A stretch of DNA of 64,000 nt, taken from positions 30,997 through 94,996 of the forward strand of contig URFZ01000003.1 in NCBI GenBank assembly GCA_900547165.1. Reading direction: 5' to 3'. A program made the position numbers and the translations under genes. This stretch comes from an uncultured Eubacteriales bacterium (lineage in GTDB: Bacteria > Bacillota > Clostridia > Oscillospirales > UBA644). Below the pieces are notes generated by a model. That model was not told where the DNA came from. It saw nothing but the letters and a program-made list of their open reading frames with translations, and did no database searches. Below, piece after piece: positions 1 through 64,000 of this stretch (its first letter is position 1; every line of letters begins with the position of its first letter).

Positions 1-1711
1 TGTCGAAACTGTTGATATGACTTGCCCGAAAGTCAAGAGAATACAAAAAATTGCGGCGGGCAATAAAGATTTGATAATCGTGGGTGATATTGCACATCCC
101 GAGGTCGTCGGAATTGTCGGAAATGCAGAAAATCGTTACTTTATTGCAAAAAGTCTTGACGAACTCAAAATTATATTGCATAATGAATTAAATAAAAACA
201 GGGAATATGTTCTCGTTGCTCAAACAACATTCAATATTTCCGAATTCGAACGTATGGCGGAATACGCAAAAGCGTTCCCGAACGTCGAAGTTATAAATAC
301 TGTCTGCACGGCGACACATGATCGTCAGAAGCAGGTTGAAGAACTGTCAAAGAAAGTCGATTTTATGATAATCGTCGGCGGCAAAAACAGTTCAAACACA
401 AAAAAACTCTATCAGATAGCGTCACAGAACTGCGACGCCGTCCATATAGAGAATTTTACTCAATTGCCAACTTATTTAGGTAAGTATAAAAAAATAGGAT
501 TGTCTGCCGGAGCGTCAACGCACCGCAGTGCAATCGAGGAGGTCATTATCAACATGGTAAACGAAAACGACGAGAAGGTACTCACCGAGGACGGCGAAGA
601 TTTTGCCAGCCTTGTGGAGGCTTCACTCAGACCGATGAAAAACGGTCAAAAAGTAACCGGAACAGTTACGGCTGTCAACGGAACGGAAGTTCAGGTTGAC
701 CTTTGTGCTAAACACTCCGGATTTATTCCTGCGGAGGAGTTCGAGCACGATGATAAGCCTGTTGCCGTCGGCGATGAGGTTGAAGCGGTCGTCGTGAAGG
801 TAAACGATGCCGAGGGAACAGTTCTTCTTTCGAAGGCTAAACTCGACGCTGAAAAGGGACGTGAGCGTATCGCGGAACTCAAAGAAAGCGGAGAGATCGT
901 TACCGGTAAAGTAATACAGGTAGTAAAAGGCGGTCTTGTTGTGCTTGTCAACAAGGTCAGAGTATTTGTTCCCGCGTCTCTCGCAACGCTTCGCAGAACA
1001 GAGGATCTTACTCCGTTCAACGGCACAAACGTAAAACTTCGCATTATCGAAGTTGAAGAAAACGGCAGAAGAAGCCGCATTATCGGTTCCATCAAGTCCG
1101 TTCTCAAAGAAGAAAAAGAAGCTGCGCAGAAAGAAGTTTGGGACAACATTGAAGTCGGCAAGAGATATACGGGTACCGTTAAATCTCTTACAACGTTCGG
1201 TGCGTTTGTCGATATCGGCGGCGTTGACGGTCTTGTTCACATCACAGACCTTTCCTGGGGCAGAATCAAGCACCCCTCCGAAGTTATTAAAGTCGGCGAC
1301 GTTATCGAAGTTGAAGTTAAATCTTTCAACCCCGAGACGAAGAAAGTTTCTCTTACTTACAAGAAGACCGAAGATGATCCTTGGGTAATTCTCCCGAAGA
1401 AATATCAGGTCGGCGACGTAGTGGAAGTTAAAGTTCTTAAATTCATGCCCTACGGTGCTTTCGTAAGCGTTATCCCCGGCATTGACGGACTTATCCATAT
1501 CTCTCAGATTGCAAATCACAGAGTTGAAAACGTTTCCGACGTTCTTCAGATAGGTCAGACCGTTAATGCGCAGATCACCGAAATCAACTACGAGACCAAG
1601 AAAGTAAGCCTTTCCATCAAGGCGCTTCTTGCGAACGAGGAAGAATCGGACGAAGAGGAAGCACCTGCGGAATATACCGCAGAGCCCGCGTCTGAGGATG
1701 CAGCAGAATAA
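1..1711 (+). CDS. ispH: IspH/LytB (4-hydroxy-3-methylbut-2-enyl diphosphate reductase) fused to four S1 RNA-binding domains; 5' end outside window
   Basis: The frame is open from base 2 ([11 protein letters not shown], IspH Cys-motif region), so the ORF-track start at 17 is internal. The IspH C-terminal half runs to about aa 180. Four S1 OB-fold repeats follow (e.g. [33 protein letters not shown]), then an acidic tail. Confidence 0.9.
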
Positions 1712-1756
1712 AATTAACGTTTATCGGTAAAATTGCCGATGGATGACCGATTTTGA

Positions 1757-1794
1757 GTTACTCAGGCAATTTTGGTTGCCTGAGTGACTTTTTT
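1757..1794 (+). terminator. Rho-independent terminator after ispH-S1
   Basis: A 13-bp stem (1757-1769 pairs with 1776-1788, gttactcaggcaa/ttgcctgagtgac) is followed by TTTTTT at 1789-1794. Confidence 0.8.
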
Positions 1795-1804
1795 AGGAGG
1801 ACTT

Positions 1805-2755
1805 ATGTCTAACAAAAACACAAGCCTTAAACTTTCTTATCTTGTCGAAAAACTCGGATTAAAGACTGTTTACGTTCCCGGCAGCGGTTCCGAAAACTGC
1901 GACGACATCGATATTATAACATCGGAAGTCAACCGTCCCGGGCTTGCGCTGACAGGGTATTTTACTGATTTTGAAAAGGACAGACTTCAACTTATGGGTA
2001 ACGCCGAACACGGATATCTCGAAAGTCTGACACCCGATGACAGAAAGGCAAAGGTTGACGCATTGTTTTCGCGCAAGTTCCCCGCACTCATAATCTGTCA
2101 AGGAATTGAAGCAATTCCGGAAATAACGGAAAGCGCGAAAAAGTATGAAATACCTTTGCTCGGAACGGAAGAGCCGACTTCTAATGTGATGAGTTCCGTT
2201 ATCAGCCTTTTAAGCGTAAAACTTGCCCCGCAGGTCACCCGTCACGGCGTGCTTGTGGAGGTTTACGGTGAGGGCATTCTCATGCTCGGTGAAAGCGGCG
2301 TCGGAAAAAGCGAAGCCGCAATGGAACTTCTCAAAAGAGGTCACCGACTTGTTGCCGACGATGCGGTTGAGATTAAGCGCGTTTCGAACAGAACTCTTGT
2401 AGGTACTTCGCCCGAAATAATCCGTCATCTTATCGAACTTCGCGGCATAGGTATTGTTGACGTTCGTCAGATATTCGGTATGGGCGCGGTTAAGGAATCT
2501 GAAAAGATAGACCTTGTTCTTTCTCTCGAAAATTGGAGCCAGGATACAAAATACGACAGATTCGGTCTGGAATATGAACAGTATGACATTCTCGGTCTTA
2601 AAGTTCCGATGATAACCATTCCCATTAAGCCCGGACGTAACCTTGCTGTCATAATTGAAGTTGCGGCGATGAACAACAGACTCAAACGTCTCGGCTACAA
2701 TGCCGCTGCGGAACTCAACAAACGCCTTGAAGCGTCGATGAACGACAACGATTGA
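1805..2755 (+). CDS. hprK: HPr kinase/phosphorylase
   Basis: P-loop GESGVGKSEAAMELLKRGHRLVADDAVEI and the conserved C-terminal HprK pattern are present. I chose the ATG at 1805 (RBS taggagga at 1793-1800) because the track start at 1784 lies inside the upstream terminator. Confidence 0.9.
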   Translation: MSNKNTSLKLSYLVEKLGLKTVYVPGSGSENCDDIDIITSEVNRPGLALTGYFTDFEKDRLQLMGNAEHGYLESLTPDDRKAKVDALFSRKFPALIICQGIEAIPEITESAKKYEIPLLGTEEPTSNVMSSVISLLSVKLAPQVTRHGVLVEVYGEGILMLGESGVGKSEAAMELLKRGHRLVADDAVEIKRVSNRTLVGTSPEIIRHLIELRGIGIVDVRQIFGMGAVKESEKIDLVLSLENWSQDTKYDRFGLEYEQYDILGLKVPMITIPIKPGRNLAVIIEVAAMNNRLKRLGYNAAAELNKRLEASMNDND

Positions 2756-2777
2756 ATTTTCTGAAACGGAGAAACTT

Positions 2778-3671
2778 ATGCTTTCCGAACTCAAAGACTT
2801 TTTAACTGCAAACGGCATTGAATTTGAAGTTGATGTTCCGATGTCGAAGAATACAACTTTTCGGATAGGCGGCAATGCTGATATAATGATTTTTCCGCGT
2901 TCGGTTGAACAGGTCAGAGACTGCGTTTGTGAATTAAACAGGGAAAATATCCGTTATATCACGGTCGGAAACGGCTCAAATCTGCTTGTGGATGACGACG
3001 GAATACGCGGTGCTGTCATAAAGACATCGAGACTTGACAGCGTATATGCCAAGGGCAATGAAATCGTCGCAGGCGCGGGTGCGCTTAATTCAAAAGTCGC
3101 AAACACCGCACTTGAAGCGTCTTTGACGGGCATGGAATTTGCACATGGCATTCCGGGAAGCATCGGCGGCGCCGTGTTTATGAATGCAGGTGCATACGGT
3201 GGAACTTTTGCGGATATTGTTTCGGAAACGACTTATGTTGACCAAAACGGTAATATCAAAACGGTCAAAGGTAAAGAACATGATTTCGGTTACAGACATT
3301 CCTGTTTTTCGGACAGCGACATTATCTGCGAAACAAAACTTATACTCCGTGACGGCGACCGCAAAAAAATCAAGTCGGAAATGCAGATTCTTATAGAGAA
3401 AAGAAAAACGTCGCAACCGCTTGAATTTCCGAGCGCAGGCAGTTTTTTCAAGCGTCCCGAGGGGTATTTTGCTGGAAAACTTATACAGGACAGCGGGCTG
3501 AAAGGCACTTCCGTCGGCGGAGCTCAGGTCAGCGAAAAACACGCGGGATTTATAATTAACAAAGGCGGAGCGACCTGCAAAGATGTTGACGGATTGCGCG
3601 AACTTGTTCAGAAGACTGTTTTTGAAAAATTCGGTGTTATGCTTGAGCCGGAAGTTAAGAGGATAAAATGA
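2778..3671 (+). CDS. murB: UDP-N-acetylenolpyruvoylglucosamine reductase
   Basis: FAD-binding PCMH-type N-terminus (TFRIGGNADIMIFP, GNGSNLLV) and MurB C-terminal motifs (GSFFKRP, SEKHAGFIIN). Confidence 0.9.
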   Translation: MLSELKDFLTANGIEFEVDVPMSKNTTFRIGGNADIMIFPRSVEQVRDCVCELNRENIRYITVGNGSNLLVDDDGIRGAVIKTSRLDSVYAKGNEIVAGAGALNSKVANTALEASLTGMEFAHGIPGSIGGAVFMNAGAYGGTFADIVSETTYVDQNGNIKTVKGKEHDFGYRHSCFSDSDIICETKLILRDGDRKKIKSEMQILIEKRKTSQPLEFPSAGSFFKRPEGYFAGKLIQDSGLKGTSVGGAQVSEKHAGFIINKGGATCKDVDGLRELVQKTVFEKFGVMLEPEVKRIK

Positions 3672-4549
3672 CGACTTTTTCGCAAGAAGTAAAAAAAGCG
3701 GCTTGCGCCGTGAAGTGTTCGGAAAACGAAAAAGCCGGTGAATTGCTCGGTTTTATATACTCGTGTGATTTTTATGACGAGCGCGGGATTCTTTTTGTAA
3801 CCGAAAGCGAGGACGCGATGTCCCGTTTTTGCCGTTTGCTATCACGCCTTTGCGGAATTGACGCTGAATCGAGTGTAAGAAGAGGTTCGAGAGGCAAGCG
3901 TCTGATATTCGAGGGTGGCGCAGATGTCTACAATGCGGTTTCAAAAATCATACCGCAACCGAAAGACGCGGATTTTACCGTGCTTTCAAAGGATAATGTC
4001 GGGATTTCGTTTATCAGGGGACTTTTCCTCGGAGAGGGAAGTGTCAGCGACCCGTCAAAAACTATATATGCCGAAATCGGTATAAAAAACGAAGAGATAA
4101 TAGAACCTACACTTGATATTTTTTCGTCGCTTGATATTGTTGTTCGCGTTTCGCACAGAGCAACCGGCAATTTCTTTTATTTCAAAACCGTTGACGATGT
4201 TTCTCAACTATTATTTGAGATAGGCGCAAAAAATCAGGCGTTTGAATGTATAAATTCAAATATTCTGCGCACCGTTCGCAACGATGCGAACAGGGCGGGG
4301 AACTGCGATGTCGCAAATGCGAAAAAACAGGCGATTTCGTCGGCAAAACATATCGAAGCGGCAAAAAAACTCAAACAAAATAAATATGTGGGGCTTTCGG
4401 ATGATTTAATAGTCGTTGCGGAAGCGCGTTTGGCGCATCCCGATATGAGCATTGAACAGTTGGGGGAAACTTTTGACCCGCCGCTTTCGAAATCGGGAAC
4501 GGCTTATCGCCTGAAAAAACTTGTGGCGGCAGCCGAAAAATCAATTTAG
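3668..4549 (+). CDS. whiA: DNA-binding sporulation/cell-division regulator WhiA
   Basis: Length and layout fit WhiA: degenerate LAGLIDADG-like core (IRGLFLGEGSVSDP) and a C-terminal HTH (LGETFDPPLSKSGTAYRLKKL). ATGA overlap with murB. Confidence 0.8.
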   Translation: MTTFSQEVKKAACAVKCSENEKAGELLGFIYSCDFYDERGILFVTESEDAMSRFCRLLSRLCGIDAESSVRRGSRGKRLIFEGGADVYNAVSKIIPQPKDADFTVLSKDNVGISFIRGLFLGEGSVSDPSKTIYAEIGIKNEEIIEPTLDIFSSLDIVVRVSHRATGNFFYFKTVDDVSQLLFEIGAKNQAFECINSNILRTVRNDANRAGNCDVANAKKQAISSAKHIEAAKKLKQNKYVGLSDDLIVVAEARLAHPDMSIEQLGETFDPPLSKSGTAYRLKKLVAAAEKSI

Positions 4550-4599
4550 AAAATTACGATAAGTTTATATACAGGACATTTGAAGTCCGCGGAGGAATT

Positions 4600-7500
4600 A
4601 TGGCATTTGTTCATTTGCACGTTCACTCACAGTACAGCCTTCTTGACGGAGCCTGCACGATGGGTGATAAAAAAGATAAGATGATGGAACTGCTCGAAGA
4701 AATGGGACAGACCGCCATCGCTATTACCGATCACGGCAATATGTACGGAGCGATAAAATTCTATAAATCCGCAAAGAAGCACGGTATAAAACCCATACTC
4801 GGCTGTGAATGTTATACAGCCGCGCGTACCCGTTTTGACAAGAGCAGGGAATATGACGCTCATTACGGGCACCTTGTTTTGCTCTGCAAAAATAATGTGG
4901 GCTATCAAAACCTTGTTAAAATGGTTTCGTTGAGCAATACGCAGGGTTTCTATTACAAGCCGCGTATCGACAAAGAACTGCTTGAAAAGTATCATGAGGG
5001 GCTTATATGCCTTTCTGCGTGTCTTGCGGGAGATGTTCCGCAAAGACTTGTCGCAGGCGACTACGAGGGCGCAAAAGAACTCGCGCTTTGGTATGACAAC
5101 CTGTTCGGCAGAGGCAATTACTATCTTGAAATCCAGGATCACGGAATTGAAGATCAGAAGATAGTCATAGACGGCCTTTTGCGTATGCACGAAGAGACGG
5201 GCATTCCGCTTGTTGCCACAAACGACGCTCACTATCTGCGCAAGTCGGACGCTAAGGCACAAAAAGTGCTTTTGTATGTCCAGCTTAAAAAAACTTTGAG
5301 CGAAGAGTGCGGAATGGGGTTTGAAACGGATGAGTTCTATCTAAAATCCGAAAAGGAAATGAGAGATCTTTTCCAATACATTCCCGAGGCGTGCGACAAC
5401 ACCGTTAAAATCGCAGAAATGTGCGATGTGTCGTTTCAGAATCTTGACGATCCCGACCACAAGGTTTATCACTTACCGAACTTTGTCACGCCCGATAATA
5501 TGGATCACTTTGAGTTTCTCAAAAAACTCGCATACGAGGGCTATGACAGAAAATATCCCGCAAGAACAAAAGAACTTGACGAACGTCTTGAATACGAACT
5601 CGGCGTTGTTCATAAAATGGGATTCGTCGATTACTTCCTTATCGTAAGCGACTACGTTCGTTACGCAAAAAGCGTCGGAATTCCCGTTGGACCGGGAAGA
5701 GGTTCGGGCGCAGGCAGTATGGTTGCGTACTGCATAGATATTACAAACATCGAACCGCTGAAATATAATCTCCTTTTTGAGCGTTTCCTGAACCCCGAAC
5801 GTGTTTCTATGCCCGATTTCGACGTCGATTTCTGCGTTGAAAGGCGTCAGGAAATAGTTGATTACTGTATCAAAAAATACGGTGCGGAATGTGTTGCACA
5901 GATAGTCACATTCGGAACGATGAAAGCAAAAATGGCGGTCAAAGACGTTGCCAGAGTGCTTGAATTTACTCCTGCGGAAGCCAATGCGATAGCAAAACTT
6001 TTGCAAGACAAGAAAACTATAATGGAATCCGTCGAAATAATGCCGGAACTCCGAGAAATGTACAACACCGACCCGAGAATAAAAGAACTTATAGACCTTT
6101 CTGCGGGTGTTGAGAATGCGCCCCGACACACCTCTGTGCATGCCTGCGGTGTTATCATTGCGGGAAGTGACGTTTCGGATTACGTTCCTCTTGCCGTGCA
6201 GGACGATATGCCTGTTACGCAATACGATATGGTTATCGACGAGGAACTCGGTCTGCTTAAAATGGACTTCCTCGGCTTGCGAAACCTCACGGTCATAGAA
6301 GATGCGTGCCGTCAGATAAGGAAAAAAATTCCAGATTTCAAGATAGAAAACGTCGATATGGACGACAAGGCGGTTTACGATATGCTTTCTCTCGGTCAGA
6401 CGGACGGCGTATTCCAGCTTGAATCGGGCGGAATGAAGAAAACGCTTATCCAGTTGAAGCCGAAGAATATAGAAGATATTACGGCGGTTATCTCGCTTTA
6501 CCGTCCAGGTCCCATGGATTCCATTCCGACGTATATCAACAACAGTTACCACCCCGAATCCATTAAATATAAAGACCCGCAGTTGAAGCCTATACTTGAA
6601 GTTACCCACGGCTGTATGGTATACCAGGAGCAGGTCATGCAGGTCGTTCGTAACCTTGCCGGTTACTCATTCGGGCGCGCCGACATCGTGCGTCGAGCAA
6701 TGGGTAAGAAAAAGATGGACGTCATGCAGCAGGAACGTGAATATTTCATTCACGGCAAATTTGCAGCCGACGGAACAATGGAACTTCCCGGTGCGGTCAG
6801 AAACGGCGTTCCCGAAGATGTGGCAAACGAGATATTCGACGAAATGATCGAGTTTGCGAAATACGCATTCAATAAATCCCATGCGGCGGCGTATGCGTTT
6901 GTAACGTACTACACGGCATACTTGAAATGCCATTTCATGAAAGAGTACATGTCGGCGCTTCTGACAAGCGTATTGACAAAGCCCGACAAGATGGTCGATT
7001 ACATCAACGAGGCGCAAAAACAGAACGTTCCCGTTCTCGCGCCCGATGTAAACGAAAGTGAAGTGTATTTCTCTGTTAGCGGCGATAATATACGGTTCGG
7101 ACTCGCTGCGGTCAAGAATGTCGGCGTTGAGATATCACACAACATCATAAAGGAACGAGAAGAAAAAGGACCTTTCAAAAGTTTCTACGACTTCCTGCAC
7201 CGCATGATGAAGAATTACGACATTGACTCCCGAACAGTTGAAAGTCTTGTTTACGCGGGAGCGTTTGACAGTTTCGGAAATACGAGACACGAACTCATAG
7301 CGGGTTTTCCCGAACTCCGTTCAAGTCTGCAAAGCAGTCTGAAAGAAGAAAAAGGCGGTCAGTTCAGCCTTTTTGAAGATGATGAGGAAGAGGACGCAAC
7401 ACCCGAGTTCAAATTCCCGAAAGTTCCCGAATACTCAAAGAAAGAAAAACTCAAATTTGAGAAAGACGTTACGGGACTCTATCTTTCCGACCACCCGATG

Positions 7501-8151
7501 AAAGAATATGCGGGGCTTATTGAAGCATACGGCACCCGAACCATTGCCTCGCTTTTCGATGAAGAAAACGAGTGCAAGGACGGCGACAAGGTCAGCATTA
7601 TGGGTATACTTGCCAAGGTGACGAAAAAACTCACCCGCAACGAGACCATGATGGCTATACTTCAACTGCAAGACCTTACGGGTACAATTGAAGTGCTTCT
7701 GTTCTCTAAAACATACGAAAAGTTCCAATCTTTGCTTGTTGAGGACAAAGTCGTTATTATCGAAGGCAGACTGAGCATTGAAAAAGATAACTTTGGCAGC
7801 GACGACGATGAATCCGACACGCGCGAAATAGCAAAACTGATGGCAAGAAACATCAGCGAAGTTGACAGAAACTATTCCATGGAAGAAGTTCCCGTTTCTA
7901 TCCCCGATGTAATGCCGCAGGCGATATTGGCAATGATGATATCCGTTGACAAATCGGATAAGGTTCGCTTCGAAGAATGTATGGACGTGCTCCGTTCCAA
8001 CCCCGGAAAAGATATGGTATATTTCCATTTCACCGATGCCGGCAAAAAAGCAAAATTCCAACAGGGTGTCGATCTTTCCGACGGCGTATGCTCACAGATT
8101 TACGATATCGTCGGCAGAGGAAACACGGTTATGAAAGAGGTTGCTGTCTGA
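4600..8151 (+). CDS. dnaE: DNA polymerase III alpha subunit
   Basis: 1183 aa. PHP domain start MAFVHLHVHSQYSLLDGA, Pol III alpha core (GPGRGSGAGSMVAYC, PDFDVDF) and a C-terminal OB fold. Confidence 0.95.
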   Translation: MAFVHLHVHSQYSLLDGACTMGDKKDKMMELLEEMGQTAIAITDHGNMYGAIKFYKSAKKHGIKPILGCECYTAARTRFDKSREYDAHYGHLVLLCKNNVGYQNLVKMVSLSNTQGFYYKPRIDKELLEKYHEGLICLSACLAGDVPQRLVAGDYEGAKELALWYDNLFGRGNYYLEIQDHGIEDQKIVIDGLLRMHEETGIPLVATNDAHYLRKSDAKAQKVLLYVQLKKTLSEECGMGFETDEFYLKSEKEMRDLFQYIPEACDNTVKIAEMCDVSFQNLDDPDHKVYHLPNFVTPDNMDHFEFLKKLAYEGYDRKYPARTKELDERLEYELGVVHKMGFVDYFLIVSDYVRYAKSVGIPVGPGRGSGAGSMVAYCIDITNIEPLKYNLLFERFLNPERVSMPDFDVDFCVERRQEIVDYCIKKYGAECVAQIVTFGTMKAKMAVKDVARVLEFTPAEANAIAKLLQDKKTIMESVEIMPELREMYNTDPRIKELIDLSAGVENAPRHTSVHACGVIIAGSDVSDYVPLAVQDDMPVTQYDMVIDEELGLLKMDFLGLRNLTVIEDACRQIRKKIPDFKIENVDMDDKAVYDMLSLGQTDGVFQLESGGMKKTLIQLKPKNIEDITAVISLYRPGPMDSIPTYINNSYHPESIKYKDPQLKPILEVTHGCMVYQEQVMQVVRNLAGYSFGRADIVRRAMGKKKMDVMQQEREYFIHGKFAADGTMELPGAVRNGVPEDVANEIFDEMIEFAKYAFNKSHAAAYAFVTYYTAYLKCHFMKEYMSALLTSVLTKPDKMVDYINEAQKQNVPVLAPDVNESEVYFSVSGDNIRFGLAAVKNVGVEISHNIIKEREEKGPFKSFYDFLHRMMKNYDIDSRTVESLVYAGAFDSFGNTRHELIAGFPELRSSLQSSLKEEKGGQFSLFEDDEEEDATPEFKFPKVPEYSKKEKLKFEKDVTGLYLSDHPMKEYAGLIEAYGTRTIASLFDEENECKDGDKVSIMGILAKVTKKLTRNETMMAILQLQDLTGTIEVLLFSKTYEKFQSLLVEDKVVIIEGRLSIEKDNFGSDDDESDTREIAKLMARNISEVDRNYSMEEVPVSIPDVMPQAILAMMISVDKSDKVRFEECMDVLRSNPGKDMVYFHFTDAGKKAKFQQGVDLSDGVCSQIYDIVGRGNTVMKEVAV

Positions 8152-8630
8152 TGGCTGAATTCAAAACAAATGTTATGCGCATACTTGACAAAGCAAAAGT
8201 TAAGTACAGCGCTCTCGAATACCCGCACGAAGACGGCGTTTGCGTTGACGGCGTTACCGTTGCGGAACTTGTCGGACTTGCCCCTGCGGGAGTTTTCAAA
8301 ACACTTGTTACGAAAGGTGCGTCAAAGGCGTATTTCGTATTCGTTATCCCTGTCGCGGACGAACTTGATTTGAAGAAAGCCGCAAAAGCGGTCGGCGAAA
8401 AATCCGTTGAGATGATTCACGTTTCCGAGATAAATGCCGTCACGGGGTATATCAGAGGCGGATGTTCGCCCATCGGAATGAAAAAACGGTACAAGACCGT
8501 TTTTCATTCGTCGGTTCTCGAACAAAAAACCGTTACCGTAAGCGCGGGCAAGATAGGTTATCAGATATCGCTCGCGCCGCAGGATCTGATTTCATTAAGC
8601 GGCGCGACGACAGCGGATATAATACGATAG
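8151..8630 (+). CDS. ybaK: Cys-tRNA(Pro)/Cys-tRNA(Cys) deacylase, YbaK/EbsC family
   Basis: MAEFKTNVMRILDKAKVKY...KTLV...GGCSPIG is the YbaK pattern. The ATG at 8151 overlaps the dnaE TGA (8149-8151). The upstream part of ORF 7977 is a dnaE-overlapping artefact. Confidence 0.85.
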   Translation: MAEFKTNVMRILDKAKVKYSALEYPHEDGVCVDGVTVAELVGLAPAGVFKTLVTKGASKAYFVFVIPVADELDLKKAAKAVGEKSVEMIHVSEINAVTGYIRGGCSPIGMKKRYKTVFHSSVLEQKTVTVSAGKIGYQISLAPQDLISLSGATTADIIR

Positions 8631-8641
8631 TATAAAGAAAA

Positions 8642-8666
8642 ACGGGACGCAAAGCGTCCCGTTTTT
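8642..8666. terminator. Bidirectional terminator between ybaK and the PAP2 gene
   Basis: acgggacgc-aaa-gcgtcccgt, a 9-bp stem flanked by an A-run on the 5' side and a T-run on the 3' side. Confidence 0.8.
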
Positions 8667-8678
8667 GCTATAAAAAAT

Positions 8679-9617
8679 TTATTTTTTCAAATGCTTTGCA
8701 AATAATTTGTTCAGCGGTTTAAACGTCATCGGAACAAGCATTGCCGCAACAATTACAACTAAGAAATACTCAATTATCAAAGCGGGAATGCTGCCGTTAC
8801 CCAACAGCGCAAACAATATGATTTTGAAAACCGATTTCAGCCCGAAAACAACACCGATGCCGAATACAACTTTTATTATCTGAATATACCACGGCGCTGC
8901 CGTCTCAAACCTGATATATTTTGAATCAACAAACCATGCAACAAGTATACCGAGCGTTGCCCCAAGCATTTTCGAAACGTTTGTCATCGCACCGTCGATA
9001 CATTCCGTTTGCCAGACTTCCGTTACTTCAAAAGGTCTGATATATGTAAACACAAGAAAACCTATCATCAGCACGGAGCAAATACCGAAAATAACGCCGA
9101 GAATCCACGGCTTTTCATCAGTCTTTTTGATAAGCGGGTACATAATAAGTACAAGCACCGTTCCTATAACAAACGATACGCCGACATCAAGCGGGGTATG
9201 AACGCCGAGATAAAGTCTCGAAATCGGAATCAACACCGCAAGCACTATGCCCACAATGCGGAGCCATTTATACTTTGTAAACCTCGCTATACTTCCGTAA
9301 GTTCCGACGGCGTTTTGGGTATGCCCGCTGGGAAACGAGAAATCGTTTGCCGCAGGTGTAGCGGCTTCGACCGCTTTAAAGTTTGGGTCGAGTACCCACG
9401 GACGCGGAACTCTGAAAAGCATTTTCAGCCATTGATTGAGAGTTATTCCGACAAGTCCCACGGTTATCATGTAGTAGCCGTTCTTCTTATTGATACACCA
9501 AAAGAAAAGAAGTGCGGCAACGATGAAAACATACTCTTCGGCAAGTTTTGTCAACGCCAGCATAACGGCGTCAAGCACGGGATTTCTGATGGATTCGAAA
9601 AAATAAAGTATACTCAT
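8679..9617 (-). CDS. PAP2-family membrane phosphatase
   Basis: Polytopic membrane protein with PAP2 motifs: KMLFRVPRP, SFPSGHT, SRLYLGVHTPLDV. Confidence 0.85.
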   Translation of the reverse strand: MSILYFFESIRNPVLDAVMLALTKLAEEYVFIVAALLFFWCINKKNGYYMITVGLVGITLNQWLKMLFRVPRPWVLDPNFKAVEAATPAANDFSFPSGHTQNAVGTYGSIARFTKYKWLRIVGIVLAVLIPISRLYLGVHTPLDVGVSFVIGTVLVLIMYPLIKKTDEKPWILGVIFGICSVLMIGFLVFTYIRPFEVTEVWQTECIDGAMTNVSKMLGATLGILVAWFVDSKYIRFETAAPWYIQIIKVVFGIGVVFGLKSVFKIILFALLGNGSIPALIIEYFLVVIVAAMLVPMTFKPLNKLFAKHLKK

Positions 9618-9618
9618 A

Positions 9619-10626
9619 TTACAAAATCTCTATATTGTTTTTGCGGCAGATATCAAGCGTTTCGTCATCCCATACGGAAACCTGAACTTCACCTATGTGA
9701 GCCTTGCCTTGAAGCAGCATTGAAAGTCTTGACTGACCGATACCTCCGCCTATGGTCAAGGGAAGTTCACCTGCCAAAAGTGCTTTGTGAAACGGATATT
9801 TTCTTCTGTTGTCCGCATTCGCCTTTGTCAGCTGTTCATCAAGAGATTTCGGGTCAACGCGAATACCCATTGAAGAAATTTCAAACGCACAACCGAGAAC
9901 CTCATTGTAGAAAAGAATATCCCCGTTAAGCGCCCAATCGTCGTAGTCGGGGGCTCTGCCGTCGTGCTTGATTCCGCTTTTCAGTTTATCGCCTATCTGC
10001 ATGATGAATGCTGTCTTGTTTTCTTTGAGATATGCGTCTTCGCGCTGTTTCGGAGTAAGCGCGGGGTACATATCTTCAAGTTCCTGCGTGGTGATAAAAC
10101 TTACTTCTCTTTTGAGAACGATGTCTACCTGCGGGAATTTGACTTTCAAATCGTCAAGGGTGTCGCAAATAGCGCCGACAATGGCTTTTACGGTCGCTTT
10201 CAGGTAATCGATATTGCGGGTCTTTTCATCGATAACTTTTTCCCAGTCCCACTGATCGACATAGACAGAATGAAGATTGTCGGTCTCTTCGTCGCGACGG
10301 ATAGCGTTCATTATGGTATAAAGACCGTTTCCTATACGGAATCCGTACTTATGAAGCGCCATTCTCTTCCATTTTGCGAGAGAGTGAACTATCTGCGCCT
10401 GTTTGCCGGAATCCGTCAATTCAAACTGTACGGGCCGTTCAATGCCGTTCAGGTCATCGTTAAGCCCCGATTCGGGATCGACGAACAGGGGAGCGGAAAC
10501 TCTTTTTAAATTGAGTGCCTCGCTCAGATAGCCTTCAAACGTTCTGTTTGTAAAGCCTATCGCCGTCTGTGTTTCGTAAAGGTTAAGTTTTGGGGAATAC
10601 CCCTTGGGTACAAAAATTTTACTCAT
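9619..10626 (-). CDS. asnA: Aspartate-ammonia ligase (asparagine synthetase A)
   Basis: 335 aa. N-terminus YETQTAIGFTNRTFEGYLSEALNLKRVSAPLFV and the class-II aaRS-like core typical of AsnA. Confidence 0.9.
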   Translation of the reverse strand: MSKIFVPKGYSPKLNLYETQTAIGFTNRTFEGYLSEALNLKRVSAPLFVDPESGLNDDLNGIERPVQFELTDSGKQAQIVHSLAKWKRMALHKYGFRIGNGLYTIMNAIRRDEETDNLHSVYVDQWDWEKVIDEKTRNIDYLKATVKAIVGAICDTLDDLKVKFPQVDIVLKREVSFITTQELEDMYPALTPKQREDAYLKENKTAFIMQIGDKLKSGIKHDGRAPDYDDWALNGDILFYNEVLGCAFEISSMGIRVDPKSLDEQLTKANADNRRKYPFHKALLAGELPLTIGGGIGQSRLSMLLQGKAHIGEVQVSVWDDETLDICRKNNIEIL

Positions 10627-10662
10627 ACTTTTACACCTTGTTTCTCCGTTTTAATAAAATAA

Positions 10663-10691
10663 ATTATATCATTATTTTTTACGATTGTCAA
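10663..10691 (-). promoter_or_regulatory. Consensus sigma-A promoter for asnA
   Basis: On the minus strand: TTGACA (10691-10686), a 17-nt spacer, then TATAAT (10668-10663). This lies ~37 nt upstream of the asnA ATG. Confidence 0.7.
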
Positions 10692-10741
10692 CATTGACAG
10701 CGCAAAATTTCATTGAATTTAAGGCTTTTTACGCCTGATTA

Positions 10742-10770
10742 TTGACATCGGGAAACATTTGTATTATAAT
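10742..10770 (+). promoter_or_regulatory. Consensus sigma-A promoter for glnA
   Basis: TTGACA (10742-10747), a 17-nt spacer, then TATAAT (10765-10770). Confidence 0.65.
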
Positions 10771-10800
10771 TATATCAATAATATGAATGGAAAGTCTGCA

Positions 10801-12105
10801 ATGAAAGAATACGAAAATATATTGCGCTTTGCCGAGGAACACGACGTCAAATTCGTCAGCCTTGCATTTTGCGACATTTACGGAAATCAAAAAAATATAT
10901 GCGTAATGCCGGAAGAACTGCCGAGAATCTTTGAAAACGGCATTTCTTTTGACGCTTCCGACATACCCGGGTTTACGGATAAAGAAAGTGTCAGTTGCCT
11001 GCTTTTTCCCGAGCCGGAAACTATGACGTTGTTGCCTTGGTCAACTTCGGGTGAAAAGGAACTTCACCTTTTTTGCGACATACGTCACACAGACTCTTCG
11101 CCGTTCGAAAGCGATCTTCGTTACGCGCTGAAAAAAGCGGTGGCACGACTTTTCGAACTCGGATACGAATGCAAAGTCGGAATCGAAAGCGAATTTTATC
11201 TTTTCAAATGCGATACGGACGGAAATCCTACAAGAACGCCTCTTGACAACGCGGGGTATATGGATATTTCCCCCCGCGACAAGGGCGGAGATATAAGACG
11301 TGAGATATGCCTTACGCTCGGTGAAATGGGCATACGCCCGCAAAGTTCCCAGCACAAGAGAGGCCCCGGACAAAACGAAATAGATTTCAGATATTCGTCC
11401 GCGGTAACCGCTGTTGACAATTACATCACATACCGTTCCGTTGTAAAAACGCTTGCGGCACAGCACAATCTTTTCGCGTCGTTTATGCCCAAACCGTTCC
11501 CCGATAAAAGCGGAAGCGGATTGCATTTTCACGTTTCGCTTTATAAAGACGGAAAAAATGTTTTTCTGACAAACAGGGGAGTTGCGGAAAGTTTTATAGA
11601 GGGCGTTCTGACATATATAGATGAAATAACGATGTTTATGAACCCGTTGACCAATTCATACGCGCGTTTCGGCTCATTTGAAGCCCCGAAATACGTTGCA
11701 TGGTCAAATACAAACCGTTCTCAACTTGTCAGAATACCTGCTGCGCCCGATGCAAATAAGCGCGTCGAGATTCGCTCCGCAGACCCATCCTGCTCGCCGT
11801 ATGCGGCGTTGACGCTGCTTCTGAATGCGGGTATATACGGAATAGAACACAAACTTCCCGTCAGAAAACCGATAGAACAAACGCTGTACAAAGCGCCTTG
11901 CGGTGTGACGGACGGTCTTGCTTCGCTTCCAAACAGTCTTTATGAAGCGGTCGAACTCGGTGCATCGTCAAGTTTTGTGCGCTCCGTTCTGCCCGAATAT
12001 GCGGTCAAAACTTACGTTGATGAAAAACGTAAAGAGTGTATGTCTTATCTGCAAGCGGACAATAAGACGGAATATGAGATTGATAAATATTTCGAGACGG
12101 TCTGA
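10801..12105 (+). CDS. glnA: Glutamine synthetase (type I-like)
   Basis: GS beta-grasp N-terminus (VKFVSLAFCDIYGNQKNI) and catalytic domain (GIESEFYLF, SQHKRGPGQNEIDF, GSGLHFHVSL, NRSQLVRIP). The track start at 10759 lies inside the promoter. ATG 10801 (or 10783) is more plausible. Confidence 0.85.
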   Translation: MKEYENILRFAEEHDVKFVSLAFCDIYGNQKNICVMPEELPRIFENGISFDASDIPGFTDKESVSCLLFPEPETMTLLPWSTSGEKELHLFCDIRHTDSSPFESDLRYALKKAVARLFELGYECKVGIESEFYLFKCDTDGNPTRTPLDNAGYMDISPRDKGGDIRREICLTLGEMGIRPQSSQHKRGPGQNEIDFRYSSAVTAVDNYITYRSVVKTLAAQHNLFASFMPKPFPDKSGSGLHFHVSLYKDGKNVFLTNRGVAESFIEGVLTYIDEITMFMNPLTNSYARFGSFEAPKYVAWSNTNRSQLVRIPAAPDANKRVEIRSADPSCSPYAALTLLLNAGIYGIEHKLPVRKPIEQTLYKAPCGVTDGLASLPNSLYEAVELGASSSFVRSVLPEYAVKTYVDEKRKECMSYLQADNKTEYEIDKYFETV

Positions 12106-12108
12106 CGC

Positions 12109-12255
12109 ATGGAAAAATACCTTGAAAGAATCGAATCGCTTAAAAATTCACGTTCGGCGGATGAACTGCGCCTGACCGCGAAAAAATACGGGTTGATTTT
12201 AAGCGAAAAAGAGGCTGAAAATGTCTTTTCGAGATTAAAAAGAACTTATCAGTAG
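12109..12255 (+). CDS. Small hypothetical protein (48 aa), not in the ORF track
   Basis: The ATG lies 3 nt after the glnA stop. Peptide: MEKYLERIESLKNSRSADELRLTAKKYGLILSEKEAENVFSRLKRTYQ. It ends exactly at the base of the terminator hairpin. Helical, charged composition. There is no clear SD, so this is tentative. Confidence 0.35.
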   Translation: MEKYLERIESLKNSRSADELRLTAKKYGLILSEKEAENVFSRLKRTYQ

Positions 12256-12289
12256 AAAACAGCGATTGCATTTTGCAATCGCTGTTTTC
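12255..12289. terminator. Bidirectional hairpin terminator between convergent genes
   Basis: Perfect 16-bp stem gaaaacagcgattgca / tgcaatcgctgttttc (12255-12270 and 12274-12289) with a 3-nt loop. It sits exactly between the two convergent stop codons. Confidence 0.8.
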
Positions 12290-13191
12290 TACCAATCGTC
12301 TTCTTCGTCTTTCTTTTCGTCAGTAAATATTTTTTCTTTTTTCTTCTTTTCTTTCTTCGGCTGTTCCTTTTCTTCCGTCACTTCCGTCTCATTCGGTTGC
12401 ACGGGGTCAAAGGAAGTCAATTCTTCGTCCGTTTCATCAACGCCCATTGATTTAGAGAGAAGATGAATTTCGCCGACGGATATGGGGGCAAAATCATCGG
12501 GCTCTTTTTCTGTTATTTCTTTCACCGTATCGTTTTCAATCACTTTTTCTATATAGTCGGCTTTAAACTGTCCGAAAACGCGGAAACTTTCGAGCAGAGA
12601 AAGCAGACAGATCGCGGTCGCGATTGCAGTCTCTATATAAAAATCCATAAAAAACGATGCAAACAGTCCGACAAACGAGGCTACGGCAGTCAGAACGCAG
12701 ACATTCATCTGCGTTGAAACGGGTTTGATCCACCTTACACCGCTTAATTTGATTTTATCGGATGTGTTCAATGCAAAACCTATTTTCAAAAGCAGAACGG
12801 GAATTATTATCATAAACAGCCATATTTTCGGCGCACGATCAAGGTAAGAGACTTTGAGCGTCATCAGATAGAATCCGAAATATATCCCTGCCGCAGAAAA
12901 CGGGAGCATTATTATGGCGATAACTTTTTTGAATTTTTTGCCGAGTTTTGCGCAAAGTGCGGCAGAAACAATGTTATGCAGTCCGTCGGCGATGACCGAA
13001 TAGCCGTTCATGAAAAAGCCCGCTATAAGTTCAAGTGCGGAAAGTGCAAGCAAAACCGCCATGTCTGCATTTATTGCGGAAGTCGCGGCTTCATCATATT
13101 CAATTTGTCCGAGCAGTTCCGCCGTATCTTTTTTGTCTTTTTTCATCTGAATACTCCGAAAATCCTTGCTGTTTTCTATATTATAGAACAT
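12289..13191 (-). CDS. Polytopic membrane protein, degenerate cation-diffusion-facilitator-like TM domain with a long Lys/Glu/Asp-rich tail
   Basis: It has 5-6 hydrophobic helices. SVIADGLHNIVSA resembles CDF TM2, but the usual H/D metal ligands are largely absent. The C-terminal ~90 aa are highly charged (EKEQPKKEKKKKEKIFTDEKKDEEDDW). The start may be the ATG at 13146 (MKKDKKD). Confidence 0.45.
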   Translation of the reverse strand: MFYNIENSKDFRSIQMKKDKKDTAELLGQIEYDEAATSAINADMAVLLALSALELIAGFFMNGYSVIADGLHNIVSAALCAKLGKKFKKVIAIIMLPFSAAGIYFGFYLMTLKVSYLDRAPKIWLFMIIIPVLLLKIGFALNTSDKIKLSGVRWIKPVSTQMNVCVLTAVASFVGLFASFFMDFYIETAIATAICLLSLLESFRVFGQFKADYIEKVIENDTVKEITEKEPDDFAPISVGEIHLLSKSMGVDETDEELTSFDPVQPNETEVTEEKEQPKKEKKKKEKIFTDEKKDEEDDW

Positions 13192-13257
13192 TCAAAAGTC
13201 TTTGTCAACCGTTTTTATTCGAAAAAATAAGGACGCATTTCTGCGTCCTTGATCTTT

Positions 13258-14187
13258 TTATACGGGAACTTCGTCAAAAGAAGTTCTTATGACCTTGTTG
13301 GCTTCGGGAGGGGAATACACAAACTCGTCAATATGCGATCCGTGGCAAAAATATCTGTAATCTTCGAGTTTTGCGTCTCCGCAAAAACAGTCGATTATGC
13401 TCAATTTTATTTTCATTTTTTCGGGAATTATATTTTTTATGTAAACGGTTGCCTGCTGACCCGAAACGATGCCCGCTTTATATTCGGCGAGTCCCGCAAG
13501 GTTCGGCGTCAACTCAATAAATATACCGTAATCTTCGATAGAGCGCACAACTCCGCAAACGGTCTGCCCGACATCGAACATATCCGCGTTTTCTTCCCAT
13601 GTTCCGAGAAGTTCTTTGTGCGAGAGGGTAAACCGTCGGTTTTCATAATCAATGTCCTTTATAACGACACGGATATTTTGTCCGACAAAAAATCTGTCCC
13701 TCGGGTGCGAAATCCTCGAAACCGAAATATTTTCGATACTTATAAGCCCAACTATCCCGCAGCCGATATCCGCAAATGCGCCGAACGGTTCAAGGTGCGT
13801 TATCCGCGCGGGAATTATGTCGCCCTTTTTGTATGTCGAGAGCATATAGTTCAGAGCGTCCTGCTGTGCCGAAACGCGGCTGAGACGGGCAACTGTTTGT
13901 CCCTGCTTTGTCAGAATGTCGTCTACCTTGAAGCATATCTGTTTGTTGACGCGGCTCAAAACGGCAATGTCTTTAACGCTTCCGTCGCGTATGCCTATCG
14001 CAGCTTCCTCTCTCGGTATAACACCTTTAATGTCTCCGAGATCCACTATCAGGTTGTGGTCGTTGTCGCACATAACGGCGCGTGCTTCGAGAATCCTGTT
14101 GGTCGCTTTTGCCCGTTCAAGTTGAAGCAAAGACGGCTTTTCGTCAAGTGCGCTTGTGCCTTCGGGTCTGTAATTGATACTGTTCAT
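13258..14187 (-). CDS. S1 RNA-binding domain protein (multi-S1)
   Basis: S1 motifs GDIIPARITHLEPFGAFADIGCGIVGLISIENIS and GQTVCGVVRSIEDYGIFIELTPNLAGLAEY. Confidence 0.8.
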   Translation of the reverse strand: MNSINYRPEGTSALDEKPSLLQLERAKATNRILEARAVMCDNDHNLIVDLGDIKGVIPREEAAIGIRDGSVKDIAVLSRVNKQICFKVDDILTKQGQTVARLSRVSAQQDALNYMLSTYKKGDIIPARITHLEPFGAFADIGCGIVGLISIENISVSRISHPRDRFFVGQNIRVVIKDIDYENRRFTLSHKELLGTWEENADMFDVGQTVCGVVRSIEDYGIFIELTPNLAGLAEYKAGIVSGQQATVYIKNIIPEKMKIKLSIIDCFCGDAKLEDYRYFCHGSHIDEFVYSPPEANKVIRTSFDEVPV

Positions 14188-14254
14188 TGGTGTTTAACCT
14201 CCTTTGTTATCACTTAAAAATATTCAAAGGAGAATTAAAATATTCCAAAAAAAC

Positions 14255-14285
14255 GGGGAAACGACGAAACTTCCGCCGTTTCCCC
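14255..14285 (-). terminator. Terminator of the 841-aa gene
   Basis: A 9-bp stem ggggaaacg/cgtttcccc (14255-14263 and 14277-14285). On the minus strand it is followed by a T7 run (A-run at 14247-14253 on plus). Confidence 0.7.
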
Positions 14286-14296
14286 AAAATGCGGCA

Positions 14297-16822
14297 TTAT
14301 TTGCCGAATCTTTCGAGAAGATATTCGCAGCAGAGGATTTTTTCCATCATGCTGTACTTGTTGAAGAAATAGTGGTTTGCCGCTTCGTAACCGATGGTGG
14401 AGTTGTGAATCATAACTTTGTACATCTCCATCGCGGTATCCATTTCCGCATTAAGAAGTTCAATGATACGTTTTCTGTATTCCTCTTTCTTTGCGGGATC
14501 GGTCTCTTCGTCGAATTTGTTTCTCGTGACGTTATATGCTGTCTGCTGATACGAACTCTTGAACAGACAATACGTTCCTGTTGCAACGTCAACAAATTCA
14601 GCCAAACGCTTGTTTTCAGCAAGGTCTTTATCCGTTACGGACGCTTTCAGTTCGTCTATGCCTTCCTTGAATCCCTCGGCAACAAGTCGGAGTTGATTTT
14701 CGAAAATATCCAGCGGGTAAATCGAACGCCATTGATTTATATCGTCATAGGGAAGTCCAGTCATTGTTGCATAGAGTTTTGTCTGATGTTCAAACAGCGG
14801 GTTGGACGGTCCCATATGTTGCGGACCTTTGTAAAGTGTTCCGATATGGAACGGGAAGTTCTGGAATGCTTTGGAGAACGTTTCTGTCGCCTTATTGATA
14901 ACGGGTGCTTTGTCTCCGAATATGGAAACTATCGCGTCCTGCGGGTTTCCGTTTGTCCAATAATACTGGCTGGCAACTTCAAGATTCATGGACGGGTAGC
15001 CGCCGAGCGTCCAACCTATCATAAGACCGTCAACTTTGTTGTCAACAATGCCCTGAATATGCTGTTCCACAAGGTCAACAACAGGCAGATAGGGAACGGT
15101 AGAGCATTCCCATGTGTTGTTGAACTGAACTTTTGCAAGCGTCTTTACGCCGTGTTTTCTGCACGTTTTCCAGATATTCTTTGCATTTTCGCCGGGGCCT
15201 ACAAGAGAAATGGAGTAGTCGATAACTGATGTCTCAATACCGCCGATCGTCTTTTTAACACCCTCTTCGCTTGTACACATAACGCGAGCGCCCTCGTCGC
15301 CGATAGCCTGCGCCATATCGTCCCAGGAATCGAATCTGCCTGTCCAACCCCAGTTCCATGCAAGGACTTTGATGTCTTTGTTGACCTTTCTTGCGGCTCT
15401 TGCAATTATAAGGTTAACTTCCGCAAGGACTTCGTAAGCCTTTCTCTTGCTGCATCTCGGGCAGGGTGTTTCAACAACGTGCGCATAGCAGTTTGTCAGG
15501 TTTTCGGAAGCTGTTATCGTGAAGAATCCGCCGAGTTGCGGCGCCGCTTCGCACAGTTGGGTTATCGAATCCGAAAGATATTTTTGAACTTCGGGCGTAG
15601 AGGTGCAGAGCGTGCCCTCGGGACCGTTGGAATAGCCGAGCAATTCGGGATATTTGTCAAAGAAACTCATCGGCATTGCGCGGGGTTCGTTCATGTAAAG
15701 GTAAACCTTTATGCCGAATTTTGCGGCTCTTGCAACAAGGCTTTGAAGACCTTTTATACGCTGCTGCCACTTATCGGAAAGAGACGGTTCCCACGGAAAC
15801 TCAACGAGTTTGTAAAGAACTGCGTGTATCCAGATACCGTTTATGCCTATTCTGGAATATTCTTTGAGAAGTTCATCGGGGTACGACGAAACGCCGCCTT
15901 CAAGCAGAGCGTCTCCGTAAAGTGCGTTATAGGAATATGTATATCTGACATCAAATTGAGTGTCTCTGACTATCGTGCCTTCATCAAACGTAAGGCCGTC
16001 GTTTCTGTCTGCGATGAAAGCGATATATTGAAGACCTTTGTTGACGCCCTCTTCGTCAACTGCGGTAACGGTAATTCCGTCTTTTGCGAACGCCACAACA
16101 TGGCTTTCCTGTTTTTTTGTTTCGTCAGGCTCAATTTTAAGAGTTATAAATTTTTCCGTGCCGCAGAGTTTGACGCCCCACTCTTTTTCGGTGTCGTTGA
16201 CAAAGTTTTCGGCAAAGACGTCAACCGCGGAATTTCCGCTTTCGTTTTTAACGCCCCATGAAGAATCGAGAACAACGGCTCTGTTTGTGTTGTTCTTCAT
16301 TTTTCTTTCGGGTTTGCCGTAGTCTTTGATAAAGTCAAAGTCGTTAACGGTTATCTTGTCTCTGTATTCGGCAAAATGCTTTTCCGTCCACGCTTTGAGC
16401 TTCTTTGTCTGCTCTTTCTGCTCTTCTGTAAGCGGGGTATACTTTATTTCGGAAACATTCGGTTTTTCCTGCAACTTAACGCCGAGGAAATCGTCCTCTT
16501 TAAGCGTGAACGCAAGTTCGTCGCGCGTCATTCCCGCGCATTTGATCAGTTGGTCGTAGGGAACGACCTGCCAGTTGTTTCTGATGATAGTTATAAAACC
16601 GCGCTTCGCATATTCGGCGTTATACTTCATCGGAACGTCAAGTCCCATGTCGGCGGCAAGTCCGTTAACGGTCTCAACGTCTGTTCCCAGAACTTCCGCT
16701 ATCGTTTCGGTTTTGACCATGCCCCAGTTACGCCAAATGAAAAGTTGCTGTCTTGTCGGAAAATACGGATATTCGGCAATGACTTCCGTAGTGTCCGGCA
16801 GGGTAAGAATTGACATTTTCAT
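14297..16822 (-). CDS. Large uncharacterised protein, possible TIM-barrel (clan GH-A-like) glycoside hydrolase with helical C-terminal domain
   Basis: 841 aa with no signal peptide. The central alternating beta/alpha pattern contains a VYLYMNEPRA (NEP-type acid/base-like) motif and a CPRC pair. I cannot assign a family from memory. Confidence 0.4.
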   Translation of the reverse strand: MKMSILTLPDTTEVIAEYPYFPTRQQLFIWRNWGMVKTETIAEVLGTDVETVNGLAADMGLDVPMKYNAEYAKRGFITIIRNNWQVVPYDQLIKCAGMTRDELAFTLKEDDFLGVKLQEKPNVSEIKYTPLTEEQKEQTKKLKAWTEKHFAEYRDKITVNDFDFIKDYGKPERKMKNNTNRAVVLDSSWGVKNESGNSAVDVFAENFVNDTEKEWGVKLCGTEKFITLKIEPDETKKQESHVVAFAKDGITVTAVDEEGVNKGLQYIAFIADRNDGLTFDEGTIVRDTQFDVRYTYSYNALYGDALLEGGVSSYPDELLKEYSRIGINGIWIHAVLYKLVEFPWEPSLSDKWQQRIKGLQSLVARAAKFGIKVYLYMNEPRAMPMSFFDKYPELLGYSNGPEGTLCTSTPEVQKYLSDSITQLCEAAPQLGGFFTITASENLTNCYAHVVETPCPRCSKRKAYEVLAEVNLIIARAARKVNKDIKVLAWNWGWTGRFDSWDDMAQAIGDEGARVMCTSEEGVKKTIGGIETSVIDYSISLVGPGENAKNIWKTCRKHGVKTLAKVQFNNTWECSTVPYLPVVDLVEQHIQGIVDNKVDGLMIGWTLGGYPSMNLEVASQYYWTNGNPQDAIVSIFGDKAPVINKATETFSKAFQNFPFHIGTLYKGPQHMGPSNPLFEHQTKLYATMTGLPYDDINQWRSIYPLDIFENQLRLVAEGFKEGIDELKASVTDKDLAENKRLAEFVDVATGTYCLFKSSYQQTAYNVTRNKFDEETDPAKKEEYRKRIIELLNAEMDTAMEMYKVMIHNSTIGYEAANHYFFNKYSMMEKILCCEYLLERFGK

Positions 16823-17000
16823 ATCCTCCTTAAAGGTATGCCTGTATTAAAATTTTTTTTATACATAAAAGACTGAGGTTTCCGCAAGCATAAAGGCAGC
16901 GTTACCTCAGTCATTCTATCATTAAATAAATTAAAATGCAAGTGTTTTAATACATTGTTAACAAAATATTATTCCATTAAAACTAATATATAAAAATATA

Positions 17001-17621
17001 TCAGTCGTGAGCGCATTTTTTACACGGGTCGTAATGACGTTTTGCGTCTTCAAGACTTTTCGGTGTCGCATTCTTTCCTGCGCAGGATTTCGAATAGTGA
17101 TATTTCTTGCCTGTCGGCGTGACATATACGGTCTTATCTGTCGGAGACGTTTCGTTTTCGGTCTGTATAACTACGCTTTCCGTAGTGCTTTCTGTTGTTG
17201 AAAACTCTGTCTCGGGCGCGTTTGTTGTTGCGGTCTTCCGTTCCGTTACTTTAATTTTGATTTCGGGTGTTTTAACACTTTTATCGGCAGTTTCAAACCA
17301 AATATGCGCAGTGCCTGTTCCGATTGCTTCGATTCTGAATTTAAAAGTGTCCGAGCCGTCATAAGTCTTTTCGACAACGGTCGCAACAGCTGGATTATCG
17401 GAGTTTGCGATAATTGTTGCTTCATCAAATTTGCCTTTCGCCGTCACAAACAGACAAAGCTCTTCCGATATTTCACCTGCCTCCAATTCAAAATCCGAAT
17501 ATTTCTCTGCAAAATCCAATTTCGTTATTTCATTTTTCGATTTGGGTACACAAGCGCATAAAAATACCGTAAAAACAAGTATAACTGACAGCGTTGAAAT
17601 GAATTTCTTCATTTCATACAT
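17001..17621 (-). CDS. Lipoprotein with Ig-like (Big_2-like) domain and C-terminal Cys-rich YHxxxxC...CxxC motif
   Basis: Signal peptide plus lipobox (VFLCAC). Ig-like segment PAVATVVEKTYDGSDTFKFRIEAIGTGTAHIWFE. C-terminus GKKYHYSKSCAGKNATPKSLEDAKRHYDPCKKCAHD. Confidence 0.7.
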   Translation of the reverse strand: MYEMKKFISTLSVILVFTVFLCACVPKSKNEITKLDFAEKYSDFELEAGEISEELCLFVTAKGKFDEATIIANSDNPAVATVVEKTYDGSDTFKFRIEAIGTGTAHIWFETADKSVKTPEIKIKVTERKTATTNAPETEFSTTESTTESVVIQTENETSPTDKTVYVTPTGKKYHYSKSCAGKNATPKSLEDAKRHYDPCKKCAHD

Positions 17622-17665
17622 CTCCTTTTTTCTGAATATCGGTTCGTTTCAAAATCTGTGACAAA

Positions 17666-17694
17666 ATTATACATCAAAAGACATTTTTTGTCAA
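17666..17694 (-). promoter_or_regulatory. Consensus sigma-A promoter for the lipoprotein gene
   Basis: On the minus strand: TTGACA (17694-17689), a 17-nt spacer, then TATAAT (17671-17666). Confidence 0.65.
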
Positions 17695-17744
17695 CGTTTT
17701 ATGTGCAAAAAATGCGTTTATGCAAAAAATATTCCAAAAAGGTA

Positions 17745-17773
17745 TTGAAAACGAATAAAATATGTGCTATAAT
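17745..17773 (+). promoter_or_regulatory. Strong promoter of the large ncRNA
   Basis: TTGAAA (17745-17750), a 17-nt spacer, then extended -10 TGcTATAAT (17765-17773). Three A-tracts precede it (17706-12, 17724-29, 17736-40), UP-element-like. Confidence 0.75.
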
Positions 17774-17779
17774 GTGTTC

Positions 17780-18415
17780 TACGATGATGCGGTATTCTAG
17801 TCGGTTTTTGCAACGACCAGGGTGGGGCTAAAAATCCACCGAAGGGCATATCTGTGAAACTTCTGGTGCTTGCTTCTTACGCCCAGTCTGGGGTGGGTGC
17901 TGGATGGGGGACGCGAGAGCGTCCTATGGCTTACGGGCAACCGTAATGGCATACGATCCTGTTCCGTTTGCCGTGGAGACCCGAACTTGTGCCTTATTGC
18001 GTGGTACGACTCGGGATAAAACCTGCAAGGCGGTGTAACGCCTGTTCCGAAGGAACTTTGCAAAAACATTTTTTTGAAATGGGGATTACGCTGTGTGCAG
18101 CCGTAGCCTGTCTTGAGTGGGTGCGGTGAATGTTCGATCAGAAGCAAACTGCGGCAGCAGACTTGCTTTATTGCGGATTGAAACCGTTCTTGCAAAAGAG
18201 ACTAAGCGTTGACTTAAACCGTTGAGGAAATCTCCTAGACCGTATACGCTCAAAGGATTGCAGTATGTACTGAGTGGCGATCAAGTTAAAATCGCAGTGA
18301 TGCGGTTTTCGTGGGCTTCAAAGGGAAACCGCCCGTTTGGCGACAGCGGGTAGAACATGGGGAAACCTACTTGACCTAAGACATAAGATTAACTTTGGGC
18401 GTTATCATCGTATAT
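17780..18415 (+). ncRNA. OLE-class (ornate, large, extremophilic) RNA candidate, ~630 nt
   Basis: The gap has no credible ORF.
- Terminal closing helix: ACGATGAT (17781-88) pairs with ATCATCGT (18403-10), followed by a T-run.
- Many local hairpins, with GNRA loops only in the + orientation: GGACGC-GAGA-GCGTCC (17909-24) and TTACGG-GCAA-CCGTAA (17931-46).
- Further hairpins: GTTCC-GAA-GGAAC (18044-56) and GCGGTTT/AAACCGC (18302-08 / 18326-32).
- It lies directly upstream of a 4-TM protein and tlyA-nadK-argR-recN, the neighbourhood known for OLE RNA.
Boundaries are +/-10 nt. Confidence 0.8.
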
Positions 18416-18458
18416 TTTTTTGATTAAATAACACTCGTATAATTACAGGAGAAACAAA

Positions 18459-19118
18459 ATGAAAGAAGATGTCTCTTCGGATTTAGACCGAAGTAACAAG
18501 TCCGAATCAGAGGAAAACGAGGACAAAAAAAATAAAGACGTCCAGCCGCAGGAACAGAAAAAGCAGAAAAAAGAAAGTCTTTTCAATTGGAAATGGACGG
18601 CAAGAATATTTCTTTTAACTTTTTCGATATCGATTGGACTTTCGCTTTTTTCCGAATCGGTTTCGGAAGAACTTCCGGTATGGGTCGCATTTATCATTCT
18701 TTGCGTTTTTGTTTTCATAGGTATTCTTTTTGATATAATAGGAACGGCTGTCATGTCCGCCGATCCCAAGAGCCTGAACTCAATGTGCACCAGACAGGTT
18801 AAAGGCGCAAAAAAAGCGCTTAAATGGGTGCAGAGTGCAGATACCGTCGCTAACTTCTGCAACGACGTAATGGGCGATATTTCAAGCGTATTGAGCGGTT
18901 CCGTCGGCAGTGTTATAGCAATAGGGCTTGCAGATACTTTCAATTTCAGCAAACTTATATCCGCAGTCGTTGTAACTGCATTGACATCTGCGATAACAGT
19001 TGCAGGTAAATCTTTCGGCAAAAACTTCGCAATGAAAAAAGCGAATGACATAATTTTCTTTTTCGCAAGACTTTTAAGCGTCTTCGGCGAGGAAAAAAGT
19101 AAGAAAAAGAAGAAATAA
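18459..19118 (+). CDS. oapA: OLE-associated membrane protein A candidate (4-TM)
   Basis: 219 aa. A charged N-terminal ~40 aa is followed by four hydrophobic helices rich in small residues, then a Lys-rich tail. It starts 40 nt after the RNA with a good RBS (caggaga). Its stop overlaps the tlyA ATG (TAATG). Confidence 0.7.
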   Translation: MKEDVSSDLDRSNKSESEENEDKKNKDVQPQEQKKQKKESLFNWKWTARIFLLTFSISIGLSLFSESVSEELPVWVAFIILCVFVFIGILFDIIGTAVMSADPKSLNSMCTRQVKGAKKALKWVQSADTVANFCNDVMGDISSVLSGSVGSVIAIGLADTFNFSKLISAVVVTALTSAITVAGKSFGKNFAMKKANDIIFFFARLLSVFGEEKSKKKKK

Positions 19119-19903
19119 TGCGTCTTGATATTTTTATTTCCTCGGAAATGAGGTTTTGCAGCCGCGAAAAAGCCCGATATTATATTAAAAACGGAGATGT
19201 TTCCGTCAACGGAACGGTTATAGAAAAACCGTCATACGATGTTTCCGAAAAAGACGGTGTAGAAATAAGAGACAGTATCGGTTTCGTAGGTAAAGGCGGG
19301 CTTAAACTTAAAAAAGCAATAGAATCGTTCAGGTTGAACTTTTTTGATAAAACAGTGCTTGACGTTGGGGCTTCCACGGGTGGTTTTACGGACTGTGCAC
19401 TCCAAAACGGTGCAAAAAAAGTATACGCCGTCGATGTGGGGCACGGACAACTCGACCCAAAGTTGGCAAGCAACGACCGAGTTGTAAATTTCGAGGGACG
19501 CAATATCCTTGATATTTCTCCCGAAAACATTGATAAAACGGATATTGTTGTTTCCGATGTTTCGTTTGTTTCGATAAAAAAGATACTTTCCCATATATCG
19601 AACTTTATTGATGAATACGGGCAAATAATATGCCTTGTAAAGCCTCAGTTTGAGGTCGGAAAGAAAAGACTCAAAAACGGAGTCGTATCCGACGAAAAGA
19701 CACACGTTGAGGTCGTTTCGGATATTCTTGACTACGCAGAAAGTCTCGGGCTGACCGTTTCGGGATTGGATTTTTCCCCGATAAAAGGCGGCGAGGGCAA
19801 TATCGAATTTCTTTTGTATCTTACAAAAAACAGTGCGTTGAAAACAACAACAGATATAAAAACAACGGTACGAAAAGCACACGAAACGTTAAAAGGGCGG
19901 TGA
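19118..19903 (+). CDS. tlyA: TlyA-family rRNA 2'-O-methyltransferase (S4 + FtsJ-like domains)
   Basis: S4 domain (REKARYYIKNGDVSVNG) and SAM motif LDVGASTGGFTDCALQNGAKKVYAVDVG. Confidence 0.9.
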   Translation: MRLDIFISSEMRFCSREKARYYIKNGDVSVNGTVIEKPSYDVSEKDGVEIRDSIGFVGKGGLKLKKAIESFRLNFFDKTVLDVGASTGGFTDCALQNGAKKVYAVDVGHGQLDPKLASNDRVVNFEGRNILDISPENIDKTDIVVSDVSFVSIKKILSHISNFIDEYGQIICLVKPQFEVGKKRLKNGVVSDEKTHVEVVSDILDYAESLGLTVSGLDFSPIKGGEGNIEFLLYLTKNSALKTTTDIKTTVRKAHETLKGR

Positions 19904-19907
19904 TCGC

Positions 19908-20747
19908 TTGAAAGTTCATATAGTAACAAACACGCAAAAGGACAAAGACCGCTCTGTCACCGAAGCCATAGTACGGGAACTGCTCGACCTCGGTGTCGAA
20001 GTGAGTTCGGATGTACCGTCTGTTGCAGATGCTTTTCAATCGGTTAACTTTCGTGAAACCGCGGAGGGAATCGAGACTTGCGACATCGTTTTGAGTGTCG
20101 GAGGAGACGGAACGATTTTGCGCGCCGCAAAAAAAGCGTCCGAAGAAGAGAAACCCATTCTCGGTGTGAATATGGGAAAAGTCGGATTCCTTGCGGAAGT
20201 CGAACCCGTGGAAGTAACTCTTCTGAACAGACTTGTCGATGGTAAATATACGGTTGACGAACGAATGATGCTTGATTGCAAGGTCGTAAGAAACGGAAAG
20301 GTTTGTTTTTCCTGTTCGGCTTTGAATGATGTTGTTATAAGTCACGGCGCCGTCAGCCGAACCGTGGGAATCAAAGTGGATTCCGATGTCGGGTTTATAA
20401 GCGAGTATTCCGCGGACGGAATTGTCTTTTCAACTCCGACAGGCTCTACGGGATATTCAATATCGGCGGGTGGACCTGCGGTAGACCCGAAAATGCACGC
20501 TATAATTCAAACTCCGATATGCGCACATTCATTGCACAGCAGACCGATACTTTTCGATGCGGGAACTAAATTGTTCGCGGAAGTTTCCGTGTTTAACGGC
20601 GAACCGTATCTGACAGCAGACGGATATGAAAATTTCAGGCTTGCCGACGGCGATATTGTTCAGGTCGAACGCTCAAAAAAGACAACAAAAATCATAAGAT
20701 TGAAAGATATGTCATTTTACGAAATACTTAACAGGAAGTTGGGGTAA
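19908..20747 (+). CDS. nadK: NAD kinase
   Basis: GGDGTILRAA motif and the NAD kinase C-terminal pattern (STPTGSTGYSISAGGP). TTG start. Confidence 0.9.
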   Translation: MKVHIVTNTQKDKDRSVTEAIVRELLDLGVEVSSDVPSVADAFQSVNFRETAEGIETCDIVLSVGGDGTILRAAKKASEEEKPILGVNMGKVGFLAEVEPVEVTLLNRLVDGKYTVDERMMLDCKVVRNGKVCFSCSALNDVVISHGAVSRTVGIKVDSDVGFISEYSADGIVFSTPTGSTGYSISAGGPAVDPKMHAIIQTPICAHSLHSRPILFDAGTKLFAEVSVFNGEPYLTADGYENFRLADGDIVQVERSKKTTKIIRLKDMSFYEILNRKLG

Positions 20748-20752
20748 AGAAT

Positions 20753-21220
20753 ATGAAACTGAAAAGCAGACGACACGCGAAGATTTTGGAAATCATAAAC
20801 GATAATAATATTGAAACGCAGGACGAACTGACGCTTTTTCTGAACGCTGCGGGATTCAAGGCAACGCAGGCGACCGTTTCCAGAGACGTCAAAGAACTGC
20901 ACCTGGTCAAGATTCTTACGAAAGACAACGTTTACAGATATGAGCAGCGTGATAAAGCCGTTTCGGGCGGAAGCGTTTTGAGTGCAAAATCTCAGGCGGT
21001 CATGCGTGAGGGTATCATGAACGTTCGCGTGGCTCAGAACATTGTCGTTGTTAAATGCTATACCGGTATGGCACAGGCTGTCTGCGCTTCGATAGACGCT
21101 CTTGACAGAACAAACATTGTCGGTTCTCTTGCGGGCGACGATACCATTTTTCTTGTTGCCACGGACAACGACAGGGCGCTTGATATCGTATCGGAAATAA
21201 ATGCGATAACAGCGGGCTGA
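20753..21220 (+). CDS. argR: Arginine repressor
   Basis: N-terminal winged helix (RHAKILEIINDNNIETQDEL...ATQATVSRDVKEL) and a C-terminal oligomerisation domain (GSLAGDDTIFLV). Confidence 0.9.
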   Translation: MKLKSRRHAKILEIINDNNIETQDELTLFLNAAGFKATQATVSRDVKELHLVKILTKDNVYRYEQRDKAVSGGSVLSAKSQAVMREGIMNVRVAQNIVVVKCYTGMAQAVCASIDALDRTNIVGSLAGDDTIFLVATDNDRALDIVSEINAITAG

Positions 21221-21227
21221 TAAGGCA

Positions 21228-22892
21228 ATGATTTCACGATTGCATATAGAAAATATCGCCGTTATTGAAAATGCCGATATTGATTTCCGCAATGGTTTTA
21301 TCGCATTGACGGGCGAGACAGGTGCGGGAAAATCCATATTGATAGACAGCATCAATATTCTGCTCGGCAACAGAGCGTCAAAAGATCTTGTGCGAACGGG
21401 CTGTTCAAAGGCATTTGTCAGCGCGGAGTTTGATGATGTTGCGGGGCTTGAAAAACTGTTTTCTGAATACGGTGTTCCAGACGAGGGCAACGGAAGCATT
21501 TTTCTTTCGAGAGAACTCTCGGTTGAGGGCAAGAGCGTTGCAAGAGTAAATTCGAGACCTGTTCCCGCATCCGTCTTGAAGGAGTTCGGAAAAAGACTGA
21601 TAACGATACACGGTCAGCAGGATAACGGAACGTTGCTTGATACGTCAACGCATCTGTCTTTTCTTGACGCGTATGCAAAAAACAGTAGCGAAATAAACGA
21701 ATACAGAACCGCATACAGAAATTTTCGCTCGATAAAAAAAGAAATAGACAAACTTACGCTTGACGATGATGAAAAAGCGCGCAGGGTAGACACGTTGACA
21801 TATCAGATAAACGAGATTGAAGCGGCTGAACCTGTTGAAGGCGAGGACGAAGACCTTGCGGACAGAAAAAAGGTTCTTTTGGGCGCAGAGAAGATAATAG
21901 AGAGCCTTTCTGCTGCAAGAACGATTCTTTCGGACGGAGAATATAATGTTTCCGAAATGTTTTCGCAAGCGGTGACAAACCTCGAATCTATCTCCGAGTT
22001 TTCCGATGAACTTGAAGATTTTACTTCGCGTTCGGAGAATGTTTTGGCAGAAATAGATTCACTTGCAGACGATGTAAGAATGCTTGCGGACAGATTTGAC
22101 TTCAACCCGAGAGAACTCGACGAAATCGAAGACCGTCTCGGCGTTATAAATTCGCTTAAAAGAAAATACGGCAGAACAATAGGGGAGATAAACACATATC
22201 TTGCCGACGCGAAAGCAAAACTTGCACAAATCGAATACTCCGACGAGGCAATATTAAAACTTGACGCAGAACTTGCAAAAGCACATGATGAACTTGTTGC
22301 AAAGGCGAAAGTATTGACCGATTCGAGAAAGAAAGCGGCGGAAGAAATAAGCAGGGAAGTAACAAAAGAACTTTCCGAGCTTGAAATGCCGAAAGTTCGA
22401 ATGCAGGTCAGAACCGACAAAAAGAAATATTCTTTTGACGGAGCAGACGACGTTGAATTTTTGATAAGCACGAACGTCGGTGAAAATGTCAAGCCGCTTT
22501 CGGCAGTTGCTTCGGGTGGTGAGTTGAGCCGCATTATGTTGGCATTGAGAAAAATCCTGTCGTCTTCCGCGCAAAACGAAACGCTGATATTCGACGAAAT
22601 AGATACCGGCGTCAGCGGCAAAGCTTCCGTGCGTATCGCACAAAAGATGAAACAGATGTCAAAAACGGCGCAGGTCATTACTGTTACGCACCTTGCGCAG
22701 ATCGCGGCTTATGCAGATGAACATCTTAAAATTGAGAAAAAGGACGACGGTCAAAGAACCTTTACTACTGTTACCGAACTTGATGAAAAAGGCAGAATAG
22801 AAGAACTTGCGCGACTGCTCGGCGGGGATATTGCTTCCTCGGCTGTCGCAACAGCGAAAGATATGCTTGTTTCTGCAAAAAAATTCAATTAA
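21228..22892 (+). CDS. recN: DNA repair protein RecN
   Basis: Walker A LTGETGAGKSILIDS, a long coiled coil and the signature ASGGELSRIMLAL. Confidence 0.95.
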   Translation: MISRLHIENIAVIENADIDFRNGFIALTGETGAGKSILIDSINILLGNRASKDLVRTGCSKAFVSAEFDDVAGLEKLFSEYGVPDEGNGSIFLSRELSVEGKSVARVNSRPVPASVLKEFGKRLITIHGQQDNGTLLDTSTHLSFLDAYAKNSSEINEYRTAYRNFRSIKKEIDKLTLDDDEKARRVDTLTYQINEIEAAEPVEGEDEDLADRKKVLLGAEKIIESLSAARTILSDGEYNVSEMFSQAVTNLESISEFSDELEDFTSRSENVLAEIDSLADDVRMLADRFDFNPRELDEIEDRLGVINSLKRKYGRTIGEINTYLADAKAKLAQIEYSDEAILKLDAELAKAHDELVAKAKVLTDSRKKAAEEISREVTKELSELEMPKVRMQVRTDKKKYSFDGADDVEFLISTNVGENVKPLSAVASGGELSRIMLALRKILSSSAQNETLIFDEIDTGVSGKASVRIAQKMKQMSKTAQVITVTHLAQIAAYADEHLKIEKKDDGQRTFTTVTELDEKGRIEELARLLGGDIASSAVATAKDMLVSAKKFN

Positions 22893-22906
22893 ACTATCAA
22901 AAATAC

Positions 22907-22935
22907 AAGACGGCTCGTTTTTGCGAGCCGTCTTT
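22907..22935. terminator. Hairpin terminator between recN and the MATE gene
   Basis: aagacggctcg / cgagccgtctt, an 11-bp stem with a T-rich loop and tail. Confidence 0.7.
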
Positions 22936-22969
22936 GAGTTTTATATTGGCATTGTATTATCATACCAGC

Positions 22970-24304
22970 CTATGCGTAACCGTACTTTTTCCGCTTGACG
23001 ATGAGAAATACAGCTGAAAGAACTATTGCAAGGACTTCCGCAACGATCGTTGCCCACCATATGCCGTTTATTCCGAATATAATGGGAAGCACGATTACCG
23101 CGGTGCATTTAAATAGGAAAGTTCTGAGAAACGAAATGGTTGCGGAAACACCGCCGTCGCTGAGTGCCGTGAAAAAGGACGACGCAAAAATATTGAACCC
23201 GGAGAAAAGGAATGTCAGCGCAAATATTCTGAAAGCATTTACTGTTTCTTCATATAAAACCTTGTCATAGCCTACAAATAAATGCGCAAGCGGAATTGCA
23301 AGCAGTTGTCCGAGAACGACCATGCCTACACCGCAGCCAAAAATCAGTTTCAGACTCTTTTTCAGCATATTGTTCAATTCCGAATTGTTGCCCGCACCGT
23401 AATGATAGCCTATTATCGGAGCACAGCCGACGGAATATCCGATAAAAATTGCGATGAAGATGAACTCGACATACATCAGTACTCCGTAAATCGCAACGCC
23501 GTTTTCGCCAGAATATTCAAGCAGTCGGAAATTGTAAAGCATTCCGACAATAGAAGAAGTGACGGTCGTAACAAGTTCAGACGCACCGTTTCCGCAAGCG
23601 CGCAATACGGGTTTGATTTCAATTTTGGTCTTCGTGATTTGTAAAAGACTTGAATTGGGACGCAGAAAATATATCAAAGGAATGATACCGCCCACGCATT
23701 GGCTGATACCCGTCGCAATCGCCGCACCCGCAACGCCCATATTGAGAGGAACCATGAAAACGGCGTCGAGAATCATATTTGTAACACCTGCGGCAACCGT
23801 CACGGCAAGACCGAGTTTTGGCTTTTCCGCAGTTACAAAAAAACTCTGAAAAACATTTTGAAGCATGAATGCTGTATTGAATCCGATAACTATTCTGCCG
23901 TAAACAACGCAATCATTTTTCATCTCGCTGCCCTCCGCTCCGAGAAGGTCTGCAATCTGCGGCATAAATATAATGCCGATAACAGAGATGATAATGCCGA
24001 CAATAAGAGTAACAAGCAGCATCATCGTAAAGTACTGCTTCGCCTTTTCGGGACGTTTTTCACCGAGCGTTTTTGATACAAGTGCGCTTCCGCCCGTACC
24101 GAACATAAATCCTACGCCGCCGAATATCATAACAAACGGCATAATCAAATTTATCGCCGCAAAAGGCGTTTTTCCTACGAAATTCGAAACGAACAGTCCG
24201 TCAACAACACAGTAAATAGAAGTAAAGACCATCATTACGATTGACGGAAGAACAAATCTGAGCAGTTTTTTATAAGTAAAATGATCGGAAAGTTTGATTT
24301 CCAT
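22970..24304 (-). CDS. MATE family efflux transporter
   Basis: 444 aa with 12 TM helices and typical MATE N-terminus (LLRFVLPSIVMMVFTSIYCVVDGLFVSNFVG). Confidence 0.85.
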   Translation of the reverse strand: MEIKLSDHFTYKKLLRFVLPSIVMMVFTSIYCVVDGLFVSNFVGKTPFAAINLIMPFVMIFGGVGFMFGTGGSALVSKTLGEKRPEKAKQYFTMMLLVTLIVGIIISVIGIIFMPQIADLLGAEGSEMKNDCVVYGRIVIGFNTAFMLQNVFQSFFVTAEKPKLGLAVTVAAGVTNMILDAVFMVPLNMGVAGAAIATGISQCVGGIIPLIYFLRPNSSLLQITKTKIEIKPVLRACGNGASELVTTVTSSIVGMLYNFRLLEYSGENGVAIYGVLMYVEFIFIAIFIGYSVGCAPIIGYHYGAGNNSELNNMLKKSLKLIFGCGVGMVVLGQLLAIPLAHLFVGYDKVLYEETVNAFRIFALTFLFSGFNIFASSFFTALSDGGVSATISFLRTFLFKCTAVIVLPIIFGINGIWWATIVAEVLAIVLSAVFLIVKRKKYGYA

Positions 24305-24472
24305 TTTCTTCTCCTTTTCCGTATTATAAAGCCGGATAAAATACCGGGTATTCCCGACATCTTATCCGGCTATAACATTTACGGTTATTGCCCTCCGATG
24401 AGCATTACTGATTATAAAGGAAACATAACCGAAAGTCAACGGTTAAAGATTGAACAATGTGCAATAAACATA

Positions 24473-25363
24473 TTATACTACCGATCTTTTCCGATATGCA
24501 AGGGGAGTGAGTCCCGTTTCTTTTTTGAAAACGCGACAGAAATAACTCGAGTCATTGAATCCCACATCTGCGGCAATCTGAGCAACCGTCAAATCTTTAT
24601 TTTCAAGTTGTCGCTTTGCCTCTTTTATGCGCTTGTCCAATATATATTTCCCGACACTGACGCCCTGTGCCCGCGTAAAAAGGTGCGAAAGATAATATTT
24701 ATTTGTAAAACAGGCTTCCGCGATGGTGTCAAGCGTTATTTCATTACGGAAATTTTCGTCGATAAATTTCAGGGCAATCTCCATAGTCTTTCCCGAAGCG
24801 AGTAATTCTCCTGCATTTTCCGTCTTGTTTATAAGCCTGAATATGTACATCAGAAGCGTTCTTGAAATATTTTGCGCTATCTCCATATAGAAACGTTCTT
24901 TTTTGTCGAACTCGTTAACAAGCGTCGAAAAATAACGGTAGAATATGTCGTACATATCTCCCGTAGGAAAAACATATCCGTATGAGGGCGGAAGTAACCA
25001 GTTCGGGGGTAAATCTGTGATTTCCAATTTGTCATAAGCAACAAAAAGTATTTCCATCGGGTCAGTCTCATTGCTTTTCTCAAAGTGCATAACATCGGCG
25101 TTGTATATAAGCAAGTCCCCGCGTTTGACTTCAAAGACTTTATCTTCGATCGCAACCGTACCCTTGCCGTCGGTTACAAATATTATCTCCAAAAACTTAT
25201 GGTCATGCGGAACTTCGCGCCACCCGCCGTGTTTGTCAAGAAGTCCCACATATAAAAGGCGTGGTTTTAATTTGAACGAATAGTGCTTTTCCAACAAAAA
25301 ATGCTGTCGTTCTTCGCTGTTATATCTGTGCATGACTTCCATAAAAACTGCCCTCCGTGTCAA
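24473..25363 (-). CDS. AraC-family transcriptional regulator (cupin sensor + HTH)
   Basis: N-terminal cupin (HDHKFLEIIFVTDGKG) and a C-terminal AraC double HTH (IAADVGFNDSSYFCRVFKKETGLTPLAYR). Confidence 0.9.
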   Translation of the reverse strand: MTRRAVFMEVMHRYNSEERQHFLLEKHYSFKLKPRLLYVGLLDKHGGWREVPHDHKFLEIIFVTDGKGTVAIEDKVFEVKRGDLLIYNADVMHFEKSNETDPMEILFVAYDKLEITDLPPNWLLPPSYGYVFPTGDMYDIFYRYFSTLVNEFDKKERFYMEIAQNISRTLLMYIFRLINKTENAGELLASGKTMEIALKFIDENFRNEITLDTIAEACFTNKYYLSHLFTRAQGVSVGKYILDKRIKEAKRQLENKDLTVAQIAADVGFNDSSYFCRVFKKETGLTPLAYRKRSVV

Positions 25364-25590
25364 TAAACCGTCATTGTTTTTGTACTTTAAAATTCAAGTA
25401 ATAATCGCTTATTCTTTATTTATATTTATTATATCAATAGTTAACGCAAAAGTCAAGATAAAAATAGGATTTTCTTGCGGTGCAAATATGGCAATTAAAT
25501 GTCTTGCGCATTTTGTGCAAAACTGATAGAATGTAATCGAACAGAGGAACAAAACTGTTGATAATGATACCGGAAAGAGAGTGACATAGT

Positions 25591-27090
25591 ATGGGTGACA
25601 TTATCTTGAAGATGACCGGAATAGATAAGCGGTTCTCGGGCGTACACGCATTAAAGCATGTTGACTTTGAACTGCGTTCCGGAGAAGTTCACGCTCTTAT
25701 GGGTGAGAACGGCGCGGGAAAATCCACTTTGATGAAAGTCCTGTGCGGTATACATTCAAGAGACGCCGGTGAGATAGAATATTTCGGCAAGCCGGTCAAT
25801 TTCGCAAACATCGCGGAATCGCAGGCGGCAGGAATCAGCATCATACACCAAGAACTCAACATGATGAACCATCTGACGGTCGCACAGAACATTTACATCG
25901 GACGCGAACCGAAAAAAGCGGGCGTTTACATTGATGACCGCAAGATGGAACAGGATGCAAGAAACCTTTTCAAAAAAATCGGAATACACATCAACCCCTC
26001 GGTAAAACTCGGAACACTGACCGTAGGAAAACAGCAGATGGTCGAAATTGCAAAGGCAATTTCCCATGATTCGAAACTGCTCATTCTTGACGAGCCGACG
26101 GCGGCACTCACGCAGCCCGAAGTTGAAGAGTTGTTCAGAATAATGAATGATCTGCGCGACAAGGGCATCGGAATGATATACATCTCTCACCGAATGGATG
26201 AGATAAACAGAATTTCCGACAGGGTAACGGTTATGAGAGACGGCGAGTACGTCGGAACTCTTCAAACAAAAGACACGACCAAAGATGAGATAGTAAAAAT
26301 GATGGTCGGCAGAGTTGTTTACACCGACCCGAAAACAAAGAGCAATGTGCCGAATGACGCACCGACCGTTCTTGAAGTTAAAAACATGAATAGCGGCAAT
26401 ATGGTAAAAAACGTAAGTTTCAAACTCCGTAAAGGCGAGATTCTCGGATTTGCGGGACTGATGGGCGCGGGACGCACGGAACTTGCGAGAGCTATTTACG
26501 GTGCTGACGAATTTGATTCGGGTGAAGTTTTCATCAATGGTAAAAAGGTTAAGATAAGAACTCCCGAATCTGCGGTAAAACACGGTATCTGCTATCTTTC
26601 GGAAGACAGAAAACAATACGGTTTGCTTCTTATAAAATCCGTTGCGGAGAACTCGGTGCTTGCATCGCTTGACGATTACATCAAATTCGGTTGGATAAAC
26701 GATGCAAAAGCAAAGAAAGCGGCGGAAGAAGTCAACAAAAAATTGAGAACAAAAACACCGTCAATGGATCAACTTCTGAAAAACCTTTCAGGAGGTAACC
26801 AACAGAAAGTTATCGTGGCGCGCTGGCTTCTTAAAAATTCGGACATATTCATCTTTGACGAACCGACAAGAGGTATCGATGTCGGCGCAAAGAGCGAAAT
26901 GTACGATTTGATGGAAGAACTTGCCGCACAGGGAAAATCCATAATAATGATTTCCTCGGAACTTTCCGAAATTCAGAGACTTTCCGACAGAGTTATCGTT
27001 ATGTGTGAGGGCAGAGTAACAGCAGATTTGAGCATAGACGACGGTCTCACACAGGAAGAGATAATGAAATACGCAACGATGCGGAATTAA
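25591..27090 (+). CDS. Sugar ABC transporter ATP-binding protein (duplicated ATPase, RbsA/MglA type)
   Basis: Two ABC cassettes: GENGAGKST with LILDEPTA, and LSGGNQQKV with FIFDEPTRGIDV. Confidence 0.9.
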   Translation: MGDIILKMTGIDKRFSGVHALKHVDFELRSGEVHALMGENGAGKSTLMKVLCGIHSRDAGEIEYFGKPVNFANIAESQAAGISIIHQELNMMNHLTVAQNIYIGREPKKAGVYIDDRKMEQDARNLFKKIGIHINPSVKLGTLTVGKQQMVEIAKAISHDSKLLILDEPTAALTQPEVEELFRIMNDLRDKGIGMIYISHRMDEINRISDRVTVMRDGEYVGTLQTKDTTKDEIVKMMVGRVVYTDPKTKSNVPNDAPTVLEVKNMNSGNMVKNVSFKLRKGEILGFAGLMGAGRTELARAIYGADEFDSGEVFINGKKVKIRTPESAVKHGICYLSEDRKQYGLLLIKSVAENSVLASLDDYIKFGWINDAKAKKAAEEVNKKLRTKTPSMDQLLKNLSGGNQQKVIVARWLLKNSDIFIFDEPTRGIDVGAKSEMYDLMEELAAQGKSIIMISSELSEIQRLSDRVIVMCEGRVTADLSIDDGLTQEEIMKYATMRN

Positions 27091-27135
27091 GCAGATAAAA
27101 TAATCAAACCACCAAGATCACGGGAGGTTACATAA

Positions 27136-28374
27136 ATGGATAACGAAAACGTAAAAATCTCCGCATCACGCAGAATGCGCAGATCGGTAATAAACTTCGG
27201 CAGAAACATAAAAACAAAAGGTATGCAGAATATGATAATCCTGATAGCACTTTTTGTGCTCATCTTCGTATTCTACCTGCTTAACCCAAATTTCCTTAAC
27301 AGATACAATATCGTAAGTATGGCGCAGAGCCTTGCACCTTATGCTATTTTGGCGCTTGGTGTTACATTCGTAATTGCAACGGGCGGCATAGACCTTTCGA
27401 TAGGCACCGTGTGTATCGCATCCTCGGTTGTTGCAGGACACCTTTTCACAAAACAGATAATTCCGCTTTGGGCAACGATTCCCGTAATGATTCTCATCGG
27501 CGCGCTGTTCGGGCTTATAAACGGATTCCTTGTCGCAAAACTGAAAATCCCCGCGTTCATCGCAACGCTCGGCACAATGATGCTTTCAAGAGGTTTGAGT
27601 GCTATCATAGTTGCGGTTCCGAACATCTTCTATCCCACGGGCAGCTGGTTCAATGAAGTATTCTCCAACTACAAATCTTTCCCGGTAGGTCTTATCTGGA
27701 TAGTGGGATTCATGTTTATCTGTATGTACCTGATGTACAAGAACAAAGTCGGCAGATACATTCTTTCGATAGGCAGTAACGAAGAGGCAACAAGACTTTC
27801 CGGTATCAACACCGACAAATACAAGATGCTTGCATACATCATCGGCGGTATCGGCGCTGGTATCGCGGCAATCTTCTGGTCTGCATCGTTCACCACCGTT
27901 GCGGCAGCTACCGGTAACGGATACGAACTTGACGCAATCGCAGGCGTATACATCGGCGGCACAAGCGCGGCAGGCGGCGTAGCATCCGTTTCAGGTTCTG
28001 TAATCGGCAGCATAATGCTCGTCGTAATCAGAAGCGGACTTAACTTCGTTCTTGCGAAGTTCCATGTAAACGTAAACGCAACATACGTCACATACGTTCT
28101 TACCGGTATCATCGTTGTAATCGCAGTTCTTATGGACATCATAAAGAACAAGAGAGCAGCAAAAGTCAAGGTTCTCACTCCCGCACAGAAACTTAAAAGA
28201 AACTATATCGAAAACAAAGATCATCTCGAATACAGACTTGACGAAGTTCTGTCGAACAAGGCTCTTCCCGAATCCGAAAGAACCGCACAGTCCGCAGAAA
28301 TCCGCAAGCAGATAGAGACGGCAAAAGTCGAGTATAAACTCGAACTTGATAAAATTAAACAGCAAAAAGCATAA
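27136..28374 (+). CDS. Sugar ABC transporter permease (RbsC/BPD_transp_2 type) with ~80-aa C-terminal coiled-coil extension
   Basis: Polytopic core (GGIDLSIGTV, SIGSNEEATRLSGIN) followed by a charged helical tail (KVLTPAQKLKRNYIENKD...KVEYKLELDKIKQQKA). Confidence 0.85.
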   Translation: MDNENVKISASRRMRRSVINFGRNIKTKGMQNMIILIALFVLIFVFYLLNPNFLNRYNIVSMAQSLAPYAILALGVTFVIATGGIDLSIGTVCIASSVVAGHLFTKQIIPLWATIPVMILIGALFGLINGFLVAKLKIPAFIATLGTMMLSRGLSAIIVAVPNIFYPTGSWFNEVFSNYKSFPVGLIWIVGFMFICMYLMYKNKVGRYILSIGSNEEATRLSGINTDKYKMLAYIIGGIGAGIAAIFWSASFTTVAAATGNGYELDAIAGVYIGGTSAAGGVASVSGSVIGSIMLVVIRSGLNFVLAKFHVNVNATYVTYVLTGIIVVIAVLMDIIKNKRAAKVKVLTPAQKLKRNYIENKDHLEYRLDEVLSNKALPESERTAQSAEIRKQIETAKVEYKLELDKIKQQKA

Positions 28375-28422
28375 ATATATTAACAATACCCGAAAGGGTC
28401 AAATTTCAAGGAGGACATTCTC

Positions 28423-29499
28423 ATGAAAAAGTTCAGAAAAACGTTTTTACCGCTTCTTTGCGTATTGGCGTTGACTGTTGCTCTCCTCGCAGGCTGCGGC
28501 GGCGACACAAGCAACACGACCAAAGGTGACGGAAAAACAACCGTTAACAAGACCATTGCCGTTGTTGCAAAAGGCGAATCCCACGCATTCTGGCAGTCGG
28601 TTAAAGCCGGCGCCGTAGACGCAGGCAAAAAGTACGGTTACGAAGTTACTTTCCAGGGTCCCGCAAGTGAGTCCGCAAAAGACCTTCCGTCTCAGATGGA
28701 AATGGTAAGTACCGCTCTTAACAACAATCCCGCAGGTCTCGTTCTCGGAACGATAGGCGAAGGATTCGTTGACAGCCTCAAACACGCATTCACTCAGAAA
28801 ATCCCCGTTGTTCAGTTTGACAGCGGTATCTGGGCAAAAGACATTGAGTCTCTTGATTCCGCAAAACAGAACCCAATAGTTTCCTCCGTTGCAACGAGCA
28901 ACAGACTTGCTGCGGGTCTTGCGGCAGAGAAATTCTTCGAAGCTATCAAAGCTGACATTGCTGCTTCCACCGACACTTATGTTGTAGGTATCATTCAGCA
29001 CGACGAAACCCAGACCGGTATTGACCGCGCGGGCGGATTCGAAGAGAAATTCAAGGCTCTCGCTGACGCGGATTCCACAACCGCAGGCAAGTACACCATC
29101 GAAAAAGAAGTTAAACCCGGCGATGCGGATCAGGCTTACAAGGCAGCTCTTGAAGCACTTTTTGAAAAGAACGTAAAAGCAATATTCATGAGCAACGAAG
29201 GCGTTGTTAAGCAGGTTTACGACGCAATCGGCGCAGCAGGAACCAAATACGACAACATCGTATTCTGCGGATTTGACGCAGGCTCCAAACAGATCGAATG
29301 GATGAAGAAGACCACCGGTCCGAAGCTTATCGGCGCGGTTGCTCAGGACTCCTATCAGATCGGTTACCAGGCTGTTGAACAGGCAATCTTTGCGGCAGAA
29401 GGCAAAACCGTTACCGCAAAAGTTGATATCGCAGGCGCTTGGTGGGATGCTTCCAACGTTGACGAAATGATAAAGAACAACCTCGTTTACGAAGGTTAA
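28423..29499 (+). CDS. Sugar ABC transporter substrate-binding lipoprotein
   Basis: Lipobox LLAGCGG and a periplasmic-binding-protein type I pattern (IAVVAKGESHAFWQSVKAGA...). Confidence 0.85.
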   Translation: MKKFRKTFLPLLCVLALTVALLAGCGGDTSNTTKGDGKTTVNKTIAVVAKGESHAFWQSVKAGAVDAGKKYGYEVTFQGPASESAKDLPSQMEMVSTALNNNPAGLVLGTIGEGFVDSLKHAFTQKIPVVQFDSGIWAKDIESLDSAKQNPIVSSVATSNRLAAGLAAEKFFEAIKADIAASTDTYVVGIIQHDETQTGIDRAGGFEEKFKALADADSTTAGKYTIEKEVKPGDADQAYKAALEALFEKNVKAIFMSNEGVVKQVYDAIGAAGTKYDNIVFCGFDAGSKQIEWMKKTTGPKLIGAVAQDSYQIGYQAVEQAIFAAEGKTVTAKVDIAGAWWDASNVDEMIKNNLVYEG

Positions 29500-29534
29500 T
29501 TGCTCCCGAAAAAACAACAGTTGGCAAATAGGTC

Positions 29535-29585
29535 GAACCTGCCACACGCACACTTTCGTGTGGTGTGGCAGGTTCTGCTCTTTTT
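29535..29585 (+). terminator. Strong intra-operon hairpin/attenuating terminator after the SBP gene
   Basis: ~18-bp stem: gaacctgccacac...gtgtggcaggttc (29535-47 / 29563-75) plus an inner cacac/gtgtg pair. Followed by tgcTCTTTTT. Confidence 0.7.
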
Positions 29586-29637
29586 CAGAATCAAAAATCT
29601 GATGTCCTTAAAACTTGAAGCATGAAAGGTGATTATT

Positions 29638-31422
29638 ATGTTATATCCCAAGATAGGTATACGCCCCGCGATTGACGGTCGTTGGGGAGGTGTTCGCGAA
29701 AGTCTCGAGAAACAAACCATGGCAATGGCGGAAAGCGCCGCAAAACTCATATCTGACACACTCCGTTATCCTGACGGAACTCCCGTACAGTGCGTTGTCG
29801 GTTGCACAACGATAGGCGGCGGCGCGGAAGCGGCTCGCGTTGCGGACCAGTTTGCGACGGAAAATGTTGTTGCCACGCTTACGGTAACGCCTTGCTGGTG
29901 CTACGGCACGGAAACGTTTGATATGGACCCGAACACGATAAAGGCGGTTTGGGGCTTCAACGGAACCGAAAGACCCGGTGCCGTTTATCTTGCGGCAGTT
30001 CTTGCGGCTCATGCACAGCGCGGACTCCCCGCATTTTCAATATACGGTCACGATGTACAGGACAAAGACGATACTTCCGTTCCCGCAGACGTTGCGGAAA
30101 AGATTCTCCGCTTTGCAAGATGTGCGGTTGTTGTCGGCTGGATGAAGAATAAAGCTTATGTCAATGTCGGTGCTGTTGCGATGGGTATTGCAGGCAGTTT
30201 CTGCGACGCATCAGTTCTTCAAAAATACTTCGGTATCAGAGCTGAATGGGTTGACGAAGTTGAAATCCTCCGCAGAATAAGCGTTGGCATTTACGATAAA
30301 GAAGAATATGAAAAGGCGCTTGCTTGGGTAAAAGCGAACTGCAAAGAGGGCTTTGATAAAAACGCTCCGAAAACATTCCCCGATGTTATTACAAAATCGA
30401 AAGTCGTTCCCGCAGACAAGGATTGGGAATTTATCGTTAAGATGACGATAATCATGCGCGATATCCTTTACGGAAACACCAAACTCGACGATCTCGGCTG
30501 GCACGAAGAAGCGCTCGGCAGAAATGCTGTTGCGGGCGGCTTCCAGGGTCAGAGACAGTGGACGGATTGGCTTCCGAATGCAGACTTTACCGAGGCTATT
30601 ATAGCTTCCACGTTCGACTGGAACGGAAGAAAAGCCCCCACGCCGTTTGCAACCGAAAACGACACTTGCAACGGTATCGCAATGATGCTCGGAACACTTG
30701 TCAGCCACTCTGCGCCGTGCTTCCACGACGTTCGCACATATTGGAGTCCCGAAGCTTGCGAGCGCGTAACGGGACACAGACCCGACGGCGTTGCGGCTAA
30801 CGGATTTATCCATCTTATAAACTCCGGTGCGACGGCGCTTGACGGAAGCGGCGCTTCGAGAGACGAAAACGGCAAAAACTGCATGAAACCTTTCTGGGAG
30901 ATGACAGACAAAGACGTTTCGGCTTGTCTTGAAGCAACCGATTGGTGCCGAGCAGACTATGAATACTTCCGCGGCGGCGGATTCTCAAGCCACTTCCGTT
31001 GCAAAGCGGAAATGCCCGTAACGATGCTTCGTTTCAATATTATTGAAGGCATCGGACCTGTATTGCAGATTGCGGAAGGCTACACCTCCGGCCTTCCCGA
31101 TGAAATACACAACGTCATCGACAAGAGAACAGACCCGACTTGGCCGACGACATGGTTCTGTCCGAGACTTACAGGCAAGGGCGCATTCACCGACGTTTAC
31201 AGCGTAATGGCAAACTGGGGCGCTAACCACGGCGTAACGGTTTACGGTCACGTCGGAGCGGATCTTATCACTCTTGCATCCATGCTTCGCATTCCCGTCA
31301 ATATGCATAACGTTCCCGAAGATCAGATATACCGTCCGCATTCTTGGGCGGCATTCGGAACTGATGACAGACAGGCTGCGGACTACGCGGCGTGCAAACA
31401 GTACGGTCCTTTGTACAGATAA
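29638..31422 (+). CDS. fucI: L-fucose isomerase
   Basis: ~594 aa. N-terminus MLYPKIGIRPAIDGRWGGVRESLE matches the FucI start. ATG 29638 (RBS gaaaggtg) is preferred over GTG 29629. Confidence 0.9.
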   Translation: MLYPKIGIRPAIDGRWGGVRESLEKQTMAMAESAAKLISDTLRYPDGTPVQCVVGCTTIGGGAEAARVADQFATENVVATLTVTPCWCYGTETFDMDPNTIKAVWGFNGTERPGAVYLAAVLAAHAQRGLPAFSIYGHDVQDKDDTSVPADVAEKILRFARCAVVVGWMKNKAYVNVGAVAMGIAGSFCDASVLQKYFGIRAEWVDEVEILRRISVGIYDKEEYEKALAWVKANCKEGFDKNAPKTFPDVITKSKVVPADKDWEFIVKMTIIMRDILYGNTKLDDLGWHEEALGRNAVAGGFQGQRQWTDWLPNADFTEAIIASTFDWNGRKAPTPFATENDTCNGIAMMLGTLVSHSAPCFHDVRTYWSPEACERVTGHRPDGVAANGFIHLINSGATALDGSGASRDENGKNCMKPFWEMTDKDVSACLEATDWCRADYEYFRGGGFSSHFRCKAEMPVTMLRFNIIEGIGPVLQIAEGYTSGLPDEIHNVIDKRTDPTWPTTWFCPRLTGKGAFTDVYSVMANWGANHGVTVYGHVGADLITLASMLRIPVNMHNVPEDQIYRPHSWAAFGTDDRQAADYAACKQYGPLYR

Positions 31423-31439
31423 CAGGGGAGGACTGACTG

Positions 31440-31874
31440 ATGCTGAAAGGCTTATCACCGCTTTTAACACCCGAATTGCTTAAAATTCTCAGCGAGATGG
31501 GACACGGAGACGAGATAGTGCTTGCGGACGGAAATTTTCCGTCCGAGGCTATCGGGAAAAGGGTAGTCAGACTCGATGCTCATACGGGTACTGACGTTCT
31601 GAAAGCAGTTATGTCCGTGTTTCCGCTCGATACATATTCAGACCCGAACGCGATGTTGATGGAAGTCGTTCCCGGGGATAACGTCGAAACTCCTATCTGG
31701 GACGAATATTCCCGCATAATGAACGATTCCGAGGGCGATAAGGTCAGAATAGGACATATCGAAAGATTTGCCTTCTACGACCGCGCAGAAAAGGCGTATG
31801 CGGTAATCGCGACGGGCGAGACCGCGCTGTATGCGAATCTGATACTGAAAAAGGGTGTTATTGTCCCAAACTGA
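31440..31874 (+). CDS. fucU: L-fucose mutarotase (RbsD/FucU family)
   Basis: MLKGLSPLLTPELLKILSEMGHGDEIVLADGNFP is the canonical FucU N-terminus. Confidence 0.9.
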   Translation: MLKGLSPLLTPELLKILSEMGHGDEIVLADGNFPSEAIGKRVVRLDAHTGTDVLKAVMSVFPLDTYSDPNAMLMEVVPGDNVETPIWDEYSRIMNDSEGDKVRIGHIERFAFYDRAEKAYAVIATGETALYANLILKKGVIVPN

Positions 31875-31881
31875 CAGAACT

Positions 31882-31917
31882 AACAGTAACCCGACGGTTT
31901 ACCGTCGGGTTACTGTT
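31882..31917 (+). terminator. Perfect 16-bp hairpin after fucU (no U-tract)
   Basis: aacagtaacccgacgg-ttta-ccgtcgggttactgtt. It is followed by an A-run rather than a T-run, so termination efficiency is uncertain. Confidence 0.5.
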
Positions 31918-31994
31918 AAAAACGTAAAACCCGGGATATAAAAATGACCGAATACGAATTGTTTCAAACTTCAACAAATTATCATATTTGGCAC

Positions 31995-32023
31995 TTGACA
32001 AACACTCTCAAAAATGATATAAT
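31995..32023 (+). promoter_or_regulatory. Consensus promoter for tRNA-Pro
   Basis: TTGACA (31995-32000), a 17-nt spacer, then TGaTATAAT (-10 at 32018-32023). It lies 12 nt upstream of the tRNA 5' end. Confidence 0.8.
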
Positions 32024-32035
32024 GATTGAGCACTT

Positions 32036-32111
32036 CGGGGTGTAGCGCAGATGGTAGCGTGCTTGGTTCGGGACCAAGAGGTCGTGGGTTCGAATCCCGT
32101 CACTCCGACCA
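32036..32111 (+). tRNA. tRNA-Pro (anticodon CGG), CCA encoded
   Basis: Acceptor CGGGGTG/CACTCCG. Anticodon arm CTTGG-TTCGGGA-CCAAG. T-arm GTGGG-TTCGAAT-CCCGT. Discriminator A followed by CCA. Confidence 0.9.
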
Positions 32112-32113
32112 TA

Positions 32114-32159
32114 TCGAGTATTCATAAGGGATTTCACTTTATGAATACTCGATTTTTTT
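32114..32159 (+). terminator. Rho-independent terminator of tRNA-Pro
   Basis: tcgagtattcataa / ttatgaatactcga, a 14-bp stem, followed by TTTTTTT. Confidence 0.85.
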
Positions 32160-32281
32160 ATATTAATACGGATTATTGACGGAGCAGGTTTTTGCCTGCT
32201 CCTTTTTTTGAGGCTGATGATGTTTTTTGTATTCGGCGCGAGTCTGTTTGCGGAAAGAATGTTAATTCTCGTTAAAAGCTA

Positions 32282-32340
32282 TTGACAAGAGCTGCTGTAA
32301 CAATTATAATTACAGTAGAAAATGTAATAGTTTAATTACA
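32282..32340 (+). promoter_or_regulatory. Consensus promoter with two TGTAA-N8/9-TTACA palindromic operators (candidate Rrf2 sites)
   Basis: TTGACA (32282-87), a 17-nt spacer, then TATAAT (32305-10). Box 1 TGTAAcaattataaTTACA (32296-32314) spans the -10. Box 2 TGTAAtagtttaaTTACA (32323-32340) lies at about +6 to +23. Confidence 0.6.
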
Positions 32341-32361
32341 ATTAAAAAGGGAGGATATCGA

Positions 32362-32808
32362 ATGAAAAGGTTGTTTTTATTTTTTACTGTTCTGTCTGTT
32401 TTTCTTCTGTCTTCGTGCGTGATACCGTCCCGTCAGGAGAAAACGGAAAGCGCGAAAAACACCGAGGCGTCCGTCGGGACGACCGAAAAGGAAAAGGGTA
32501 TGTATAAAAAGATATCTGCAAAGGAAGCTTATGATATAATGTCCGCCGGCGGCGTTACCGTTGTGGACGTGCGCACGAAGGAGGAATACGACGAGGGGCA
32601 TATCAAAGGCGCTGTTCTTGTCCCGAATGAAACAATAGTCAATAATGCTCCGTCGGAACTGCAGGACAAACAAGCCGTCTTGCTTGTTTACTGTCGAAGC
32701 GGGCGGAGAAGCCACGACGCAGCAAATAAACTTTTAGCGTTGGGTTATGAAAATGTTTATGATTTCGGAGGAATAATCGACTGGCCGTATGAAAAGGTTA
32801 AGGATTGA
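32362..32808 (+). CDS. Rhodanese-domain lipoprotein (sulfurtransferase-like)
   Basis: Lipobox LLSSC. Rhodanese motifs YDEGHIKGAV and the active-site loop CRSGRRS. Confidence 0.85.
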   Translation: MKRLFLFFTVLSVFLLSSCVIPSRQEKTESAKNTEASVGTTEKEKGMYKKISAKEAYDIMSAGGVTVVDVRTKEEYDEGHIKGAVLVPNETIVNNAPSELQDKQAVLLVYCRSGRRSHDAANKLLALGYENVYDFGGIIDWPYEKVKD

Positions 32809-32823
32809 GGAGAAGAAATACTT

Positions 32824-33267
32824 ATGAACAGTTCATTCAGTATTGCGGTTCACGCGCTGGTTTATCTCAATCACATGGAAAGAGTTCTCAGCAGCGAAGA
32901 GCTTGCGCAGAACGTATGCACCAATCCCGTGCTTGTGAGAAAGGTTATGTCCAAGCTGAAAAAGGCGGGCATTGTGACCACAAAGGGCGGGAAATCCGGG
33001 GGCTATGCCTTTGCCTCGGACGCCGAAACACTTACTTTGGAAACGATAGCCGAGGCGATTGACGCGCATTTTGTCGGTTCTCCGTGGCGCAGCGGGGATA
33101 TGGATAAAGAGTGTCTTATCTCGTCGGGAATGGGCTCGGTGATGGAAAACATCTGCGCCCGGCTTGACGAGCATTGCAGAAAAAGTCTGCGCGGTATCAC
33201 CGTGGCAGATATTGACAGAAAAATACTGAAACGCGGAAATGAGCCGTCGATAGATGAAAAAGCGTAA
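32824..33267 (+). CDS. Rrf2-family transcriptional regulator
   Basis: FSIAVHALVYLNHMERVLSSEELAQNVCTNPVLVRKVMSKLKKAGIV is the Rrf2 winged-helix pattern. Confidence 0.85.
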   Translation: MNSSFSIAVHALVYLNHMERVLSSEELAQNVCTNPVLVRKVMSKLKKAGIVTTKGGKSGGYAFASDAETLTLETIAEAIDAHFVGSPWRSGDMDKECLISSGMGSVMENICARLDEHCRKSLRGITVADIDRKILKRGNEPSIDEKA

Positions 33268-33508
33268 CGGGAAAATTATATTTCTTCTCCTTTATATTGC
33301 GTTCGCCGTTCTCGGCGCCGTCGGAGGATTTTTGCTTTACCGCTTTGTCTGATGCGGGTCGGGAGGCTGTTCCATAACGGGAAACCCGTATTTCAGCACC
33401 GTTATCGGCGCTGTTTTCGGAATTCTTGTCGGAATACTTATCCATCCGTCGAAAGCCTTCTCGACCGATGACAAAAAGAACGGGGATTCCGACGGGAATA
33501 CCCCCTGA
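33254..33508 (+). CDS. Small two-TM membrane protein with C-x4-C motif, interrupted by in-frame TGA at 33350-33352 (Sec/readthrough candidate or pseudogene)
   Basis: Not in the ORF track. MKKRNGKIIFLLLYIAFAVLGAVGGFLLYRFV-[TGA]-CGSGGCSITGNPYFSTVIGAVFGILVGILIHPSKAF...NTP* is read in one frame. Each half holds one hydrophobic helix. The second half has no start codon of its own. Confidence 0.45.
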
Positions 33509-33544
33509 AAACAACAGAAATACGCATCTTTCGGAGGAAACGGC

Positions 33545-34624
33545 ATGAAACACTTATCAAAATTTTGTATACTGTTGCTTTCTGCTTCTCTTTTTTTATC
33601 GGGTTGCGGTATGAATTCAACTGACAATAAAAAAAATGCGGAGATTGAGCGTATGGATTTTTCGAATGAACGTGAAAATGTGATTTATCTCGCCGGCGGC
33701 TGTTTTTGGGGAATTGAGCATCTGATGCAGTCAATCCCCGGAGTTATCGACGCCGAAAGCGGCTATGCAAACGGAACCTGCAAGGCAGACGCCGAGTATA
33801 AGACGGTATGTTCCGGTGAAACGGGATTTCGAGAAACCGTGAGAGTGGAATATGACCCCAAAAAAATCAGTCTTGACGCATTGTTGCTTGCTTATTTTTA
33901 TGTTATAGACCCGACAAAACAAAACCGACAGGGAAATGACGTCGGAAGTCAGTATCAGACGGGCATATATTATACAAACGATAAGGCACGGGAAACCGCG
34001 CAGCGGATATACGACCTTGAAAAAAGCCGCCGCAATGAGTTTTTTGTGGAGTTCGGACCTCTTTTGAACTTCTATCCGGCAGAGGAATATCATCAGAATT
34101 ATCTGGAAAAAAATCCGAACGGCTACTGCCATATACCACGCGGAGAAATCGAATTATTTTCAAAAATGAAGATTGACCCGGGCGATTATAAAAAGCCCGC
34201 AACAGAAGCGATACGCGAAAAGCTGACGGCGGAGCAGTACCGCATCACACAGGAAAACGGAACGGAACGAGCCTTTAACAATGAGTTCTGGAACAAGTTT
34301 GAAAAGGGGATTTATGTTGATGTCGTGACGGGCGAGCCACTCTTTTCCTCCGCGGATAAGTTTGAAAGCGGCTGCGGCTGGCCGGCATTTTCCAAACCCA
34401 TTGAAGCGCCTGCCATTGTGGAGAGGCAGGATAACAGCTACGGAATGAACCGCACGGAGGTTCGCAGTCGGGCAGGAGATTCACATCTGGGGCACGTGTT
34501 CACGGGAGATCCCGATTCTCCGAACGGCGTGCGCTACTGTATAAACAGCGCCGCTCTGCGTTTTATTCCGTATGAAAAAATGGAGAGCGAAGGTTACGGA
34601 TATCTGCTGTCCGTTTTTGATTAA
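33545..34624 (+). CDS. msrAB: Exported bifunctional methionine sulfoxide reductase MsrA-MsrB lipoprotein
   Basis: Lipobox FLSGC. MsrA motif GGCFWGIEH. MsrB motifs ([19 protein letters not shown]). Confidence 0.9.
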
Positions 34625-34642
34625 AAAACTCAGGAGCCGTTT

Positions 34643-35296
34643 ATGGAATTTGTTATTACTTTTTTGGAGGGATTTATCTCGTTTATATCGCCCTGTATGC
34701 TGCCTATGCTGCCTCTGTATATCTCATATTTCGCCGGAGGGGCGGACAAAAAGCACAAGGTGTTTTTGAGAGCATTCAGCTTTATACTCGGTTTTACCGT
34801 TGTGTTCAGTCTTCTCGGACTTTTTGCTGGCACGCTCGGCGCTTTTCTGAAAGAATACAAAACGGTTGTCAACATCGTGGGCGGACTGCTGATTGTTGTT
34901 TTCGGGCTGTCTTATCTTGAAGTTATCAAACTGCCGTTTTTCAAAGGAATGCAAAGCGGACGGACGGCGAATACCGTTGTGTCGGCGTTTCTGTTCGGCA
35001 TTATTTACTCAGTCAGCCTGACGCCCTGCATAGGCGCGTTTCTCGGTTCGGCGCTGGCGCTTGCCGGAACATCCGGGACGGCAGTTAAAGGTGTTCTTTT
35101 GCTTGTGACTTATTCTCTCGGTCTCGGAGCGCCGTTTTTACTGTCCGCGCTGTTGATTGAGAAATTGAACACGGCGTTTACCTTTATTAAAAAGCACTAC
35201 CGCGTTATTAACATCGTTTGCGGCTGTTTTCTGATTCTTGTCGGCATTCTTATGGCGTGCGGACTTATGGACGCAATAACGGCTGTTTTTTCATAA
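34643..35296 (+). CDS. ccdA: CcdA/DsbD-family thiol-disulfide electron transporter
   Basis: Six TM helices with the two conserved Cys-Pro contexts (FISPCMLPMLPLY and SLTPCIGAFLG). Confidence 0.9.
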   Translation: MEFVITFLEGFISFISPCMLPMLPLYISYFAGGADKKHKVFLRAFSFILGFTVVFSLLGLFAGTLGAFLKEYKTVVNIVGGLLIVVFGLSYLEVIKLPFFKGMQSGRTANTVVSAFLFGIIYSVSLTPCIGAFLGSALALAGTSGTAVKGVLLLVTYSLGLGAPFLLSALLIEKLNTAFTFIKKHYRVINIVCGCFLILVGILMACGLMDAITAVFS

Positions 35297-35439
35297 CGGG
35301 AAAGGATTGTTTTTATGAGAATTTCATTAAGAATAAAAAAAGAATACTCAAATTTTGAGAAGCGTTTTGCAAAACCGACCGTCGGGAGCGGTCTCGGGAG
35401 AGTATTACGCCATAACTTTTACTAAGGAGGCGGCAAGGT

Positions 35440-36042
35440 ATGAAGTCCGGATTAAAGTATATTCTTTTCGCGGTCTCGGCCGTGGCTCTGGTTGCGGTCG
35501 CCGTTGCGGCATACAGACATTTGTCGTCTGTAACGCCCGCGCCTTCCGACCCTCCGACAAGCGCGACCTCGCCGTCATCCGTAGATGAAACCGTAAAACC
35601 CGGTGCGTCGGGTAAAGAGAAGACCGCGCCAGATTTCACCGTAACCGACGCAAAAGGCAGGAATGTTACGCTGTCGGAAAGTTTCGGCAGACCCGTTATT
35701 CTAAACTTTTGGGCGACTTGGTGTCCTCCTTGCCGAAGCGAACTTCCCGCCTTTGAAAAACTGTACAAGAAGTATCAGGCGGAGGTCACGTTTATGATGA
35801 TAGATCTCAGCGACGGTTACAGAGAAACGCCTGACGCGGTAAAAAAATTCCTTTCCGAAAACGGCTACACTTTTCCCGTATATTACGACTCTGAAGTCAG
35901 CGCGGCAAAAGCATACAACGCTTTGTCGATACCTTTTACTGTCGCAATCGATAAAAACGGAAACGTCAAAAAAACGCACCTCGGCGCAATGAGCGAGACG
36001 GCGCTTGAAAGTATGATAAAGTCGGTGATTGAGGCAAAATAA
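35440..36042 (+). CDS. Membrane-anchored thioredoxin-like thiol-disulfide oxidoreductase (TlpA/ResA family)
   Basis: N-terminal TM anchor, then VILNFWATWCPPCRSELP (WCPPC active site). Confidence 0.9.
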   Translation: MKSGLKYILFAVSAVALVAVAVAAYRHLSSVTPAPSDPPTSATSPSSVDETVKPGASGKEKTAPDFTVTDAKGRNVTLSESFGRPVILNFWATWCPPCRSELPAFEKLYKKYQAEVTFMMIDLSDGYRETPDAVKKFLSENGYTFPVYYDSEVSAAKAYNALSIPFTVAIDKNGNVKKTHLGAMSETALESMIKSVIEAK

Positions 36043-36260
36043 AAGTCACCTTATGTTAAACGGCTTATTGAAAAAAATTCTCCGGTTGCCGCCGTTTCAG
36101 AGAAAACTCATCGGATTTATCTGAAAAGCGTTGACGGTTTTCGGACTCTTACGGTTTTGTGACAACTTTCAATCGTTTTTTCGGTGAATACAGCGTTCTT
36201 TTGTGCTATGATTATATTGCGGAAAGGAAATCCGCAAATAAATTCAAAGGAGCACTTGCC

Positions 36261-37067
36261 ATGAAAAACAAAAAAACTATTCTCTCAACCATTCTCGCGC
36301 TTGTCCTTGCGATGAGTTTCATTATCGCTTCGGCGGCGGTGATTTCCGCAAATGACAACAAATCGTCCGAGCCGCAGAAAAAAATCTGTGTTGCCGCAGG
36401 CGAAACTTCCGACAGCTGCGGAACGCAGTCTTTTGAAAACTTTGTAAAAGGTCTGTCCTCTTTAACCGAGCAGGAAAAAGCGACGCTTATTGCCGACCTT
36501 GAACAAATCGAGACGCTTGAGAAGAAGATCGACGAGATCTATGCCCGCATGACTGACGAAAACGCGGACAGTCTTTATGATGAGATCAATGCCGTTGACA
36601 GCAAACTCGCTGCGGTACTCGAAAGAAACGCAAAACTTTGGGAGCGCGTCAACGATGAGTACGACGAAAAAATTGCCGCGAAAGAACCGGATATGACCCT
36701 TGACCCCGCCGAAGAGGACTTTAACGGTCATTGCACGGAGAAAGAGGAAACCTATGAGGAATCCATTAAAGGGATGACTTCTCTGACCGAGCAGGAAAAA
36801 GCGGCTCTCCTTGCCGACCTCGCGGAAATCGAAGCTCTTGAAAAAAGAGTTGACACTCTTTATGCAAGCATAAACGACGAAAACGCAGACCGTCTTTATG
36901 ATGAAATCGACGCTCTTGAGGACAAAATTGCGGAAATTCTCGAAAGAAACGCAGAGCTTTGGGATCGTGTCGATGCCGAATACGACGAAAAAATTGCGGC
37001 AAATGAAAAGGATATACCCTTTGATCTGAACGAAGAGGAATATTCTGTCTGCGAAAAAAGAAGATAA
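36261..37067 (+). CDS. Secreted acidic coiled-coil protein made of two ~107-aa tandem repeats
   Basis: ATG 36261 with RBS aaaggag. Signal peptide MKNKKTILSTILALVLAMSFIIASAAVISA. The repeats SLTEQEKA(T/A)L(I/L)ADL...ERNA(K/E)LW(E/D)RV(N/D)(D/A)EYDEKIAA occur twice. The upstream part of track ORF 36159 has no support. Confidence 0.75.
   Translation: MKNKKTILSTILALVLAMSFIIASAAVISANDNKSSEPQKKICVAAGETSDSCGTQSFENFVKGLSSLTEQEKATLIADLEQIETLEKKIDEIYARMTDENADSLYDEINAVDSKLAAVLERNAKLWERVNDEYDEKIAAKEPDMTLDPAEEDFNGHCTEKEETYEESIKGMTSLTEQEKAALLADLAEIEALEKRVDTLYASINDENADRLYDEIDALEDKIAEILERNAELWDRVDAEYDEKIAANEKDIPFDLNEEEYSVCEKRR
36444..37064 (+). repeat. Intragenic tandem duplication, period 321 nt (2 copies)
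   Basis: The anchor accgagcaggaaaaagcg occurs at 36465 and 36786. The DNA units appear to be mostly identical by eye. Boundaries are approximate. Confidence 0.8.
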
Positions 37068-37077
37068 GAGATACGCG

Positions 37078-37105
37078 CAGAGTCGTGTCGCTCGGCACGA
37101 CTCTG
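37078..37105 (+). terminator. 10-bp hairpin between the repeat-protein gene and the response regulator
   Basis: cagagtcgtg-tcgctcgg-cacgactctg. The U-tract is weak (gcttatt), so this is probably a partial terminator. Confidence 0.5.
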
Positions 37106-37124
37106 GCTTATTGACGGAGGCTTT

Positions 37125-37826
37125 ATGAAACAGCTCATCTATATCGCGGAAGACGAAAAGAACATAAGAGAAACACTTCGGAGTTTTCTCGAAAACGACG
37201 GATACGAGGTTTGCGCGTTTGAAACAGGCGACGCGCTTTTAAGCGCGTTTTCCAAAAGACGCGCCGACCTCGTAATTTTGGATATAATGATGCCCGGCAC
37301 AGACGGGCTGACCTGCTGCCGTATTATTAGGGAAAAGGACAAGGTTCCCATAGTTCTGCTGACGGCAAAGGATACCGAATATGACTATGTCAACGGCATT
37401 CTTCAGGGTGGGGACGACTATCTGACAAAGCCTTTTCGTCCGACCGTGCTTCTGATGAGGGTAAAAGCGCTCCTGCGCCGCGTTGAAATGGAGCGCGGAG
37501 GCAATCCGATGGACAGAGATGTTACCGTTGGAGATCTTCGCTTTTCTGGAGCGGAGAAACAGCTTTTCTGTAAAGGAAAGATCGTTTCTCTTTCTCCGAA
37601 CGAAATGAAAATGCTCCTGTTTTTGATGCACAACGAGGGAAAAGCTTTGTCGCGCGACGAATTGCTCAATCAAATCTGGGGCTATAATGATGAAGTGGAA
37701 ACGAGAGTGACCGATGAAACCCTGCGCCGCATACGAAGCAAGCTTTCCGCGGCAGACAGTGACATATTGATAGAAACTGTTTGGGGTTACGGTTATCGAT
37801 TGCGATCGAAAGGGGACGGGGTATGA
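37125..37826 (+). CDS. OmpR-family response regulator
   Basis: Receiver domain (DLVILDIMMPGTDG, LLTAK) plus a winged-helix trans_reg_C domain (LSPNEMKMLLFLM...VWGYGYRL). Confidence 0.9.
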   Translation: MKQLIYIAEDEKNIRETLRSFLENDGYEVCAFETGDALLSAFSKRRADLVILDIMMPGTDGLTCCRIIREKDKVPIVLLTAKDTEYDYVNGILQGGDDYLTKPFRPTVLLMRVKALLRRVEMERGGNPMDRDVTVGDLRFSGAEKQLFCKGKIVSLSPNEMKMLLFLMHNEGKALSRDELLNQIWGYNDEVETRVTDETLRRIRSKLSAADSDILIETVWGYGYRLRSKGDGV

Positions 37827-39022
37827 GGCATATCAGAAGAAAAATAACGCTTGCCGTTCTCGGCACGATGCTTATCGTCTTTTTAACGCTGCTGACCACG
37901 GTCAACGTTTTAATTCCCGAATACCTGACGGCGGAGGCGCGAAAAGCCATACTTCTGGAAGATGAACGCAAGTCTCCGGTTCCTTTTGACAAAGCGAAAG
38001 ACGAAGAAGAAGATGATGAGGAGGACGAGGAGCATTTTCTTACTCCGAGCGTCCGATACCTTGAAATCGAAGGGGAACTTTTTGAGCCCGAGCATCTCTC
38101 AAAAGCCGAATATCAACTTAGGGATTACTGTCGCAAAGAGAAGCCTGCCGCCGACGAATTTCATACGCTGAAAACCGGCGGCAGCCGCTTTGTGTTCCGC
38201 ATAACAAGAGGTGAGGACGACGGACACAACGACGCGTTTTCATACATACTTTACGTCGATATTGGCGCGGTAATGCAATATGCGGATTACCTGAATGCCG
38301 CGTTTTTTGCGATACTTGTCGTTTTGACAGTTCTTGTATGTCTCTTTGGGTGGAACCTCGGAGGGTATGTGGAAAAAGCGCACGAATCGCAGAAATGGTT
38401 TTTTCAGAACGTATCGCACGAACTTAAAACGCCGATGATGGCGGTTCAGGGCTGCGCGGAGGGAATCCATACCGGCGTTTTGGAGCCAAAGGAAGCGTCA
38501 AGAATCATTCTTGAAGAAAACGAACAGATGTCCCACCTGATTGAGGAGCTTCTTGCGCTCTCACGTTTGGAGGCGGGGCAGTTTAAGTCGGACTTTCATT
38601 CGGCGGATGCGAGAGAGCTTCTCTATGACTGTCTGCGCGGCGCGGAGCATATTGCGGAACAAAAAAAACTGCGTATTACGCCGTGCTTTGCGGACAAACC
38701 CGTTTTGGTAAACTGCGATGAAATACAGCTTCGCCGCGCTTTCACAAACATTATCTCAAACGCTCTGCGCTACGCAAAAAGCGATATCCGGTTAGAATGC
38801 GCGGAAGAAAAAGGCAAAGCCGTTATCCGCATACGCGACGACGGCGAAGGCATTGAGCCCGAACTTCTTCCCCATATTTTCGACCGTTTTTTCAGCGCCC
38901 GCAAGGACGGAACGGGGATAGGTCTTGCCCTTGTAAAGGAAATTGTGACAATGCACAAGGGCACGGTACGCGCGACGAACGACAACGGAGCCGTGTTTGA
39001 GATCATTCTGCCCGTTAAATAA
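37823..39022 (+). CDS. Sensor histidine kinase
   Basis: The ATG at 37823 overlaps the regulator stop (ATGA). Two TM helices flank a loop containing an acidic run (DEEEDDEEDEEH). H-box SHELKTPMM, N-box ISNALRYA, G-boxes DDGEGI and GTGIGLALVKEI. Confidence 0.9.
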   Translation: MRHIRRKITLAVLGTMLIVFLTLLTTVNVLIPEYLTAEARKAILLEDERKSPVPFDKAKDEEEDDEEDEEHFLTPSVRYLEIEGELFEPEHLSKAEYQLRDYCRKEKPAADEFHTLKTGGSRFVFRITRGEDDGHNDAFSYILYVDIGAVMQYADYLNAAFFAILVVLTVLVCLFGWNLGGYVEKAHESQKWFFQNVSHELKTPMMAVQGCAEGIHTGVLEPKEASRIILEENEQMSHLIEELLALSRLEAGQFKSDFHSADARELLYDCLRGAEHIAEQKKLRITPCFADKPVLVNCDEIQLRRAFTNIISNALRYAKSDIRLECAEEKGKAVIRIRDDGEGIEPELLPHIFDRFFSARKDGTGIGLALVKEIVTMHKGTVRATNDNGAVFEIILPVK

Positions 39023-39117
39023 ACGGGAAAACTTTACGGTCGGAGTTTACCGACGACTTTTCACGGAAATAATATTACTATGGTTAATAAAAATTCACAG
39101 CGAAAGGAACACCTTTT

Positions 39118-39708
39118 ATGAAAAAGATTCTTACTCTTACCATTGCTGCCGTTTTGGTATTTTCTCTCGTCTCCTGTGCGAAAAAAGACAAAGAAGACGT
39201 CACAACGGGAACTTCCGCGGCGGATGTTCAGAAAAACGGTCCCAAAAGCGCATTGGAAATACTTGAAACCGTATGGAAAAAGTATTCGGCGGACGACAAA
39301 TTTGCGGCAATGGGAGGCTCCGAGAAGAATATGAAGGAAGACGCTCCCGGTAAATTCGATCTCGGAGACGCGGAAGCCCTCGATTTCGAGCTCGGTTTCC
39401 CGAAAGCGGAAGTCGGCAAACTGGACGATGCCGCCTCGCTTCTGCATATGCTGAATCAAAACACTTTTACCTGCGGCGTATATCACGTCAAAAATTCCGC
39501 TGACATAGAAGCTCTTGCCGCCAAAATCAAAGACAATATTCTTGCGCGCAATTGGATGTGCGGTTTTCCCGAAAAACTTGTTATAATGACCGTCGGCGAT
39601 TATATCGTTTCTGTTTTCGGTGCCGCTGAGCTTATAAGCACCTTTACCGCAAAGCTCACTGATTCATACGGTTCCGTAAGACAGCTTTTCGATGTTCCCA
39701 TCGCGTAA
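39118..39708 (+). CDS. Lipoprotein of unknown function
   Basis: Lipobox SLVSC. No motif I can assign. Positioned immediately upstream of the MBOAT gene. Confidence 0.7.
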   Translation: MKKILTLTIAAVLVFSLVSCAKKDKEDVTTGTSAADVQKNGPKSALEILETVWKKYSADDKFAAMGGSEKNMKEDAPGKFDLGDAEALDFELGFPKAEVGKLDDAASLLHMLNQNTFTCGVYHVKNSADIEALAAKIKDNILARNWMCGFPEKLVIMTVGDYIVSVFGAAELISTFTAKLTDSYGSVRQLFDVPIA

Positions 39709-39717
39709 AAAAGAACT

Positions 39718-41115
39718 ATGTTGTTTTCAAGTATAACGTTTTTGTACTGCTTTTTACCGTGCGTTCTGCTTGTATATTTCGTTGTTCCCGACCGTCTGAA
39801 AAACTTTACTCTTCTTGCGGCGAGTCTGATTTTCTACGGTTGGGGAGAACCGAAATATCTTGTTTTTATGCTCTTATCGGTGACGCAGTCATATATCGCC
39901 GCTCTTTTGGTAGAGCGTTTTCGCGGAAAAAAACTCGCGAAACTTGCGCTTGCTCTTTCAGCTGTCGCAAGTCTCGGTCTGCTGGCGTACTGCAAGTATG
40001 CAGACTTTTTTATCGAAAATTTCAATGCGGTAACGGGTCTTTCCGTGCCGCTCCTGAATATTGCGCTGCCCGTCGGCATCAGTTTTTATACATTTCAGAT
40101 TTTAAGTTATGTTGTGGACGTTTATCGCGGCGATGTTCCCGCGCAGCGTAATTTTATCGATCTCGCAATGTATATTGCGATGTTTCCGCAACTGATTGCA
40201 GGTCCGATCGTTCGCTATTCCGACATTGCGGGAAGCCTGAAAAACCGAAAGACTACGCTTGCCGACGCATCAGAGGGAATCAGGCGTTTTTCAATCGGAC
40301 TCGCAAAAAAAATTCTTCTTGCAAATTCCGCGGCGCTGCTCGTATCCGAATTTAAGGCGTACAATGAAAAAACCGTGCTGTTCTATTGGCTGTACGCTTT
40401 GGCGTATATGCTGCACATTTATTTTGATTTTTCGGGATATTCTGATATGGCGATAGGCTTGGGACGAATCTTCGGCTTCCGATTTTCCGAAAACTTCAAT
40501 TATCCGTATATTTCCGCAAGTATCACGGAGTTTTGGCGCCGCTGGCACATTTCTCTCGGCGGTTGGTTCCGCGACTATCTTTATATTCCGCTCGGCGGAA
40601 ACCGCGTAAAGCCTTTCAGACACGTCATTAACATTCTTATCGTTTGGGCGGCTACGGGCTTCTGGCACGGAGCATCGTGGAATTTTGTGTTGTGGGGGAT
40701 TCTCTACGCGGCGCTTTTACTGTTTGAAAAGTATGTTTTACATCCGAAGATACGGTTTGCGGTGCCGATGCATATTTATACGCTGCTGTTTGTCATGCTC
40801 GGATTTGTCCTGTTTGACTCGGCAAGCGTCACGGACGCGTTCGCAAGTTTCAAGGCGCTGTTCGGCTTCGGCGGAATCCCCGCCGCTGATACCGCCTCGC
40901 TGTATTATCTGAAAAGCAACATCGTGCTGCTTGTTGTCGCCGTAATCGGCGCGACGCCTTTACCGAAACTTCTTTACGAAAAAATCGGTTTACGAAAATA
41001 CGGCGGTAAAATTCTTGCGGTCGTAACACCGTTGGCGGCGCTCGCCTCCGTTGCGTTATGCACGGCGTATCTTATCGACGGATCGTTTAACCCGTTTGTT
41101 TATTTCAGATTTTAA
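39718..41115 (+). CDS. MBOAT-family membrane O-acyltransferase (AlgI/DltB-like)
   Basis: Polytopic, with the MBOAT core (FDFSGYSDMAIGLGRIFGF, EFWRRWHISLGGWFRDYLYIPLGGNR, catalytic His context). Confidence 0.9.
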   Translation: MLFSSITFLYCFLPCVLLVYFVVPDRLKNFTLLAASLIFYGWGEPKYLVFMLLSVTQSYIAALLVERFRGKKLAKLALALSAVASLGLLAYCKYADFFIENFNAVTGLSVPLLNIALPVGISFYTFQILSYVVDVYRGDVPAQRNFIDLAMYIAMFPQLIAGPIVRYSDIAGSLKNRKTTLADASEGIRRFSIGLAKKILLANSAALLVSEFKAYNEKTVLFYWLYALAYMLHIYFDFSGYSDMAIGLGRIFGFRFSENFNYPYISASITEFWRRWHISLGGWFRDYLYIPLGGNRVKPFRHVINILIVWAATGFWHGASWNFVLWGILYAALLLFEKYVLHPKIRFAVPMHIYTLLFVMLGFVLFDSASVTDAFASFKALFGFGGIPAADTASLYYLKSNIVLLVVAVIGATPLPKLLYEKIGLRKYGGKILAVVTPLAALASVALCTAYLIDGSFNPFVYFRF

Positions 41116-41150
41116 CTTACTTTTCCGCACATATTTATAAAGGGTACACT

Positions 41151-42251
41151 ATGAAAAAAATCCAACAAATACTGACTTTGACGTTACCTCTCGGTTTTAT
41201 CGCCGTTTTTGCCGTTTGGTTTCTGCTTTCGCCGGAGGTTGACGAATCGCGAACCGAAAGGCGGCTTCTTGCAAAACGTCCGACGCTGTCTTTTTCATCC
41301 GTTGCCGACGGAAGTTTTATGAACGGCTTTGAAAAATACATGCTTGACCAGTTTCCCATGCGAGACGGTTTTCGAACGTTGAAAGCCGTCGCCGCCACAA
41401 AAGTGTTTGCGCAGAAAGATAATAACGGGCTGTATTCCGTCGGCGACCATCTCGCAAAGCTTGATTTTCCGACAAAACCGTCGTCCGTCGATCATGCAGC
41501 GCAACGTTTTCGGTATGTCTATGAAAACTACCTTAACAAACACGAAATAAAAACATATCTGAGCGTAATTCCCGACAAAAACACCTTTCTCGCCTCAAAA
41601 AACGGCTATCCTGATAAAGACTTCAACGAGATTGTATCCCGTTTGCGCAAGAACTTTCCCGAAGCCGGTTATATTGATATTTTCGGGCTTCTTTCAGCCG
41701 ATGATTTCTATTTTACGGACTTGCATTGGCGACAGGAAAAAATACTGGATGTCGCCGCCGAAATCTCGAGAAAAATGGGGGCGAAACCTATCGGAGAATA
41801 TGAAACGCACGATGCGGGAATCAATTTTTACGGGGTTTCCTACGGGCAGGCAGCGTTGCCGCACGCGGCTGAACGGCTAAAATATATCGACAATGCCGTT
41901 ATACGCGGATTGAAAGTATATAATGCCGAAACCGCGTCGGAGATTCCTGTTTACGACCTTAAAGCGGCTGCGGGACGCGACCCGTACGAGATGTTTCTCG
42001 GCGGCGCCCGTTCGATAATCACCATCAAAAACCCGTCTGCCGAAAGAGAGCGTAAGATAGTTGTTTTCCGCGATTCGTTCGGAAGCAGTATTGCGCCGCT
42101 TCTTGCGCAGGGGTATTCCGAAATAATACTTGTCGATATTCGCTATATATCCCCGTCGGCGCTCGCAAAACTCATTGATTTTTCGCAGATCGACGACGCG
42201 CTTTTCCTGTACTCCGCATCGGTCATCAACAACAGCGAAACGATTAAATAA
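41151..42251 (+). CDS. DHHW-family (AlgX/AlgJ-like SGNH) extracytoplasmic acyltransferase partner
   Basis: N-terminal anchor. FYFTDLHW (a variant of the DHHW motif). Usual pairing with an MBOAT gene. Confidence 0.75.
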   Translation: MKKIQQILTLTLPLGFIAVFAVWFLLSPEVDESRTERRLLAKRPTLSFSSVADGSFMNGFEKYMLDQFPMRDGFRTLKAVAATKVFAQKDNNGLYSVGDHLAKLDFPTKPSSVDHAAQRFRYVYENYLNKHEIKTYLSVIPDKNTFLASKNGYPDKDFNEIVSRLRKNFPEAGYIDIFGLLSADDFYFTDLHWRQEKILDVAAEISRKMGAKPIGEYETHDAGINFYGVSYGQAALPHAAERLKYIDNAVIRGLKVYNAETASEIPVYDLKAAAGRDPYEMFLGGARSIITIKNPSAERERKIVVFRDSFGSSIAPLLAQGYSEIILVDIRYISPSALAKLIDFSQIDDALFLYSASVINNSETIK

Positions 42252-42320
42252 GAACCGCATATCCACCAAAAGAGGAAAGCCCGTCACAAAGATTCAGTTT
42301 AATTACCCCGAAAAGGGAAG

Positions 42321-42354
42321 GAGGCTGTAAAAACCGCAAGGTTTTTACAGCCTC
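42321..42354. terminator. Bidirectional 15-bp hairpin with GCAA loop
   Basis: gaggctgtaaaaacc-gcaa-ggtttttacagcctc, between convergent genes. Confidence 0.75.
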
Positions 42355-42394
42355 TGATTTATTTCAAAACCGAAATATTTGCCGACCGAAAAAC

Positions 42395-42802
42395 TCAATT
42401 ACAAAGCTCATCGTTATATCCGTCGGGTAAAATCTCCGAAATATACGCCTTTGTTCCGAAGGATTTATTGAAAAAGCGAAGCCCGATATAATAGGGGATA
42501 AGCAGGGCGATCGCAAAAATAACAAGCCAACGGTGAAGAAGAAACAGAGCATATCCTGCCGCAAGTATTAAGAGCGGCGTAAGAAACATATACGCCAGAA
42601 CGCCGAGCGCCGAACCGTCATTTTCGATATAAACGCGAACGGTATCACCGATTTTTGCGCCAACGGTGTTCGGAACATTCATTCTTATTTCTTTTTTATT
42701 GCAGACGGATGCCGTCGGACAATGCTCGCACGACGCGGGTCGTTTGGTTCTGACAACAACCGTGTTGCCTTTGATTTTTTCAACAGTTCCGACAACGGTC
42801 AT
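42395..42802 (-). CDS. RseC/MucC-family (SoxR-reducing system component-like) membrane protein
   Basis: N-terminal Cys-containing beta domain (VVVRTKRPASCEHCPTASVC) followed by two TM helices. Confidence 0.7.
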   Translation of the reverse strand: MTVVGTVEKIKGNTVVVRTKRPASCEHCPTASVCNKKEIRMNVPNTVGAKIGDTVRVYIENDGSALGVLAYMFLTPLLILAAGYALFLLHRWLVIFAIALLIPYYIGLRFFNKSFGTKAYISEILPDGYNDELCN

Positions 42803-44322
42803 ATGTTTCTCTCCAATATAGCTTCCGCAACTTTTATTCCGTCTACGGCTGAACTTGTTATACCGCCGGAATAGCCCGCACCCTCACCGCAGGGGTAAAG
42901 TCCCGCACAACCGACGGATTCAAGCGTTTGCGGATTGCGGAGAATACGCAGGGGAGCAGAGGTTCTTGTTTCAACACCTGTCAGAACAGCCTGTCCGTCG
43001 CTGTAAATCCGTTTTCCGAACTCTATAAGACCTGTTTTGAGCATATCCGAAACAGACTTCGGAAACAGAGTGTTAAAGTCACAAAACTCCGTTCCGGGTA
43101 AAAATGTGGGTTTGATATGTCCGAAACTTTTTGATGTATCGTCGTTCAAGAAATCTTTAAGCAGGGAAGCGGGAGCTTTGCCGTTTCCGAGACGAAAAGC
43201 GGTTTGTTCCAACTTACATTGAAAATCAAGACCTTTTTGCGGACTGTCAAACGAGACGGAAGCAAGCATTGCGGAGTTTGCGTTTCTGCCGTCTCTTGCG
43301 TGATAACTCATTCCGTTTGTTACTGTTCCGTCGGGCTCCGATGAAGCATTGATGACGTAGCCGCCGGGACACATGCAGAATGTGTACGCAGCACAGCCTT
43401 TCGCCTTATCAAAAACTTTTGAGAATGAATAATCCGCGGCAGGCAGCATATCCGCAAAATCACCGTACATGGCATGATTGATATCTTCCTGCAAATGTTC
43501 CATACGAAAACCGACAGAAAACGGTTTAGGCGCGATTTGAAGAGGCTGTTCAAGCAGCATACGGTATGTGTCACGCGCGCCGTTTCCCACGGCGAGAACA
43601 CAGATACCGCAGTTGTACCGTTCGCCGTTAAGAAATACGCTGTTTATCCTATTTTCCGAAAGATCAAGTCCGGTCAGTTTTGTCTGAAAACGGACTTCGC
43701 CGCCGAGACGTATTATTTCTTTTCGCATATTGCGAACAACTTTTCGGAGAATGTCGGTTCCGACGTGAGGTTTTGCATTTTTGAGAATATCGGGGTCTGC
43801 GCCGAACCTCACAAACGTTTCCAGCACAAAGCGGCATCTCGGATCTGTTATCCTTGTTACAAGTTTGCCGTCGGAAAAAGAGCCTGCTCCGCCTTCGCCG
43901 AACTGAACGTTTGAATCAGGGCAGATTGCGCCGCCGTTCCAGAACATTTGAACATCCTCCGCTCGGCGGTCAACGTCTTTACCGCGCTCAACAATTATGG
44001 GCTTTGCGCCGTTAAGCGCCAGTATATATGCGCAAAAAAGCCCCGCGGGTCCCATGCCGACAACAAGCGGGCGCGCACTCTTATATGCTTTTTCGGGAGA
44101 AAATGAATAATCGCAAGTATTAACGGCATTCGGAATGTCATCCGCCGTTTCTATCACAAAGGAATATACGTATTTTATGTCCGACCGTTTTCTTGCGTCG
44201 ATTGACTTCCTGTATACGGAAACGGGTACGGAAACATCAAGTCCGAGTTTTTTCCGTACCCGTTCGATAACAGAAGCCTCAGCCTCGCGAACGGAGGCGG
44301 ATATGCCCTGTATTATTTTCAT
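42799..44322 (-). CDS. FAD-dependent dehydrogenase of the uncharacterised COG2509-like type
   Basis: N-terminus IDARKRSDIKYVYSFVIE, dinucleotide fold VVGMGPAGLFCAYILA and a C-terminal GEGAGYSGGITSSAVDG. Confidence 0.75.
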   Translation of the reverse strand: MKIIQGISASVREAEASVIERVRKKLGLDVSVPVSVYRKSIDARKRSDIKYVYSFVIETADDIPNAVNTCDYSFSPEKAYKSARPLVVGMGPAGLFCAYILALNGAKPIIVERGKDVDRRAEDVQMFWNGGAICPDSNVQFGEGGAGSFSDGKLVTRITDPRCRFVLETFVRFGADPDILKNAKPHVGTDILRKVVRNMRKEIIRLGGEVRFQTKLTGLDLSENRINSVFLNGERYNCGICVLAVGNGARDTYRMLLEQPLQIAPKPFSVGFRMEHLQEDINHAMYGDFADMLPAADYSFSKVFDKAKGCAAYTFCMCPGGYVINASSEPDGTVTNGMSYHARDGRNANSAMLASVSFDSPQKGLDFQCKLEQTAFRLGNGKAPASLLKDFLNDDTSKSFGHIKPTFLPGTEFCDFNTLFPKSVSDMLKTGLIEFGKRIYSDGQAVLTGVETRTSAPLRILRNPQTLESVGCAGLYPCGEGAGYSGGITSSAVDGIKVAEAILERNI

Positions 44323-45584
44323 TGCAGTTCCACGCTTACATAGTATTTATCAAGAATTCCCACGGGAACCCCGGATTTATTCGTTATAACGACTCTGTAT
44401 TGTCCGCGCTCGTTCTTTTCGTTGAAGTTTATCGAATAGTGCAGGGAATTTATCGTTATATCATTGATTTTGTTTGAACGAACTTTTACATTCAGTTTTT
44501 GCGATGTAACATGTGCCGTCGCGCCGTTCGGCGTTTGCGTATATGTGAACAAATCGTTCATTTCACTTTGTGTCAAAACCAAAGTTTTGGTATGCGCTCC
44601 GTTCAGTTGAACTGTGACGGAAACCGAGTTGTCGGGAGCTACAAACGTTACGCCATCAATCGTCGGGTAAATCATTTCAATTGTTCTGGAACCTGTCCCG
44701 AGTTCGGAAACGTCAAACTGACCGAGACTTATTCTGTCACCGAGTGCATCAAGCGTTTCTTCGTCGCCCTGAACCGTTACCGTTGCCGGATCGCAGATTA
44801 TGTTTGCATACGAACTTTCGTCACCGCCGTATATGTTCACAACGTCAACAGTCAACGGAAGCGTTCGCCTGTATACAACTTTTAACTTTGTCTGAATCTC
44901 GTTTACATCAAGCGTCAGATATTTCATTTCAACGGGGTTTCCGTCTTTATCAAAAAGGGAAATCGCCGACTGCGTATTGATGTCGGTATTGCTGAGAGCC
45001 AGGTCAACGGTCGTGGACGCGCTTGCAATCGTTCTGACGATTTCGGCAGGGCCGGTAACCGTGACCTTTTTCGGAGTTATGTTTTCCTCAACCGCCTCAT
45101 ATCCGTCCGCAAGGGAGTTTTCATATTTGACTCCGACATCAAGCGTCTTGGCGGCTGTTTTCACAAATTCGATTTTTATGGACGAGGGACTGACGGAAGT
45201 ACATGTAACGTCGGAGTTCAGAACCGAAACGTTTACAGGCACTTCATATATACCGGCGGAAGCGATAGAATCAAAATTCAGCGTCGCAGAAATATCATCT
45301 GCATTCAAAACAAGAAGTGCGGTTCTTCCGCCCTGAACTTTTACTTCGCAGGTAAAATTGGTGTCCGTCAGAAGCATCATCAATCCGTTGTTCCCGGGAA
45401 CAGAGCCTTCGTAATGAATTTTTATCGGAACATTTCTGAACTCCGCGGAATTGGTCGGGTTTGCGTAATAAATTATTGCAAACCATGCAAAAACAGCAAG
45501 AATAACAGAAATTATCTTCAAAAACCCGTTGCGTCTGATAAGGGAAGAGAACTTGGAGGACAGTGAAGTCAGGAACTTTTTCAT
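44319..45584 (-). CDS. cdaR: YbbR-domain protein (CdaR, regulator of diadenylate cyclase)
   Basis: N-terminal TM anchor followed by four repeated YbbR-like beta domains. Positioned directly after cdaA with a 4-nt overlap. Confidence 0.8.
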   Translation of the reverse strand: MKKFLTSLSSKFSSLIRRNGFLKIISVILAVFAWFAIIYYANPTNSAEFRNVPIKIHYEGSVPGNNGLMMLLTDTNFTCEVKVQGGRTALLVLNADDISATLNFDSIASAGIYEVPVNVSVLNSDVTCTSVSPSSIKIEFVKTAAKTLDVGVKYENSLADGYEAVEENITPKKVTVTGPAEIVRTIASASTTVDLALSNTDINTQSAISLFDKDGNPVEMKYLTLDVNEIQTKLKVVYRRTLPLTVDVVNIYGGDESSYANIICDPATVTVQGDEETLDALGDRISLGQFDVSELGTGSRTIEMIYPTIDGVTFVAPDNSVSVTVQLNGAHTKTLVLTQSEMNDLFTYTQTPNGATAHVTSQKLNVKVRSNKINDITINSLHYSINFNEKNERGQYRVVITNKSGVPVGILDKYYVSVELQ

Positions 45585-46459
45585 TTGCTCTTCCTCCTCA
45601 ATTTCTTTTCCGCTTTCTCGGCAGTTGCCGCCTCTTCATGAGAGGTAAGCAGATCTTTTTTCAGTTTTGTACGCAGGGTATCCGCAGTAAAATCACGGCG
45701 CAAATCCCCCTCGCAGGCGACGGAAATTATTCCCGTTTCCTCCGAAACAACAACGACAATGGCGTCGGAAACTTCACTTATGCCTATCGCGGCTCTGTGC
45801 CTTGTTCCGAGATCGTTACCTATGCTACGCGTTGTAAGAGGCAAAAAGCAACCTGCCGCATGAATTCTGAAATCTCTGATAATAACGGCACCGTCGTGAA
45901 GCGGGGCTTTGTTGAAGAATATGTTGCAAAGAAGTTCAGCCACAATGGAACAGTCAAGAGAAATACCGGTCTTTATGATCTCGCCGAGTTTTGTCTCTCT
46001 TTCGATAACAATAAGCGCACCGGTTTTGGTCTTTGAAAGTCTGTCAACGGCATCACACAACTGATCCACCGCATAGTCGCTTTCATCAAAGTTCATCATG
46101 CGGTCTTTTTTAATCTTCGCTATGTTCAAGCCCTTTCTTCCGATGTTTTCAAGTACGCTTCGCAGTTCGGGCTGAAATACGATAAGCATTGCAAGCATGC
46201 CGTATTCAATGGTTTTATTCAGAATAAAGTGCGTGCCTGTCAATTTCAAAAGTTGCGATATATACAATAATGCAATCAGAATGATGATACCTTTCAATAA
46301 CTGTGCGGCGCGCGTGTCCTTGATGAATTTCAGGACGTAATATATCATCAGAGACAGAATCGCTATATCAAGAATATCAAGCAACAGCAACCACGGCGAC
46401 GAAATCAGATTACTGAAAAACGACCCGATATTGCTCAAAAATTCAGCCATACTCTTCAC
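45581..46459 (-). CDS. cdaA: Membrane diadenylate cyclase (c-di-AMP synthase)
   Basis: Three N-terminal TM helices plus a DAC domain (GALIVIERE, PLHDGAVII, GTRHRAAIGISEVSDAIVVVVSEETG). Confidence 0.9.
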   Translation of the reverse strand: MKSMAEFLSNIGSFFSNLISSPWLLLLDILDIAILSLMIYYVLKFIKDTRAAQLLKGIIILIALLYISQLLKLTGTHFILNKTIEYGMLAMLIVFQPELRSVLENIGRKGLNIAKIKKDRMMNFDESDYAVDQLCDAVDRLSKTKTGALIVIERETKLGEIIKTGISLDCSIVAELLCNIFFNKAPLHDGAVIIRDFRIHAAGCFLPLTTRSIGNDLGTRHRAAIGISEVSDAIVVVVSEETGIISVACEGDLRRDFTADTLRTKLKKDLLTSHEEAATAEKAEKKLRRKSK

Positions 46460-46525
46460 CCTTAAATACCGTTTATGCGGCTGTTCACCGCTCTTATTAT
46501 ATTTTAACAGTATTTATAGATAAAA

Positions 46526-47653
46526 TCAAGTCCCCAACGGCAATTTTTTATAAATTTTTAAGCACTTTATCATATAATCCACCTCTTCAACCGTGTTGAA
46601 AGGCGAAAAACTCACACGGACCACGCCCGATTCGGTCGTTCCGAGTTTTTTGTGCGCAAGCGCCGAGCAATGAAATCCGCCGCGAACACATATTCCTTTT
46701 GAACTAAGGTATGAAGTCACTTCTTCCGAATGCGACCCCTGCACATTAAACGCAACAGTCCCCACCGAATCGGCAGAAGAATAAAGTGTGATATTTTTGA
46801 GTTTTTTCAGTTCATTTATTGCGTGCCGAATAAGTGATTTTTCATAAAATGAATTATTGGGATTTCGTCGCAAAAATCTGATACCCTCGCAAAGTGAAAT
46901 TATAGCGGGCGTTGCAACCGTGCCGCTTTCAAGAGCCTCGGGAACAATCTCAGGTTGCAAAAGATTGAGAGATTCCGTTCCCGTTCCACCGTAAAGCAAC
47001 GGCGACGGGGGAGTTTTTCTGAACAGTAAAAGTCCAGACCCCTGTATGCCGAACAAGCCTTTATGTCCGGAAGTGCATAAATAATCAATTTCAGCATTTT
47101 TCATATCAATCGGAATATGTCCCGCAGCCTGCGAAGCGTCTGTTCCGAATAAGATACCGTTTTTATGAGCAATTTGTGCAAGAGGACGCAAGGGAAGTAC
47201 TTTGCCCGTGACATTTGAAACAGCCGTAGGGAAGATGAGCCTTGTTTCTGGACGGATAAGCGCCTTGACAGACGCTTCAATATCGTTTGAATCGGCAATA
47301 TCAAACGTTACACCTCGTGATGAAAGAGCTGTCAGCGGTCTCGTTACGGAATTATGCTCCATGTCGGACACTATAACGTGATCGCCTTTGAAAAGAAGTC
47401 CGAAAAGCAAGAGATTTATCGATTCCGTCGCATTTTTGGTGAATATAACATTTTCAGGTTCGCATCCAAAATATTCGGAAATGACCTCGCGTGCTTCAAA
47501 AATTCGTTCTGCCGCTTCAAAAGAAAGACTGTGTCCGCTTCGCCCCGGGTTTGAAGTGTTCGAGCGCAGGTTTCTGTTAACGGCACTCAGAACGTTTTCC
47601 GGTTTCGGAAAAGTCGAAGCGGCATTGTCAAAATAAACAGGGAAGTCAATCAT
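46526..47653 (-). CDS. Class-V aminotransferase-fold PLP enzyme (cysteine desulfurase / selenocysteine lyase-like, short N-terminus subgroup)
   Basis: YFDNAASTFPKP..NPGRSGHSLS..FTKNATESINLLL..SGHKGLFGIQGSG (PLP-Lys context). Confidence 0.8.
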   Translation of the reverse strand: MIDFPVYFDNAASTFPKPENVLSAVNRNLRSNTSNPGRSGHSLSFEAAERIFEAREVISEYFGCEPENVIFTKNATESINLLLFGLLFKGDHVIVSDMEHNSVTRPLTALSSRGVTFDIADSNDIEASVKALIRPETRLIFPTAVSNVTGKVLPLRPLAQIAHKNGILFGTDASQAAGHIPIDMKNAEIDYLCTSGHKGLFGIQGSGLLLFRKTPPSPLLYGGTGTESLNLLQPEIVPEALESGTVATPAIISLCEGIRFLRRNPNNSFYEKSLIRHAINELKKLKNITLYSSADSVGTVAFNVQGSHSEEVTSYLSSKGICVRGGFHCSALAHKKLGTTESGVVRVSFSPFNTVEEVDYMIKCLKIYKKLPLGT

Positions 47654-47864
47654 AGTTTTTTATTCCGTGAACGGGAATTCCTCTTTGCTGAAACAGTTTT
47701 GTTGTTCTCGGCAATTCCGAACCGTCGACGACAATGCACCAAGAACAGCCGAAAGCCGACGGTTGACGTGATTTTTCCGCATAACATTTTATATTATTTG
47801 CAAAAAGCAATTTTTTCGCACGCTGTAAGTGTGTCGCAGAATTTATCAAAATACACTTTTTCAT
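47646..47864 (-). CDS. DUF3343-like small protein (putative S/Se carrier-like fold)
   Basis: 72 aa. The pattern CILINSATHLQRAKKLL...GCSWCIVV resembles the DUF3343 family. An 8-nt overlap couples it to the class-V enzyme gene. Confidence 0.6.
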   Translation of the reverse strand: MKKCILINSATHLQRAKKLLFANNIKCYAEKSRQPSAFGCSWCIVVDGSELPRTTKLFQQRGIPVHGIKNYD

Positions 47865-47926
47865 CTCGATTTTCCTTTCTTTTCTTGCTTCATTATATGA
47901 TATGTCGTCTCCCCGAAAAATGAAAA

Positions 47927-47953
47927 TGAAGCGCAGTCAAAACCGGCGCTTCA
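47927..47953 (-). terminator. Terminator of the recombinase gene
   Basis: tgaagcgc/gcgcttca, an 8-bp stem. On the minus strand it is followed by the T-rich ttttcattttt. Confidence 0.65.
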
Positions 47954-47985
47954 CTTTACTAAATATGTTTTATTTGTGTTTTTGT

Positions 47986-48966
47986 TTAATCTTTCTTTTT
48001 GTGTATGTCAAGCGTGTCAAGTGGGTTGTTTTCAATCGCTTTATCGACTTGTTCGTCTCCGATATGCGTATATATCTGTGTCGTTCCGAGGTTTGCGTGT
48101 CCGAGAACCGCTTGCAGTACACGAACGTCAACGCCGTTCTGATACATAAGCGTCGCCGCGGTATGACGGAGTTTATGTGTTGAATATTTTTCCGGGTCAA
48201 GTCCGCTTTTTTCTATGAAAGTTTTTATCATCGTCTGAATCATCCTGTTTGAAAGTCTGTTGCCGTTTCTGCTCAAAAACAGGGCTTTTTCCGCGCCTCC
48301 TTTGATATGTGTCTCCGAGTATCTGTCTTTCATATATTCCTGAATTGCTTCAATGCACATAGCATTCAGATGAAGCCTGCGTTCTTTGTTTCCTTTACCT
48401 CTGACAATAACGGATTCTCGGTCAAAATCAATGTCTCCGATATCCATACCCGCAAGTTCGGAAAGACGCATACCACAATTCAAAAACAGAGTAATTATGC
48501 AATAATTCCGCGAAAAATTCTTGCCGTCAATAGATTCCAAAAGTTTTTTTGCTTCAAAAAGATTCAAATGGACGGGGAGTTCTTTCGGCATTTTCGGAAC
48601 TTCGAGATTTAGCGCGGGATTCTCGTCAATGATATTATTTTTTTGCAGGTATTTGAAAAAACCACGCAATGAAGATATTTTTCTTGCTCTTGCGCGGGCA
48701 TGATTGTCAAGTTCGCTCGTGGTATAATTCAGGTAATTGAGTAAATCACCGAATGTTAATTTTTTCACAATCTCAATGTGGACAAATCTTCCGTCGGACG
48801 GAATCTCAACAGACGGCGACTTAATGCCGTTTTCATCGGCAAGCCATTGGAAAAACAGTTTCATATCAAGATAGTATTGATCTACCGTTTTTTGCGATAA
48901 ATTCTGAACATTACGTTTATAAAAAAGAAACTCGCGGCAAAAGCCCGGAACAGATTCGTAAACCAT
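47986..48966 (-). CDS. Xer-type tyrosine site-specific recombinase
   Basis: SAM-like N-domain and a catalytic domain with the R...HxxR...Y residues (GMRLSELAGM, HKLRHTAATLMYQNG, LGHANLGTTQIYTH). Confidence 0.85.
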   Translation of the reverse strand: MVYESVPGFCREFLFYKRNVQNLSQKTVDQYYLDMKLFFQWLADENGIKSPSVEIPSDGRFVHIEIVKKLTFGDLLNYLNYTTSELDNHARARARKISSLRGFFKYLQKNNIIDENPALNLEVPKMPKELPVHLNLFEAKKLLESIDGKNFSRNYCIITLFLNCGMRLSELAGMDIGDIDFDRESVIVRGKGNKERRLHLNAMCIEAIQEYMKDRYSETHIKGGAEKALFLSRNGNRLSNRMIQTMIKTFIEKSGLDPEKYSTHKLRHTAATLMYQNGVDVRVLQAVLGHANLGTTQIYTHIGDEQVDKAIENNPLDTLDIHKKKD

Positions 48967-49385
48967 TAAATAAACCTCCGTAAATGTAAAACAAAAAGCA
49001 GAAAATGCAGATTTCGCTCTATACAGTAAATAAACACATCAAACAGCGCAAACTCAAACGAGGAAGTGTTCGACGGAAATCACGCTGTCGGCTGTATCCG
49101 AACGGACTGTCTTTGAATGCAGAAAAAACAGATAAGCCGGTCTAAAAATTCAAAACAAAAAACAGAAAGAAATAAATATAAATGGAGACTTAAAAAATAC
49201 ATCATAAAATGAATCAATCTGTGGCTGTTGATGTAATTGAATTTCTTACGGCGGAAATAACAACAATCAAATAACTTTAAAAACCAAATTACAAATAAAC
49301 TCGCAATCAATTATGACATTAAAGTAATGCTATAAAAGCGACAATATCGAACTATTTGACCTTATCCTCAATACTTTACTGCCCC

Positions 49386-49417
49386 GAATTGCGCAAAATA
49401 TTCATTTTGCGCAATTC
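49386..49417. promoter_or_regulatory. Perfect 14-bp inverted repeat (operator or RNA hairpin) at about +5 to +36 of the minus-strand promoter
   Basis: gaattgcgcaaaat-attc-attttgcgcaattc. Confidence 0.5.
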
Positions 49418-49428
49418 GATATATCTTA

Positions 49429-49457
49429 ATTATAGCATAAAAAACGGAGATTGTCAA
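49429..49457 (-). promoter_or_regulatory. Perfect consensus promoter embedded in the V-ATPase terminator
   Basis: On the minus strand: TTGACA (49457-49452), a 17-nt spacer, then TGcTATAAT (-10 at 49434-49429). Confidence 0.6.
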
Positions 49458-49483
49458 TCCCCTTTAAGGATTTTCAATCTCCG
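49445..49483 (-). terminator. Terminator of the V-type ATPase operon
   Basis: cggagattg..aatcc-[cctttaa]-ggatt..caatctccg, 14 bp in total. On the minus strand it is followed by TTTTTT. Confidence 0.75.
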
Positions 49484-49568
49484 AAATGCGTAATTTGGTT
49501 GTAATAGGAATACGCACGGTTGTTATGATAAAAGTGTAAAATACAACAGCTTTATCAACAGAAAGAAA

Positions 49569-50195
49569 TCAATCACGCTTTTCTGCGTCTTTTCTGTTCT
49601 TGATGATTTTCATTCGTGAGAACTCTTCGCGTTCCTTTTCTTCAAGCGTGTTTACAATGAACTTAACCGTTGCTTCCTGTCTCGGAATTACGATATTTTT
49701 CAGCGAGTTTGCGCGACGCTGAGTTTTCTTTATCGCAATGGCAAGTCTGTAAACGGAGTTTTCGATTTCGGAAAGCGTTACGCAGAGTTCTTTGACACGT
49801 TCGAATTTCGAATAGGCATTGTCAAGAGCGGCATCTGTTTCCATAAGACCGTAAGGCACGGTCTCTTCCCTTTTCTCTTCAAGCGTAACAAGAGGAACCT
49901 CCACTCCCATAACGCTTTTTGTCCTTATTCTGACACCGTTTTCAACGGGAACTGCTTCCGCAATGCTCTGTATAACGCCCGATGAAAGATTTGCTTCTAT
50001 CAAAGAAGCGTATGCCTCAGAAAAGACTTTATCTATTTCAGACTGTATTGAAGTCGCTTTATCGACGAGCAGCATCATTTCACGAATTAGTATATTGCGT
50101 TTTTTATCCATAAGTTCATAGCCCGTCTTTGCCAAAGCAAGCGAGCGCTGAGTGCTTATCAGATTTCCTTTCGTAGCAAATACCGTTGCCGCCAT
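49569..50195 (-). CDS. ntpD: V-type ATP synthase subunit D
   Basis: MAATVFATKGNLISTQRSLALAKTGYELMDKKRNILIREM is the typical V1-D N-terminus. Confidence 0.9.
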   Translation of the reverse strand: MAATVFATKGNLISTQRSLALAKTGYELMDKKRNILIREMMLLVDKATSIQSEIDKVFSEAYASLIEANLSSGVIQSIAEAVPVENGVRIRTKSVMGVEVPLVTLEEKREETVPYGLMETDAALDNAYSKFERVKELCVTLSEIENSVYRLAIAIKKTQRRANSLKNIVIPRQEATVKFIVNTLEEKEREEFSRMKIIKNRKDAEKRD

Positions 50196-50208
50196 AAGTT
50201 TGATTCCT

Positions 50209-51576
50209 CTATCTGTTGTAATACTTTTCTATATATTTCGGGTCTACCCTGTCAAGTTCGCTTGCCGGCAGGATTCGAAGCAGTTCCCAGCCGAGGTTAA
50301 GGGTTTCGTCTATTGTTCTCGATTCCGTGAAATCCTGCGTCAAAAAACTTTTTTCGAACTCTTCGCCGAACTTCATATACAATTTGTCAACATCCGAAAG
50401 TTCCTCTTCACCGACAACGGAAGCAAGACTTCTTGCCTGCTGAACTTTTGAATACGACGCAAACAACTGGTTTGAAACGACCGAATGGTCTTCCCTTGTA
50501 TACCCATCGCCTATTCCGTCTTTCATCAAACGCGAAAGCGAAGACAAAATGGAAACGGACGGATAAACGCCTTTCTGTTCAAGGCTTCTGTCAAGAACTA
50601 TCTGTCCCTCGGTAATATAACCCGTCAAGTCGGGAATCGGGTGCGTTATATCGTCGTTAGGCATTGTCAGAATGGGGATCTGCGTTATCGAACCTGTCTT
50701 TCCTTCCACCATACCCGCACGTTCATAAATGGAAGCAAGGTCGGAATACAGATAGCCGGGATAGCCTTTTCTGCCAGGAATTTCGTTCTTTGAAGACGAA
50801 AGTTCACGAAGAGCTTCGGCATATGAAGTCATATCGGTCAAGATAACAAGAATGTGCATTCCGCATTCGAATGCAAGGTATTCTGCTGCTGTAAGAGCGA
50901 GACGCGGAATCATAATTCTTTCGGCAATGGGGTCATTTGAAAGGTTCTGGAACATAACGACCTTGGAAAGTACGCCCGCTTCTCTGAATTGTTGCAGGAA
51001 ATACTGCGAAACGTCATGTTTGATCCCCATTGAACCGAATACGATACCAAACTCACCCTCGGAGCCGAGTCTTGCCTGACGCACAATCTGTGCGGCAAGT
51101 TTGTTGTGGGACATACCCGAGCCTGAAAATACGGGGAGTTTTTGTCCTCTTATAAGCGTCATCAGCGCGTCTATGCTTGATATTCCGGTATGAATGTAGT
51201 TTCTCGGATAGCGTCTGCAAACGGGATTTATGGGCAAGCCGTTAACATCAACATATTTTTCGGCAAATACGGGACCGAGACCGTCGATAGGTTCTCCCGA
51301 ACCGTTGAAAACACGTCCGATAATTTCCCTTGAAACACCGAGTTCCATCGGTTTTCCCGCAAATTTTGTGCGGGTGTTGTTCATAGAAAGACCTATCGTT
51401 CCCTCAAAAACCTGAACAATAGCCTTGTCTCCCGTTATTTCGATGACTCTGCCGAGTTTTTTTGTTCCGTCGTCAAGTTTGATTTCGCAAACTTCTTCGT
51501 ACCCGACACCGCGAACGCCGTCAACAACGACAAGCGGACCGTTTATACCCGAAAGTCCTTTATATTCAAACTGCAA
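50209..51576 (-). CDS. ntpB: V-type ATP synthase subunit B
   Basis: 455 aa of the non-catalytic alpha/beta-family subunit ([26 protein letters not shown]). TTG start directly after the subunit A stop, with SD gaggtg. Confidence 0.95.
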
Positions 51577-53373
51577 TTATTTCACCTCATTTGAACCGAA
51601 ATTTTCTTCCGTAACAGCGGCAAATGCCTTGTCGATTTCCTGTTTTTTATCGTTGAAAATCGAGTCGTCGTTTTCTTTAATCTCGAATTTCAAGCGGATA
51701 ACGGAATCGAAAACTCCCGTCTTTACAAGCTGCGATATGGGAACCGCACGGGAAATTATTTTCTGCGCTTCATCATAAAGATAGAGAATAAGTTCCATCA
51801 TTTTGAACTGTCTGTCGATAGACATATATGTGTCTATCGGGTGCATTGCGTTCTGCTGCAAAAAACCTACGCGGATAACTTTTGCGATCTCTATAACAAG
51901 CCTTTGAGCGTCGGGCAGAACGTCGGCACCGATAAGTTTAACGATTTCCATCAACTGGTCTTCCTCGTTGAGTAAACGAAGAATACGTCCGCGATATTTT
52001 GTGAAGTTCGCGTTCACGTTTTCGTTATACCACGGAGCAAGCGCGTCCATATATTCGGAATAACTCGTCATCCAGTTAATTGCGGGATAGTGCCGGGCAT
52101 ACGCAAGGCTCTTATCAAGAGCCCAGAAGCAGGAAACAAAACGCTTTGTATTCTGCGTTACGGGCTCAGAGAAGTCGCTTCCCTGCGGGCTGACCGCACC
52201 GATAAGAGTAATCGACGCTTCCTCACCGCCGAGAGTTCTTACATATCCTCCGCGTTCATAAAATTCGGCAAGACGTGACGGAAGATATGCGGGATATCCC
52301 TCTTCTGCGGGCATTTCTTCAAGTCTGCCGCTTATCTCACGCAAAGCCTCTGCCCAACGCGAGGTCGAGTCTGCCATTATAGCAACATCATATCCCATGT
52401 CACGGTAATATTCGGCAATTGTAATACCGGTATAAATCGAGGCCTCACGCGCCGCAACGGGCATATTGGACGTGTTTGCGATAAGCACGGTTCTGTCCGT
52501 CAGCGGAGTACCCGTTTTCGGGTCGATAAGTCCCGAAAATTCTTCAAGAACCTGTGTCATCTCGTTTCCGCGTTCGCCGCAACCGATATAGATGATAATA
52601 TCCGCATCGGACCACTTTGCAAGTTGGTGCTGATGCATCGTTTTGCCTGTTCCGAAACCTCCCGGAATAGCCGCAGCCCCGCCCTTTGCAATGGGAAACA
52701 TCGTGTCAACATTTCTTTGACCCGTGATAAGCGGTTTAGAAAGAGGAAGTCTTTCCGCCACTGGACGCGGCACACGAATGGGCCATTCCTGCGTCAGGCT
52801 GAGTTCTTCAACCGTCCCCTGCTCCGTCTGTACTTTTATAAGCGTATCGGAAATTGTATATTCGCCGTTTTTTGCCGCAAAAATAACCGTTCCCGAGCAA
52901 GTGCTCGGAGCACGATATTCAATTCTCGACGTTTCGCGGCAAGTCGCATAGATCTGTCCGCGGCTGATTTGTTCACCCTCGGACACGGTCACCGTAACCG
53001 CATATTTTTTCTTTGTATCCGCTTTTTCAACATCACAGCCCGTCTCAATATACGGTGTTGAGATTGCTTCAAGCGCTTTAAGAGGACGCTCAATACCGTC
53101 AAAAATATTGCCGATGATACCCGGGGCGAGCGTAACGCTCATCGGCTTTCCGGTCCGTTCGATAGGTTCACCGGTTTTCAAACCCGTCGTGGATTCATAT
53201 ACCTGAACGGTAACTTCCCCGTCCACATTGGAAATAACCTCACCTATCAGTTTTTTATTTCCGACATATACGGTCTCCTGCATTTTCAGGTCGTCCGCAT
53301 TTTTGACCTTGACAACAGGACCGTTGATCGAATAGATAGTTATGTTTTCGTTCATATTGTCACTTTCCGTCAT
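51577..53373 (-). CDS. ntpA: V-type ATP synthase catalytic subunit A
   Basis: Walker A GGFGTGKT, the GERGNEMT motif and PGREGYPAYL-like (EEGYPAYLPSRLAEFYERGG). 598 aa. Confidence 0.95.
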   Translation of the reverse strand: MTESDNMNENITIYSINGPVVKVKNADDLKMQETVYVGNKKLIGEVISNVDGEVTVQVYESTTGLKTGEPIERTGKPMSVTLAPGIIGNIFDGIERPLKALEAISTPYIETGCDVEKADTKKKYAVTVTVSEGEQISRGQIYATCRETSRIEYRAPSTCSGTVIFAAKNGEYTISDTLIKVQTEQGTVEELSLTQEWPIRVPRPVAERLPLSKPLITGQRNVDTMFPIAKGGAAAIPGGFGTGKTMHQHQLAKWSDADIIIYIGCGERGNEMTQVLEEFSGLIDPKTGTPLTDRTVLIANTSNMPVAAREASIYTGITIAEYYRDMGYDVAIMADSTSRWAEALREISGRLEEMPAEEGYPAYLPSRLAEFYERGGYVRTLGGEEASITLIGAVSPQGSDFSEPVTQNTKRFVSCFWALDKSLAYARHYPAINWMTSYSEYMDALAPWYNENVNANFTKYRGRILRLLNEEDQLMEIVKLIGADVLPDAQRLVIEIAKVIRVGFLQQNAMHPIDTYMSIDRQFKMMELILYLYDEAQKIISRAVPISQLVKTGVFDSVIRLKFEIKENDDSIFNDKKQEIDKAFAAVTEENFGSNEVK

Positions 53374-53942
53374 TCAAGGCGCAATTTGCCGCCGTTAATG
53401 AAATCCGTTCTTTCCTTTTCAACACGGTTGTCAAAAGAAAGGTCAAGCAAAAGATTTCCCTTTCCGAATATAACGCCGCCGAGCCTTACAGATGAATCTT
53501 CCTCAAACGAAAGTTCGGGAAGAATGTTTTTGCAGAGTTCTTTTTCACCTTTTGCGCAATAAGCGACATCGGGTATTCCGAACTCTTTTACGGCTGCCTC
53601 GTATGCTTTTTTCAGATACTCTCCGTAACCGTCGGACTTGCGGAATGCCACAAGCCTGTTCTCCAATTCGGAGAAGAGTCCCCGCATATATGCCTCTCTC
53701 TTAACGAGAATATTTTTTCTTAATTTTGCGTCTTTGGTGACAAGTTCTTTTTCGTCTCGGCTTCTGAGTTCATCGTAACTCATAGACTTGATTTCCGATA
53801 TTTCATCGGAAAGACGCTTTTTTTCCGCGGAAACGGTATCTTCAATTATCTTTTTCGTTTCGGCTTCCGTCTCTTCCGCGGAACGCTGTGCCGCGGCAAG
53901 CACGGTTTGTCTCAAAAGTTCGAGTTTTTCTCTGTTATCCAT
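53370..53942 (-). CDS. ntpE: V-type ATP synthase subunit E
   Basis: 190 aa with a long N-terminal charged helix and a globular C-terminus. Operon position also fits. Confidence 0.75.
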   Translation of the reverse strand: MDNREKLELLRQTVLAAAQRSAEETEAETKKIIEDTVSAEKKRLSDEISEIKSMSYDELRSRDEKELVTKDAKLRKNILVKREAYMRGLFSELENRLVAFRKSDGYGEYLKKAYEAAVKEFGIPDVAYCAKGEKELCKNILPELSFEEDSSVRLGGVIFGKGNLLLDLSFDNRVEKERTDFINGGKLRLE

Positions 53943-53957
53943 ACAGTATCCTTTGAA

Positions 53958-54266
53958 TTACAGTTTGACGCCTATCGCTTCGCTGATATACGAACTTATG
54001 GCGTCCTTCGTTCTGCCCGCGCCGTGTCTGTCGGGAATTTCGACGATAAGCGGCAGCGAGCGTCCGAGTTTAAGCCCGTTTATATATTTGGGTGCTAGTT
54101 TGACGAGCTTTTCGGTCACAAGCAAAATTCCTATTTCGGAATCACTCAGACACTTTTCGACCTCCGCCCGAAAAGACGGCTCATCATTTACGACAACGCC
54201 CTCAATCCCGCAGAGGCGAAGCCCCATTTTGGTATCGGTGTTGTCACTTATAACGAACAGTTTCAT
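53958..54266 (-). CDS. V-type ATP synthase subunit F
   Basis: 102 aa. MKLFVISDNTDTKMGLRLCGIEGVVV is the pattern of the small F subunit. Confidence 0.8.
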   Translation of the reverse strand: MKLFVISDNTDTKMGLRLCGIEGVVVNDEPSFRAEVEKCLSDSEIGILLVTEKLVKLAPKYINGLKLGRSLPLIVEIPDRHGAGRTKDAISSYISEAIGVKL

Positions 54267-54270
54267 TTTT

Positions 54271-54708
54271 TTACAGTTTTCCTACAATCTGGAACGAGAT
54301 AAGCATACCGTAAATTGCGATACCTTCTGCAAGTGCAACGAAGATTATCGACTTTGCGAACATGGACGGATTTTCGGAAGATGCTCCAATTGCGGCACTT
54401 GCGGCGGAAGCAACGGCAACGCCTGCGCCGAGACACGCAAGACCTGTCGAAAGAGCGGCAGCGATATATGCCATACCGGTGCCGACTGAAAGGTTACCCG
54501 CAGCGGCGGCAACCGCTTCCGAGGTTTCTCCTGCGGCGGAAGCCGACAACGGCAGCGCAATAATGATGCCTATTCCGAGTGCGAAAAACATACAAATATT
54601 GGTTATGAGAGCCGCTTTGCCGGATTTACCTTTTTTGGAACGCTTGGTAGCGATAACAAGGGGAACCATTGTCATAAGAAGCAGCGCAAATACTATGAGT
54701 TTTTCCAT
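54271..54708 (-). CDS. ntpK: V-type ATP synthase proteolipid subunit K
   Basis: Gly/Ala-rich TM hairpins with the ion-binding Glu context (VALAEGIAIYGML). Confidence 0.85.
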   Translation of the reverse strand: MEKLIVFALLLMTMVPLVIATKRSKKGKSGKAALITNICMFFALGIGIIIALPLSASAAGETSEAVAAAAGNLSVGTGMAYIAAALSTGLACLGAGVAVASAASAAIGASSENPSMFAKSIIFVALAEGIAIYGMLISFQIVGKL

Positions 54709-54724
54709 TTTAATATACCATCCT

Positions 54725-56686
54725 TTATCTATTCAAATTACTGCGAAGTTTAAGCGGCGAATACGAAACGCCGTTTCCTCCGTAAAATCTGCTGAACAAT
54801 TCATAAAATTCGAGACGCAGAACCTGAATCCCGACAATAAGACCTTCAAGAGCCATAACAAACAGGTTGCCGATAACAATAACAACAAGGTTGCCGCTTC
54901 CGAACGCCGCCGCGGGAACAGTTCCCGCAAGGGAGAAAACAACGCCCATCATACTTGCGTGTGACAGAGCGAACGCCCCGACACGAACAAACGAAAGTGA
55001 GTTTGTGCAATAGCTGAGGAATGTTTCGAACAGTTCGAATATGTTGCTCATAAGGTATTCGCCGAATTTTTTCGGGAACCAGTCTTTTTTACCTTTGCAA
55101 AGATCTGCAAGCGGTCCGCGGAAGAAGATTATCACAGCGGGAACGACAAGCAATCCGACAATGTAAGGTGTTGAAAGCAGGTTGAAAGAAATATCGGAGA
55201 ACATTCCCAAAATCGGACCGACAAGCCCGCCTATCAAAGCACAGTAGAAGATAAGTCCCGCAAGTCCGTTAGGTCCGAACAGCGCATTTTCAAGGTCTTT
55301 GCGCTTGAATGAGTTAATTATATTCATAATCATCGCAACCGCAATGAACACAACGCCTATTGCGATGGTAATTCCGAGCGCGGGCATCATGTGGTTTGAC
55401 GGAGTGAATACAAGTTCGCGTTCTTCACCGAATATCAGGCGACTCAACACGCCCTCGTAACCGAACACCGAATCGTAAACAACTCCGAATCCAGCCGAAA
55501 AAATGCCTATCGGAATCATGATCTTTCCGAGTTCGAGTTTTTTCAGTTTCCATGCCAAAAGACCGATAAGGCTGACGCATAAGCCCTGCCCGAGGTCTCC
55601 GAACATTATTCCGAAGAACAGCGAATAAGTCAACGCTACGATGGTCGTCGGGTCAAACTCCCCGTAACCGGGAACGCCGTACATACGCACGAACATTTCA
55701 AACGGTCTGAATATCAGCGGATTTTTCAACTTTGTGGGAGCGGACGAACCTTGATTTGCAGCCTTTTCCTTTGTTATCTTCAATCCGTCTATATCTATAT
55801 TCCCGAGCGTCTTTTCAAAATCTTTGATATTCTCGCTCGGAACCCAGCCCGCCATATAAAAGTTTTTGCCCGTCTTTCCGCAGAATTTTTTCAACTCTTC
55901 GGTTTCGTTCAAAAGGTCAACCGTTCGCAAAACCGCGCCTGAATAACTTTTCGCTTCCGTGAGAAGTTCTTTTTTATGAGTCTCCGCTTCTTTGAGCGCT
56001 TTTTCGGATTCTTCTATTTCTTCCGTCAGAAGTCTGCGCGCCTCGCTCGGGTTTCCGTGTATTTTCGAACTCAAAAGCTTGCGTTCAAATTGCAATGAAG
56101 CAAAGATACTGTCAACGTATTCGATATTCTCGGCGGCGGCAAAGTACATACCCCACACACAGTCCGTGTTTATCGAAGTCGGAATGAATATAAACAGTTT
56201 TTCGTCTTCAACAAAAGAAAGCCTGTTGTAAACGGTCTTTGCAAGTTTACCGAAACGGAATTTTATAAATTCGAGTTTGAACAAATCTGAAATATCGCAA
56301 TCTGTCTCCGAAAGTACATCAAGTTGCGATGCGACCTGTTCTTCTTCAAATATCGCATTTTTTATATTTTGAATTTTCTCGTCGATTTCCGCGGTATTCT
56401 GATGAAGTTTGTCTATGCGTTCCGACATTTCCGCAACATCGGTTCCCGTATCAACGTCCGTTTCCGCATCATCTTTTCCAGCAAGCGCGGCAAGTTCCTT
56501 TGCTTTTTTAAGAAGCGGGCGGTAAGGGTTTTCGTCTTCATAAGGAAGAAGATGAGAAAAACCGCGAAGCACGTTTCTTATGTTTTCCGGGTGAAAACAC
56601 TCGGTTTTTATAACCGCCTGCGCAGTTTCCGAATATGCGTCCAACGGACCGACAATATTCACCAACTGCATTTTTGATACAGCCAA
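54725..56686 (-). CDS. ntpI: V-type ATP synthase subunit I (stator a-subunit)
   Basis: 653 aa with an N-terminal cytoplasmic coiled-coil domain and a C-terminal polytopic domain (VRVGAFALSHASM, essential Arg context). Confidence 0.9.
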   Translation of the reverse strand: MAVSKMQLVNIVGPLDAYSETAQAVIKTECFHPENIRNVLRGFSHLLPYEDENPYRPLLKKAKELAALAGKDDAETDVDTGTDVAEMSERIDKLHQNTAEIDEKIQNIKNAIFEEEQVASQLDVLSETDCDISDLFKLEFIKFRFGKLAKTVYNRLSFVEDEKLFIFIPTSINTDCVWGMYFAAAENIEYVDSIFASLQFERKLLSSKIHGNPSEARRLLTEEIEESEKALKEAETHKKELLTEAKSYSGAVLRTVDLLNETEELKKFCGKTGKNFYMAGWVPSENIKDFEKTLGNIDIDGLKITKEKAANQGSSAPTKLKNPLIFRPFEMFVRMYGVPGYGEFDPTTIVALTYSLFFGIMFGDLGQGLCVSLIGLLAWKLKKLELGKIMIPIGIFSAGFGVVYDSVFGYEGVLSRLIFGEERELVFTPSNHMMPALGITIAIGVVFIAVAMIMNIINSFKRKDLENALFGPNGLAGLIFYCALIGGLVGPILGMFSDISFNLLSTPYIVGLLVVPAVIIFFRGPLADLCKGKKDWFPKKFGEYLMSNIFELFETFLSYCTNSLSFVRVGAFALSHASMMGVVFSLAGTVPAAAFGSGNLVVIVIGNLFVMALEGLIVGIQVLRLEFYELFSRFYGGNGVSYSPLKLRSNLNR

Positions 56687-56703
56687 AAATTCACACCGTC
56701 CTT

Positions 56704-57768
56704 TTATTCATTCGGTCTTTCAGACCGGTTGTTCCGAAGTCCGCACAGACTTGCCGTTATTCGCTCCTGCGAAAGCCCGTACCGCACGCCCTCGGCTATA
56801 TGGATAAGATTTCGTATCTCAATATCTTTCAAAGTCAGATATGCTATCGGCACGGCGACCGACGGCTGACCCGACATAAGGATAACCCTGTTCAGCGAAT
56901 ACGATATTTCGTATTCGTTCGGAATCTTCGTCTCGTCCGTTCCGACATATCTTGTATAATACGGACATATCTCGGAAAGTGTTTTTCCGAAATCCTGCGA
57001 AGAGTAAAGCCGCTTCAATTTGTCCGCATTCAGCCGTTTTCCGTAAGGAAGCATATATTGCTCGATTTTGTCGGTCGGAAACGATTTACGAAGTCTGACC
57101 GTACGGCTGATATTTTTAATGTCTATCTGCGTGCCCAACTGATTTTTTATTACCCGAAGATCTGTCGAGGACAATTCTTTTGCCATAACGGCAAACATCG
57201 AGGAATAAAACTTACCCGTCAGAAGCGTTTCGATCGTGGCATAATCGAGTTTTTCGATATCTTCCGCATTTATTGCCCCTGCATAAGACGTTTTTTCAAG
57301 CAGCGCAAGAAATTCGTCCGTTGTATTTGCCGAAAGCAAATCGACAATTTCTTTTTTTAGCCTGTCGCCGCCGTCCGCAAGAACGGAGCCGATAAACTCG
57401 GTTCGCCCTTCCGCAGTTCCGTTTCGGAGACCTCTCAAAACAGTAAGAATGAAGTTGACTTCTCGCTGCATTTTGTATGTGTCAAGAGACTTCTTCTTAT
57501 CGCCCGAAATAAAATTGGAAAGTCTTTTATAATCTTCGTCAAGTTGCGTTCGAAGCAATTTTTCAAGTCTTTCGCGGTGCAGTTCCTTTTCGTCCTCGTT
57601 TTCGAGAAGCGAACCGTAAACGGTTTTGTATTTGATGTACGAATTGACCTCGGCAAGCGTTTTTGCGGCGGAAAGCGCTCTGTAATCTTCCTCTTTCAGC
57701 CTGTTGCCGAACATCGCGCGCGCTTTTGCAGTAACCGCTCCGTATTTAATCAGCGTTCCAATCGACAT
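56704..57768 (-). CDS. ntpC: V-type ATP synthase subunit C (V0 d-type)
   Basis: The all-helical ~350-aa protein and the operon position fit. I chose the ATG at 57768 (MSIGTLIKYGAV...), which follows the upstream stop by 1 nt. The track start at 57807 overlaps the upstream gene. Confidence 0.75.
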   Translation of the reverse strand: MSIGTLIKYGAVTAKARAMFGNRLKEEDYRALSAAKTLAEVNSYIKYKTVYGSLLENEDEKELHRERLEKLLRTQLDEDYKRLSNFISGDKKKSLDTYKMQREVNFILTVLRGLRNGTAEGRTEFIGSVLADGGDRLKKEIVDLLSANTTDEFLALLEKTSYAGAINAEDIEKLDYATIETLLTGKFYSSMFAVMAKELSSTDLRVIKNQLGTQIDIKNISRTVRLRKSFPTDKIEQYMLPYGKRLNADKLKRLYSSQDFGKTLSEICPYYTRYVGTDETKIPNEYEISYSLNRVILMSGQPSVAVPIAYLTLKDIEIRNLIHIAEGVRYGLSQERITASLCGLRNNRSERPNE

Positions 57769-57769
57769 A

Positions 57770-58096
57770 TCAATTTCCGTCTTCCGCAAGCCCGATAACC
57801 CGGTCAAACATCTCGTTCATCCATCTGTCCTTATTCTCACGATACGTTTTATCAAGAGTTTCGGTTTTTTTTTCGAACCTTCCGTCAATATCGGCGGAAG
57901 CGTCCTTAAACGCTTTTTTGGTTACATCCGTCGAAGCAGATATCTCATCATACGCTTTCGCAAGTTCCGTTTTTCTCATTTCGCTTATCTTGCTTTGCAT
58001 TTCGTCAAGGTCATGCTCCTGTTGTTGCTTGGCTGAAACAACAATCTCTTTCGCAAGATTTTCGCATTCTACTATTTTATTCAGAATATCAGGCAT
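57770..58096 (-). CDS. V-type ATP synthase small peripheral-stalk subunit (G/H-like)
   Basis: 108-aa charged single helix (ENLAKEIVVSAKQQQEHDLDEMQSKISEMRK). It is the first gene of the ATPase block. Confidence 0.6.
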   Translation of the reverse strand: MPDILNKIVECENLAKEIVVSAKQQQEHDLDEMQSKISEMRKTELAKAYDEISASTDVTKKAFKDASADIDGRFEKKTETLDKTYRENKDRWMNEMFDRVIGLAEDGN

Positions 58097-58862
58097 TTTT
58101 TATCCCCTCTAATCCGTATAATTCACAAGTATTTTCAAAGGTTATTTTTTCCGCCTCAGACTCGGATATGCCCTTGATTTCCGCAATCTTCTCAGCGACC
58201 TTAGCCACAAACCGAGGTTCGTTTCGTCTTCCTCGGAACGGCACGGGCGCAAGATACGGGCAATCGGTCTCAATCAAAATTCTGTCAAGCGGGACGACCT
58301 GCGCCGCTTCAACCGCTTTGCGCGCATTTTTGAAAGTCAACACGCCCGAAAACGAAACGTAAAAACCGAGTTTGACAACCTCTTTTGCCATTTCAGACGA
58401 ACCGCTGAAACAATGAAAAACGCCTGTTACGCCGTATTTTTTAACAAGTTTTATGCAATCCTCATGTGCGTCGCGGTCATGAATAACTATTTTACTGTTC
58501 GTGTCTTTTGCAAGTTGCAGTTGCTTTTCAAAAAGAATCAACTGTTTTTCGCGGGACGGCGTTTCGTAATAATAATCCAGACCTATCTCTCCGAGCCCGA
58601 CACATTTTTTGTCGTTCAACATCAAACGTATCTTGTCAATATCCGCCTCGCAAAAATCGTCCGCAGCATCGGGATGAAGCCCGCAAACGGCATATACATT
58701 TTTGTTTTCGTTTGCGATTTTTAACGCAAACTCGGAACTTTCGATATCGTAACCCGCACAGATAACAGCACCGACTTCGTTTTTTTCAAGCGCATTCAGA
58801 ACATATCTGCGGTCAATATTGAATCTTGCATCATTCAGATGTGCATGAGAATCAAAAAGCAT
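58089..58862 (-). CDS. tatD: TatD-family metal-dependent hydrolase/DNase
   Basis: MLFDSHAHLND, GLHP, GEIGLDYY, IHDRDAH, ETDCPYL. The start at 58862 is preferred because the upstream 17 codons of the track ORF run into a hairpin. Confidence 0.9.
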   Translation of the reverse strand: MLFDSHAHLNDARFNIDRRYVLNALEKNEVGAVICAGYDIESSEFALKIANENKNVYAVCGLHPDAADDFCEADIDKIRLMLNDKKCVGLGEIGLDYYYETPSREKQLILFEKQLQLAKDTNSKIVIHDRDAHEDCIKLVKKYGVTGVFHCFSGSSEMAKEVVKLGFYVSFSGVLTFKNARKAVEAAQVVPLDRILIETDCPYLAPVPFRGRRNEPRFVAKVAEKIAEIKGISESEAEKITFENTCELYGLEGIKNA

Positions 58863-58880
58863 TTTTAACCTCTTACGGCA

Positions 58881-58910
58881 TTTCAGATTGCGGCAAACCG
58901 CAATCTGAAA
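58881..58910 (-). terminator. 13-bp hairpin between the 403-aa gene and tatD (no clear U-tract)
   Basis: tttcagattgcgg-caaa-ccgcaatctgaaa. Confidence 0.4.
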
Positions 58911-58919
58911 CAATTATTT

Positions 58920-60131
58920 TTATTCAACGGTCACAAAAATACCCTCGCCGCAATCAAGCGCCGTGAAGTATTTTCCGTCAACAGGCTTCAACTCAACGGG
59001 AAGTCCCTTGATATATGCGATAACCTTATTCGCCCCGTCAAGTTCAAACTCAACGTCTGCAATTTTGCCGTCGCCGAGTTCCGCCATATTGACAAGCGTG
59101 AATGCGTGACCTTCGCCATCTTTCTTGTCAAAACAACCGATAAGCACAGTCTGATTGGATTTTATGTCAACAATGGTAGAGAAAGCTTCATACTCATTAT
59201 CAAAATCCGCATAGTCGGGCGAACGGCGGGTCTTGTATGTAAACGCGCCGATATTTTTATACTGCATATAAACGTCCGAAACCGCCGCTATTTCCATATT
59301 TACGGTTCTGCCCGCAGACCAGTTCGGAAGTTTTTGTCTCTTCTTATCGGGTTCCTGCGTATATGCGCCGCCGGTTATGTCATAACAGAAATGCAGTATC
59401 GTATTGCATCCGAACGAAAGAGCGACCCAACTTTGGAAACGGAAATCAGCCGCGTCGGGGCATCTGTTCGGTCCGAATTCCATCGACTGAATGTAAATTC
59501 TGAAATCCTTGTTGTACTTGCGGCAAAGCTGCGCCTGAATGTCAAGGCTTCTCAAATATTCGTCGTATGTAAACTTCTTACCGTTATCCTGCAAAAGCGG
59601 ATAAACGTCCGTGCAGATGTAATCGGCAGAGGTAACCGTCTTTGCGAAATCTTCGAGATATTTCTCAAAATCAAGTTCGCCGAAAACAAATGCCGCCGCA
59701 TACATCGGAAGCAGGTTTACATAAGTATCTTTGCCCGGATAAACTTTCAAATAAGTTTCAAGAACGTGTTGTATTCTCGGATAGTCATTCGGGGACGGCT
59801 CATCGTCAAACCCATTGCCTACCCACACGGGGCTGTCTTTATAATAAGAGGTATATTTCTTCACGTCCTCTTCAGTCAAATCGATTCCCAGACCGTTCAT
59901 AACATTGTCGTGAATAATAACTCTGATATTGTACTTTTCGCACATTGCCAATGCGTCTTTGAATATTTTTTCCCAAGTGGGATTGCCCCAAACAACGGTC
60001 AAAAACATCAAATTCTGTCCGTGAGCAATATAGTTTTTATAATCGACCTCGGGAATCTCGTTGATAAGTCCCTTTGCCAAATACTCCTCACGGATTCCGT
60101 ACATCGAGCCGATATCTATCTGCTTTTTCAT
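58920..60131 (-). CDS. Uncharacterised cytoplasmic protein (possibly glycoside-hydrolase-like barrel plus C-terminal beta domain)
   Basis: 403 aa with protein-like composition, a good RBS (gaggaggaag) and no signal peptide. I cannot name a family motif. Confidence 0.5.
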   Translation of the reverse strand: MKKQIDIGSMYGIREEYLAKGLINEIPEVDYKNYIAHGQNLMFLTVVWGNPTWEKIFKDALAMCEKYNIRVIIHDNVMNGLGIDLTEEDVKKYTSYYKDSPVWVGNGFDDEPSPNDYPRIQHVLETYLKVYPGKDTYVNLLPMYAAAFVFGELDFEKYLEDFAKTVTSADYICTDVYPLLQDNGKKFTYDEYLRSLDIQAQLCRKYNKDFRIYIQSMEFGPNRCPDAADFRFQSWVALSFGCNTILHFCYDITGGAYTQEPDKKRQKLPNWSAGRTVNMEIAAVSDVYMQYKNIGAFTYKTRRSPDYADFDNEYEAFSTIVDIKSNQTVLIGCFDKKDGEGHAFTLVNMAELGDGKIADVEFELDGANKVIAYIKGLPVELKPVDGKYFTALDCGEGIFVTVE

Positions 60132-60328
60132 TTTTTCTTCCTCCTCGGAAAGCGTTTTGCGCGCTCTTCATTCGGAACTATCTCATTCCGCACGCTGTTT
60201 AGCATATTATATCAGAGAAATCGTAAAAAAACAAGTCTTTTGCCCAAAAATAACAGATTTATTTCAAATCTGACATCAGCCGATAAAACAGACCGTTAAT
60301 ACACAAATAATTACTGTTAGCAAATGCT

Positions 60329-61015
60329 TTAATTTGCTCTTTCCGTCTTTTCTTCCTTGACAAACATCATCAAAAAACTTATAAGAAGTAAAGCACAGCA
60401 TATCCACACGGAACGTACGCCTATCTTTCTTGTCAAAAACGTTCCTATTCCTGCGCCCACGGCAAAAATCAGGATAACTCCGAAGTATGTGAACGCCTTT
60501 TCAAGAATTTTTTTGTCCTTTGAACGAAAATATGCACACAGCGCTTCCGTTCCGCTCCTCAGATTGCCTATGCACATAGTGCTTGCGTAAGCGTGTCCGC
60601 GCACCTTATGAAATGTCTGAACCTGCAACGCGCAGACAAACGAAACAAGAGCATTTGCAACCGCGTCAAGCCTGTGGTCGAGAAACCCAACTATGAAAAG
60701 CAAGATTATCTCGCAAAGCAGAATTATCTGCCGCCAATGAATTTTTTCGCAGTTTTTAAGCCGTCCGTGAATAAGCTCCGCAACCGCCGTTCCGATAAGG
60801 AAAGAAACAACGGGAACAAGGTATTTCCAAACCTCGCTCCACTCTCCGAGAAACAGCGACGAACTCAACAACACCACATTGCCCGTCTGCGCGTTCGCAA
60901 AAACTTCATCTCGGCAACAGTATGTGTATGCGTCCTGAAAACCGCCGGAAAGAACTATAAAAACCGCCGCCCGAAACGAGTCGGACATCTGCCCTGTTAC
61001 GGCTTTTAATCTCAT
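60329..61015 (-). CDS. YoaK/DUF1275-family membrane protein
   Basis: From the ATG at 61015: MRLKAVTGQMSDSFRAAVFIVLSGGFQDAYTYCCRDEVFANAQTGN is the DUF1275 N-terminal signature. The upstream part of the track ORF is in frame but overlaps the preceding gene. Confidence 0.75.
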   Translation of the reverse strand: MRLKAVTGQMSDSFRAAVFIVLSGGFQDAYTYCCRDEVFANAQTGNVVLLSSSLFLGEWSEVWKYLVPVVSFLIGTAVAELIHGRLKNCEKIHWRQIILLCEIILLFIVGFLDHRLDAVANALVSFVCALQVQTFHKVRGHAYASTMCIGNLRSGTEALCAYFRSKDKKILEKAFTYFGVILIFAVGAGIGTFLTRKIGVRSVWICCALLLISFLMMFVKEEKTERAN

Positions 61016-61329
61016 GCGTTTCGCCTCGGAAAAGAAAATACAAACGCCGTATAGGAAAGCATAAAACCAAGAAATGACAAAATCAGCAGCGCAACATTTA
61101 TTCCCGCCAAAAATTCGCCGACACAGGCGCAAACAAAACCGAGCGCCATGGTAGCGGATGCAAATCGCGTCCAACCGTTTCTTGCGATTGCGTCCGTTGC
61201 AAGTTTCAGAACAAGAACAGCCGTTGCAATGTCCACCATGACCGCCATTATAATATTGAATACCGTTGCCATTAAAAAGACCTTGCTTTCAAATATAAGT
61301 TTTCGAAAAAGTCGCTTGACTTTTTTCAC
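61012..61329 (-). CDS. Small hydrophobic membrane protein (3 TM), unknown function
   Basis: 105-aa ORF whose stop overlaps the DUF1275 ATG (ATGA). The start is uncertain. Confidence 0.45.
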   Translation of the reverse strand: MKKVKRLFRKLIFESKVFLMATVFNIIMAVMVDIATAVLVLKLATDAIARNGWTRFASATMALGFVCACVGEFLAGINVALLILSFLGFMLSYTAFVFSFPRRNA

Positions 61330-61422
61330 CTGATATATTATAATACAAAAGTCGATATATGTAAAATCTTTAATTTGTATATCTGAAATTCATTTTTGAT
61401 ATATCCAAAAGAGGTATTTCGT

Positions 61423-62304
61423 ATGTACATAAACTATGATTATTACCGCGTTTTTTACTTTGTTGCGAAGTACGGAAGCCTTTCGCAGGCTTCAAAACAG
61501 TTGATGAACAATCAGCCGAACCTGACGCGAACCATCAAAAACCTCGAAAGCGCACTCGGATGTCCCCTTTTCTCCCGCACAAACAGAGGTATGAAGTTGA
61601 CGCCCGAGGGCGAAAAACTTTTTGAACATATACGAATAGCGTTTGACCACATCGAAGCGGGCGAAGCCGAAGTTACGGAAAGCAAAAACCTGCAAAACGG
61701 AACTGTATTTGTCGCAGCAAGCGAAGTGGCGCTCCGTTGTCTGCTGCTTCCTGTTCTTAAAAAGTTCCGTCTTAAATATCCAGGCGTCAGAATCCGTATC
61801 AGCAATCACTCAACGCCGCAGGCAATAACCGCGCTCAAAGACGGCATTGCGGACATCGCAATTGTCACCACGCCGACCGTCGAAGCACCGTCATTAACTG
61901 AAATCGGAGTTCGCACAATTCGCGAAGTCGCTATTTGTTCCCCATACTTCAAATCACTTATAAACAAAAAAGTTTCGCTCTCTTCCCTGCCGAATTATCC
62001 TATAATCTCGCTCGGAAAAGACACCAAATCATTTGAATTTTACTCCGAGTTTTTTGCCGACAACGGCGTCCCCTATCTGCCCGACATAGAAGCCTACACC
62101 GCAGACCAAATATTGCCCATGGTCGAAGCCGACCTCGGCATAGGCTTTGTCCCCGAAGAATTTATTCACCCTACGGACAACGTCTGCGTAATCGACCTGA
62201 AAGAACAAATTCCGACCCGCTCGATTTGCCTGATTCAGCGAAAAGAACAGCCCCTCAGCGTCGCCGCCAAGGAACTGAAAAAAATGATTTTGGAAAACAT
62301 ATAA
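61423..62304 (+). CDS. LysR-family transcriptional regulator
   Basis: HTH YYRVFYFVAKYGSLSQASKQLMNNQPNLTRTIKNLESALGCPLF plus a substrate-binding domain. ATG 61423 with RBS aaagaggt. Divergent from the DUF1275 pair. Confidence 0.9.
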   Translation: MYINYDYYRVFYFVAKYGSLSQASKQLMNNQPNLTRTIKNLESALGCPLFSRTNRGMKLTPEGEKLFEHIRIAFDHIEAGEAEVTESKNLQNGTVFVAASEVALRCLLLPVLKKFRLKYPGVRIRISNHSTPQAITALKDGIADIAIVTTPTVEAPSLTEIGVRTIREVAICSPYFKSLINKKVSLSSLPNYPIISLGKDTKSFEFYSEFFADNGVPYLPDIEAYTADQILPMVEADLGIGFVPEEFIHPTDNVCVIDLKEQIPTRSICLIQRKEQPLSVAAKELKKMILENI

Positions 62305-62310
62305 CGTAAT

Positions 62311-62340
62311 CGCGCCCGAGGTATCTCGGGCGCGTATTTT
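62311..62340 (+). terminator. Terminator after the LysR gene
   Basis: cgcgcccgag-gtat-ctcgggcgcg, a 10-bp GC-rich stem, followed by tatttta. Confidence 0.75.
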
Positions 62341-62349
62341 ACTTTTTAA

Positions 62350-62982
62350 CTATAAAATCGTTAACTTTTTGCAATGCTGGCATACGACCGCGTGGGTCTC
62401 ACTTGTGATAGGAAGTTTAGTATCGCAATGTATGCAACGGATATAGTATTTTTCTTTTTCAAAATTTGAATAATCCTCTGCCAATAACATTTGTTTATTG
62501 TAGAATTCTAGATTTTTTGATGGTCTGAAATACTTTCCCGAATCACGACGTGCAGAGTAATTGGGGCGTTCCTCCATAGTCCTAACCATGTTACTATATT
62601 CTTTCAAAGCACCTCCATACGCCCAAACGATGCCCAAGATACCAAAAATCAAAAATAAAAAATGGAAGCCAAGCAACATAATCAGTACGACAATCAACCC
62701 GACAACGTACAAGGAGTTTACGACTGTTCCCATCAAAACAAAACGTTTTCTTCTGTTGCTTTCCAGAGCATTTTTCCGTTTTTCCAAATTGTTTATCATG
62801 ATGCGCCGTTGTGTCTCTTTGTCAACCGGCGAATGATTGATAAATTCGTCTTTCGATGTTTCTTTGAGTTTCTTGTCAACTTCTTCGGCGCTGTAATCGC
62901 AGTTACACTTTTTGCAGAACACGGGTTTCCCCTGTCCCGCCGCAATTTCCGCTCCGCAAAAGTCGCATTTGAATTTTTTCAT
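62350..62982 (-). CDS. Zinc-ribbon membrane protein of unknown function
   Basis: N-terminal CDFC...CKKC and C-terminal CIHC...CQHC ribbons flank two adjacent TM helices. Confidence 0.6.
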   Translation of the reverse strand: MKKFKCDFCGAEIAAGQGKPVFCKKCNCDYSAEEVDKKLKETSKDEFINHSPVDKETQRRIMINNLEKRKNALESNRRKRFVLMGTVVNSLYVVGLIVVLIMLLGFHFLFLIFGILGIVWAYGGALKEYSNMVRTMEERPNYSARRDSGKYFRPSKNLEFYNKQMLLAEDYSNFEKEKYYIRCIHCDTKLPITSETHAVVCQHCKKLTIL

Positions 62983-63111
62983 TTAATCCTCTGTTTCCAA
63001 AACATAAATACTATGTTATATGAGAATAATATAGCAAAAAATTCTGATTTTGTCAAGATATTCGATTATTCATTACAGAAACCACAGGCTGAAAATACAA
63101 AGGCTTCGCAA

Positions 63112-63149
63112 AATGCCCCGACAAAAGCAAAATGCTTCGTCGGGGCATT
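63112..63149 (-). terminator. Terminator after the E1-beta gene
   Basis: aatgccccgac / gtcggggcatt, an 11-bp stem with a 16-nt loop. Confidence 0.6.
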
Positions 63150-63210
63150 GTTTACTTGTAAAAATCCGTCAGCCTATGCGGCTTTTCGGATATTCAACTC
63201 TTTGTCCGAA

Positions 63211-64000
63211 TCAGACACCGAGCTTAGATCTTCTGAGCATCTCGTTATCCGTGAAGTTGTGAGTCGCGGTATAGCCGGGAAGCGGAAGAATGCGCTCATG
63301 GATAGCGTCGATGATCCAATCAGCCTGCGGGAAGAAGTGCGTTTCAAGCTCGTGAGCGGGCGTGATCCAGTTTCTGGAGCCGACAACCGTAACGGGAGCG
63401 TCAAGGTAATCGAATGCAAGAGACTGAATGTTGCAAGCCATGTCTTTGAGAACGGAGTTTCTTTCAACAGCGTCGGAAGCAAGCAGGATTCTGCCGGTCT
63501 TCTTAACGGACTCAATAACGAGGTCATAGTTGAACGGAACGATGGAACGTGCGTCGATAACTTCCGCGGAAACATTGTACTTTTCCTGAAGAATATCAGC
63601 CGCTTCAAGCGCTTTGTAGAGCGTTGCGCCGACGGTAAGGATGGTGATATCCGTACCCTTTCTCTTGATATCGGGCTCGCCGAGAGGAATTTCGTAGTAT
63701 TCGGTCGGAACTCCGCCTTCGTGGAATCTTTCGCCGAAGTCGTAAACTCTCTGGCTCTCGAAGAATACAACGGGGTCGGTTCCCGCAAGAGCGGAAGCCA
63801 TAAGACCTCTTGCATCGTAAGGAGTTACGGGGAATACGGCCTTCAAGCCGGGAATGTGCGCGATAAGCGCCGTCCAGTCCTGAGAGTGCTGTGCGCCGTA
63901 CTTGGAGCCGACGGAAACACGGAGAACAACAGGCATTCTGAGAAGACCTGCGGACATGGACTGCCATTTAGCCAACTGGTTGAAGATTTCGTCGCCTGCG
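63211..64000 (-). CDS. 2-oxoacid (pyruvate/acetoin/branched-chain) dehydrogenase E1 component beta subunit; N-terminus outside window
   Basis: Transketolase-like Pyr and C-terminal domains ([56 protein letters not shown]). The frame is open to base 64000. Confidence 0.85.

Follow-up and report, generated by a model that had tools for sequence, protein, structure and literature searches.

In the 64-kb stretch of Bacillota DNA analysed here (the window), the small interrupted reading frame that lies between an Rrf2-family regulatory gene and msrAB is very probably an allele of a DUF6132-family gene that has been inactivated by a nonsense mutation. It is no selenoprotein gene but the allele of an ordinary pseudogene, still young, from a known, uncharacterised family, and comparison of the same locus in many independent assemblies shows the in-frame TGA that splits it to be real, inherited and derived, and to occur in a single clade of one species. 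The case is a cautionary one: an in-frame TGA beside a cysteine codon, a thiol-redox operon and a hairpin that can be drawn downstream together mimic a selenoprotein gene, and it is the alignment of homologues, together with population data, that exposes the look-alike as a plain nonsense allele.

The interrupted gene and its operon

The small ORF (33254-33508, plus strand) consists of 32 codons, a TGA, a further 51 codons and a second TGA. Its first half reads MKKRNGKIIFLLLYIAFAVLGAVGGFLLYRFV up to the premature TGA and its second half CGSGGCSITGNPYFSTVIGAVFGILVGILIHPSKAFSTDDKKNGDSDGNTP up to the TGA at 33506-08, and the residues that span position 33 or lie downstream of it in this frame include CGSGGCSITGNPYFSTVIGAVFGILVGILIHPSK. 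Re-reading of the sequence bore out the description of the frame given in the original prediction: the frame opens with an ATG at 33254, its first 14 nt being shared with the end of the Rrf2 ORF; a single transmembrane helix falls in each half (Kyte–Doolittle analysis of the joined product gave two hydrophobic segments, at about residues 8-26 and 45-63); and the second half (33353-33508), when searched for an in-frame start codon of its own, proved to have none. The sole ATG in its vicinity, at 33352, overlaps the premature TGA and opens another frame, which leads to an unrelated ORF of 39 aa.

The small ORF is part of an operon-like row of genes on the plus strand, in the order rhodanese, Rrf2 regulator, small ORF, MsrAB, CcdA and TlpA-like thioredoxin (Table 1), and the perfect sigma-70 consensus that precedes them is probably the operon promoter. 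The rest of the operon is intact in the window (rhodanese, Rrf2, MsrAB, CcdA and the TlpA-like thioredoxin), and msrAB has its own GGAGG. Among the NCBIfam models, the Rrf2 regulator comes nearest to HypR, at 82.9 bits, i.e. below the cut-off of 180. A CcdA/thioredoxin/MsrAB extracytoplasmic module can be recognised by the co-location of ccdA, a gene for a membrane-anchored thioredoxin-fold protein and an exported msrAB, and the predicted products show this combination to be present here.

Table 1. The small gene, its operon and the direct repeat associated with deletions in related strains (positions in the window)
Feature	Position	Strand	Basis or remarks
Perfect sigma-70 consensus (TTGACA-17-TATAAT), 3' of two terminator-like hairpins	32282..32310	+	Consensus match only
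Rhodanese-domain protein, N-terminal signal or lipoprotein-like segment	32362..32808	+	Pfam PF00581, E = 4.4e-18
Rrf2-family regulator	32824..33267	+	Pfam PF02082, E = 2e-24
5' part of DUF6132-family gene	33254..33352	+	32 sense codons: basic N-terminal tail and TM helix 1, to premature TGA
Proximal direct-repeat copy, deletion start in related strains	33349..33357		CTGATGCGG in window; CGGCTGCGG in GGC alleles
Premature opal stop, codon 33	33350..33352	+	Homologues have Gly here (clade I strains GGA, intact clade II strains GGC)
3' remnant	33353..33508	+	51 codons: C-x4-C-x-I-T-G-N-P loop, TM helix 2, acidic/basic tail, native TGA
MsrA-MsrB fusion, lipoprotein-type N-terminus (LSGC)	33545..34624	+	Pfam PMSR and SelR; NCBIfam PRK14018, E = 2e-124
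Distal direct-repeat copy	34368..34376		CGGCTGCGG, MsrAB codons S274-G275-C276-G277 region
CcdA/DsbD-type transmembrane electron transporter	34643..35296	+	Pfam PF02683, E = 4e-19
Membrane-anchored TlpA/Etrx-like thioredoxin (WCPPC)	35440..36042	+	Pfam AhpC-TSA, Redoxin, Thioredoxin

Family membership and the residue at codon 33

The closest matches of the joined product were full-length proteins of 84 aa (P0001 and its cluster, at 90% identity; for the 5' part of the small gene, too, the identity to P0001 is 90%), together with relatives of 75 aa (P0010 and P0011), and all of these have glycine where the window has TGA. A profile built from P0001, P0010 and P0011 gave 1047 matches at E ≤ 0.001 among 1.84 billion cluster representatives, and the best 150 of these were aligned with the three starting proteins. 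In this alignment of 153 members, the position of the TGA is occupied by glycine in 152 and by tryptophan in the remaining one (P0067), and never by cysteine. Both loop cysteines are invariant, and the loop motif of the family as aligned, G-C-x3-4-C-[PA]-I-T-[SG]-N-P, takes the form G-C-x4-C-x-I-T-G-N-P in the intact 84-residue protein.

The family had been tentatively named as DUF6132, with glycine at the aligned position, and this was right: 44 of 46 sampled relatives from the profile search matched PF19628 at E ≤ 0.01 (best E = 6e-11). The window ORF belongs to a divergent branch of DUF6132, since its own scores (12.6 bits with cysteine at the stop, 12.9 bits with glycine) and that of its intact homologue P0001 (17.3 bits) all lie below the gathering threshold of 23.2, yet 44 of the 46 relatives match the family model. 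Like DUF6132 proteins, it has two transmembrane helices flanking the conserved loop, and its motif is complete but for Gly33, where the stop stands. The structure predicted by AlphaFold for P0001 from the family alignment is a helical hairpin (helices at residues 6-33 and 45-63, loop at 34-44) of modest confidence (mean pLDDT 67.8), in which Gly33 forms the end of helix 1, immediately before the first cysteine. A profile search of the PDB returned no solved relative, no NCBIfam model matched the small protein or its relatives, and a search of the literature on DUF6132 found no relevant publication.

The intact gene specifies an 84-residue two-helix membrane hairpin with the cysteine motif in the short loop between the helices, and since both the N- and the C-terminus are basic, the positive-inside rule would put the ancestral cysteine loop on the outer, extracytoplasmic side. 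In other species, a TlpA-like thioredoxin is encoded within 4 kb in 35 of 80 DUF6132 loci and a rhodanese in 13 of the 80, the rhodanese being sometimes fused to the DUF6132 domain (as at L069). To judge by genomic context, the intact protein may be a thiol- or sulfur-handling partner of the CcdA/thioredoxin/MsrAB repair system. Points that may be of use for research on DUF6132 are the invariant G-C-x3-4-C loop, the approximately 1000 cluster representatives, the frequent thioredoxin and rhodanese neighbours, and the rhodanese fusions. In a peptide-pattern scan of genome contigs, with a pattern that excludes the window's own GFLLYRFVGC, relatives of at most 59% identity were seen in metagenome-assembled genomes of Clostridiales and Oscillospiraceae, and many in Bacteroidota.

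The stop codon and further lesions among strains

Syntenic loci, i.e. contigs encoding allelic products, were taken from many independent human-gut metagenome assemblies. Codon 33 is GGA, in an intact gene, in L002-L006 and L130-L134, whose identity to the window is about 96%; it is GGC, again in an intact gene, at loci whose flanks are about 99% identical to the window (L139-L144); and it is TGA, in an allele identical to the window's, at L001, L008, L009 and L099. The proposal that a single change from GGA to TGA would explain the stop is supported by syntenic GGA strains that differ at this codon by one base, and GGA or another sense codon in orthologues, which had been named beforehand, together with a lack of selABCD and tRNA-Sec, as the mark of a pseudogene or an error, is what the syntenic strains carry.

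Between those two possibilities the population data are decisive. A sequencing or assembly error, in which the true base at 33350 would be G, is easily imagined when TGA is one base away from GGA, and its probability is nevertheless practically nil, because the identical TGA is found in at least four other independent assemblies (ENA QUAN23, ENA ZHAN15, Logan SRR30557166 and ENA UOJG01016805), which come from differing studies and pipelines. In the collection, 54 blocks index the truncated ORF of 32 aa and 132 others index variants of it, and the TGA occurs on further haplotypes as well, at 11 more loci (L117-L126 and L129). Of the earlier paired suggestion of a nonsense pseudogene or an error, then, the first part stands, with glycine in 152 of 153 homologues and GGA or GGC in syntenic strains, and the second falls. 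In neighbour-joining trees of the flanking sequences, clade I (all GGA) was set against clade II, in which TGA alleles are interleaved with GGC-intact and deletion alleles. As expected of a pseudogene, the premature stop is derived within the species (syntenic loci have GGA or GGC, and TGA is nested with intact GGC), and the simplest history would be a single G-to-T change at a GGA codon, inside clade II.

Further disabling lesions are present downstream of the stop, as is also usual in a pseudogene. In L001 the TGA is accompanied by a 1-nt deletion 20 nt downstream, and the 11 additional TGA loci have all suffered a deletion of 1020 bp (junction GTC TGA TGC GG/C TGG, the slash marking the join), which removes what follows in the small gene and the greater part of msrAB, as far as Gly275 of MsrAB, and fuses codon 33 in frame to the MsrAB glycine codon at 34370-72. 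The 32-aa product of 10 of these 11 loci (P0224) is indexed in 132 blocks. The direct repeat at which the deletion starts is a perfect 9-mer (CGGCTGCGG) in the GGC alleles, and a deletion of the same size, with another junction (GTC GG/C TGC GGC TGG), has given rise in L092 and L093 to an in-frame fusion of 116 aa, comprising helix 1 and the C-terminus of MsrB. L127 and L128 combine the TGA with I9K and G77W and with zero synonymous changes, msrAB being split as well in L128. Other strains, L092 and L093 among them, have lesions of independent origin: L135-L138 have GGA at codon 33 and a TGA at codon 43, and their msrAB has a Cys-to-Tyr change in the lipobox together with a frameshift. Two further products of the locus are altered as well, P0003 by a C-terminal frameshift and P0002 by loss of the first cysteine.

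Counted by contig, alleles of all three kinds, intact, stop and deletion, are common. All three substitutions specific to TGA alleles are non-synonymous; L64H, which is lineage-specific and present in the window's 3' remnant, occurs in TGA alleles only, among the alleles compared. Against clade I, pN/pS was 0.25 for the small gene and 0.15-0.19 for neighbouring genes, a contrast that is not significant, substitutions being few, and the clade I loci used had been chosen because their protein sequences are identical, so that pN among them is necessarily 0.

The 1-nt deletion in L001 bears on another possible reading of the locus, as a functional split gene that yields helix 1 and helix 2 as separate peptides, with re-initiation for the latter at the ATG overlapping the stop (cTGATGc). 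The deletion brings this ATG into frame with helix 2 (product P0004, MRVGRLF-ITGNPYF...), which is what such an arrangement would need; but in the window itself the ATG is out of frame and gives the unrelated 39-aa peptide, and the re-framed P0004, found on 3 contigs only, lacks both invariant cysteines. We find a split gene barely credible, and return to inactivation as the preferred reading.

Several independent lesions have struck the small gene and the adjacent msrAB across this one prevalent human-gut Bacillota species, and the two genes are being lost repeatedly. DUF6132 and extracytoplasmic MsrAB have been inactivated in the species by two different stops, by frameshifts and, at a single short repeat, by two or more deletions. 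Such repeated inactivation suggests that a gut bacterium of this species can dispense with the DUF6132–MsrAB module, or even that the module carries a cost there.

Recoding, consequences of the stop and known systems

In most of the TGA alleles that retain them, the 51 downstream codons are still open, as is expected of a young pseudogene and equally of a recoded gene. Were the strains that keep the downstream half to decode the UGA, either as a newly born selenoprotein with selenocysteine in place of the glycine next to the first cysteine or by efficient readthrough, their DUF6132 protein would still be of full length, though altered in its chemistry; we regard this as highly unlikely.

The first explanation originally offered was of this kind, namely that the TGA is decoded as selenocysteine by means of the downstream hairpin, creating a U-C-x4-C redox centre. 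It had the attraction that the TGA adjoins a cysteine codon within a thiol-redox operon, that a hairpin can be drawn from 1 nt after it, and that a pair of genes resembling those for a cysteine desulfurase and a Se_S_carrier protein is located 13 kb away. The discovery of selenoproteins, however, rests on homology between cysteine and selenocysteine and on a SECIS element (PMC13326102), and the UGA here aligns with cysteine in none of the 153 family members, the position being glycine in 152. The caution that accompanied the original prediction, that selenocysteine normally aligns with cysteine and that a glycine here would favour mutation, error or readthrough, was thus sound, and selenocysteine as such found no support in the analysis.

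The hairpin fared likewise. The complementarity TGCGGGT/ACCCGTA does exist, and it pairs when a context of 46 nt is folded (−14.4 kcal/mol), but the significance attached to it as a SECIS-like element was not upheld: for the 46-nt context z = −1.18, with 26 of 200 shuffles folding equally well; when 61 nt are folded, z = −0.65 and the minimum-energy structure lacks the proposed stem; and none of the three contexts around the TGA that were folded could be distinguished from shuffles. Both the sequence and the fold of the hairpin are identical in a GGA allele (L130), and the complementarity is the coding sequence of the conserved C-G-S and N-P-Y residues, older than the TGA. Searches of Rfam around the site, at the gathering threshold and at E ≤ 10, gave no SECIS family, nor anything beyond noise.

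The UGA form also failed to recur in other lineages of the family. When 241 million metagenome records were scanned for TGA-C-x2-G-x(0-1)-C-x-I-T-x-N-P, a pattern that fits 69 of the 153 family members at the protein level, 23 matches were obtained, of which only one, that of L099, is a DUF6132 gene, and it has the window's own allele; among these records, TGA was found at this position in no further lineage. Loss of the downstream half in TGA strains, by frameshift or deletion, likewise argues against a selenoprotein. None of selA, selB, selC (tRNA-Sec) and selD was found within the 64-kb window or the fetched flanks, and the one tRNA in the window is for proline. The pair comprising a class-V enzyme and a DUF3343 protein, to which attention had been drawn, is indeed present, but both members score below the curated cut-offs of the selenium-linked models: the class-V enzyme (46526-47653) reaches 340.7 bits on TIGR01977 (cut-off 377), and the adjoining ORF of 72 aa reaches 23.7 bits on Se_S_carrier (cut-off 25). 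At most, the pair hints weakly that selenium is handled, and it is silent on the insertion of selenocysteine. Taking these points together, we judge selenocysteine at codon 33 to be extremely unlikely.

A leaky stop would be a less elaborate matter: near-cognate reading of UGA, for example by tRNA-Trp, would yield a little full-length protein, and the allele would be a hypomorph and not a null. UGA is the leakiest of the bacterial stop codons, P0067 naturally has tryptophan at this position, so that tryptophan may be tolerated, and the window keeps the frame open beyond the stop. On the other hand, there is no sign of programming and no conserved stimulatory structure; TGA followed by T, as it is here, is not known to be a weak termination context; TGA strains have later lost the downstream part; and a basal level of 1% or less holds for any UGA. 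We judge this reading of the allele as a hypomorph very unlikely, though some basal readthrough may occur. An alternative genetic code, with TGA read as glycine (code 25) or as tryptophan (code 4), was also considered, and is out, as TGA terminates 15 of the 48 ORFs of at least 200 aa in the window; the small gene itself ends in TGA.

Under the preferred explanation, inactivation by a nonsense mutation, a single G-to-T change would have converted the almost invariant Gly33 codon from GGA to TGA. Translation would then end at codon 32, after helix 1, leaving the 51 downstream codons as an untranslated remnant, and the peptide of 32 residues would presumably be non-functional. Expression of msrAB would be expected to continue despite the stop, because it has its own GGAGG ribosome-binding site, and ccdA and the thioredoxin gene are probably still expressed too. 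The allele of the window represents one early stage in loss of the module from the species.

When set beside DUF6132 as represented in Pfam, the window copy has the same length, the two hydrophobic helices, the loop motif and the neighbourhood of thiol and sulfur genes, but a stop replaces the invariant glycine; and the Clostridia sub-branch that includes it differs from other DUF6132 proteins in having a longer acidic/basic C-terminal tail. With bacterial selenoprotein genes (for example fdhF, grdA/B and those for selenocysteine-containing thiol oxidoreductases) it shares a TGA in frame, surroundings of thiol-redox genes and a hairpin that can be drawn just downstream. Unlike them, it has its TGA aligned with glycine, its hairpin is non-significant and predates the TGA, and the TGA is limited to one intraspecific clade in which the downstream part is decaying.

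In the operon of the window, genes for a rhodanese, for an Rrf2 (HypR-like) regulator and for a DUF6132 protein come on top of the streptococcal CcdA/Etrx/MsrAB2 arrangement; to our knowledge, these three are absent from the streptococcal systems that have been described. In its remaining genes the operon resembles the extracytoplasmic CcdA/Etrx/MsrAB2 pathway by which methionine sulfoxide is repaired in Streptococcus pneumoniae (PMC3914529) and S. gordonii (PMC7034828), with the same CcdA-type transporter, anchored thioredoxin-fold protein and lipoprotein-type MsrA-MsrB.

Deletions and other lesions in related strains

Many strains carry a 1020-bp in-frame deletion (loci L092, L093, L117-L126 and L129) between two copies of a 9-nt repeat, one lying in the small DUF6132 gene (window 33349-33357) and the other in msrB (34368-34376). 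Two distinct junctions were found, one of a TGA type and one of a GGC type, the latter giving a 116-aa fusion in which TM helix 1 is joined to the MsrB C-terminus. Because the junctions differ, this implies that the deletion arose independently two or more times, or arose once and was accompanied by recombination.

Further lesions were encountered in the small gene itself. At L001, a strain locus with the same TGA allele, the counterpart of window 33254-33508 (L001 9903-10156) has lost one nucleotide (CC to C at window 33372/3), which brings an ATG overlapping the TGA (cTGATGc) into frame with TM helix 2. The reframed ORF (P0004, 51 aa), found on three contigs, lacks both Cys residues, and probably represents chance decay. 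Loci L135-L138 (syntenic to window 32362-34900) are a lineage of their own, in which Gly33, the residue before the first Cys of the DUF6132 loop, is kept, and a change of ACG GGA to ACA TGA creates a stop at codon 43; the msrAB gene of these strains is frameshifted and has Tyr in place of the lipobox Cys.

The Rrf2 regulator and other features of the window

The nearest NCBIfam model to the Rrf2 regulator encoded just upstream of the small gene is that of the redox-sensitive HypR (82.9 bits, under the cut-off of 180), a likeness that would fit an oxidant-responsive operon.

Against TIGR01977, a model of the cysteine desulfurase family (cut-off 377), the class-V aminotransferase scored 340.7 bits, and against SclA (cut-off 525) it scored 252.8 bits; the 72-aa ORF upstream of it reached 23.7 bits with Se_S_carrier/DUF3343 (cut-off 25). 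This pair is adjoined by cdaA, ybbR and a tyrosine recombinase gene, and there are no sel genes among its neighbours.

A repeat protein with the pattern …SLTEQEKA.LIADL..IE.LEK…DENAD.LYDEI… varies in size between strains (302, 313 or 333 aa), and Pfam gave no convincing match for it. Elsewhere, an ORF for a CNNM/DUF21-type membrane protein lies directly 3' of an OLE RNA; because of this position it is a candidate for an OLE-associated protein, a role that its place would suit. By its OLE RNA, the organism belongs to the Bacillota.

Coordinates of the features discussed
Feature	Location	Strand	Basis
OLE (ornate large extremophilic) RNA, full-length	window 17768-18424	+	Rfam RF01071, 364.8 bits, E = 1e-103
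Membrane protein ORF, CNNM/DUF21-type TM domain	window 18459-19118	+	domain match
Rrf2 regulator	window 32824-33267	+	NCBIfam comparison
302-aa protein, two long internal repeats	window 36159-37067	+	
Class-V aminotransferase and 72-aa ORF	window 46526-47864	-	model scores, all sub-threshold
DUF6132-rhodanese fusion (example)	L069 3956-4420		

The DUF6132 family in other species

Among 153 DUF6132 representatives, the only one with a residue other than Gly before the first Cys is P0067, which has Trp (…YRCKWCGMGNCAITGN…). Some Bacteroidota, such as Capnocytophaga stomatis, encode the DUF6132 hairpin and a rhodanese domain in one fusion protein, with the rhodanese part at the C-terminus. Thioredoxin-fold proteins are frequent neighbours of DUF6132 in other species, as are ORFs that, by their look, we take to resemble OsmC, TauE/SafE, DUF2892 and DUF302.
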